Assembly (NCBI GenBank): GCA_965235115.1 | Contig: OZ249436.1 | Span: 15,254,001 to 15,318,000, forward strand | Direction of reading: 5' to 3' | DNA from: Laetmonice hystrix | Lineage: Eukaryota | DNA length: 64,000 nucleotides | In this document: in pieces, positions 1 through 64,000 of the stretch | How the letters are laid out: each line of letters begins with the position of its first letter | Position numbering within the stretch: the stretch's first letter is position 1 | Program-made: the position numbers and the translations under genes | The notes under the pieces: generated by a model | The model's input: the letters and a program-made list of their open reading frames with translations, nothing else | Databases searched by the model: none | Told to the model about the DNA's origin: nothing

Positions 1-3000
1 TAACGTTACTAGGCCTATAGGTACGCAATTATGTCAGTCTTTGTCAAATTTCACCATTTCAACAAATTTCTTCTTAATTTCCTATCTGTGATTCGTATTA
101 CATTTTGTGACATTTATAGTAAAATGTGACAAGTTTGTATGTTATGCATGGATCGCAGCAATTTTCCATGTGCCAATTATACCCTGGTATGTAAAGTATA
201 TATGAAATAGATAAAGCTCCCAACGCCATTCAAAGCCAGCAGAGCTCAACCGTTCAAGAGGCCAGAAAATCTCTTTGGAATGGTCTGCAGGTGTGTGTTT
301 CAACTTACTTTTGAAGGGCGGCCTTCTGGGGCATCCATGCTGTGGCATTACGCTTGAGTTCCCCTGTCGTGGATCTAGCCCTATAGTTAGGCACATCTGA
401 ACTCAGCACAGACTGAGAGTGAAATATATCACAGTTCCAGGTTTCTCCAGGCAGGGCAGTCTTCCTTGGTCATCTATGCCGACTACATGTACATGTATGT
501 CCATAGCATCACAAATTCTGAATTCGTCGCTTTCAATTCAAGTGCGTCTTTGAATCCATATATCGACAACGTATATGTTTGCTTAGAACAGACATGACAA
601 TGTAAACTACAACATGTACTACTGTCCACACAGTGATCACTCACCTCCCTATTCAGTGGGCTCTATTCAATCACGTATCAACAAGCCGGGGCATGGTATA
701 ATCTAGGATCCTGTTCCCCAATAAAATATATGGGAAATACATGTCCATCAAATAGATACTCGTAAATCGTATGTCCTCTCACTGTAGACCGTTCCAGTCA
801 TAGGTTCTCATTTTCATCGTCACCAACCGAGGCCTAAAATGTATATCGGTAGGCCTATACTATTATGCTACCTCTCGCAACGGGACCGATTGGGCCAATC
901 AATCTGTCACCAAATAGCCAACGTTACCGTATAAAAAGGCACTCGAGAATTCTATGTAAAAGGATATAGAATTTGGCGATTTGTAGCCGGCTTGGGCAGG
1001 TTCTACCTGAGATTACAGGTATGGGGAGGCCCCAACATCAGGTGCGTTATCCCGCCACACCACCACCTGGCTGCCACGACACGGGGTTACATAGATCCGG
1101 ATGGAGTCCGCCATCCTTGTGGTATTCGGCTGCTGGATCCTGGGCACATCCCGTCTCATCGCTGTCAATCAATGCTGGATCAATGCCCCCCGCCGGCAGC
1201 CAGGTGTACCTTGATCACACAGGTCAAGGTGAGCAACGTGCCGAACGTGTACCTGAGGTGATCCCAGTGGCCGCCGAACTAAAGGCATGGTACCCGGGGG
1301 GATACGCATATATCACACGTATAGGCTATAACATGGCACAGCCCAGTCCCTGTGTGAACAGGCTTTATACTGTTTACACTCACTCACACGCACTCCGAGT
1401 AATCACTCTCCAGTTTATCCATGAAATACAAATACAGTAAGGGCTGTCTCCATAAAGTTCCAGGTTTATATATGAAGGTGCGGCTCTTCGGCTGGTTCTG
1501 GTAACAGTTCTCCCCGCGATGATAACTCTTGCAATCCCAGTTTATAGACGGGCAGGTGAGGCGGTGAACCATTCAATAATTCCTCCAGTGGATTGCTGTG
1601 CCTTTCCTTCTCCAGGCGACGGTTAAAGTTATAGGCTTACACCACCCACATTATGCCCTCGGTAGCTGTAATGCCAACATGGGAGCTAACAATGTTAAAA
1701 CACGGTAAGCACCTGTGTTCTGACAGTATTAACAGCAGCTCAAGTGGCCGTGAGACTATTACAGGGACCGAGTCCCACCTGTAACGGGATGGCAGTGAGG
1801 GAGGGTGGTCGGTGTCGGACCAATGAGTCGGTTTGTACCATTCGTCCAGTTTAGACCATGTTAGTGAGAACTTATATTATAGCATAAAAATATATAACTC
1901 TATGCATGGTCGGCTTCTTCTTTTTTTTTTCTTTTTTTTTTATACATTGTCCCTTTCCCATAATAAAACGGGAATCGGAAATTGAGTACAATAATAACAA
2001 ATGGTCTATACTTTACTGGCAAGCAGCCAGGATTTCTTTGGACTTTTTTAGTTTCTGCTCATGATGGAAGTCCCAGCCCTTGGGGACAAGCGAAACTGAA
2101 CTTGCTGCAAGGGGGTCTGAGAGCATGCTTTTGGTGGAAAACTAAAAGTATCTAGGCCTACTAAGTCCATACAATGTCTATCATACACGCTCTACTAAGT
2201 AGGCTAAGCCTAGACTTGGTTAACTAGAATACTGGAGGTCTTTGAAGGTTGTTTCGTCCGAAACAACCGACATCACTACTTATACACTTTTTCTACGGGT
2301 TGCTACTTTCTCACCAGTAATCAGGAAATGACCTTTTCCCGCCATTCAATGTGACACAGAATGATGTTACCATTTTCCCTCACTAGTGTGACTTATTGTT
2401 AAAGTGAAGGGCCACTTGTATTATCATGAATCACGTCGTTTATTCTCTCCTTTGTTTCACGAATCAAGCCCTGCTAGGTTTCAGTGAGATGACGGGGTAT
2501 TGCGTGTTTTAATGTGGTGCACGCCGCCTTCAGCCGCCAGGCCCAATGTCAACCTGAGACTGGATCACCTAAACGACCTGGCAGCCACACACACAGGCCA
2601 AACGTTCTCAGCCCCGAACAGATTAGAGCAAGCTTAGGATATGCTGTTAACCTTGGTGTAATTATAACACGGCCTTATAACTTCCCACTGAGTATTGTCC
2701 ACAGATAGAACTAAGTACGGGTGGAAGGTTATGATGATGAACGGCTTTCGCATATTATCGGAGTCTAAGCGGATCGCCTTTACAAGGGATGTCGTACCAC
2801 AATCAGAGCAATATTTGTTGAAGAACTTGATCAAATGCCATATCTCGACTGGAAATTCCATAAGATTTTGGAAGGCTTTCACACCCTTTCACACACAGGT
2901 GGACAAGTAGGGTTAGCATCCATGCAACCTGGCTGTGTGGAGCAGGTCGCTCTCTCACGTTAAATATCATGGCATGTCATATAAAAAAAACTCCAATAAA

Positions 3001-3799
3001 TCAAAATAAAAATCGATATATTAATAAACCAAGATACAAAAAAAACGCATAAAACATTTTTTGTTTAAATAATAATAATTAATTAAACAAAAATTGACTA
3101 GGTACTAGACTTGGGCAACTACTACAAAATAAATTGCAACTGAATTCGGTGCACACAATCAATGCTATATGATGCAAAACCTATATAATACCTTTAACTG
3201 TCGTTCTGACCATATCTGTACCATGACAATAAAAATATTCAGTCAGTAGAATGCCATGCAGGTTTGTTATCACTCATTTCTATCATCGACCATGGTTCTC
3301 AACAACTTACAATTTCAGTCGCTGATACAAAGATTTTTGCAGTCCAAGATAATTTGATGGATCATTTGCAGGCTTTAATTTTACGCGTTCAATTGTTTAG
3401 ATCACTCTTTCTTTTACTTGAAAAGAGAGCATACACTGATTATTTAACATTCAATGATTTAATTTGAGCAAAAGTGTTATAGACCTTAAGAGTAGCATTA
3501 CGGTCCTTGCTCGTGGGCCAGGAGACCAATCTGCCAAAGGAAATATTAGTGGCCGAGTTGCAATAAGTTAAGATGATGCACTGCGTTACCAGTTCTAAAG
3601 CTTAGGTCTTAGAGATGCTTAAGAAAGATGGCAGAATTACGACACAAGTGCGCTTCAGTCTGATCATGCCTTTAATATAGCAGATTATCTGCTATACTTT
3701 GAAAGCAAATGACACAAACTTTAAAATTCCTAAGCTAGGATTAGATTTCTCAAAGTACTTGGTCTAGACCTGGCCCAAACTATGGATTTTATAGCCTAC

Positions 3800-6700
3800 C
3801 TTTCTGCGCAGCAGTGCCAGATATGCCAGTAGATCGTGCTCATCAACAGTGCCATTTACCACAGCCTCGGCACTGAAATAAAAAAAACGTAACGTAATTT
3901 TCAGCATTTATGTTCTTCATTTACATCTGCCCTGACTAAATATGCAGTCCTATAATGCTTTTGAAATGTTCGCTACGGAACGTCCATTCCTATCCACTAT
4001 CTGTTTCCTCCCAGAATACCATCAGGAAATATTATATACCGTATATGTCCCTTTAGCCGCGCACTACCTATTTACCGCGCACCCCCACATTTTTTCAAAC
4101 AAGCTGTGCCGGAAACCCCTATTCGACGCGCCACCTAGTGTAAGATTTTGTAAGCTCCCGGTGCAACCTCCCTATTGCCGTGCACTGCTTTTCTGCACAC
4201 GCACATGCGCGGCTAAAGGGACATATACGGTAGTTTGGCATCAAACTCTAGAGAGTCAGCCCAGTTTGATACGAGTGCCGGAATTAAAAGTTTGTATGAA
4301 ATTTTTATTTTATTGTCAGATTAGCTTTACTCACTCAAGGATGTGCTGGCTGATGCCAAGATATTCTTCCGCAGCCACTAGAGCATTGGTCATCAAACCA
4401 TTCGAGTCCTGTGGCGGGTTGACAAAGTTGCATCAATCCATCAGTCAGCCAGCCAACACCAAATGCCGCGATCACTTCAGAAATCGGTACGTTTTAAGGT
4501 GCTTTCACATGCACACGGTGTGCGGCGTGCTGCATGCGTTTTTGTTAATAATGTAACCAATGAAAATCGCCGTATGCCGCAATCCGGAGGCATGTGAACG
4601 GTTATATCTATTTTAAGTTGTTCCATTTAGCAAAAACGCACGCCGCATGCCGCACGCCGTATACATCAGTGTGAAAGCGGCTTTAGTCGTGTTTAATGTG
4701 GCTGATTTAGCAGCTCTCCTCTCGTCTCTTTCGTCCTCAACAAATAATGTTGTTCTCCAGTAATGCAAATATCTCATCGTTCCCATGATCATTTTCACAT
4801 ACTTCCAGAAATGTCATTTCTTATACAACGAATGTAAACTTCTAACTGGTCTTTCTTTTCCAATTAGCCATCAAGCCCCAGGAAGAGTTTAATGTGTTTT
4901 CAACGACAAGCTCGAGGCACTGACCTGGTGGTCGTGAACTGGACAGAACTGGGCCACAAGGTGAATCAGCAGTTGGTCCTGGCACACACTGTGTAAGCAG
5001 GCACAACATGTACCGAGGTACTTTTTAAATCACATCAATATGAACTTACAATAACAGACATCCTGGGCACTAACACAGAGAGCTCACAAGTGATTTTAGC
5101 CAGCTATCCCAGTACTTGCTTAGAATGTTAAAAATCACGGCTCATAGAGTCTAGACCTTCTGAAAGAAGGTACGCAATGATAATACACTAATTAACAACT
5201 TACTCCATCTTTCTCCATCTCTTTAATCTTATAAAAGTTCATGGAGGCGTAACTCAGTTAACATATTACCTACTCCGTCCGCACCTCCGACTCCGTACGG
5301 AATCAAAATCAATATAAGGTAGATTAGCAATCAGATCTGCTCAGACCGATTCCTGGGGTCATGGAAGGTATATATAATCCGCATCACGATACACAATCCG
5401 TCATGTTGGAGTACGTTCTGATCCCAACACTGGTGCACACACAATATCACTCGTTGTCCCAAATCCATGTAAGTCTCGTATCACAATAATGCATCCTAAA
5501 GATACTGACGGTGCAAATTCACACCAGATGGCCTCCATTTGGGCTCAATGCTAGGCACGGCTGTTTTACGACAGCTTGCATACCATGTCTATACCATACC
5601 TCGGCGACAACATGTGTCCAACGATGTGGACACTCAGGATTAATGGTACTTATACATACTATACTTTCCTGTAGGCCTATGTCTTAAAACAAGGCATACG
5701 GTGGTAGAATGGTGGAAGGAAGCATAGGTAGATCCTTTCTGACAGGCATGTAAAGTTGATATCATACCGGTGACATAAAATCTGTATAACTTATAAGTCC
5801 TGCAATGCATGGCAAAAAGTCGAACTTTCCGCAGACAACATTCTAAGTTCAACAAAGGGCAAATCTCATTGCTGCACTCTCTTTTTTAATCTTAGTAAAC
5901 AATCTTTGTAAGACTTACTTATCTCTCAGCCCCTTCTGTAGATCAAGTACAACTCCAGGTAGCATCAGCTTACACCATTCCAAGATTGCATAGCCTCCTA
6001 ATTCTTCTGAATGCTCAGAGATGGCAACAGCTGCAAACGATACAAGCCAGTGGCCGATATTTCTTCATTCTTTCCAAGAATATCAGGGATGTTTGTTCGA
6101 TGGTCGCTTTAAAACTCTATAAGCAGGCCTACATTAATCTCACAGTGTATTCAACTGAACACATCCCGTCCTCAGCGTGCGCAGTTCGGTGGTTTATCTA
6201 CAAAAGTCCCTCACATTATACAGTGCATTCCCTTACGGTTACATAGGCCTGTATAGACATTTGGGTATCCTCTCAGGAAGATTAGGAACATATCACCTCA
6301 GGTTTAATCCCATTATTATAGCTGTTATACCAGCGGTTTATCAAGGAACAAGTTGTTTATCACACCATTAATCCCATTCACCCCCAGGACCAGGTACCCG
6401 CGCAGTGAGACATTAATTGCTCAGGGTGCTGCGGCAGTGAATACCCAAAACATAGATACACGCACGGCTGTCCATTTTTTAATATTCTCAGGCATTCATT
6501 GACCCTTTAAACACTTCCCTGACTGACAATCAGTACTGTATACATTTATATTTCTTTGTAATGAAAAAATGGTAGTACTTACCTGGGGAGTGAACAACGA
6601 AGTGAAAAATAAGAAGCGTGACGATCTGGACCAATGCCTTTTCATCCCCATCAACCACATCTGAAGCGGTCGTTAAACTTATGAGAATTGTAAACTTTGG

Positions 6701-8025
6701 GCGATCAAAGCTAAAACGGAGTACATTAATTTAATTTTAGTTAGTTTTGTCAATTGTGAAGTGAGATGAAATCAACTGACCTTGTGCACCAATATTAGTG
6801 TGAATACCAAGGCCTTGGAAATAGCTCAGAAGGGTCTGGACATTCTGCACTCCAGTGCTTCTATCATCATCCTACAAAGGTTTACAAGACATGTAGGCCT
6901 ACTAGTATAGGCTCCCAATACACTATATCAAAATGATTAGATCTGGTTAACAGGTTCCTTGCGCTAAGTTAACATGTAGTCTGTAATAATAATTCAAGAA
7001 CAAAATTGAAGGAGGGATTATCCCTATACTGACTTCTACTAATTCCAACAGCTCTTCACTAAGTTGAGCATCTGGCCAGAGGATGTCTACCATGGTGACC
7101 AGGGCAACACCACACCGAAGATCATCAAGTTGATCCAGCAGTATCCCTGCCTCACAAAGGATGGAGTTGGTCCAACCCAAACAGAGCTGAATTGAAACAA
7201 AATGAATTAATAAGTAAAATGCGTTTTCTAACTAAACTAATTCTTTACTGTACAGGAGCCTGCTACTGTTCAATCAGATATTGATACAGTAAGAGGGAGG
7301 GAGGGAGGGAGGGAGGGAGGGAGGGAGGGAGGGAGGGAGGGAGGGAGGGAGGGAGGGAGGGAGGGAGGGAGGGAGGGAGGGAGGGAGGGAGGGAGGGAGG
7401 GAGGGAGGGAGGGAGGGAGGGAGGGAGGGAGGGAGGGAGGGAGGGAGGGAGGGAGGGAGGGAGGGAGGGAGGGAGGGAGGGATCATCTCTTTTGAAGTTA
7501 CATGACTATATAAAAATAATTAATTTACTCTTAGTTAAAATCTAAGAGTAAATTAGTCATAAGCTATTATACAAATTTATCACGTAACTGCCCTAACTAT
7601 GCCTAACTTGGGCTTTAGAAATGGGTAGGCCTACGTACGTCATTGACATTGTTTTGTAGCATTGTAATGATGTACCGGTCCGGTAGCCTACTAAAAAAAA
7701 TCTTGATTTGTCTACGACAGTGAATGTTTGACATCAATCATTGGAGTATACCCGAGGGCGAGGGAAAAAAGAAGGAGAAGCAGAAGGAGTAACAGCCAGG
7801 TAAAAATATCAAACGCTCCCAGGTTTCACTCTGCTAGTGCAACTACCAGCGCAGTGGGTACAGGCTTGGTCGAGTCTTGACCGGAGTGGGCGGCAACCTG
7901 TTTGCATGGTCAGAAATGTAAACAAACAACTGTCATTTCAGAAAAGTCATGCATAAGTTTTAAGACTCATCCAAATCGCCTTTCTTTTAACTTACTTGGG
8001 TGGCAGGGTCACTGTTGGATGCCAT
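3800..8025 (-). CDS. Uncharacterised protein with N-terminal tandem calponin-homology domains (filamin/actinin-type actin-binding domain); 3' exons unresolved
   Basis: Phase-compatible GT-AG exons (minus strand): 8025-7996 (MASNSDPATQ), 7186-7034, 6871-6781, 6660-6583, 6030-5919, 4988-4925, 4408-4335, 3872-3800 = 225 codons. CH1 motifs GWTNSIL, LDDLRCGVALVTMVDIL, NIGAQDVVDGDEKALVQIVTLLIFHF; CH2 motifs AILEWCK, NALVAAEEYLGI, VDEHDLLAYL. Optional exon 7897-7847; candidate downstream exons 2141-2017 and 412-309 are uncertain. Confidence 0.85.
4039..4230. mobile_element. Tc1/mariner-pogo-type MITE (CC...GG termini, TA target duplication)
   Basis: Perfect 25-bp TIR CCGTATATGTCCCTTTAGCCGCGCA, flanked by TA at 4037-38 and 4231-32; lies in a CH-gene intron. 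Confidence 0.85.
4497..4682. mobile_element. PIF/Harbinger-like MITE (second, truncated copy at 23921-24075)
   Basis: Imperfect TIR AGGTGCTTTCACA / TGTGAAAGCGGCT with TTA on both sides; about 150 bp closely matches 23921-24075. Confidence 0.7.
7293..7482. repeat. (GGGA)n microsatellite, about 47 units
   Basis: Uninterrupted GGGA repeat in intron 1 of the CH gene; source of the spurious PPSL ORF. Confidence 0.98.
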
Positions 8026-8303
8026 GACAACCAGTGGTGTGCCCTGGCCTCCTGTGGAGTCCAGTATCTCTAGGAAAACCTGACTGTCAGTCTCAGCCCG
8101 GCATCTCAACTCGGCGCCATGCTGAGAGTGGCATCATGGGTTTCGCGCATGCGTATGAAAAATACGCCTTATTTCCGGTGTGAATGGAAACAGTAGACTG
8201 GTAGGACCGAAAGAAATACCTATAAGTCAGTGGCCTTGGTAAAACAGGTGGCATTATCACCAGATTTTATTTACCAGACCATGGAATAGATGAATCGGTC
8301 ACC
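8026..8303. promoter_or_regulatory. Bidirectional promoter / 5'UTR region, CH gene <-> kelch
   Basis: Divergent ATGs 278 bp apart; NRF1-like GCGCATGCG (8145-8153) and ETS-like TTCCGG (about 8173). Confidence 0.65.
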
Positions 8304-11300
8304 ATGAATGACGCAGAAGGATCTCAGGTATGAAGTATAATGTTATCAACGATGTTTACATTTGGGATCCTTCCTCGCTCGTCGTAGCATCGGCCATCGC
8401 CATACGCCCATGCCATAGCATAGCCTCGCCTCCAGGGTGAGGTGAGGGTGCGAGGCAATAGATTGGGACAAGACTGCCACGGCAGACACTGACGTAGCCT
8501 TAGCCAGGATAAGTGAGATTACATTCGAGGTTCTGATGCGGCTGTCAGCCCATATTTACTGTCAGGGGGCCCAGTTATAAAAATGCCCTGTGACAATGTG
8601 TCATTGTGTGACTGTCAGTGTCAGTGTCACAGCACACAGGCTAGTGTGTGACACTGACACTACAGTGTGACTGACACTGACCCAGTCAGTCAGTGACTGT
8701 GTTAACTGTTGACCCTGTTTAATTTTGCTACTGAGACTGTCGGTTGTTGGAGTAACTGTTGACAGTGTTGTTCAGACAGACAGTACTATATAAGTTAGCA
8801 TCAGGGGTGCGTTAACCCAAAGATATCTTTGAAAACCTCGCTGGAGCCAGGGTGCAAGGTTTTTATTGAAACACTCGCTTTCTCCCCATCCGATGTTGCT
8901 GTCTGAAATGCCCACCAGTCCTTGTTCGCTTCCTATTGTTTAGATAATGCAGTGTTCTAGCTATAGCCTTTTGACATATCTGCCTGATACAGTGAGTTTT
9001 AGCTCCGATATACGACCAGAACGACTGATACGATGTTCTTTAGGGCTGATATGCAACGATATGTTCAAAGAGGGAAGCTGACCCAGTCAGTAACTAATGA
9101 TTTCCTATATAGATGTATGTCATTTCCAAGTTCATGCCCAATTTTTATTTTTCATGCCCCTACACTGGCTATATCTTATACTATTTTGATGTAATATTCT
9201 GTGACTTTGTCTTAATATTGTATAGATCTATGTGATTGACTATGTTTCAGCTTAATGTGTATTTGTATCTTACAGATTGTTAATGTGAAACTGGAGGAGG
9301 CTGAGTCATTGATGGATGTGACTCCAGCTGCCCTAGAACGACCTGCTTATAAACATGCTGGACATATGTCAAAAGCTTTTGAAGTTCTCAACATCCTACG
9401 CCGACAGAATCTATTGTGTGATATTCAGTTGGTTGCTGATGGACTGGAAATTCCTTCGCATAAAGCAGTGCTGGCAGCCTGCTCACCATACTTCTACGCC
9501 ATGTTTACATCAGATCTCACTGAGGCTCGAGCAGACCGTATTGTCCTCCAAGAGGTGGATGGAAAGGCATTGTCATTACTCATAGACTTTGTTTATACTG
9601 GAGAGGTTCATGTCACTGAGGAAAATGTTCAAGTAAGTCTTGATAGGAGATGCATATATGATGGATTGGTCTCTGCTATAGATCAACATGTGCTTTAAAC
9701 CCCGAAGAAAAAAGTGTCAATGATTGGAAATCTCTACTTCCAAACTTCAGTTGGATCAGCTGTAAAGGTTAGGTCTATGGACTTTCAGATGTTGCTGCCA
9801 GCTGCTAACCTTCTCCAGTTGGTTGAGGTGCGTGATGCCTGCTGTGACTTTCTCCAGTCTCAACTTCATCCGTCCAATTGTCTCGGCATCCGTGCATTTG
9901 CAGACTTGCATGCTTGTCAGGAGCTGCTTAACTACTCACAGACATACACAGAACAGCACTTCAGGTAATTTCAGTGGTCCAGACTGAAAAATCTTTTGAA
10001 AATAAAGGATGCCTCATAAATATTTTGGTTCAACTCTCAAGCCATGACTCAAACATCTGTAACCTTCTGTGAGAGCTCTATCATGCTTGTGTCATTTAAG
10101 TGACAACATTTGATTAGGATAAAATATAGTAATTGATTTTGTCTAATTAATGCAGTGATAACCTTTGTACTTACTGATTAAATGAAAGAGAATTTCTTAG
10201 CAGGTGAAAATTTATTGACATTAAAGATTTGTAGGCTTAATTTGAGGATCTCATGCCTGAACTTCATACTCTGGAGGAAATTTTGTTATAATGTGAGCTG
10301 TACAGAATGAGTAAATCAGAATAGACTAAAGAAATGTATCTGAAATGTGTTTGTGACTTGCTTGCAGTGAGGTCGTGCAGCACGACGAGTTTCTCAACAT
10401 GTCTCCTATGCAGGTGTGCAAACTGATCTCAAGTGACAGACTTACAGTGACGTCAGAAGAAACGGTATTTGAAAACACGTTCCTCATATTAAACCTGTGA
10501 AACATCCTTGAGTATCACTGAGTCATTTTTGTACCAGATGGAGAGGATGAATGTTACTGTATACATGTGTACATTTCTAGGTGTTTGAAGCAGTTTTGAC
10601 ATGGACCAATCATGACCTGCCTGCCCGTCAGGAGTATGTAGCTCAGCTGATGGAGCATGTGAGGCTGCCACTCCTCTCACAGGAGTTCCTGGTGCAGAGA
10701 GTGGAGGAAGAGACACTTGTAAAAAACAACAGTCAGTGCAAGGTACAGCCGAATTCAGAGATTCAAGTGTTATCTCAGATTAATGTCTAATTCCAGCAAG
10801 GACTGTGACTGAATGTTGTTTCATTTTTAGAAATACAGAGCATTTTAATTTCAGTAACACCAAAAATTATGAAATTTGTCAGCACAGACTAGTAAACTAT
10901 AACTTTGTAATTGTAAGTATAGTCCTGATTTTGCCAAATTAGTAATAACAAATGTTGGGCTATGTTTTGAGGCCAGAAATGTTATGATGTTCTTTCTTCC
11001 TGTCCAGGACTACCTTATTGAAGCTATGAAGTACCACCTTCTGAAAGGAGACCTCAAGGCATTGTACAAAACCCCTCGCACCCGCCTACGTACTCCAATA
11101 GGTCTCCCAAAAGTTTTACTAGTCATTGGAGGGCAGGCCCCCAAAGCAATTCGATCTGTAGAATGCTATGACTTCAAAGAAGAAAAATGGACACAGCTTG
11201 CAGATATGCCTTCCAGGAGATGTCGATGTGGTGAGTACATTAGGGGAGTATGGAAATGTGGACAAGGATTACATATTTTATTTATTGCATTGAAGTAGTG

Positions 11301-13067
11301 CAGATATTCCATCAGAATAAATTCATGACTTCTCTAATTTCAGGGTTTAACCATCTCGTTTCAGTATGCTTTAATTTTCCTGTTCTCTGTTGACCTGTAA
11401 AGCATGACTGCAGTGGTTTCACAATGCAATGTTATTGACCTGTCGTGAAAACCAGGTACCCAAAAAATTATTACCAAGGATATGACTTTTTAATAGGGAA
11501 TCATGCTAAATGAATCATTTGAATTGAACCTGTCGGCCATCATGATTTATTGATAGAACAGCCATTTATGAGATTTTGTCTTATAGGTGTTGCTGTGATG
11601 AGTGGACTTGTGTATGCAGTTGGTGGTTTTAATGGGTCACTCCGAGTTCGAACAGTGGATGTATATGACCCAGTCAAAGACATGTGGGCTGCTGTGGCCA
11701 GCATGGAGGCCCGCCGTAGCACCCTTGGGGCAGCAATACTCAATGGACTCATATATGCAGTTGGTGGCTTCGACGGATCCTCAGGTAACAGCTGGTTATG
11801 ACATCAAGGCATTTTAATAAACATCTGGAACCAGTACTTTTGGAGAAAAAATGTCATTGACATTGTAGAGTTTTGTCATTTCAGCAGGAACTTAACTGAT
11901 GATACATAATGATTTATTCGTAATTGTTTTAGACTAGAAGGCTTCATTACCCGTAATTGATCCTTCGCTAATAGCTTCAGCTTTTTGTGTATTATACATC
12001 TGTTATACTTTTTTCTTCTTAATACTTGTCTGTGGATTAAACTTTACCAAAGTGATCTGCTTGCAATATTATAAGGATGGAATGTATTACAGGTCTGAAT
12101 AGTGTTGAGTGTTATGATCCTCGTACAAACGAGTGGCAGTTGGTGTCCTGTATGAGTACTCGAAGGAGTAGTGTAGGAGTTGGAGTTGTTGGAGGTAAGG
12201 ACAACATTTGAAAGCCACAGCATTCTCTTGATTGACAAACCTAAGGTCCAGATCTTGTAAATGTCTTATTTTAATAGAATATGGATCGCTTTTAAACCAG
12301 AATGATGCAAATGGCTTTACTTAATTCAGTTGTATTTTGCTTGCCCTAAGGTTTACTATATGCAGTGGGTGGTTATGATGGGGCATCCCGGCATTGTCTC
12401 AGCTCGGTAGAGTGCTACAACCAGGAGAATGATTCATGGGGACCTGTGGCTGAGATGTCATGTCGGCGGAGTGGGGCAGGGGTCGGAGTCGTTGAAGGTC
12501 TTCTCTATGCTGTCGGAGGCCACGATGGACCCCTGGTGAGGAAGAGTGTTGAGATGTACAACCCAGATACCAATACCTGGTGTCAGGTTGCCGATATGCA
12601 TCTGTGTAGAAGAAATGCTGGTAAGTGTACATACCTAGTCCCTCAGATCAGCAGATGAATACATTGAAGATCTAATAGGTGTTACTCACCATATTGTTAT
12701 ACTGAGACCGTACGGTACATGTAAATGTTACAGCAGTATCCTGTGTTTTAACATATTGGTCCTATTTTTCATTATATTTGTTTCAAAGCAGTTCAGTGTC
12801 AATTCTGATGTACATGCATAGTTGTCGAATGACTGTAATGTCTTTTGTGAAAAAAGTCCCTCTTTGTAATAAATGTCCTCCTTTATTTTACCAGGTGTGG
12901 TCTCCAACAATGGAATACTATACGTTATAGGAGGGGATGATGGGTCCTCAAATCTTGGCTCAGTTGAATACTACAACCCCAAATTAGACACATGGACTTT
13001 ACTAACATCAAGTATGATGACTGGTCGAAGCTATGCTGGAGTTTGCGTTATAGATAAACCCATGTGA
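8304..13067 (+). CDS. KLHL2: Kelch-like protein 2/3 (ring canal kelch orthologue), BTB-BACK-6x Kelch, 593 aa
   Basis: Exons 8304-8327, 9276-9632, 9789-9964, 10368-10464, 10581-10742, 11008-11230, 11587-11784, 12093-12194, 12351-12620, 12895-13067 (1782 nt, all GT-AG, frame-consistent). [35 protein letters not shown] and [17 protein letters not shown] are typical of KLHL2/KLHL3/kelch. Likely co-orthologue of KLHL2 and KLHL3. Confidence 0.95.
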
Positions 13068-14759
13068 CTTGCTCATGTCATGGTTACTGTAAGTAAAGTT
13101 AGTGACAGTATGAAGGTAAGGAATTTTATGTATGGTGTACTGGATGGGAACAAATCAGACAAAATGACAGATTTTGTGATGTAGATTGTTATTGGTAATT
13201 CAGTCGTTTGCGTTTAGGGGATAAACACAACATGCTCATAAACAGTCACTTTAAGAACCTTTTTCTTTTTACTTTTATGTGTATTAAAGCTTTAGTGTTT
13301 TAATATTAGGTCAACAAATATTTTGTTTTGACTGAACTGTTATCACCTATGGCTAATTTTTAAAGTACTTTAATGCTATGCTACGCAAATGTTGATTAAA
13401 AGGTCAGGGTAAATGATCTAATCTTAAAAATTCTATGTCTAATGCAACCACAATTGTACCCTGTTACCAGTCATGAAGAGGACATGCCTGGAATTTCCAG
13501 CTACATGTATTTTGCCATTCATCCGTACATGTGTACATACAATGTCTGAATCAAAAATGTTGTACATCAGTAAAATCATACTCTGGTTAATATTTGGCAA
13601 TGCACTACTGATATTGTTTAATGTAGTGTATTCACTAAGGTAAAACTAAAGACTGCAATGTGCTGTAGTGTGTCACCACAGTTTGGAGGGGAGCAGTTGC
13701 AGACGTTCCGTTAGCAAGTTTCATCTTGGCTGTCTAACTGATACAAGCCTACATGATGCCGACTGACAGTCACAAGCAAGTCAGTCATGTCAGATTTTAC
13801 CATGAGCATTACTGGTATATGAAGGATTTAAAAATGTAGTAACATGTCTGCAGGCCATGTGGTAATTTCAAAAATGAGCCTTTGTTAAAGTACGTTTCAG
13901 CAGCAAATGACATGACTATAAGTTAGTATTGTGGAAGTGTAAGAAGAAAAGGCTATGTGTGCAAGGTAACTAGCCTAGAAGAGAAACGTCTTATATTGTA
14001 TACAAATATTTCCTCTTTCCTTACGTTCTTTTCCTATTCTGTTTCATGGAGTTATATTTGCAAAACTCCAGGGTAGTTTGTTCAGGCATGTTATAAGTGT
14101 GAACTGCCTGGCCGGTGCTGATCAAAAGGATCACAAAATGTCTAACGTCTGCATCTGTATGATGGGGCTGTATGATTGGATGACAAGAATTAACAAAATG
14201 TATACATGTCATTTGTTAAAATGATTAACAACCGTGAAGAATTGTAACAAGAGAACTGCCAAAGTGGCCTGGCTGCCCAGTAACTATGGATTCGTTTGAC
14301 TGGTTCAGCAAACATCCTGAGAATTACTGAGACTGTAGTTTGGGTTAGTATTATGGTGGTTTTATTTTTGGAGAAGGTGTAGTTGTACTGATTTAATTTT
14401 ATAAAGATTATGAATGAATTTTAAATTACCAATGGTAGTATGAATTTCAACTCGCATGGAAATTGATCCCCTCAAATATAATTGAAACTATGGTAAATGC
14501 CAATATCTATGTACATACACGTTCAATTAACTGATAACAGACCAGTAATAGGCTTACACGGAAGGCCCAAGCAACCAGGAACTTGACCAGGGAGATTGTG
14601 TAAAAGTATTGTTTAAAATTTTCTGTTTTCCGCCAGCATTATCAAATTAGTGTCGCTGTGGTGCATTATGGGTGTAGGAGTTCTTGAAAATAGATCTTGG
14701 GAATCTTATTTTCCAACATCCTGTCTGACGTGGGGGTCTTGGAAAAAGGTTTGAAGCAG

Positions 14760-15280
14760 CATCATGGATCTTCTGGGAATATTTGGTTCGGCGATCACAG
14801 TGGATAACTCTATGGACCCTGGTACAAAAAGGTTCTACAAAACTTCCTGCGATGTGGCATTAGACCAAGTCACACAGGAGCAGATACAGGGTCAGAAATG
14901 TTGGGGGGAAAATGAATACTGGTAGCAATTTTTTTGCTACACAAAACCAATTTTGTATAGCAGTACCCCAGTTCACTTTTGACACTTAATGCCTTGTATG
15001 CACGTCAGCTGTCTGGCTGCATACTCTGATTAAGGAACGAGATATTAAACACAGATAAAGGGCTTTGAATGACTGTGTGGAAGGGGTTTCTATGTGCTTC
15101 AAATTTTGTAGCCACACAAAGGTAGGACTGCATCGCAGAGGTTGTAGACCACAAGAGATTATCTGTTCACAGTTATACTAATTCAAAGGCTAACAACAAG
15201 GAAAAGACACTATATTGTCGGTTTTGTGATACAAGTTGCATTGTAAGCATGCCACCCTGCTTCTTGCAGTATTTGATGCA
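14760..15280 (+). pseudogene. Possible decayed piggyBac-type transposase fragment
   Basis: Broken-frame motifs WYKKVLQNFL/DVAL (about 14820-14865) and TLYCRFCD..VAL..PCFLQY (about 15205-15275) resemble the piggyBac C-terminal region and Cys-rich domain. Confidence 0.35.
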
Positions 15281-15420
15281 TCAAATGTAAGATGTTTTCT
15301 GCAGCACGTGTCATCACACTGTCAACTGTTGTGGCATGTGATAACGTTTCTGTTAGAAGGCACATGGCTCTTGTACTGAAAAAAACGTCTGAGCTAAATG
15401 GGGTCTTCAGAGCAGCAACC

Positions 15421-15960
15421 TGTTTTTAGCCCCCAAACCAAAGGGGTGGAGGGCTTCTAATCTGACTTCCTTCCTTACGTCTGTACGTCCGTAGACAACG
15501 ATTTCTCAGAAGTGTATAGGTCAAATTGTATGAAACTTTACAAAATGATCTGGAATGGTCTGAGGATGATGCACGTCAAATAGATTTTTGGTATCATTCA
15601 AAATAGCTGCTTGATAGCCATCGTGGATGGAAACACAAAACCGTGATTTCTTTTAAAATTCATGCAAAGAAGAGGCGTATGAAGGACAGTAAGCTTGCCA
15701 ATGTATTCTCAGTTCAGAGCTAATATGGAGACATGGCGGCCATATTTGTTTTTTGACCCCCAAAATAACAGTTTTGACTCATTATCTCGAAAGGGGTACA
15801 GGATAACGCAATAGTTACTCATATTGACTGATAGGAAGTCATGAACTTTCATTTGGCACCATGTTCCATGACCTTGTGTGACCGTGAAAGGTCAATCAAG
15901 GTCATGTATATTTTCAATTGCCTGTAACTACAAAACAGTTGAAGATAACCACATAATCCA
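15421..15960 (+). mobile_element. Dispersed repeat, possibly Helentron/DINE-1-like non-autonomous element
   Basis: Starts TTTTTAGCCCCC followed by a TCC/GTCC micro-repeat; 15720-15950 matches 38585-38820 (GACCTTG...AAAGGTCAATCAAGGTCA core); related sequence at 23200-23530. Confidence 0.5.
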
Positions 15961-17735
15961 ATTTGGACAAGTTGTACCCCCCCCCCCCCCCCCCCCTACA
16001 TATGAATTATGAGATCTCAACGGATTTGCACCAATCCCAGAGGGGTAACTATTTGATATAAAAAAAGCCGAAAATCCGGCAAAACCCGGAAAAATCACAG
16101 GCCTGATAAAGAGCGAACAAACTTCTGTAGCAGAGATCTGAGCGTTATGATTAATATGCAACTGCAAACCAGTTTATATGTGCTATAGAAGCTCAGTTTG
16201 AACCGTCAGGTTTAATGGCTGACTTGTATGCAAAATGTAAATTATTTAATAATTTATAGAAAAAACCTTTGGAGTCTGGTTACGGTCAAAGTATTCAAGA
16301 AAGGAGGGGAACAGTAAATGAACTGTTCAGAGAAAGCCCCCTAATATGCAACTTGTTTTCTTTCTATTTGTGTATATTAGTACTAAAATGCGGCAATACA
16401 TAAGTTTTTTTAAAACAAAGTGGCCCTGTTTGTTAAAGTTCTGTGTTTGTTTCCATATTCATTCTTCCTTATCAAATGAAACCGAATTAACCCTGTAAAT
16501 TTTCATGGTCGTAGTACAAGTGGTTATAGACGTATGTCTGTTTTTCTTTACGTGTAATTTATGTTCTTATTGATCATTTGGGAAAGTTTAACATTAAAGT
16601 TGTTTGGGTTGAAGCTTTAGGTGGAACGCAGTTTTGTAAAGGCTGTAACATGTGAACACAACTGCGAATTAAGTTTTTTTCAGAATTTCATTTAAAATTA
16701 CCTTCAGAGCATGTGTCATGAATAGTGCTCAAATGTATATACAAACAAAGGAAAATCCTAATGTATATAAATGCATGAAATATCTACGATAAAAAAGGGC
16801 CAATACTGGGTTTGTATCGTTGCATTGTTCAGATTTTGTCGTTACATTGTTAACAAAATGACTGGATAAACCAGAGGTTTGAAACTTGCCAGCAAACATA
16901 TCAAAGTGCCTGGCAAACAGTTAAGCTTAGATTATGGCTAGTCAAAAACAAAAACAAAAAACTGTGCATATCATCCCCATAGAGCAAACGTGCATCGTTT
17001 CAAAATTTCACTGGCTTTCTTTGTTGTGACTTCTGAATATTATTGGGAAATGAAAATCATAGTATTTTGATGTGCATTAAACTTGATATCTTTGAACCTC
17101 TATGGATGGATGTCAGTAAACTAACACAGAACATTACCCGGTACTGATGAGGTTGCAATGGGTGCAATGGACCTTGAAAGTTACGATTATGTGGTAATTA
17201 TGTGCCTAATTATAGTGGTAAATAGAAGGTCCAGTTTTAGTGGCATTTCTCAGACACAATTATCGTTGTTCAGATTAACTGGCTAAAAACATAGCATCAG
17301 TTGGAATGGTGGCGTTACAGATGGAAGCGATAGTTTAAAAGCAGCAAAACGATATTTTTCTTGTGAATGGATCTGTAAACCGTTGATAAAAAAAAACATG
17401 TCAGCAGTCTTTTTGTGGTGAGAGGCCAGCTGCCCCCCGCGCCCCCCCCCCCCCGACACACACACACTCACAATGTACAGCTCGGGATTGGACTGACAAA
17501 CCATAAATGTGGACAGTAAACTTCGTACATTGTATTACCTAAAGCCAGCACAGCTAAAGTTATCATGCACTGATCTGCCTTTGATGGAACATAATGCACG
17601 AGAGTCAGGTCGGGACTGTTAATGGTAGAGTCACGATCTGTAGGCCGGGACCTTCGGAAGCGGTGTCTGTGTCACCGGTGTCGGCAATGTTAGGTACTTG
17701 AAAGGGTGCCTGGTGCACTGCGCGCCATTCTTACA

Positions 17736-18175
17736 TTAGGTGTGGGTGTTGATATCAACGTCACGGTGCCATGGTCGTATCCATACGTTAGGTGTGGGTG
17801 TTGATATCAACGTCATGGTGCCATGGTCGTATCCATACGTTAGGTGTGGGTGTTGATATCAACGTCATGGTGCCATGGTCGTATCCATACGTTAGGTGTG
17901 GGTGTTGATATCAACGTCATGGTGCCATGGTCGTATCCATACGTTAGGTGTGGGTGTTGATATCAACGTCATGGTGGTCGTATCCATACCTTAGGTGTGG
18001 GTGTTGATACCAACATCATGGTGGTCCTATCCATACATTAGGTGTGGGTGTTGATATCAATGTCATGGTGGTCCTATCCATACATTAGGTGTGGGTGTTG
18101 ATATCAATGTCATGGTGGTCCTATCCATACATTAGGTGTGGGTGTTGATATCAACGTCATGGTGGTCGTATTCAT
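17736..18175. repeat. Minisatellite: 4 x 52 bp, then 4 x 47 bp, plus a partial unit
   Basis: Units start at 17736, 17788, 17840, 17892, 17944, 17991, 18038, 18085, 18132; consensus TTAGGTGTGGGTGTTGATATCAACGTCATGGTG(CCATG)GTCGTATCCATACG. Confidence 0.95.
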
Positions 18176-18760
18176 TGTATGTATGTATATGAAGAGGTTG
18201 GTTGGTGATAACCCAGATAAACCTTTGTAAATAGATGCTCACACATGAAAAATCTGTACATAAATGCACAGGACTGTACTTTTCAAAGTCATATGCCAAA
18301 AGTACTTGAGTGAACGTACTCACTGCTTTTGTATTACTGTTGGAGTCCCCATGTTTTCTCAACGACATGGGCGCTTGCTGTTCAGGATAGGCTCTCATGC
18401 CAGCAAGTGTCTGAGGGATTGGTACATCCTATCAACTATATGTAAATGTCATTCGAATATAATATTAAAAGGTATGGAAATCCTAAGCAGCAACGTTGTT
18501 CGTCTTGTTTTTACTGGTAGATTATTGTTTGAGTAGGCATTGTGTGTATGGAAACGGTCAGAAATTTGGGGGGAGGGTGATTTTTTGTAAGTCACCTCAT
18601 CAGGTTACTAAGAAATCCCTCGACCCCGTTGCCCTGCAAATGTTAGAAAATGAATGTCTGATATTCACATGACTACCTACCATCATCGGAGAAATGTGTT
18701 ATAGGAGGAATTAGTGTTTGAAAGGATACCCTCCAACACTTCTTGGAGGCCATACACCTG

Positions 18761-19209
18761 TTAAAGGGATGGAAAACACCTACGGCAAATAAGATTTCGT
18801 AGACCTGATGAAACACCAGCATTTACCTCAGGGCAATAAATGCCACAATTACGTTGTCTGAAAGAAGTAATTAACGTGTAAACGCCCGATATATGACGCC
18901 GCTGGTTCTGCTTGTGTGTTCATTACCTCGGACGTTTACAAACGTTGGGACTCCAAACATCGTGTAGACAAGGTCTGTGAGCAGAGTAACACGTAATGTT
19001 ACGCAATACGCCGCGGTGTGCAGCATTCGGCTCCGATGAACATACATGAAGGTCAAGGTCAGAACCAGCGGCGTCATACATCGGGCGGTTACACGTTAAT
19101 TACTTCATTAAGATAACGCAATTGTGGCATTTATTGCCCTGAGGTAAATGCTGGTGTTTCATTTGGTCTACGAAACCTTATTTGCCGTGGGTGTTGTCCC
19201 TGCCTTTAA
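18761..19209. mobile_element. Kolobok/T2-type MITE with long TIRs
   Basis: TTAA-AGG...CCT-TTAA ends; arms of about 145 bp (18765-18910 vs 19060-19205) are near-perfect inverted repeats. Confidence 0.85.
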
Positions 19210-20502
19210 GGATTGCCAAGACAAAGAAGATCGTTCCATATTTTCAACTGAAAAACATGACTCAAAAGAACATTGTAATTCTTTACTGTTATAAAAATAT
19301 ACAACATACCGTTTGTACTGCTTGAACAGCCCTCATTAATGAATAGGCTTATGGATGTATAAACATTCCAAACCTGTGCTTATTTAAAACTGTTAATAAA
19401 AATACTATTTCAGAATTGGACGAGTGCTGGCATTGTAGTGACACTCCCGTCTCCATATCTTTGTAATATCACAGAATCCATTTAGTTCAATCACACCTAT
19501 CTTGTGCCTGTAATGATATGTTGGAAGTTACCATCTGATCAGTGATCACTTGAGATCACAACCTATCAAATCCGTGCCACTATAGATCTCAGTGAACCAG
19601 GAGTATTGAAGGAATTTTTAGCAACAACGTACTGGCATACTGTATCCGTAGCCTGACTGATTACGACAAAGTAATTGGCAGAACTGTATAGTTATCCTGA
19701 CTAACGGTAACAATATATTAAAGATAATTCTTCAAGACACTTATTTCATAAAAGATGGCAAGAGCTGCATGATAAATTAACCACATTGATAACGTTTGGC
19801 AACGACACACCTGGTAACAATTGGACAACATAATACAAAGTTACGCCATGGTTTTTGGTGTTTCTTAAAACTCATTTAAATATTTGCAGGCCTGTTTATG
19901 CAGGTATTATACGTTTCTAAATGCTATCAAATATGGCGATTTTCAAGCTATCCTAGAATCATCTTGGTACTTTGGTTCCACAGGGCTAACAGGTATGCAA
20001 TCTTCATATCACAAATACATAGATCAGTGGACAAGTAGGCAGCTAGCGAATTTGGCAACCCCCCCCCCCCCCCAAAAAAAAAAAAAAAAAAAAAAAACCT
20101 TTAAACAAAATAAAACATTTTAAACACATTTTAAAAGTTTAAATCAAATTCCTTAACAATGTGAAGTTGTGTTTTTCAACATAAGATTTTGAGCAAAAAC
20201 CAAGCCTTTTGTTCAATGCCTTGGGAATATGGCATGATTTCAATTAGAAAATGGAATGCTTATATTCTGTACACAACGTCACAAGTACAGCCTGAACTAT
20301 CTTCAGCAGTTCCTTTATCACAATTGCAATACACGCGTATTTTGAACACCTCAGATACCAATAACCGTTAATAATTGTAATCACACACCTTGGACATTTT
20401 TTTAAACATTTCTACATTATTTAAATGTATTACTTCAGTCCGTCCCATTTAATCAAGATAGCAGCAAAATGCACCAAAGAAAGTTAAATCCAGTTGATAA
20501 TT

Positions 20503-21015
20503 ACCGTAATCTTCCGTATACAAGCCACAGCCATGTATAAGTCGCAGGCAGTTTTGGAAGCAAAAGTCATAGGGAAAAAAAATTAATGTTTTTGACGCCA
20601 GTTACAGCAAAGTTGGGCCCCAACTGTCAGTCAACCCTATGAAACATGCCAAGACGTGTATCAGCTAGCTGCTTCCCCAGCCTGGCCATAGTGTGAAAGG
20701 TCACTGTCTAGACGCCAGTGTCACCATCACCTCTTATTGTTAATCCGGCTGTTGCTTTTCTTGAGCATTGAAAACAATAGGACACACCTATGTTTTTTGA
20801 ATCCATCATATTGATTTGACACATAAAACAATGGGTGTTTAATGGAACACCACAGCTTTTGGTATATAGCAGGCCAGTTCCCACTGGGAACCTAGGAATA
20901 ATATCCTGAACTAACTTATAGGCTGTCCTCAAACACGTGGCGATCTATACGTTGCACCCCCAATTTATGAGTATTTTGAGGAGGAAAAAAGTGTGGCTTG
21001 TACATGGAAGACCCA
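20503..21015. mobile_element. Degenerate Tc1/pogo-type MITE
   Basis: TA-CCGTAATCTTCCGTATACAAGCCAC at left, imperfect inverse GTGGCTTGTACATGGAAGA at right. Confidence 0.5.
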
Positions 21016-21464
21016 TATACCCATTTGACACAACCTCGATTTTTCACTTTTCGGCCAGAGGTAATCGCTTAGCATATCATTTCATTAAGGGTTTCTTGAC
21101 ACCATGAGAGTGAGGAAAACAAGGGAAGACAAGGCTTTCTTCATTCCTTTGGGTGTTGACACAAAGCTGCCATGTGACAAAGTTCATACAAGCCATTGTC
21201 AATGTTGCCTTTGCCTGTTGGATCGTGACCTTAGACTATGTCTAGCGTAACATGATTGTCGATGCCTCTCACGCACTTGTTACATTCTCAGCAAGATAAA
21301 CTGCTGGTTATAAAAGTAATGTGTTCAGCAGTTTTTTAAATACCTTAGTACCATACCTTCCGAAGCCTAAATTATTGTTAATTTTAATGCCTGCTTTAGA
21401 CAGTATTATAAGTTTTTTAACTTAGAAAACCTCTTTGCTGTATGTAAAATATCAATATGAATTA

Positions 21465-24400
21465 TTATTTGGTAGTCTTCTTGACAATAAGTGGTCCAAC
21501 ATTGTCCCCTGTGTCCTCATTGTGCTTGTTGTGTGATCCGTCACAGTATGGGAACTGAAAAATAATGTGCCACATAAAACTTAATTTATTTCACAAAACA
21601 GAGATCTATATAATGATGTCATATTTTTCATTGATTTCCTAATGATGAAAGGAGCATGCAGTAATTTTTAAAATTAATCATGCCGATCTTTAAAATTATG
21701 CAAATTTGCTAATTTGGCAATAAATCTTGTAACACCAGGGAGAAACCACGGGAGTGAAGGGGGGGAATACCAGTTAAAGGTAAACTCTATTGAATTCGGT
21801 TTTCGCGTCGGATGCAGCGATGGCCCAATCATCACGTACCCGTTCTAAAAATAGAACGCTCCATTCCCCAACCTGCCACAACCCTCGGTACAGCGGTGAG
21901 CCCCCCAGGCGCTCGCTGTGGTGTGGCCTGTGCTTGCATAGGCCAGCAACACCGACATGTTCGTCCGCCTTACAATAATATTGTATACGTCAGTGTTGCC
22001 GGCCTATGCAAGCACAGACCACACCAGAGCAAGTGACTGGGGGGCTCACCGCTGTACCGAGGGCTGCGACAGGTCAGGGAACGGAGCGTTCTATTTTTAG
22101 AACGGGTATGTGATGATTGGGCCATCGCTGCAGTCCGACGCGGAAACCGAATTCAATAGAGTTTACCTTTAAAGAAAGAAAAATATGAGTGTTGCATTTA
22201 AAAAGAGATATTTAAGCACCACATCCTGTGCGATGCCTAGGCGAGGGGCAGTCATACATGTCATTACTGAGTGCAATCGGTGCTTATATTATCTACCAAC
22301 ATGACTCCACAAACCTTCTTGGACTTCCAACAGCGACAGAAAACCTTCTTCTCCCCTATGTCCTCTATGTCCTCTGTGTTGACTACCTTTGACTCATGCA
22401 TGCTCTGAGACTTGTTCACCCTTGCAGGTTCATATGTTTTAGGCTGTTTGCGGTCTGGTAAGACCAGATGCAACACTGAGAACAGCACTACCAAAAACCC
22501 TGTGATTAAGGGTAAAAGTTGAATCCACTGATCGCCTGCAATAACAAGAAATGAAATATTGGTAATTATGATGGGTGTAACATACCAGCCTATAAACAGT
22601 AATGTTCAATCTGAAATGATTATCTTCAAGTTGCACTGTCTACTACTATATACCTTACAATCTTGATATAGCCTAGCAGTAAAGGTTTAACACAATGAAG
22701 AGTGTACATGTAATATCCACACACAAAAATCTCCTAGAAAGCAACAATCAGAAAAGGAGTGTGTATACCCCAGAAAAGCCTCTTAAAGACCCCACATTCC
22801 TTTTCTTTTTTTGGTTGTTAGTAAAGGCAAATAAAAATTTGACTGAAAGACTCACTTCTCAGTTATATTAGCAAGCCAGCCAACATTTCACTCATAGTGG
22901 GTAAATTAAAGCTATGTCGTTCATTTGATTATTCTTTTAAAAACCCAAGCCTGTGTAGAAGTCTGGTCAGATCCCCCAACATGATACTGATTAATGGTAG
23001 TTTTAATATTTGATCCCTTCGTCTCCATCACCTGACTTGATTTTTAAGGTCAAGGTCAACAGTAAAGTTCTGAATTAATTGTTTATTAGGGCCTAAGACT
23101 CCCTAGTTACACATTTCAAGTCTATAGGCATGCCTATCATGTGGGATTGCTGAGTTTCAGACCTTTTTAAAGAGGTAATCTAAAGACAGGCTGTGACCTG
23201 ATTTGACCTTTCAAGGTCACCTAAGGTCGAAACTTAAGAAGCCAAATGACATGTCTTATATAACTTTCTATTCGTGTATAATAGTAACCTTATGCCTAAA
23301 TATGCATGGTTTCTTGAGATACAGATCAGAATAGCTTTGCTTAACGGAACAAATATGGCTGTCATTGGGCCAAATTTGGTTCAAACTGAAAATAAACAGA
23401 ACCATGCATTGCCCTGCATGACTCCTTTCTGTGCGTCTAATTTGACAGAAAGGGGTAGAATAAGTACCGAGATATGCCCTGAAATGCGATTTTTCCAATA
23501 TGGCTGACCAGCGGCCATATTGGAAGATATAAAAAAAATCCTCCGTGACTCACTTAGCAGTCACTTTGGGAAGTCCAAAAATGGCAATGACAAACTTCTA
23601 GTGGCCAGATTCCTATATCAATTGAAACGAATATATGAAATGGCGTCCAATTACCAAATAATTTAATATTGGCAGTGTATATTTAGCCGCCATTTGGCAT
23701 GGTCATGTTACCATTAAGCTTCAATCCTATTGGATAATGTTCTAAGGCTACAGCTTTAAGGCTAAATAGCCAACTGGGCTACCACGTATCCAATTACCAA
23801 CTAATTGACACCCAATTTGAGACATTTGACTTACGTTACAAGTCAAGTGTCAGTGCTACAGGCAGTGACTCTGACAGTGACACCGCAACTGTCTGTGGCG
23901 GTTTCTTTGCGACAGTGTAAAGGTGCTTTCACATGCATGCCGTGTGCGGCGTGCGTTTTTGTTAATAATGTAACCAATGAAAATCGCCGTACGCCGCAAA
24001 CCGGAGGCATGTGAACGGTTATATCAATTTTTAATTATTTTACATTGTTCTATTTTTGCAAAAACGCACGCCGCTTCTTTACTTTACTCTTTAGTCATTC
24101 ACTCTCACTAGTCTCAGTGTCACTCTCAGAGACTCTGTCAAGACTTAGTTAGTGTCAGTGTGTCAGATATGAACGAACCCGTGTGGACGTGTACCGTAAC
24201 TGAGTAACGTATAGTATGTAAAGCGAGCCACCCAACCCAACGTCATATCATTCGTCATTCCGATTAGGGCCACCCCGTCCCAAGTGACCAAGCCAAGGCA
24301 AGGTGAAGGCCAAGGGCCCCGCCCATGCAAGCCAAGCCCAAGCAGGCCCAATTAAGCCAAGGCTGGGCAAGGCTGGCCCAGCCCACTGCACTGGGACTGT

Positions 24401-24599
24401 GGCCAGTGTGGGAGTGGGGCAGGGGGTAACTTCCTCACACTGTTGACACATCAACTTCAATCAACACCAAGACCAATATATAGGACTAATATTAAAAAGT
24501 ACCTGTTAAATCCATAAACCCTGCAAAAGTTTTAGGCCATGGAACTGTTCTTAAATAATTTGGAAGGGAAACATGTAGAAAATAAGCAATCGCCTCCAT
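21465..24599 (-). CDS. CISD2: CDGSH iron-sulfur domain protein 2 (NAF-1/Miner1), 135 aa
   Basis: Exons 24599-24503 ([32 protein letters not shown]), 22535-22315 (TM segment, CRCWKSKK), 21554-21465 ([26 protein letters not shown]); 408 nt. Confidence 0.95.
21774..22172. mobile_element. Kolobok/T2-type MITE in CISD2 intron 2
   Basis: TTAA-AGGTAAACTCTATTGAATTCGG ... CCGAATTCAATAGAGTTTACCT-TTAA; inverted arms of about 130 bp. Confidence 0.88.
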
Positions 24600-25043
24600 C
24601 TTTGCCTGTGTTTCAGTACCAACAGGAAGTAACCTTGCGCAAATTCTCGCAATTTCCCGCAGTAAATGACGTCAGTAAAGAGTGGAACCTCAGCTCGTAA
24701 ATGAGGACCCCGTAGCGAGATCGCCATTATAATATCATTCCACGGCAATATAGTCCCCAATTAAACAAGTTCATTTCGCATATTTACCACACACATAGAG
24801 TTAATTTTTGAATTAAGCATTAACCCAATAAATATTTTTAGTGGTAAGGTTAAGTTTTACGCATATAGTCTTGTAAATAATCATTTTAACCCGGTAAAAT
24901 CATCCGCGACTGATCACTTCTACTTACCACATAGGTTTTTATTTCCGCCATCTTAGCAGTCGGGCGAAGGAGGAAATCATAGACATTTTAAACCGCTCCC
25001 AACCAGATATTCGCTTACCAACAGGTCTCAACTCTTCTCAAAA
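24600..25043. promoter_or_regulatory. Bidirectional promoter / 5'UTR region, CISD2 <-> UBE2D
   Basis: Divergent ATGs 444 bp apart; full CRE TGACGTCA (24667-24674), YY1-like CGCCATCTT (24946-24954), ETS-like AGGAAGT (about 24623). Confidence 0.7.
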
Positions 25044-39515
<14,472 letters not shown>

Positions 39516-41675
39516 TGATGAATATGAAGCTAAAAAGACTGAGAATGAAGCCATCATCATGCACAGCCGGTCATGTGATTGACGGATTGGATATTGAATG
39601 CGCTATTACGAATGACCACTGCACTTTTTCACCTGGACTCCATTGAGCCGATTGATTCAGCATGACTTCTGTGGCTTTTTTTTTTTTTTCATTTTTTTCT
39701 TTTTTTAAACTAACCATATTAGTCTTGGCCAGTCCGTGCAAGGAAAGAGTTTACTGAGGCAGAGATGTACTTGGAAGGAAGCTGATCAGAGTCCAACATG
39801 TCTTGGATATTCGTAATGCGGTCATTCTGTCTAATGCCTGTGGTTTTTTTTGGGAGGGGGGAGAGAAGGGGATACTGGTTTTGCGCCCATGCTATCCAGA
39901 AGAAGGGAGTCGCAAATCGGAAAATGCAGCCTAGTACCTTGGTGCAAGTCCTTGAAACCCTTCAATGGGTACATCCATGCGTGCTGCAATGCACCAACAA
40001 CCTGTCAATAGTCTTGATGTGTCTGAAGGTTAGAAGTTTTGATATTGTCATCAGTCTTTTTGCTATGTATACTTGTTTTGGTTTGTTGCACACAATTTGG
40101 CACAATGGCTGCATTTTGAGGAGAGAGGAATGAAATATGGGGAATTAAGTCCATCAGTATGAGTATTGTCACCTTAAATTGTAGATGTTCCTTTGCATCA
40201 TGCAACATTCACATCATTTCTACTGTGGGTATAATTAATAATGTAAAAGTTGGCTCAACCTTCAGTGGATTATACTAAAAGGGTGACTGACAGTGAGAAC
40301 CAGAGAAGTACCTGAATTAAGTTATTTTGCAATTGGCGACTGTGTTTGCAGAGAGGATATGGACAACTGCACTCTATATTCAAGGTAGTACCCTCGCTCA
40401 TACCAGGTCACCTGACTCTTATTGTGCTGAGAGCTTCGCCATTGAGTGACTAAGACACCTGTTCTTGGAAGCCAGGAAGTGCAGTGCTAAAAAAAGAAGC
40501 TACACAGAATGGGCAGGGATTATTTCAATGAAAAGTGTGTTTAAAAAATGTCGACGCGTACCCTAGGTATCCAGATACACTTCCTTCTGTCTATATTTAG
40601 ATGTACATAAACTCTGTACATGTACTGACCAGTAACGTTTCATCCTGTCAGGCTACCAATACAATAGCTGTCTTCAGTTAATAGTTATTTTGATGAACAA
40701 TTTTTAAAATTTTCGCACCAGTAAATTCATTGGTCATTTGATAAGAATGCCAAGTGACCAGTTTGCTTGATCGACTTAGTTCAGAGTACTGTTCTTCACC
40801 AGGTAAATCGTAAGGCCTGCGTGGTGGTTGTACATTTATTCAAGTACATGACGAATTATGAATTACTGGTCGATATTTAAGCGTTTTGGCCACGTGCGGT
40901 CAGACAGAACAGTGCCCTTGGATCACAAACTGCTTGCTTGGCACATGGTGGTAGCAGTCCGACAGATTCTGACTTACGAAATAAAGCCAAGATACTATTA
41001 CTGAAAAGGAATTGGAATGATCTCTCAGTTCCCACATGCATTCATGAAAGTCGCCAGGCGCTTTAAATAGACTACTGTAGTTTGTCAAATCTATACGGTA
41101 TGCCAAAAATGACCTAGATAGGGTATCATTTCAATTTGCGTCCCTTCATTCCCCCTTCCCGATAAAGTGGCTGGCTGTACAGTGTTTTGAAGCAGTCCCT
41201 CCCCAGTATCTGCCTGGTTTTCCTTGCTGCATGTGGTGAACACAAACAAAAGCACTAACGGAGCGCGGCGCGGGGGAATGATTGTGCCACGAACAAGCAA
41301 AACATGAACCCCATACTTGTCATCTGCAACACTAGCTGCTCATCATTGTATGTTACCCTTTCCTACCATGAAATAGACATTTGTTATCATCAACTAAATG
41401 TTGTTATTGTTGTTTATTTTAAGCGGGAATTTATTCTGATAGAAACATTATTAAAGTGAGAGGGGATTTCTTTGCTATCATGCCATTATAGTTTGGTAGT
41501 TTCACCGTGTACGTATTAGCAACCCTTTCCATGTCAAACCTCAGCCGAGTCGGTCGCGAACGAGTAGTGAAAAGCCAGTCCCGTCCCATGTAGCCATAGG
41601 TGCGGTCTAAAGGGGTCTCGTGTTATCTGCCATAACTCCCAGCCGAGTGGCACTGCTACCGCCCCCTTAGTGTAA

Positions 41676-42687
41676 TGCCTAGTTCTCACTTTCACGGTTC
41701 GGTGTGCCGGAAGGCCACGGTTTATATCCGTGATTATCCGTGGGAAATCCGTTCTGCACCCGCAGACATGACCGTGGTTGGCCGGGATAAACCCTCGCGC
41801 TTCCGTAACGCCTTTTTTTCCGTGGCTCGATTTTCAACATGTTTGAAAATTTCAATTATTCCGTCACCATCCGTAAGTGACCGTAGCACAACCGTAGACA
41901 CCGGGACAAAACCGTAGCAGAACCCTGACCCATCCGGTGTCGCGGTCTGTTTTCTCCGCCGGTCTGTAATCTCCGGGTGCATGGTTTCCTATTGTTTAGA
42001 GGGCGAAACTGACTAAGTGAGCACGCGCGTGTCGCTGTTCAGGCTCACACCTCCGGTCGTCTGCTAGCTGATGGGCGGTGAAGTTTTCTTCCAAATAGTA
42101 ATCAACGACAGCCCGGATAGGCAAATTGCCGACCAATACTGACGGCGGAGTAAACAGTTATTACGTGAGACTCAATCTAGACCTGATATTTCGGATAGTT
42201 TACCGAGAACGATACAAATACACACGACTCTGCAGCCAACCTCCCGGAGATTTCAGACCGCGGAGAAAACAGACCGCGACACCGGCATTAACCGTGGTCC
42301 AAAATGGGGTCACGAAGACACCGGAGAGCCAACGGGTATGCTACGGGAGGGTTACGTATGTGCCACATAGAGACTGTTGCAGGACCGTAGCATGTCCGCA
42401 ACACTGTAGCATGTCCGTGTGTCAGCGTAGGACACCCGTTGCTTGTCCGTAGTGCTTCCGGTGGTGCCGTACCATGACCGTAGGAACTTCGTCACGTACC
42501 CGTACTAATCCTTGGCGACGCCTTGGTATTTCCTTAGCACACCCTTATCCCTTCCTGAGATCTTTCGTCAGCGCCGTAGCCATACCCTAGTACATTTTGT
42601 ACCGTGGCCAAATCATGCCGGTTTTATCACGGTTCGAGAGCGTAGCAATCCGGGGTCGGAACCGTGAAAGTGAGAACTATATAGGCA
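41676..42687. mobile_element. PIF/Harbinger-like non-autonomous element carrying a nested Ginger1-like MITE
   Basis: TIR TGCCTAGTTCTCACTTTCACGGTTC (right copy has a +4 TATA insertion), TAA TSD at 41673-75 and 42688-90; many CCGT motifs. Confidence 0.8.
41938..42281. mobile_element. Non-autonomous Ginger1-like DNA transposon (copy 2, inverted relative to copy 1)
   Basis: Near-identical reverse complement of 26001-26340; CCGG TSD at 41934-37 and 42282-85. Confidence 0.8.
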
Positions 42688-43612
42688 TAAGGTTCACACC
42701 TTTTCCCCATTTACATGTATTCTGCAGGAGTGTATAGTTGTTTCTTGGGCACCGAATACAGACTCGATCCATGCATCGTGTAACTGAGTGAGGAAAGTAT
42801 TGCCTTTCTGCACCATTGCGAGGCCAAAATGGAGGATTGCTCTGCTTGGCGGCCGTATGCGCTCTACTGAGCGCCCTCTAAACAGTTATATCCTGTGATG
42901 GTAACCCCTGCTCCTGTAGCAGGTAGGCCTACCTCCTCAACTTGGGAATATAGGACATCATAGTGTACGTGTATAAGGCCAGCTTTCCATGTACGTGTTG
43001 GACTCGCCCTGTATAGTTAGATGGCGACCCGCGCGGCGACCCGGGTAGGCCTAGGCCTACATGGAAAGGCACCCTAAAACTTGTTTCATTTTGGCTTCAT
43101 TGAAGCAATCAATCTGATGAGCAAGAAAGCTGTGGAATCGCTTCAGTGCCAACCACTGTAACTAAAGTCCGTTGTCAAGCACGGCGGCCATACTGGAAAA
43201 CGGTCGGTGACGTGTCGGGTTCCACTCTGGCACTTGACTCGTGGCCAGGAGGGCCGAATTTCTCCAGCCCTATCTTGGCCACGTGGCCTTAGGCTATAGT
43301 GCCTTACTTCACCTTCTACGCTGACAGAAAAGGAAAGAAGGTATATTCACTGACACGGAATACGTAGGCCTATATAGGCCTAAGCAAAACATGTACAAGT
43401 CATCACTCGTTTATGCATAGGCCTAGTCCTAATTATTAATAGGCTATATAGGCTACGCGGGAACCCTCCTGCAAGTATATAGGCCCAGGGTTACGTGGAC
43501 TACGCATCGATAGGCTTAACCCAGGCATAACAGGCAATTCACGCCAAATACACCAGATATAAGAGGCAGCGTATCAGATTCATAGCGGTGTAGATCTACA
43601 CTATCGTCCTAC

Positions 43613-46193
43613 ATGAATATGATCGGGTGGGACTGGTTCAAGGACATGTTGGGCTACCTTGGTAAGTTTTCTTTATATATCGTCAAGGAACCAGCACAGG
43701 AAGATTCCGACGAGTCTTGAGCAGTGTTGGTTTTCTGTTGACAGTGTTGTAAATTCGAAATATCTTCAGGCACAGATCTAGATCTATGATTTCTTGTATT
43801 AATGTAGGTCTAAGTAGGCTAAATGGTAGGCCTATAGTTTGCGTGCATGTGTTTTAATATCGCGATTTTCGCCCCCCTCCAAACAAACAAACAAACAAAC
43901 AAACAAACAAAACACAATACGTGAAATTAAGAAACGCCAAACTTAAAGTCGTGAAAATAAAGTCGCTTTGTCAGAGATGGAATGCATGCTGCCCTCTGGT
44001 GGAAGGATGAGTAGCTATACGGCAATGACTGGCATTTAGGCCTAATACATTTTTTTCACTTATTACCACCGGCGCCATTGTGAGTTTAAGAAAAGCGAAT
44101 TCAAACCAAAATGGGGGAAACCCACTGATTTTTGTAGGCCTATGCAGCCTAGGACCAAGTTAATAGGTAGGCCTACGAAAACCAGTGCATGAGATGCAAC
44201 TGGAACTGGATTTAGGAAATTGAGACACCAGTGGGAAGAGGTTTTGGCCTCTCAGATACACTTGACAACTTAGGCTATATCTATAGTATTTTCTCACAAA
44301 ATGATGATATGTTAGGATTTGTTTTTTTCTGAGATGCCATATAGGCCTACTTGTTGTTGCAAACAGTAGGCCTATTTCGTTGATGTGTTGCCTTTACTGA
44401 AGACACAAGAAGACCTGCATTTTCTTTTGCATTGGCGTGGATCATCTTTACTTCTTTCAGTTCCCTTCTTCAAAAAGAAAAAAGCCACACTTCTGTTGCT
44501 TGGCCTGGATCACGCCGGCAAAACTACTTTGTTAGGTCGACTAAAAAATGACCGACTTATTCAAGCAATGCCGACCTTGATGCCGTGTAAGTCGTTCTAC
44601 ATCAATGATAAATGTTGCTGATATACAGAAGGAAAAACACAACATATATTTTAATGCCATAGATAGTATTTCTACGAGGTTAGCCTGGTTTAGATCTATA
44701 GCTATTGGCCTTCTCTCCACAGCGTCGGAATCCCTGACGTGCGGCAATATATCTTTCACCACCTACGATCTTGGCGGACACAGACAAGGTAAGATGGCGC
44801 TATGGACCAAGGTGACTTCTGCTAGCATGGGCGGGTCCAAGATTTTTAAAAGGGCGCCGGGGTCCAAGAGGGAACGCTGAAAATAATACGGGGGCGGCAT
44901 TGGACCTCTTTATCACGAAGAAATCTGACCAGCTCCCCCCCCTTCTGATGGGAGGAAGTGTCATTCGCCAACAATTGCTTTATATAGGCTTATAGGTGTA
45001 AGGAAACTGACAGACTATTCACTGTTTAGTCCGGCGAGTTTGGAAGACATACCTCCCCGCTGCTGATGGAATTCTCTTCATACTAGATGGCGCTGATAGG
45101 GAACGCTTCGACGAGGCCAAAGCCGAACTTGACGTAAGTAGGCCAAGGCCTGCATACATGTAGGTCTACTGATTTGTAGGATCGAGTCTCTCGTATTGTA
45201 GACGTTTGAGATACGTAATATAAAATAGGGTACAACACAATACACGTACACATGTAGGTAATGATAATAATTAAGCCTATAAGTGGACCTGTTGAAGGAA
45301 ACAAGGTAGACCTCACATCATTTTGTGCATTCCGAATAGAAAGTAGGCCTAGACAAGAATATTACTATAAAACCTAATCATTTATCATTATTTACAGCAC
45401 CTGCTTTGTGACGATGAAATATCTCATATACCAGTCGCAGTCCTGGTGAATAAAATAGATATTTCTGGGGCCGCGAACGACAAGGAGATTTCCCAATATT
45501 TTGGGCTAGCTAGGTCCACCTGTGGCAAGGTAGGGAACATATGGCCGTAGAGGCCTGATTGATTGTTTTGGAGGACATTAGGTGGTGATACCTGGTTCAA
45601 GATTTGTTTATTTCTTTCCAACATACAAGTTACCAGTAAAAAATAGGGATGAAAAAGTTCATACATGCATGAGAACTTCATGTATCATTTAGTTACTGAC
45701 ATTTAATGATTATGTCTTCAAGCGACAGTCTCGTCCTTGTCTCGTCCAGTGCGATAGGCTGGCCATCCTAACTGTCGATGTGCTATTTATAGACGTCAGT
45801 TCCTATGCTACAGCATAGGATGGTCGTAGCTATCAAATAGGCCACTAGGTGGCTGCGAGCATGGTCTAACGGACGAGACTGTTGCTTTAATAATCTCTAG
45901 CAGTGACGGTCACAAAATTATAAGCTTAGGCTAATAAACCTAAATGATACAGGCCGTACATGGAGTCGTCGACATGAAATCTTTATAGGCTTAAATAACA
46001 AATAAGATCCCGGAAGTTCATTGCTTTTTCCGTTAGTTTTACTGTCTAAATTATTCATGAAGGTGTTCTTTTCATACAGGATGACTGCAGCACTCAAGAA
46101 GAGGGAAAGCGGGCACTAGAATTATTCAACTGCAGCCTCGTGATGCGCCAAGGATATGGAAGTGCCCTAAAGTGGCTGGCCCAACGTATATAG
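43613..46193 (+). CDS. Divergent Sar1-like small GTPase, 196 aa
   Basis: Exons 43613-43661 ([16 protein letters not shown]), 44461-44586 (GLDHAGKTT), 44723-44788 (DLGGHRQ), 45030-45133, 45398-45529 (NKID), 46080-46193 ([20 protein letters not shown]); 591 nt, intact frame, same intron positions as SAR1. Confidence 0.92.
45717..45890. mobile_element. Short MITE in the last intron of the Sar1-like gene
   Basis: Imperfect TIR AAGCGACAGTCTCGTCC / GGACGAGACTGTTGCTT, TTAA at the right end. Confidence 0.55.
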
Positions 46194-49100
46194 ACAAATC
46201 CAGACAAGCCAAGCACTATTTACGTACGTTAGCATATTACGAAGACAAACATTACTCTCGTCAAGGCAGGACATTCGGCGATCGCGTGTTTATATAGACT
46301 GTCTACATGTACTTGCAATAAACGTGTGGTAGTTTACTACAGGGCATTTACAAAAATGTATGTACATGCACATGATGTCGTTCACAAAAAACATTTTCTT
46401 GATAAATTACAGTCTGTATATAAATCAGTCAATACATTGAAAAGTCATAGCTAATTGTATGCAGCTGATGATCACAGGCCCTCTCTATGAGATAAACAGA
46501 ATATTCAGTTATCTACATGATATACGGTGCACAATTAGTCCATTCATTAAAATCATGTCATCACCTACCTATCAAAATAGACATTGGTAGAGAAATGTTG
46601 ATCAAACCCCCGACTGGCATCTATCGGAAATAAAATATTGATCGGCTCTCCTCCAGAGCCGCATATAGGCAGCGGTACATGCTAAAATACTGGTTCCCCC
46701 TCCTATCGCCAGCTATAGGAACTTTGCCATTCGGTCGATAGTATGCCCTCAAACTGCACCAGAGCCCCCTACTGGCATCTATCGGAATTATAACGACCTG
46801 CTCCAGAGTCACCTACTGCCACCTATTGGAACTATATCAATGTCGTGTTAAAAAAAATCTTTGATAATTATATTCTCCAAAGAGCCACCTACTGGCAAGA
46901 TGTGGATATAATAACAATAATAAGCTATAACCATTGATACAAAGTCTACCAAAGCTCCAAGTGATTTCCGACCGATTTTGATTAGCCTTAATGGCAGTTA
47001 TACATTCGATGGTTAGGGACATCCAACCTGGTCTCACTTTACCCTCTTAGTGTAACAGATGGAATAGCATTTGTAACTAACAAGCTGGAGAGGCAAGACT
47101 GTATGAGAGCGTACAAATTAGGTAATGACCACAGAAAACGACAAACAAAAATACATGCATTGAATAAGAATTTAATTCATACCCTCATTTCGGAAAAATT
47201 ACAATAAACTGGGAGAGTGAAGACATTCCCCGTTGAAATCGACATATGGTAATTATAATTTACAAGGTGAACATTTCCCTCCCTTCAAGTCGGTTACGCG
47301 CCCAAGTGGTGTTCAAGATACCGTTATACTGAGCAATTGACAGGAGAAGAAAAAAAACCCATGATTTCCTACGATTACTGGCATACAAACTTATTTTGCC
47401 TGCACAGAGATTGCACAAATGTTTATTTCCGGTTCCAGGTAGCGCCCGTACTAAAACAGCGTGAAACTGTTAACCTAAAAGTTCCTCACAAATTTTACTT
47501 TAAAAAGGAGGCAATGATCTACGAGAATTTACACTCTTTGAAAATAACACCGTGTGGGACTACCATTAGAGGAAACTGCACAACAAGCACTGAGAAAAGT
47601 TGTTGTTTCATAGCCGTTTCTGCTAGGCCTGATCAGATTCCCATATTGTATCTTCAGCAATGAAGTAGCATTTGAGATGTATGATGCTCACGCCAGATTA
47701 TATGGGTAAATTATAAGGCTAATTCAAAAACAAAGGGTTAGTATCCAAACACTGAACTTTCCAGAGAATCTTCTCCCACAAGCCACTAAAAGCGAGTCAC
47801 CTCATGACTGAATAGGTTCATAGCTTCAACAGGTGATACAAACTCTAATTTGGCAATACCAAAACCAATCTGGGACCACTGAAAGTGAACTTGAAGGTAC
47901 AAAAATTACATTAACACTTTTCCTATACTGAGAGTCAGAAATCTTTAAGATCATAGTAGATGTTGTCAAAGAACGTCAATACTCTTGATGTTGTATGGCA
48001 CTGGAACAACCCTTTCTTTCTGGATTACCTGTTCAAAAACAACCTGCAATGAGACCCACTGTCACCAACAAAACAAAAACACAAGGATTGATGGTGTTAA
48101 TTTACTTTTTCTTCGCTTACAAATTCCATATCATACATCAATTAATAATACATAATGTTGTTCATTCTTTAAAGCAGGACTAAAACAGAGTCGACGGGCA
48201 AAATCAGAAAATAACGTTTTATTGGGTTGGTCCTAGTTTCTGCTCATTTTATGTTGACATGACACATTTGTTTAGTGATAGCTATTTAAGAGGCTGGTGT
48301 ACAAAGCTGACCCAGACGTGATTGGTTTAAAATCACAGTTTGAAAAGGAAATGTAATAGTATAAAATGATGCAGAAACCCAGCACCTCGGTCGTCAGTGA
48401 AATACCTCTCACATCTGTAAAAGCTGGATAACTAAAAGTTCAGGTTAACTAAGTTTTCTATTGAAAAATGTTCACAACCATTTCTGGTAGTCCAAATACC
48501 CAGAAATCGTTTATTCTATCCATGTGGAACAAGACAAAATACTGACATACACAGACCACTACATGCATAAAGCTTGAATGGATTGGTGACTGCAATTTAC
48601 AAGTTCGATATGAAGAGACTGAGACTTTTCACTATATCGTACAAGATTCTAACCAAGATATCACTCTGTGGGAATCTCCGTGATGATTTTCTCTGGACTT
48701 GCTCCAGTTTTCTTGTAGTAGATCACATGTCCACTTACTGCCGCTATTTCAATCACATGTCACTGTGTGAATGTTGTATTCACTGCTGTGTTAATTCACG
48801 ATTGCCATTCCTGTTCACATCCAATTAATATCAAGTGTCAGTTTGGACAAAAATCATACTTTTGTTTTTTCCTACCTGTCCACGAGGGTGACCTATGTTT
48901 TCTAAGACTTTGTGTCAGGATCTGGGGTATCTCCTAACAGCAGTAATATAATGATAGGATTTACTGATGCTTCCCATGGGTCAGGTCTGTGTTGGTTGTA
49001 ACATTGGTTCATTGCGAGAATGTGCACCTGCTGCACAAAGGTTTTCCCTCCCCCTGGTCTTGACGAAGAGTGGCGAGAACATGGCGATGGTCAAAAAGGT

Positions 49101-49296
49101 GACGCACCCCCTGCTTCTCTTCAACCTAGTAGTAGTTCCTGCCCAGCGACAGAATACCGAGCTTTCTCCTTGAGGGATGTTTTGATGGGTTCACACACGT
49201 AATGTGGATGATGACGAGTTGATGATTATGTTGATGATAATGCAGGTTGTTACTTTAGTATATTCGGTATGGCTCATCCTATTTTGGTCTCTACAA

Positions 49297-52200
49297 TCAA
49301 TTAATGTACTGGGCTAGCCAGCGGAAGCCCTCACCATAGCCTTGCCTTTTGAGTACACTGCACATGAACAGTTCCATTGGACGACCATGCAATTCACTAC
49401 GTGGTACAACTCCCTGAAAACAAGCAAATTTCAAGTGTTAAAGAACTGCAAATGAATAGAGCTCAATGCAGCAAAAGGTTTTGGTTCAATCCCAGTAAAA
49501 CTTGGACTAGTGTACACCAATATAATTGCAACACTATAATTGTTCACATTACCGGGGTATGTATCATTATTCATGCAAGTCGGTGTCAGAAAGAGAACAG
49601 AAAATAAGTCCACAAAATGAAGGGGAAAAGTCATCCTGGAATATACTTTACAGATGAAAATAGACTGATATGATTGATAGAACTTGTGTTCAAAAAACAA
49701 CCAATGCATACCTTTCCTGTGGTTTGTCCATGGAGACCAAACATGTGTCTTAGTTCGTCTTCACTCGCTGCTCCTGCTGCATCAATCTTGTTACCAAGAA
49801 CAAGGACTGGTGCACTTGATATCTGCTCATCTGTCAGTAAACTCTGCAGATAGAAGAAAATAGCCATCCATATACTTGTTTATTTAAATTTCTATAATTA
49901 TGCTTGCATGGGAAAGACAAAGATCATGAGTGTCAATTTCTTTAATAGAAACCCTCATCCCTGAGTCACCAGAACTTGTCTATCACTATCAGAGTCAAAC
50001 ATGAGAATGAATGTGCTTCAAAAAGGCATCTCACCTGCCATTGATTGGTTTCAAGGTTAAAAAAAAGTGAAATTCCACCAGTCAGTGGAAAACTCTCAAG
50101 CCTGCAGAGTCCACTTATAACAGGACTGTTTTACATTACAGAGGCTTCTTTGATGTATGATAATTCTTAAAAATCTTAACTTACATCGAGCTCTGCCTTG
50201 GCTTCCACAAATCTTTCACGATCAAATGCATCAACAAGGAACACAATACCATCTACTGCTGGAAAATAGTCTTTCCATACTCTGCGAGCTGCAATTATAC
50301 GTGAAACAATATCAGCTTCTAATGAATCCATGAATAAACCTATTATACTGTGTATCCTACAAATTGTCAATTATCAAAAGGCTGCATCAAGACACAGACT
50401 GCCATAATGCATAGCAATACCATCATTATGGAACATTACCACTAGACTTGTCCGCATGGTGTTTTGGCAAAACCAAATGTTCTACACGTACTCTGGTTTG
50501 GGAATGGGTTTTATGAGGGATACATTATGGTCCTACAAAGACACCTCAAATCATGGCACTCTAGTCACACTCTATCTCATGTGATTATACTTATAGGTTA
50601 TTTTTTTTTAGCCTGGACTACCCCTTTTATAAACAAAAGTTAAAGGTTTTATCCGTCAAAAGTTTACTCATTTTTGAGAAATGATCTCTGAAACTAGGAG
50701 CTTCTAAGAAATCTGTCTAGTTGTTAACTTCGAAAAAAAACAACAACCTAAGTTGTGTTCATCTCTGGTTCCTATACTAAAGCAAAACTTCTACTCCTTC
50801 CTACCTTGCTGATGACCACCAAGATCAAATGTTGTGAATCGCATCCCTCCCATAGACAACTCCTCTGAGGCTGTAAGGGGAAACGCACTGCTACAGGTAT
50901 CAAGTACACAGTGAAAGGGCTTTTCTCTTAACATGAACTGTAAATAATACCGGTATTAGGCCATCCCAACGTTTCAGGTAGGGACATTTGAACAATTTGA
51001 GCATCTGTCATTTCACTAAAGTTACCACTGAGGTTCATGACAATATCTTGAAATATATCTATGGTGAACACCAATTTTCAGTTCACCTTACTACATGTGT
51101 ACAGTTGATATAGTTTGGCAAGTTTTTCCAGTATAAAGATAAACAAAATAATGTATAAAGTATACTGATCAGGACTAACAAATGTTAGCAACACAAAAGT
51201 ATTATAGGCTCCAAGATCATAGCAAATTTAATGGAAAGCATCTTGTTAACTTAGTACAAATACTACAGGGAGTAAGGCGTGCAGATTAATTGGCTAGTTT
51301 TTAACTATACAATGCTCATACATGTACAAATTCAAATCTGATCCAGGTTATGAAAATTATTAGAACTTCATGTTACTGATCCAGTTATAAATCTGCCAAT
51401 TGTTCTCGTTTTCTGCTCTAGCTAGTGGCATTTCTATAAATTTGAAAGTCTAATGAAAGAAATTTATTTTTACATTTGAAATAAAAATTTTAAAAATTGC
51501 CATTGGCCACAACATTAAATAAATATCTCTACAGTGCTATCTTCTAAAACACAGATTCCTGGTAGAGGTTGGCGTCAGCCCAAGCCTTACTTGGATGCAG
51601 TGTTGGGACATGTTGTGCCATTCGATCATCCTTTAACATGTGAAGGAGCGTTGTTTTGCCAGCATTGTCCAGGCCTAGGAAAACTAGCTTGCCAGATTTT
51701 TTGTAGAGGCCTGCAGCAACAAGCACATGCAAAACAACACACATCACAATAGGTACCATGCCATCAGAAGTCTGGCCATTCATAGCTCCAGCTATGTACA
51801 CTTGTCTTATTCTATTTTGATAAGATCTCTAACATGATTTTAACAAATCTCTAGCTAAATGGACTTGGCAGGATTCTCAGAGATTGTTCCAATTGATTGA
51901 TTTTCCATGCCACAATCCAGTTTCCCAGAACCTTTCAAGTTCACAACTTTTTCCTGGACATTGCCTCCAAGCGTCTATAGATCTAAAAAGGAGACTGCCA
52001 AAGGTTCTTTCCACTCTTCAAAATCTGGTAATCACTTGAGAGTATACTGCAGACAACCTGCCCCTTCTTTAACACTTTAACCCTTTCACTATTTGACAAC
52101 AATTTTATAACTTTAATGGGTGGGTCAAAGTACACAGGTGTGTACATGAATGGTAAATTTTCCCAGAGTATGACCATGAGACATCATGTATGCATTCTTT

Positions 52201-53798
52201 TGCATATAGACATGACAATGGTGATAGTATAAAATTTCCCACTTGTGGTTAAGGTAGAGGCTAGTGTTATAGTGGCAACCACATTTGAGTTTTGTTGAAA
52301 TATTTGAGAACAAAACTGAAAACTGATTGAGGACAATCACAAGACAAGGTTTAAATGCATTCCCCATTCAACCTCACACTTGGCAAGTGGGGAATCCACA
52401 ATAGAAAATGGTATACATGCCCCTGCTAGTCAGGTACAGTTGCATGGGGTGATGCATAAATTTCTTATCTGACTAGACTACCAAGTACCATAGTCCTTTC
52501 AATCAGGGTAAACAGAACTTTGCACATTTGAATGACTGATTCGGTATCTTGTCTGGTAAACAGGATTTGTATACTTTGGTAAACAAACGTCTACAATTTT
52601 TGAAAGCATCTGTAGTACTATCCAGTCCATCCATAAAAATGTTGACTGAGTTTTGGTCACTTCCTCATAGGTTTTGTCCCAGAGTCTTCATTCATCAGTA
52701 CATATTTCTAAACTTTCCAAAGCCTGTTGACAACGTGTAAACACGAACCCCTACAACAGAGATTAAATATTATGTCTGCCTCATTTGCAACTGTCACAGT
52801 AAATAAAATGATGATATAACCTGCCCAATGCTGAACCTTACGGGCTTTCTTTTTCTCACCTATCATTCTTCTCCTCCAGCTCTACTAAGATAGCAGGTTA
52901 TGAGATGACTAAAGTCAAAGGAAACAGTACGTATCATGTACACGTCCTCATTTCCCCCTCTCCCTCTGGATCATGCTGATCACCCAAACAAATATACTGT
53001 AACTGTACCTGCCAGAATGAATCCGCCAAGTCAGGCCCCTGTCATCTGAATTTTCGCTATTTTTTCGGGGGGGGGGGGGGGGGGTTAGACTGACAAAATG
53101 GCCTGAATTCCCAGCACTGTGCACTTCACTGAATTTAGGACTGGAAGTCATAAGACCTGATGATTTCCCCCTTCACTGTCAATCTTGCTTCTTCATTATG
53201 AGGGTTTAAACCAGAGGAGGTGACCACATCATGAGAACAAATAAAAGAAGATTGATGGACTTCTACTTCATGCTACAGCCTTGGCCTGGTCAATGTACAT
53301 GTATACCTCTTTCATTCATTCCATGGCACACATCTGGTAAGAACCAAAATCTAGATTTGTCCCTCATGCCACAAGCTTAGCCTCTGTACCGACTTACTGG
53401 GATGCAAAGTAGGCACAGGCTGGGTCATGTGACCAGCCTTTAGCACACTAAGTAGTGTTGTCTTTCCTGCATTATCCAGACCAAGGAAGATTATCTTTCC
53501 CTTTTTCCTGTATAGACCTGCCACAATTAAATACATTATCTTCTGATCATGTACATTCTTTAAGCACTCGTCTGGAAACAAGATAACATCTGATAAAAAA
53601 ATGGAAGAGATATAAATTTTTATAAAAAGTCTTTTTATCACATTATATGAATTCACAAACTTTTGATGGTAAATAGCAATGAACATAGATTTGCAAGATT
53701 TATAATGTAACCAGCACTTTTGCTATATTGTTATCTCCTTACAAAAGGGTCGTACCTAAGAAGTTCAAAACGCCAGCAAACCAATCCCAGAGGAACAT
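49297..53798 (-). CDS. SAR1: GTP-binding protein SAR1 (COPII small GTPase), 193 aa
   Basis: Exons 53798-53756 ([14 protein letters not shown]), 51710-51591 (or 53517-53398), 50870-50805, 50288-50185, 49843-49712, 49413-49297 (...[21 protein letters not shown]); 582 nt. Probable non-coding first exon with GTGAGT donor at 55663. Confidence 0.97.
51591..51710 (-). CDS. SAR1: SAR1 canonical exon 2B ([40 protein letters not shown])
   Basis: 120 nt, CAG acceptor, GTAAGG donor; canonical animal Sar1 sequence. Confidence 0.93.
53398..53517 (-). CDS. SAR1: SAR1 alternative exon 2A ([40 protein letters not shown])
   Basis: 120 nt, CAG acceptor, GTAAGT donor, phase 1-1; same size as exon 2B. Confidence 0.85.
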
Positions 53799-54855
53799 CT
53801 TGGTTGCTCCTTTCTGAAATACACAAGATGAATCCACATAAAACAGAGTTACAAAATGTTACGGAGTCAACCAACTTAATTTAGAGTATGTGTTTAATAA
53901 AGATCAGATCAGCTGAACGTCAGACATTTTTGGTCCAGTCAGACATCACAATCAACCATCACATAAATGACAATTTCTTTAACCAGTTACCATTTACCAG
54001 GGGGTACATATTTTCTTGGTGGTAGCTGCCGGGGTAGCTGTCACAAACAGAAAACCTATGCTATGGCAAAGCTCTGATGAGCGTACAACTATCTGAAGTT
54101 CAGAACATCGATTTTCGTCTCAAAATCGAGACCCAGAGGCAGAGTGACATTCAGGATCTCGCCACACAGGCAGTGAGTTTTTGCCGGACAAAATGACCAG
54201 CGCAACTGCAACAAACGCCGGACAATGTCGACGAGCGTCGGTCGTGACCGAATGTCCGATGCATTTCGGGAACACTGGCACCCAGTGATGAGACAACAAG
54301 ATGTTATATACTGCCACCGTATTATTGAGTATTCTTTCGAAAATTTTCCTCAGCTGCTTGTTGCACACAACTGGGCATTCGATGTTGGGAGTCGAATATA
54401 TGAACCAGTGTTCTAGCTAGAAGAAAATTATAGCATGGGGGTAACTGCTGTTTAGTGCTAGGTAGGTAATTGTGATGTGCTTTGCATCCCACAACTACGT
54501 ACCTAGCTAGCAAAAAAAATTGAAAAAGGGTGTAATTTGGTGCAATCTGGTGAACATTCTGCAGATCTAGTCTATCACTCCCCCACAACTGGTCTTCACC
54601 ATACTTATCACAACCCTTCACTGTTTTATATTGTATCAGCGATTTTTGGCCCTAAAGAATATTTTATAGCCTATGAATTGTTTTGGTCATGTACTCACTA
54701 GTATCAGGGACTAAACCTCAGTATATTGACCCAACATGCCAAAGGCTATCTTGAACACTGAACACTATGTCTATTGATTCGCACATTTCTTCAAAATTTA
54801 TCAGACCCAATCACTAATCTCAAAGCTATCCTACTGTATAACATATTAATCTCTG

Positions 54856-55111
54856 CGCAGTGGTTATTCTGCCATCAGACGGCAGAATAAATAAATTAGT
54901 TTGACTTTAAGTTATTTCCGCCACGAAACAATATGTTTGGGTTAGAGTGAAGGTTAGGCTAGGGTTAGTTTAACTTTAGTCCCAAAATTGTTGATATTGA
55001 TAATAAGGTGCCAATTAGATAATCCGCTATTCTGCTGTCATGCATCATGCAATAAGAATCCAGTATTGCAGTCACATGACCCATCCATACGCCGTCAGAA
55101 TAACCACTGCC
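54856..55111. mobile_element. MITE with 9-bp TSD (Mutator- or Merlin-like)
   Basis: TIR GCAGTGGTTATTCTG, TAATCTCTG duplicated at 54847-55 and 55112-20; internal fragment repeated at about 56328-56445. Confidence 0.7.
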
Positions 55112-55663
55112 TAATCTCTGTGTATCTGTATGGCAAGTTTGATCATGATTTATTGCAAAGAAAAGTTTATGAAATACGGCTGTTTGAATACACCGGACCC
55201 ACTACCAAAATAAAAAATTCTAACTTGGCGTTACATTTTGAACTGAAGTCTTGAACACATGAAACTCTGTAGAAGCCATAAAGAAGTCAACAACGATCCA
55301 TCTTTCTGTCACTCTACTGGGTTATACTGTTGACGTCAGTCACACCCCCCTCACTCAGTCAGGGCCAGGCTCTCAGCCATTGTGACTGTCTGTCAGTGTC
55401 ACATAGGTTAGAGAGGCTAACGTTAGCCTATTCTACGTACCGTCGTACGGTACTCTTCTTGGACTTGGACTTGGCTATCTAAGCCACAGGATCAGTGACA
55501 ACACAGTCAACAGTCATTGAACAAGACTTTCCACCGATACGCTGACTAATTCTTTTTCCGCCATTCAATATTTTGACGCAATATTAATGCGAATTACGAA
55601 GCTACAAAGAAAGATGTCATTAGCCCTATTATGCGGAAGACAATACAGGGAATCATTACTCAC

Positions 55664-56003
55664 TTTCACGGTCCTTCTTCTACCGTCGACGGACACGAAA
55701 CAAAATGGCCGAATGTGATGTCATCAATGGAATCTCCAACCTCATTTCTTATCTGAGTGTTCATTGGATAAACCAGTAGGGTATGAGACCTTTAAACACG
55801 CTTATTTTGTCTTTAATGCCCCAAGAAACATATGTCTACATTAATTTTTAAGCAGTAAACCTGATTTTATGGCCCACCTAAGTCATGTCGCTTTTTGATG
55901 AAAGGCCGTGAAAGTATTTGGATAATTTCGACAACTAATGATCCAATCAGAGATAGGTTTACTTTTTGTACAGGAAGTCAATCAGCGCATGTCCATGTGG
56001 AAA
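55664..56003. promoter_or_regulatory. Bidirectional promoter region, SAR1 <-> MRPS24
   Basis: SAR1 putative exon-1 donor at 55663 and MRPS24 start region about 340 bp apart; CCAAT boxes (about 55763 and 55943), ETS-like CAGGAAGT (55971), YY1-like AAAATGGC (55702, 56001). Confidence 0.6.
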
Positions 56004-57451
56004 ATGGCTGCGCCCTGCACACGGGGATGTTGTTGAAGGTTGTAATCTTGACATAGGCCTATTTAAAACAGTTAACATTAGGATTTAAATCCAAACTTGT
56101 AACGTTAGAGACATGATGATTACCAAATCATGACAACCACGCCTATAGTCTGGACTTTGCCAAAGGCAAAGCCGAGGCCGCGAAGGCTTGGCCTTGCCCT
56201 TGGGCTTGGCTTGATGCCTTGTTATGGCCGCTATGCGGCTGTCTGTCTATGCGGGTATGCCGCTCGCTATGGCTATGCTGGGCTGGCTATGCCTGGCCTG
56301 GTTGGCCTAGGCGGCCAGGCTAACGTTAGACGGCAGAATAAATAAATTAGTTTGATTTATTACCGACATGAAACCATATGTTTGGGTTAGGGTTTAGGTT
56401 GAATAGTGTTACTGTTGGTACTTAAAGTTTAGTCCCAAAATTGTTAATTAGGCTACCTTTACGTTTGACTAATTAGGCACTAAAACTAAAAGTTTTAATA
56501 TTATTTATGGGAAATTAGATCTACATAATTATGTCATAACGGTATAGTTTTGTTAAATTTCCTTCACCTGTAGCTGTAACAGTATCAGTAAAAGTCTGAA
56601 TGATCTCTGAGACTGAGGGTAAAAGTTTATTGCAATGATGAAATTGACTGCTTGCCGATGCAAAGTGTGACTGCAGTGATGTATATGCAGGCATGGTATT
56701 TTGTAAATATTTATTGTTTAAAAAGGGTTCCTTTTTACCTTATTCCAGGGCATACAGGGGGCTCTCCTAGTGAGGTGCCCCATGGCACGTTGCCTTAGCA
56801 CTTCGTTTGTTTGTTCCAAAAACTTGCGATCTGGGTGCTACAAAACTACAAACAACCGAAGCAAAGGTTTGACTTATGAAGAAGCCAATCAACCATACAA
56901 AATAGGTGTCAGAAAAGGATGGAATTCCTGGAACACAAGTGAGTAGCAAAATACTGAGTAAAAAAAAACAAATGAAAGGCCTTACCCAATCCATATGCAT
57001 AATCTTTTAATAGATCACCAGAAATTTTGCTCCTAAGAATGCACAAATTCAAAACGAGTCCAAACTCAATAAAAAAGCAATTCCATAACTTGAAATGTCG
57101 GTGTTGCAGAGTAAATGAGTAATGTAATGGAATCCTTAAGTTGCTCCTCTGTTTTAAGGCAACCTACATGAAGAGGACACTCACACAGGGGAGACGACTG
57201 TGGAAGACGTATTCATCCGTAAATTCATGCAGGGAACCTGGCACAAACTGTTTCTGTCTGAGATCATCATTAAACGGCGTCACAACTTGATCATAATAGC
57301 AGGACTTGTTAGCCAAAGATTGGCACCAAGGAAAATGTACTTTCTCATAGGCTACACAGAAGAACTCTTAGCAAATCTTCTCAAGCGGCCTGTCAAAATT
57401 GAAATTCAAACTGTACAAAGTAAAAAGGACATGATCTTTAAATGGATATGA
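56004..57451 (+). CDS. MRPS24: 28S ribosomal protein S24, mitochondrial (uS3m)
   Basis: Exons (56004 or 56027)-56038, 56749-56938 (LTYEEANQPYKIGVRKGWNSWNT), 57159-57451 (TVEDVFIRKFMQGTW...YFLIGYTEELL). In-frame start is ATG 56027 (164 aa); ATG 56004 is out of frame by 1 nt. Confidence 0.92.
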
Positions 57452-57823
57452 AGAAATTGTTGCAGGTCCACCAATTACCGCAGTCTGCAACCAACTGTCT
57501 GCCACTTCAGACATGTTATGCATCATTACTGGTACATGAACTAAATAAATGAATGCATTCATACATGAATTGTGTAAACATTCGTTGGTTTGGCTCTTTG
57601 ATGCATTGGGGAAATGCTAAGAGTATAATTAAAGGTAAAATCTACAGGCAGAGAGTGACTGGAAAAAATATCTGAAAATTTCTGGGGACATGGAGGATAG
57701 AACTGGAATTTGTTATGTTAGAGTTATTGCTCAAAATGTGTTTACAAACAAGATGGCTGCCAAGCAGCCATTTTGAATGATATCAAAAATCTATTTAACA
57801 TTTGTCATACTCAGAATATGCCT

Positions 57824-57947
57824 GGGTCCCATTCACAAGTGAAGTCAAGTCAAATGTAATTAACTTGAAATCCATTTTAACCAATCAGATTCAAGTAAAA
57901 TTAACTTCAAGTTATTTAAAATTGACTTAACTTTGTGAACCAGGCCC
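57824..57947. mobile_element. Short palindromic MITE
   Basis: GGGTCCCATTCACAAG...TTGTGAACCAGGCCC ends with internal inverted AAGTCAA/TTGACTT; related end at about 28250. Confidence 0.5.
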
Positions 57948-58860
57948 TGGTCACAATCGGAACGACAGCCATTTCTGGTTTACTTTCCTTTCGGGAACTG
58001 GACTCAGACCAAACTAGTTCCTACCACGCATTTGTACGGGCCACCTTATGGCACTAGCACCGACTGCCTCATCACTTCACTTGTCATCTGGCATGACATA
58101 CATGTAGTGCCAGTTCATTTAACACCAATAAAAGAAAATTAAGTCAATTGAACTAACAGATCTGCATTTAACAAAACTAGAAATTTAAGATGTAAGATTT
58201 AGGGCAAATAAATGCTGTTAATGATCAGAATTAGTCATTAACTTGATCCTAACTTGTTACCCACAAGTAGTGCGGGACCTGATGGCAGAGTCAGTAGGCC
58301 GCCGTCTGACCTCTGCTTTTTGGAGAGTGGACTCGGACAGTGAAAACGCCATCTTGCTTTGCTGACATCACCAAACTATTTTCAAAATGTAAACACAGAC
58401 ATGTTCTGATTGCCCTCGTCATTGTCTAAAGTTTGATACAATTTGCAGTGCTGCCATTTCATACTTTAAAGTATATTCTGTACTTTTTTTCGGTGTTTTT
58501 TTGCCAAATATTTTTTTCATTTTATGGTGCCATATTTTTGGGTTTAACATTGTTTTATTTCGCGAGTGCTCGACATACAACATGTGCAGAACTGTCGGTT
58601 TTCAGCACCAACGAAGAGAACTAAAGTTATAGCAATAAACAAAATAAGTTCAGTTAATTACAAGAACAAGATGGTAAGGATGGTAAATAGCAAAGAACAT
58701 ATAGACGGCTGAAGGTGAGAGAAGGGATGAGATGATAGTAATGAGATTGAATACACATCATTGTATCATATAACTTATAAGAAAGGTATTAATTGATTGG
58801 AAGGGGGCAAAAAGGTTTAAAATTGAGTACAAAAGACCAAACGACAGTGAAAATTTGTTT

Positions 58861-60100
58861 CTAAAGATTACCAAGCTCTGTCAACATTAGTCCTTTTGAA
58901 AATAGTTTAAATTCATCATATGTGGGAATATTTCTAGAGGCTAAGTCTAGCCTATTCCACTCAATAGATCCCCGATAACAGGTGCTGTTCATAAAGAATG
59001 AGATAATTGGTTGAGGAACCTTAAAGACCGGGCCATGATGCTGTCTGGTAGTGATTTGCCTATTATCTAAATAATGCGTCTTTGCCATAAAAATGGAGTA
59101 TTTGTGAATTTGTGCATTTCTAGTACACTCAGAGGTGAATCATTATTATAATTACATATTATACGTAAACATCTATTCTGTAATCTTTGCAGCATGGTGA
59201 GGTTATTTACTGAAGAAGCACCATAAATGGAGTCTCCATAATCAAAATACGGGAGAATCATTGATTTGAAAAGCGAAGAAGCAGCACCTGTGGTTAACAT
59301 GTAGTGAATCTTAGTAAGCATGTAAATTTTATGAGATATTGAAGATTTAATTCCTGAAATATGACGTGAGAAATTTAGGTTGGGATCGAGGGTGACACCA
59401 AGGTATTTATAGAATAGCACGTTGTTAATGGGAGAAAGATCAATGTTAAGATTCAATTTAGGACTTCTTTTGAGTTGTTGTTTCGTGCCAAAAGCCATCC
59501 CCTTCGTTTTTTTGATGTTTATAAATTGTTAATTTGTTACGTTTACACCATTGCACTAGGGCATTGAAATCAGTTTGAGCACAGTAAATAACAGTGTCAT
59601 CCGCATAGAGTAACACAATACAATGATTCACGACTGTGGGAAGATCATTGATAAAAATAAGAAATAATAGCGGACCAATGATGGAACCTTGGGGGACACC
59701 ACATGTGAGGGGTTTGGTATCAGAAAGGGAATTGTTAACTAAGGTTTTTTGAGCTCTGTTGGTAAGATAACTAATTAACCACTTGACCACACTATCATGC
59801 AAACCTATTCGAGAGAGCTTTTTAATTAAGATTTCATGGTTTATAGTATCGAAAGCCTTCTTGAAGTCAATGAAGAGAGCATATGTAACCTGTTTATTGT
59901 TCATGGCATGAAATATGTCATCAGTGCATTTCGAAGTACATGTAGTTTGAGCAGTGGAGTGTTTAGGACGAAAACCACCCTGGACACTAGTTAAAATATC
60001 TTTTTCCTGTAAGTGAATCATTAAGCGGTCATAAATTAATTTTTCACATCACATTTTTCACATCAGAGGATTCCCCTCCTTGGGGAGGGGGGTAACTATG
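58861..60100 (-). mobile_element. 5'-truncated, frameshifted non-LTR retrotransposon RT (CR1/L2-group LINE)
   Basis: QGGFRPKHST, FIDFKKAFDTINH, GVPQGSIIGPLLFLIFINDL, YADDT, KYLGVTLD, LQRLQNRCLRII across three overlapping frames. Confidence 0.92.
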
Positions 60101-60991
60101 GCAATAAAGTTTGTAATGGCCTTATACTTCGTATGTAAATACTTTTTTGATCTCATCTCCTTTATTTTGGTTTCAAACCTTAATTTTTCATCACAAATAT
60201 TGTTGCAAGATTTAGAATATTCTTTTGAGACTTTCAGGGAATGAATTGCGCTGCTTAGCCCAGGGCTGTAAATAGTAGCCGGTCACCAGTGGTAAATCAC
60301 TTTTGCAGCTTTTGCCTCTGCTTACTTTTTGCATGATGACAAAAAATAATTTTGTTCAACGTATTCATTTTTCTTGATCTTAAAATATTATTGCACCTAA
60401 GAACATTAAAAAAAACTTTTTCTCTCTCTGCCCACTTGGAGGAATTTGTTTCCTTATTTGTGAGACTCATTAATTCAGGCAGTTATTTATTACTTGTTTG
60501 GGAATACTTGCTGGCACTATGATAAACTATAAAGCAAAGTTCCACGTGGAGTTCACCAAATGTCAAGGCTGTCTTCGAGTTATGAGGTCTGAGTCTAGTC
60601 AAGGAAATAGGTTGGAGTCACCCATGATGTGACACACCAGCAGCTTTTGGTGTGTTTGATGCGGAAATAAAGACATTTCATGGGGCATACATGTATTATA
60701 ATTTAAACAAAGGATTTTATCCATTGTCAGTGAAGTATGTAGTAAATATGGCATACCTTTTCCGTACTTTTTTTGGGTCCATCTTCATACTTTTTTCCAT
60801 TCCAATCTATACTTTTTTGGGGCTATGGTCTGGAGGCTGAATTTGACCCATAGACTTCTGACAAATCGCCGACTACGGATAGATGGACGTAAACGTGTAC
60901 GTACATACATACAGAGGGTAAATTAGAAGACTCTGCTCCTTCGGGTTGGGGGCAAAAAAATTCTGAATTCCATGGCAAAACATCTGTAATA

Positions 60992-61150
60992 CAGGGGCGT
61001 AGGCAGCTGGGGGCAGAGGGGGCTGCTGCCCCCCCCCCCCCCCATATTTATAAAATGACCGCATGGCTCAATGCAAAAGCATAGGCGTAAGTCATTATGA
61101 CGTCACTTCTGCCCCCCCCCCCCAATATTTTTTTCCTTCCTACACTACTG
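60992..61150. mobile_element. hAT-like MITE, 5-bp TSD
   Basis: CAGGGGCGTAGG...CCTACACTACTG ends, TAATA on both sides; poly-C tracts inside. Confidence 0.6.
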
Positions 61151-64000
61151 TAATAGAATTCACACAGGTGTCTAAAACATCATGGTAGTATTTATTGAAT
61201 GACATCGAATGTACAGGCTTTCCCTATCTACCCACCCAAAGATTTGGCCAACTTCTTCATGATCCCTCATGCAGAGCACTTGGACGTTGTGCTACAACCC
61301 ACAGCTCCATACATTAAAACGCGGCTGCAATAAAACAGACTTTGTTTTGGGGTATTTATTTGGGCGGTTTCCATTTGTTTTCATACAATGGTATCTATAT
61401 ACATTTCAAAAACTGGTAGTCTAGTCAACCAACAAACGTCCTGCTGTTCACTCGCTGAAATACTTACAACATTTGTACTCTTGACGATCACAATGAAACT
61501 CTTGACTGCATACCAGTAATAGCCGGTTTCAAATTTCCTATGTTATGACTCCAGGCTGACATTTCATGATTACTGTACACAACCATTTATTGTAATTTAT
61601 ATACAGGGTTTTTATCAATTTGCGTGCATGAAAGAGTGAGCCAATAGTGAATACTGATAGTCAATAATTTCCCTTCAACAAAACTCAAAGTGCGATATTT
61701 TTAAACTGGCCCTTAAAAAAACAGCAAAAATTGTCCACACTGGTTTGCCCTGCGACTCTGGCCCATGATGGTAGACTAAATCTCTGAAACCACCACCATC
61801 ATTTTTAGGGAATTAAGATAGGAAAAGAATGACGTACATAGATTGTACTTGTAACAGGGAGAAAATAGAACCTACCGTTACGATCAGTACTTTTTAAAGA
61901 GCCTGGCATCCTGTACAGCGTCGAGTAAGATTACCACTAGGCTCCTTTTTCAACAAGGTGCATCTGGCGAGAACGCATGCATTCAAATTGATTAAATTAG
62001 CACCCAACCCATTCCCAAGGAAATTTGGCACCTGAAGATGGAACACTACATACACTTTGGTACTATTTGAGACCGTAAAAAGTGCAGGCAGTCTGTTCAT
62101 TTGCCTCACATTGTCCCAGGTATGACATTCCTATCTTATATCCTTATTTATCTATAAATATGCTCAAATATCCAACAAACGACATGTTAAGACGAGCGGT
62201 TCCATGACGCTGATTTCTTACAGTTAAAATCTCACTTCATGTCTAAGATGCATTTCTATAAGTCTTTCCCAACATGACTAGCACCTCTCGCCACTGAAAT
62301 CCAGGTTTAAAGGGAAACAAAAGATCACACAGCAGTGAGAATGAGAAGTTAGACAAAAGTTGGAATTAGGGGATGAGGAATGTGTCAAGAGCTGATTTCT
62401 TATGACAGATAGATCATAATTAGAGTACAATCAGCCCCATATTTAAAGGCTTAAATCTAGTGATGACCTTTTAGCTGTTTCAACATGGTTGGATATCCGC
62501 TCTCATTTTAAAATCTCAACAAATAGACACTGATCTCAAGTACCGGCACTACGAATTTTGATGGGGGAAAGATTGATACATGACAAAATTAATACCTCAC
62601 AAAATCAATACGCCCGCATGCCTGATCGCACAAACGGTCACCTAAGCCTTACTACGGACAGCCACCTGCCCCCAAAGTTTGGAACAAATGACTGAAACTC
62701 AAGGTAGCTTTTTATGCGGTAACGCATTAAAGTAAGCAGAAGCACTTGCGGATCTTTCCTTTTACATTTTACTTACATATCACTGAAAATTGGTAGGAAA
62801 CCTAAAACCATCTCAGTGCATTTTACTTATATATAGTACCCCGGTATATATTACTCGTAATTTTGCTTTCTGTGAGACCTAACACTACATCCTTGGCTTG
62901 CATGAGGCTCATCTTGGCCACACAAAACATACACTCAACACACTTCATTATAAACTTCTCTGTACAGATGCATTTAGGAGCAGTTTTTGTCTGCCCAACC
63001 AGACCCAACCAGAGGGATGTGCACACGTACCAAAACGTCTCTGTGATACAAAATCGTTCAGTCAGTGTATTCATTCCAATTATTGAAGTGCTATGATATC
63101 TTTATGGTTGGTCTGGCATGGCTGTCATTAGATGGGACAGCTTTCAGACGGATACATGTTATTTTGTGAATTTCCTTTTTTTCTTTCGCTTAGGATTCAC
63201 AGGACTATGTAAAAACTTAGTTAATTATCTATACACGGATTATTTGCTAAGCCTGCAAGGTGAAAATTTCACTGAATCGGCCTGTCGTTTGCATCGAGAA
63301 GCCAAGGCTTTTATTGTATAGCTCAGCCTTACAGATTACGAAGACACCTTTGCTCATTCACAAATGTGTGGTGAAAATATGCAAATATAATGTACATATT
63401 ATGATGCAGGCTACCCTTGTACATTGACTGTATCTTATTGTGAAGCTCGCCTTTTCTCACTTTTTCGATATCACTTATATGACTTTGAAGTTTTAATTAT
63501 TGTGCACATATGTATAATACTTTGTGTTGATCATATTTTAGGCCACACCATGTATGGCTCTCATACATTCAACATTCAAAGAAATGGTTTCTATTAGCAA
63601 CAGATATTCATAACAGATTCCTGTTATCAAGTTTGGTGTAATACTAAAATAGTATTTGTACAAGTTTCCATCTTCTCCTGTCCTCCATTAACTTTCTTCA
63701 CTGACAGCACTGATCTCTACCCATGTCATGTCAAACAGCATGCAATATAACCCCATTCTTCAGTGTAGCCGTCATATATTTTACGATCAGCTTGGAGCTT
63801 TACACTTTTGTTTATGCTAGCTTAACAGGTACAACTTCTCTATCAAGGTAAGCACTCTTTTTTTGTTTGAAGTAAAATTAATTTCGGATACAATAGGATC
63901 TGTAGAATTTCCCTGAAATTGTCAGTGACTTACATGGAAATTTACTGTGTTACGTTTACCACTATTAATATTAAAACACCAGTAGCAATACTAAAAGGAT

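Follow-up and report, generated by a model that had tools for sequence, protein, structure and literature searches.

The window analysed here (64,000 nucleotides of Laetmonice hystrix DNA, contig OZ249436.1, positions 15,254,001 to 15,318,000) contains an intact but strongly diverged paralog of Sar1, the GTPase that initiates COPII secretion, beside a canonical SAR1 gene. The gene is whole, it descends from Sar1 and it carries the mark of purifying selection. Sequences of its probable orthologs have already been catalogued, and we regard the paralog as a real, old and uncharacterised gene that is probably functional.

Structure of the paralog gene

Three Sar1 P-loop exons, one in the paralog and two in SAR1, emerged from a six-frame motif scan of the window. 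The features of the two genes are as follows.

43613..43661, + strand: paralog exon 1; start codon, N-terminal amphipathic helix, WDW motif retained
44123-44187: high-copy hairpin repeat in paralog intron 1
44461..44586, + strand: paralog exon 2; PF and basic patch, P-loop GLDHAGKT (N35H), switch I (T56 retained, H58M); Pfam Arf, E 2.5e-10
44723..44788, + strand: paralog exon 3, 66 nt; T60S spanning the junction, interswitch, DLGGH with catalytic H79
45030..45133, + strand: paralog exon 4, 104 nt; switch II helix, R84, K87 and Y89 retained; Pfam Arf, E 1.5e-8
45398..45529, + strand: paralog exon 5, 132 nt; NKID, start of the omega loop, QTTG replaced by STCG
45717..45890: MITE-like element within paralog intron 5, bounded by 20-nt terminal inverted repeats and present in high copy number; depth of about 44,000 in its bin
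46080..46193, + strand: paralog exon 6; rest of the omega loop (remodelled), G5 NCSLV, C-terminal helix, stop
46317..46322, + strand: candidate poly(A) signal AATAAA, 124 nt past the paralog stop; a consensus match only
49297..53798, - strand: canonical SAR1, 193 aa, coding span
53798-53756, 51710-51591 (2b), 50870-50805, 50288-50185, 49843-49712 and 49413-49297, - strand: SAR1 exons
53398..53517, - strand: SAR1 exon 2a, a second P-loop/switch I exon, 120 nt, phase 1-1, bounded by AG and GT

The preliminary description had claimed an intact Sar1 paralog tail-to-tail with SAR1, and this holds. When spliced by coordinates, the six exons on the + strand (43613-46193) give an open frame of 591 nt encoding 196 aa with GT-AG borders at all five introns, and the stops of the two genes lie 3.1 kb apart. 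The agreement in intron positions and in the lengths of exons 3-5 (66/104/132 nt) was likewise borne out and extends to the intron phases, which are 1,1,1,0,0 in both genes, with all five positions in common. The two proteins are identical at 108 of 192 positions (56%). Three length changes relative to SAR1 were found, all in frame (exon 1, +2 aa; exon 2, +2; exon 6, -1). The PFFKKKK motif, described earlier as an insertion, is present, but it takes the place of GLYKKS-type residues, so that exon 2 has 126 rather than 120 nt and the net gain is two residues. Exons 5 and 6, searched singly against the PDB sequences, both have Sar1 as their top match (E 2.8e-5 and 6.9e-6).

The coding exons of the paralog lie at flat single-copy depth in contigs from three runs, which come from one sample, perhaps the source of the window itself, rather than from independent animals and behave as DNA. 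No difference is listed in these exons across the same-sample contigs, and a single synonymous difference occurs in SAR1 exon 3. Because one contig from the same-sample runs spans paralog exon 6 to SAR1 exon 2b and the depth is single-copy, the arrangement is not an assembly artefact.

Several other elements were observed around the two genes. A transposon-like element of 1 kb lies at 41680-42679, about 0.9 kb upstream of the paralog start; its 21-nt terminal inverted repeats are perfect, and further inverted repeats are nested inside it. The motif TATAAGAG was seen by eye at 43558-43565, about 50 nt upstream of the start codon, and has one mismatch to the TATA consensus. The 3' exons of a ubiquitin-conjugating enzyme gene (38232-39516, + strand; Pfam UQ_con), which we take to be UBE2D-like, end 4.1 kb upstream of the paralog. 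Exons of a BTB-Kelch gene (Pfam) occupy 9240-12658 on the + strand, and a reverse-transcriptase fragment in two frames (59067-60048, - strand; Pfam RVT_1) lies upstream of SAR1. An exon at 22264-22605 on the - strand, without a Pfam match, presumably resembles a CDGSH iron-sulfur protein.

Age of the duplication and selection

Silent sites between the paralog and SAR1 are saturated (pS 0.88; pN 0.325). The pN/pS ratio is 0.37 (bootstrap 0.30-0.45), a pairwise value that reflects past selection and not the present state. No similarity between the introns of the two genes was found by blastn, which speaks against a recent duplication and, together with the saturated silent sites, makes the duplication an old one. 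The local inverted duplication proposed earlier stands in part: duplication at the DNA level, supported by the shared introns and the adjacency of the genes, and retention under selection both hold, whereas a young and purely local event is unsupported since silent sites are saturated, intron sequences are dissimilar and look-alike copies occur in other genomes.

In 29 ordinary Sar1 rows 77 sites are near-invariant; the paralog retains 59 of these, compared with 49 of the 115 variable sites (p 3e-6). The 18 near-invariant sites that are altered include core positions (L130A and G133V among them). A simulation of neutral decay by substitutions only left 70 of 5000 copies intact at a distance of 0.1, one of 5000 at 0.25 and none of 5000 at 0.5 or more. 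The data support the reading of the paralog as an old duplicate under long purifying selection and not as a decaying copy. Since SAR1 shares 93-95% of its residues with the closest stored Sar1 of lophotrochozoan type, nearly all of the replacement change would have fallen on the paralog branch.

These results also bear on whether the paralog is a recent pseudogene, a formerly functional copy that is now silent, which we consider very improbable. Its long branch, the two repeats within its introns and the several core substitutions would fit such a history, but the reading frame is free of stops and frameshifts, every splice site is intact, neutral decay would wreck the gene by a distance of about 0.1-0.25, and a candidate poly(A) signal is present.

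Conserved and altered residues

Residues are numbered as in human Sar1 (window SAR1 plus 5). All five G motifs are present, namely G1 GxxxxGKT with His for the usual Asn, the G2 Thr, G3 DxGGH with the catalytic His, G4 NKxD and G5 CS, and the GLDHAGKT, switch I, DLGGH, NKID and NCSLV forms given in the preliminary description are each found as stated. The paralog is 56-57% identical to Sar1, compared with 28-37% to the stored Arf-like proteins. It keeps G32, D34, K38, T39, T56, L57, D75, H79, R84, K87, Y89, NKxD and C178-S179, and departs at N35H, M44R, H58M, T60S, T158C, M177N and most of the omega loop. The omega-loop insert (156-171) is present and one residue shorter, with QTTG reading STCG and G159-K160 retained. 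The N-terminus lacks Gly2, as in the non-myristoylated type, and retains the WDW motif; its helix is amphipathic (hydrophobic moment 0.48 vs 0.42 in SAR1), with a mean hydrophobicity of 0.27 vs 0.60. A non-myristoylated N-terminal hydrophobic motif and amphipathic helix are defined for Sar1 in the available text of PMC2150902.

These departures are concentrated in switch I, at the P-loop Asn and in the omega loop. Of the 211 full-length rows stored, 150 non-rotifer-type rows bearing H58 were taken as ordinary Sar1 by a rough pattern that mis-sorts a few; N35, T56, T60, H79 and NKxD are invariant in all 150, and T158 occurs in 142 of them with Cys in none. The departures thus hit constrained sites, N35 and T60 being invariant and T158 nearly so. 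In 432 segments, which are not independent and include about 50 rotifer relatives and a few Arf, N35 and H58 are both kept in 346 and both lost in 66, while H58 alone is lost in 20 and N35 alone in none. Loss of the Mg-binding switch I Thr was considered and ruled out, as T56 is retained and the altered residue is T60; Tyr before DLGG and Thr at 88 were also dropped as diagnostic marks because both occur in ordinary Sar1.

Different coupling to Sec12 is the weakest of the earlier claims. The available text of bioRxiv 2020.10.08.331793 places the Sec12 interface of yeast Sar1 mostly in switch II and names D32, F72, D73, R82, K85, D86 and Y87. The paralog is identical at five of these seven named residues, and the other two have become Tyr and Thr, both states that occur in ordinary Sar1 of other taxa. 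Altered coupling to Sec23/Sec31 or specialisation for cargo is possible.

Mutational data on Sar1 touch several of the sites concerned. T158A abolishes budding in vitro and mutation of L57 or K87 impairs it (PMC2150902, available text); in the paralog L57, K87 and the hydrophobic positions 15/16/18/19 of the helix are either unchanged or conservatively substituted. Sar1 with QTTG changed to alanine is still activated and recruits Sec23/24 and Sec13/31 but forms no scaffolds, constricts more strongly and blocks procollagen export, as described in the accessible part of PMC2911667. Residues of Sec31 inserted at the Sar1-Sec23 active site accelerate hydrolysis (PMC7594496 and PMC12265942, available text). 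No paper on the role of H56/H58 was found in the literature searches, nor do the available portions of PMC9974494 and PMC11919764 address it.

Proposed function of the paralog

We tentatively favour, at somewhat less than an even chance, a paralog that is loaded by Sec12 and initiates COPII assembly alongside SAR1 in some cells, but with a changed timing of the GTP cycle and a reduced capacity for self-scaffolding. We infer each of its biochemical steps from the protein sequence. Sec12 would load the paralog with GTP, the N-terminal helix would insert into the ER membrane, and switch II would recruit Sec23/24 as usual. With less assurance, the changes at N35, H58 and T60 in the P-loop and distal switch I may shift the rate of exchange or of GAP-stimulated hydrolysis, and the remodelled omega loop (STCG for QTTG, with new downstream sequence) may weaken self-scaffolding. 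By analogy with the omega-loop mutants, weaker scaffolding would favour constriction and small, fast-released carriers over tubes for large cargo. The omega-loop prediction may be wrong, because T158C is milder than T158A and G159-K160 is retained. The paralog would work beside canonical SAR1, probably in particular cell types.

The same residues could belong to a biochemically ordinary spare Sar1 that serves one tissue or stage (e.g. gonad or gland) and whose drift reflects relaxed constraint, a reading we find credible though rather unlikely. All core motifs and most of the Sec12 contacts are retained, similar changes in switch I of the Aphidius SAR2-like and Babylonia duplicates suggest drift in released Sar1 copies, and the functions of mouse Sar1a and Sar1b overlap (PMC11087783, available text); against this, the altered sites are invariant or nearly so in the 150 ordinary rows, and N35 was never lost without H58 (0 of the 432 non-independent segments). 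A further possibility, which we judge improbable, is a modulator that binds Sec12 or Sec23 through switch II, cycles poorly and damps or biases SAR1-driven export. The retention of switch II while switch I and the omega loop diverge would suit it, as would the dominant effect of omega-loop mutants on procollagen export in cells (PMC2911667, available text), but H79, T39, T56 and NKxD are all retained and a pure decoy would need none of them.

Related copies in other animals

A HMMER search with paralog exon 2 matched 289 proteins at E <=0.001, of which 150 are listed. A word-index homolog search with the same exon returned 20 candidates and none significant, which is weak evidence since HMMER found relatives. 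Among the 150 listed matches, at least six records (five distinct over the core) carry the exon-2 signature. These PF-type exon fragments (ENA records P0121, P0122/P0123, P0130, P0137 and P0143) share with the paralog the PF start, a longer basic patch, R44 and the loss of H58, and run into intron-like sequence at the same two boundaries as paralog exon 2. Counted over a core of 35 residues, their identities with the paralog number 25, 26, 24, 22 and 19, and those with canonical exon 2b number 24, 22, 21, 22 and 22 respectively; two of the five are no closer to the paralog than to exon 2b by raw identity. L57 is absent from most diverged fragments and retained in the paralog. The wide spread among the diverged copies fits relaxed constraint as well as a common new function.

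Diverged second Sar1 genes were found in Dimorphilus, Capitella, bdelloid rotifers and amphioxus, and with five fragments sharing the exon-2 signature these indicate that the paralog is probably not species-specific. The Dimorphilus gyrociliatus protein DgyrCDS4272 (CAD5115279.1) is a diverged full-length Sar1 that is 47% identical to the paralog and has Ser for T56. Its gene and that of the canonical copy lie on different contigs, and no conserved linkage of a paralog with SAR1 was found in Dimorphilus; the accession numbers of Capitella Sar1a and Sar1b are 61 apart, which is a hint of linkage only. A search of the ESM Atlas with the Dimorphilus copy returned only generic Sar1/Arf clusters.

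Like the paralog, Capitella CteSar1b (ELU10821.1) and DgyrCDS4272 are strongly diverged annelid second copies alongside a canonical one, but both are more diverged than the paralog and both have Ser for T56. CteSar1b, compared by eye, resembles the paralog in a basic run followed by Thr before beta1, R44, the loss of H58, Tyr before DxGGH, DG after beta4 and PVAVL before NKxD. R44 and the loss of H58 are also common to amphioxus BflSar1b and the bdelloid Sar1b proteins (Adineta vaga AdaSar1b1/b2, Rotaria, Didymodactylos). Rotifer Sar1b further shares with the paralog G43, I51, A53, mostly S60 and the loss of N35 (His in Didymodactylos); it is 34-45% identical to the paralog and, as long branches meet in the trees, a candidate for orthology at most. 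About 50 bdelloid-type copies occur among the best 120 of 3612 matches listed from a profile search that scored 8000 candidates and is partly circular, one bdelloid-type copy being in the query. These copies (P0225, P0285-P0333) make up a group that is conserved within itself but far removed from canonical Sar1 (about 40% identity); most have Asp for N35, and they lack H58 and QTTG.

The copies CteSar1b, AdaSar1b1/b2 and BflSar1b are already catalogued in the available part of the supplement of Vargova et al. 2021 (PMC8358228). The Capitella and amphioxus copies are annotated there simply as Sar1, CteSar1b being filed by similarity and without comment, and that part of the supplement gives no such copy for Lottia, Schmidtea, Strongylocentrotus, Saccoglossus, Nematostella, Drosophila or C. 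elegans. The available Sar1/Holozoa text of this ARF-family survey (PMC8358228 preprint) names no Sar1-derived animal paralog.

Less diverged duplicates that lack H58 were observed in Babylonia (a snail; P0340) and Aphidius (a wasp; P0343). Their loss of H58 as well suggests that this residue is released early after Sar1 duplication. R44 occurs in canonical Sar1 of heterobranch snails and the insect duplicate has a similar switch I, so convergence is real.

A Sar1-derived GTPase that has left COPII for other effectors on ER-related membranes would also account for part of this pattern: the effector-side half of switch I is rewritten, the PF and basic patch after the helix are common to five other fragments, and the Capitella and rotifer copies are still further from Sar1. 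We hold this to be quite unlikely, as switch II, which serves both Sec12 and Sec23, is nearly canonical in the paralog.

Phylogenetic position

SAR1 groups with annelid sequences in a tree of 26 proteins (88/88) and with rotifers left out (87/83), a grouping not resolved with the paralog as the only long branch; over the first 110 residues it matches Capitella Sar1a, compared by eye. Both SAR1 and its exon 2a are of lophotrochozoan type, and the sequence evidence makes an annelid host probable. The paralog joins the Dimorphilus and rotifer copies in the 26-protein tree (90/95, unstarred and with a long-branch warning), pairs with the Dimorphilus copy (98/97) when the rotifers, two diverged rows and the Aphidius copy are left out, and as the only long branch pairs with the Babylonia duplicate (96/89). 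Nine named diverged rows form one weak group in a quick tree of 48 rows (support 77), and six diverged rows need three changes in the careful 26-protein tree. Neither a position of the paralog as sister to the window SAR1 (AU p 0.057) nor one within the annelid canonical copies (p 0.073) is rejected. CteSar1b lies outside all of the trees, and both it and BflSar1b were compared by eye only.

The 35-column exon-2 tree places the paralog with Dimorphilus and the rotifers (95/90), within a wider group that holds four of the five PF-type fragments (86/88). A single clade of the six PF-type exons was not recovered in it, P0143 standing apart, and was not rejected (p 0.118). An annelid-wide origin of the paralog is likely and an origin deeper than annelids is possible. 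The Dimorphilus grouping could also be long-branch attraction, with a younger origin of the paralog (AU p 0.057) possible.

An alternative second exon in SAR1

SAR1 exon 2a, which the preliminary description had overlooked, is 72.5% identical to exon 2b, and both have 120 nt and phase 1-1. Among the best 120 of 2423 matches listed, exon 2a has counterparts of 80-90% identity in isoforms of the molluscs Liolophura, Patella, Sinanodonta and Pomacea. The Haliotis isoforms X1 and X2 differ in exon 2 alone, and Liolophura X1 and X2 carry one form each. Tandem second exons 2 also occur in spiders, a pseudoscorpion and a shrimp; isoforms with both exons are annotated in spiders, in frame, and inclusion of both 2a and 2b in SAR1 would keep the frame. 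We consider 2a/2b a candidate ancient pair of mutually exclusive exons. A far more diverged second exon 2, with Lys for N35 and T56 replaced, was noted in cockroach and shrimp records (P0003, P0027).

Paralog exon 2 is identical to 2b at 21 of 35 positions and to 2a at 19 of 35, and shares G43 and a bulky residue 51 with the 2a forms. Descent from 2a and from 2b gave AU p values of 0.30 and 0.25, and no relic second exon 2 was found in the paralog. The locus can, as far as its exons indicate, make three versions of the P-loop/switch I cassette (paralog, 2a and 2b).

Comparison with known Sar1 proteins and significance

Canonical animal Sar1 (human SAR1A/SAR1B, with yeast Sar1; PDB 1F6B, 1M2O, 2QTV, 6X90) shares with the paralog the G motifs, H79, the omega-loop insert and an amphipathic N-terminus without the myristoylation glycine, and the introns of the paralog are those of the neighbouring SAR1. 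Unlike the paralog, canonical Sar1 lacks the PF and basic patch after the helix, and the paralog evolves far faster. Vertebrate SAR1A and SAR1B differ at 20 of 198 residues, whereas the paralog and SAR1 differ at 84 of 192; even such small differences change exchange rate and Sec23/Sec31 binding in mammals, and SAR1A and SAR1B also differ in cargo (PMC7307210, available text). SarB, an ancient protist paralog found alongside true Sar1, has intron positions of its own and usually carries Trp before DxxG, according to the available text of PMC8358228. The paralog is not SarB, having Tyr before DxxG and five introns that are those of SAR1.

The scattered copies might represent a second Sar1 subfamily, hitherto unrecognised and of ancient origin in spiralians or perhaps in bilaterians as a whole, that builds distinct ER carriers, with the SAR1 cassette independently diversified by exon 2a; we regard this as doubtful. 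It would span annelids, bdelloid rotifers and amphioxus with repeated loss elsewhere, marked by an altered distal part of switch I (R44, with H58 and often also N35 lost) and by a remodelled omega loop. Were it true, many invertebrates would possess two or three variants of the Sar1 switch instead of the single one given in textbooks. Many invertebrates are said in the available text of PMC7307210 to have a single Sar1, and in searches of the open-access literature, as far as the texts were available (PMC4419792 and PMC7835409 among them), neither a diverged Sar1 paralog of an invertebrate nor the pair of SAR1 exons 2 turned up as a subject of study.

The paralog would have been retained by selection in annelids and perhaps more widely, and offers a natural variant for testing how the size of carriers and the range of cargo depend on Sar1. 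Should the scattered Sar1b genes prove to be a single lineage, an animal paralog has escaped the ARF-family catalogue; should they have arisen independently, they reveal the Sar1 positions that are released first after duplication. Either way the finding is a refinement of a known pathway and not a new system, and these animals may possess a second form of the initial step in protein secretion.

Follow-up and report, generated by a model that had tools for sequence, protein, structure and literature searches.

The window, by which we mean the whole 64,000-nt stretch of Laetmonice hystrix DNA analysed, carries a SAR1 gene on the minus strand. Searching it by tblastn with full-length Sar1 proteins revealed one exon 1, two copies of exon 2 (located by sequence reading and tblastn and designated 2A and 2B) and single exons 3 to 6. 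The preliminary description had placed two 120-nt, phase 1-1 copies of exon 2 between a single exon 1 and a single exon 3, and both were found where it had put them. AG stands directly before each copy and GTAAG directly after it, and the refined SAR1 exon borders are AG/GT throughout. SAR1 and the adjacent Sar1 paralog comprise the following features:

53756..53798, minus strand: SAR1 exon 1, coding part; ATG at 53798, phase 1 end (tblastn, borders, sequence)
53398..53517, minus strand: exon 2A, upstream variant copy; 120 nt, phase 1-1 (sequence, Pfam, exon tree)
51711..53397, minus strand: intron between 2A and 2B; 1687 nt (sequence and genomic contigs)
51591..51710, minus strand: exon 2B, downstream canonical copy; 120 nt, phase 1-1 (sequence, Pfam)
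50805..50870, minus strand: SAR1 exon 3; 66 nt, encoding the rest of switch I, the interswitch and DLGGH (tblastn, borders)
50185..50288, minus strand: SAR1 exon 4; 104 nt (tblastn, borders)
49712..49843, minus strand: SAR1 exon 5; 132 nt, encoding NKID (tblastn, borders)
49297..49413, minus strand: SAR1 exon 6; 117 nt with the stop codon (tblastn, borders)
43613..46193, plus strand: divergent Sar1 paralog, adjacent and tail-to-tail; 6 coding exons (tblastn, Pfam)

An acceptor AG lies just upstream of the SAR1 ATG, and a further non-coding 5' exon is therefore implied. Exon 2A encodes strand beta1, the P-loop, helix alpha1 and the first half of switch I. The computed reading frames remain open over 193 residues with 2A alone, 193 with 2B alone, 233 with both and 153 with neither. 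The 2A exon has a CAG acceptor and a perfect GTAAGT donor, and its pyrimidine tract, as read from the sequence, is weaker (less pyrimidine-rich) than that of the 2B acceptor. The intron between the two copies contains a poly-C run and a high-depth repeat near 52968-53124.

The neighbouring paralog mentioned in the preliminary description is real. Its coding exons measure 49, 126, 66, 104, 132 and 114 nt, with a single exon 2 and an open frame of 196 residues. An exhaustive phmmer search for relatives of the paralog returned 27 weak matches only (best E-value 5.1e-7; 42-58% identity where identity was given), and a word-based search with its exon 5 found nothing.

Membership of the SAR1 products in the Arf family was assessed with Pfam PF00025. 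Profile positions 11-48 matched 2A at 5e-11 and 2B at 7.9e-13, both scores exceeding the curated cut-off, and orthologous full-length isoforms matched at 2.4e-59 and 2e-61. The G motifs are complete (P-loop GxxxxGK[S/T], switch I threonine, DxxGH and NKxD): GLDNAGKTT and VPTLHP are present in both exon-2 copies, while exon 3 encodes DLGGH and exon 5 encodes NKID. Among solved structures, chains of SAR1B/SAR1A were matched by the orthologous 2A isoform P0009 at 1e-86 to 1e-90, and yeast Sar1 from its complexes with Sec23 and with Sec12 was matched at about 1e-60 to 1e-67. Compared with the chiton isoforms, the window forms containing 2A and 2B were identical at 169/193 and 173/193 residues, respectively.

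Divergence between exons 2A and 2B

The encoded peptides differ at 11 of 40 residues and are identical at the other 29, as previously counted. Four of the differences lie in the strand before the P-loop and are conservative changes. The other seven fall within a single 11-residue stretch of helix alpha1 and switch I, at window residues 38, 39, 42-44, 46 and 48, which correspond to hamster Sar1 residues 43, 44, 47-49, 51 and 53 (offset +5). These positions belong to the C-terminal end of helix alpha1 and to the flexible first half of switch I. Comparison of the 39 whole codons identified 11 identical codons, 17 synonymous differences and 11 residue-changing differences, so that the heavy recoding reported earlier amounts to 17 of the 28 codons for shared residues. 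This excess of recoding over the 11 replacements indicates that the duplication is old and that purifying selection has retained 2A.

Homologous exon pairs in molluscs and arthropods

Judged by its sequence, 2B is the canonical exon, found across animals, and its 39-residue peptide from the window is 100% identical to that of the chiton 2B isoform. By the same standard 2A is a conserved mollusc-type variant. The preliminary description had suggested looking for 2A in other invertebrates, and 20 further mollusc-type sequences with the lineage residues were recovered, giving a set of 21 with the window included; named carriers were Liolophura, Patella, Sinanodonta, Pomacea, Physella and Biomphalaria. 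In this set V39 was kept in 21/21 sequences, S38 in 18/21, G43 and H44 in 19/21 each, and Q47 and P48 in 20/21 each. Residue 42 was E or A in all 21 and never D; it is Ala in the window but Glu in 16/21. The window 2A showed 77-90% identity to 14 other 2A sequences. Seven of the 20 non-window sequences run on into exon 3, as in a spliced form, although one of these, a 191-residue product on a 3891-nt Logan contig, might be a retrogene rather than an mRNA. In the exon tree, the window 2A was placed inside the starred clade of 11 mollusc-type upstream exons (96/95).

RefSeq models of SAR1b(-like) genes from Liolophura sinensis (X1/X2), Pomacea canaliculata (X1/X2/X3), Patella vulgata (X2) and Physella acuta (X2) present the same gene and the same exon in the two sequence types seen in the window, namely an upstream SVLK[E/A]GH..QP type and a downstream type with the canonical 11-residue stretch. 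Their 2A exons are 80-90% identical to the window 2A. The isoform pairs of Liolophura and Pomacea differ only within positions 17-53; both genera have 2A-only and 2B-only isoforms, and Pomacea also has a model with both exons (233 aa). These mollusc isoforms are computed models in other species, whereas the window locus carries no annotation and is known from genomic sequence.

Chelicerate SAR1 genes (Argiope bruennichi, Stegodyphus dumicola X1-X3, Centruroides vittatus X3) likewise have an upstream variant and a downstream canonical copy. The spider models from Argiope and Stegodyphus include 2A-only, 2B-only and both-exon forms, the same three kinds as in Pomacea, and their isoform pairs again differ only at positions 17-53. 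Models containing both exons (232 aa) were present in RefSeq or GenBank for Argiope, Stegodyphus, Centruroides, Parasteatoda and Nephila. Unlike the window 2A, upstream exons of chelicerates retain K[D/E/S]DR, and only 8-9 of their positions depart from the canonical exon. Chelicerate upstream exons and mollusc-type ones nevertheless shared one branch of the exon tree (87/77; 87% of 200 bootstrap trees), which moderately supports a common origin on 39 alignment columns. Insect and shrimp models (Molorchus, Anabrus, Timema, Periplaneta, Penaeus) also contain a second, upstream copy of the P-loop exon. These insect copies have diverged much further. In several of them GKA or GKF takes the place of the expected GK[S/T]; the copies have no TLHP end, and in the models they run in frame into the canonical exon. 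Long branches make their position in the tree unreliable.

The exon pair is thus real but not unique, as the preliminary description had implied it to be: the arrangement is widespread and stands in databases as annotated isoforms of chitons, snails and spiders, forming a database-annotated yet unstudied alternative-exon system. A literature search on Sar1 with mutually exclusive exons, exon duplication or Drosophila splicing found no paper on the SAR1 exon pair, judging by titles and abstract openings; the pair may be listed in the 2013 Drosophila exome study (Hatje and Kollmar) or in Kassiopeia. The main texts of PMC9741552 and PMC3923563 do not mention SAR1.

Alternative use of the pair and its predicted consequences

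Among small GTPases, RAB6A/RAB6A' is an example of tandem-duplicated mutually exclusive exons. Kassiopeia recognises such clusters by neighbouring exons that are homologous, resemble one another in length, share a reading frame and have conserved splice sites (PMC3923563, excerpts), and the window pair shows 120 versus 120 nt, 29/40 shared residues, AG/GT borders and phase 1-1. The earlier argument that neither steric hindrance nor NMD can enforce exclusivity here is sound, given the 1687-nt spacing and the 120-nt exons, and excerpts of PMC5740500 describe many mutually exclusive clusters that likewise have no steric or frame-based cause. That class is defined by exactly one exon per mature transcript. 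A search for sequencing runs of Laetmonice hystrix listed three genomic runs from one sample and no RNA run, and the contigs of those runs retain the introns and show no splice joints. The proposal of mutually exclusive splicing therefore held in part: alternative 2A and 2B isoforms are annotated in Liolophura, Pomacea, Argiope and Stegodyphus, but strict exclusivity is not established, since models of 232-233 aa with both exons exist in Pomacea and spiders. A search for docking and selector sequences of the Dscam type found no intron pairing beyond what chance gives: dinucleotide shuffles did as well as or better than the best ungapped pairings between the three introns in 22/40, 14/40 and 33/40 cases. 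The 30 inverted repeats returned by a repeat search were short and AT-rich.

We consider it likely that 2A and 2B are homologous tandem duplicates used as alternative exons, so that one gene would yield two Sar1 GTPases of 193 residues each. It is unlikely that 2A instead acts as a cassette added to 2B, with a 233-residue protein carrying two P-loop segments as the regular product. Joint inclusion does leave the frame open, and the both-exon models of Pomacea and of the 232-aa species named above would fit such a product; however, Pomacea, Argiope and Stegodyphus each have both single-exon isoform types annotated alongside the double form, duplicate exons that share a frame are often strung together by gene predictors, and the Sar1 fold would offer one site that cannot take a duplicated strand, P-loop and helix. 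Slightly less probable still is that 2A persists in Laetmonice hystrix as an intact-looking but silent relic that is no longer spliced into mRNA. The poorer pyrimidine tract of its acceptor would be in keeping with disuse, but the exon has an open frame and good splice sites at both ends, its lineage-specific residues are kept across the 21 sequences, and with 17 synonymous differences from 2B a long-unused copy would have gained stops or frameshifts. A pseudo-exon reading of 2A was rejected on its open frame, intact splice sites and conserved residues.

The relic reading is also opposed by a second haplotype or individual, represented by genomic contigs from three runs of one sample, in which 2A is the same. 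It differs by 35 listed substitutions over 4.7 kb. Exons 2A and 2B contain none of these, and the only one in an exon (50839) was read as synonymous; zero polymorphism in a 120-nt exon is not significant, as about 0.9 differences would be expected. That the second exon copy is an assembly artefact or an exon of a separate gene is extremely improbable. Contigs from the three runs span both copies and the intervening intron, although the assembly may itself derive from the one sample behind them. Nucleotide identity between the copies is just 69% (83/120), which does not resemble a collapse or duplication in assembly, and other species have the same exon arrangement annotated. The preliminary description had named membership of 2A in another gene as grounds for abandoning its proposal, but tblastn found no other exon 1 or exon 3 nearby. 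The evidence supports 2A as a genuine SAR1 coding exon, neither a relic nor part of another gene, and under alternative use of the pair both forms are probably spliced in Laetmonice hystrix, with 2B as the presumed default.

Because the P-loop GLDNAGKTT and the invariant VPTLHP are alike in 2A and 2B, both products should bind and hydrolyse GTP. The change from Asp-Asp-Arg to Ala/Glu-Gly-His removes charge and places a glycine at the helix end. Switch I spans residues 48-59 of hamster Sar1, and in Sar1-GDP residues 49/50-54 are disordered (PMC2150902, excerpts). The replacement may alter the motion of switch I and, through it, the kinetics of the GTP cycle or the way in which coat partners read the GTP state. 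For Sec12, switch I is not a contact surface, and the Sar1 structural papers examined yielded no residue-level link of positions 47-53 to Sec23.

Vertebrate SAR1A and SAR1B might serve as a model for how the 2A and 2B forms differ. Excerpts of Melville et al. 2020 (PMC7307210) describe two closely similar Sar1 proteins per organism, as proposed here, whose small sequence clusters alter exchange kinetics and SEC23/SEC31 binding; these small differences change SEC23 affinity and lipoprotein secretion in vertebrates. According to the same excerpts, however, SAR1A and SAR1B arise through gene duplication and not splicing, and their divergent clusters, at residues 106-117 and 139-146, lie outside the exon 2 region. 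A broader and more tentative scenario, which we regard as possible but somewhat doubtful, is that exon 2 was duplicated in the common ancestor of molluscs and arthropods, that the upstream exons of molluscs, chelicerates and insects are orthologous, and that protostomes would thereby have a route to two functionally distinct COPII GTPases from one gene, with a different switch I hinge in the 2A form adjusting coat recruitment or the GTP cycle to particular secretory loads. If true, the SAR1 exon pair would be the protostome counterpart of the vertebrate SAR1A/SAR1B gene pair.

For annotation, the appropriate gene model treats 2A as an alternative exon instead of joining it in frame to 2B. The naturally conserved 2A/2B pair would also offer a ready-made experiment on the flexible first half of switch I. 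Every COPII vesicle is initiated by Sar1, and if invertebrates obtain two Sar1 forms by swapping the exon encoding the P-loop, helix alpha1 and the first half of switch I, this would represent an unstudied layer of COPII regulation in these animals.

SAR1 and its two exon 2 copies

A complete SAR1 gene was identified on the minus strand of the window from the sequence, a tblastn map and the exact exon borders. It carries two copies of exon 2, an upstream variant (2A) and a downstream canonical copy (2B).

SAR1 coding features in the window (exons 1 and 3-6 from the tblastn map and border analysis)
53798-53756, minus strand, exon 1, coding part
53517-53398, minus strand, exon 2A, 120 nt, phase 1-1
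51710-51591, minus strand, exon 2B, 120 nt, phase 1-1
50870-50805, minus strand, exon 3
50288-50185, minus strand, exon 4
49843-49712, minus strand, exon 5
49413-49297, minus strand, exon 6

AG/GT was present at every exon border, and the introns flanking and separating 2A and 2B measured 238, 1687 and 720 nt. The frame stayed open for every choice of exon 2 (2A alone, 193 residues; 2B alone, 193; both, 233; neither, 153). The preliminary description of these exons was right in each detail checked against sequence, tblastn, borders, codons and Pfam. An acceptor site, tttcag, precedes the start codon by 15 nt (53799-53825, minus strand), so one or more non-coding 5' exons should lie farther upstream. 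No canonical SAR1 locus was found elsewhere in the whole genome (627 Mb, 35 contigs), the remaining matches being Arf-like genes of 32-42% identity.

We compared the two copies in the correct frame, where each encodes 40 residues and 11 of these differ. Seven of the differences fall in a single 11-residue stretch, including Asp-Asp-Arg of 2B, which is Ala-Gly-His in the window 2A and Glu-Gly-His in most relatives; the remaining four precede the P-loop. The P-loop and VPTLHP do not differ, and Pfam PF00025 matched both copies above its curated cut-off, over identical profile positions. Nucleotide agreement was 83/120, and the 39 whole codons comprised 11 identical, 17 differing only synonymously and 11 changing the residue. 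The 17 synonymous differences fit an old duplication with protein-level selection.

Only three public runs hold the stretch, all genomic and from one sample, and their contigs span both exon 2 copies and all introns. Across 4.7 kb, these contigs, representing a second haplotype, gave 35 listed substitution sites, none inside 2A or 2B. The sole exonic substitution, at 50839 in exon 3, falls at the third position of an arginine codon and was read as synonymous. The pattern fits exon constraint, without being significant for a single 120-nt exon. In two of the three runs, summed contig depth at 52968-53124, within the 2A-2B intron, reached 239-434, compared with about 60 elsewhere. This segment holds many loose contig ends and a poly-C run, and in one contig 51 nt at 53049-53101 were swapped for 147 other letters; its appearance suggests a repeat or mobile element that contains a structural variant.

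2A-type exons in other animals

We searched a protein collection with the 2A peptide (best 120 of 2275 significant proteins) and with a profile built from 15 exons of the 2A type (best 120 of 4963 proteins). The results of both searches show that 2A is not peculiar to the Laetmonice hystrix genome. Among the matches listed, at least 21 2A-type exons were gathered, the window included, with named carriers being the chiton Liolophura, the limpet Patella, the snails Pomacea, Physella and Biomphalaria, and the mussel Sinanodonta. V39 was present in 21/21 and S38 in 18/21; residue 42 was Glu or Ala in all 21 and Asp in none, and Gly43 (19/21), His44 (19/21), Gln47 (20/21) and Pro48 (20/21) were widely shared. 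Of the 20 sequences from outside the window, seven read directly into exon 3 and so represent spliced models or transcripts, among them a 191-residue unnamed product of a 3891-nt Logan contig; the remaining 13 are open frames in genomic DNA that run on into the intron. The window 2B peptide showed no differences from that of the chiton.

Cluster look-ups revealed that RefSeq gives both exon 2 forms for one gene. The same 2A/2B pair is already annotated in several molluscs: in Liolophura, isoform X1 carries 2A and X2 carries 2B; in Pomacea, X3 has 2A, X2 has 2B and X1 has both (233 aa). An equivalent pair is annotated in the chelicerates Argiope and Stegodyphus (X3, upstream exon; X2, downstream exon; X1, both, 232 aa). 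The isoform differences were confined to positions 17-53, inside exon 2, in all four pairs. Insect models (Molorchus, Timema, Anabrus, Periplaneta) have a more divergent counterpart of the upstream copy with a GKA P-loop. This much more divergent upstream P-loop copy, continuing in frame into the canonical exon, was observed in insect and shrimp models (matched proteins P0013, P0017, P0020, P0024, P0031, P0034, P0005, P0029 and P0095); GK[S/T] is replaced by GKA or GKF in several, and the P-loop lysine is missing from one wasp model. Literature searches, which did not extend to the Drosophila MXE gene lists or to Kassiopeia, turned up no study of alternative exons in SAR1. The pair is a further example of a kind known in databases and apparently unstudied.

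In a first exon tree (39 exon columns, 38 rows), window 2A fell within an 11-member clade of mollusc-type upstream exons (93/95) with the backbone open, and the four insect upstream copies sat on long branches. After removal of the eight rows of four insect gene models (Periplaneta, Anabrus, Timema, Molorchus), the mollusc-type clade was starred (96/95) in the 30-row tree, and one branch parted all 15 upstream exons (11 of mollusc type, 4 chelicerate) from the 15 canonical or single exons (87/77; present in 87% of 200 bootstrap trees). This branch lends moderate support, from 39 columns only, to a single exon 2 duplication predating the mollusc-chelicerate split.

Splicing control and the neighbouring paralog

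Mutually exclusive use of 2A and 2B had been proposed, with steric hindrance and frame-based decay excluded as its cause. The exclusion held, because the intron is 1687 nt long and both exons are 120 nt. Strict exclusivity is not established, given the 232-233 aa models with both exons in Pomacea and the spiders. The absence of a steric or frame explanation is not unusual: in a human survey, steric interference is possible in 9% of clusters, exon lengths are not a multiple of three in 60%, and the rest are ascribed to other mechanisms (PMC5740500). A search for competing RNA pairings returned 30 inverted repeats, short and AT-rich, and the best ungapped intron-pair pairings were equalled or beaten in 22/40, 14/40 and 33/40 dinucleotide shuffles of the window introns alone.

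Tail to tail with SAR1 lies a divergent Sar1 paralog:
43613-46193, plus strand, intact, six coding exons

Its coding exons (49, 126, 66, 104, 132 and 114 nt) keep the SAR1 phases and encode 196 residues, with 105-108/197 residues (about 54%) identical to the two SAR1 forms. The G motifs are intact, the P-loop reads GLDHAGKT, and the single-copy exon 2 is two codons longer than that of SAR1. No close relative was found: the word search was without a match, and phmmer matches were 42-58% identical where identity was given. The paralog is a real third Sar1-like product at the locus; calling the three a "system" is interpretation. Among the 2A-profile matches, plant models of 370-381 residues (P0143 and P0144; Cannabis and Stylosanthes) scored 116 bits, described as about twice a single Sar1, versus about 82-101 for single-copy Sar1. 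This suggests two Sar1 units each, most likely fused tandem genes.

Predicted consequences for the GTPase

The swapped segment comprises strand beta1, the P-loop, helix alpha1 and half of switch I, the first. Since the P-loop and VPTLHP are the same, both products are expected to be active GTPases. Adding 5 to a window residue number gives the hamster number, and the 2A-2B differences at hamster positions 43, 44, 47-49, 51 and 53 lie at the alpha1 end and within the mobile portion of switch I. Replacement of Asp-Asp-Arg would alter switch I dynamics, which in turn could change how fast nucleotide is exchanged or hydrolysed, or how coat proteins recognise the GTP state. Sec23, like other readers of small GTPases, reads the switch regions of Sar1; Bi and colleagues reportedly described this in 2002. 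In hamster Sar1, switch I spans residues 48-59, with 55-59 close to the nucleotide; in the GDP-bound protein, residues 49/50-54 are disordered (Huang et al. 2001, PMC2150902). The additional appeal to remodelling of switch I by Sec12 needs correction, as switch I is disordered in the Sec12-Sar1 complex, with the interface formed by the P-loop, interswitch, switch II and alpha3 (Joiner and Fromme preprint).

Frog SAR1B proteins (P0042, P0045, P0091, P0094 and others) have KDGR, KAGK or KEGR in place of KDDR, and this amphibian variation falls on the same two positions as that of exon 2A. The overlap raises the possibility that Sar1 has specialised repeatedly at the end of helix alpha1. Functional differences between vertebrate SAR1A and SAR1B are assigned to residues 106-117 and 139-146 (PMC7307210), so the invertebrate exon swap would diversify another surface, distinct from the one that differs between the vertebrate proteins.
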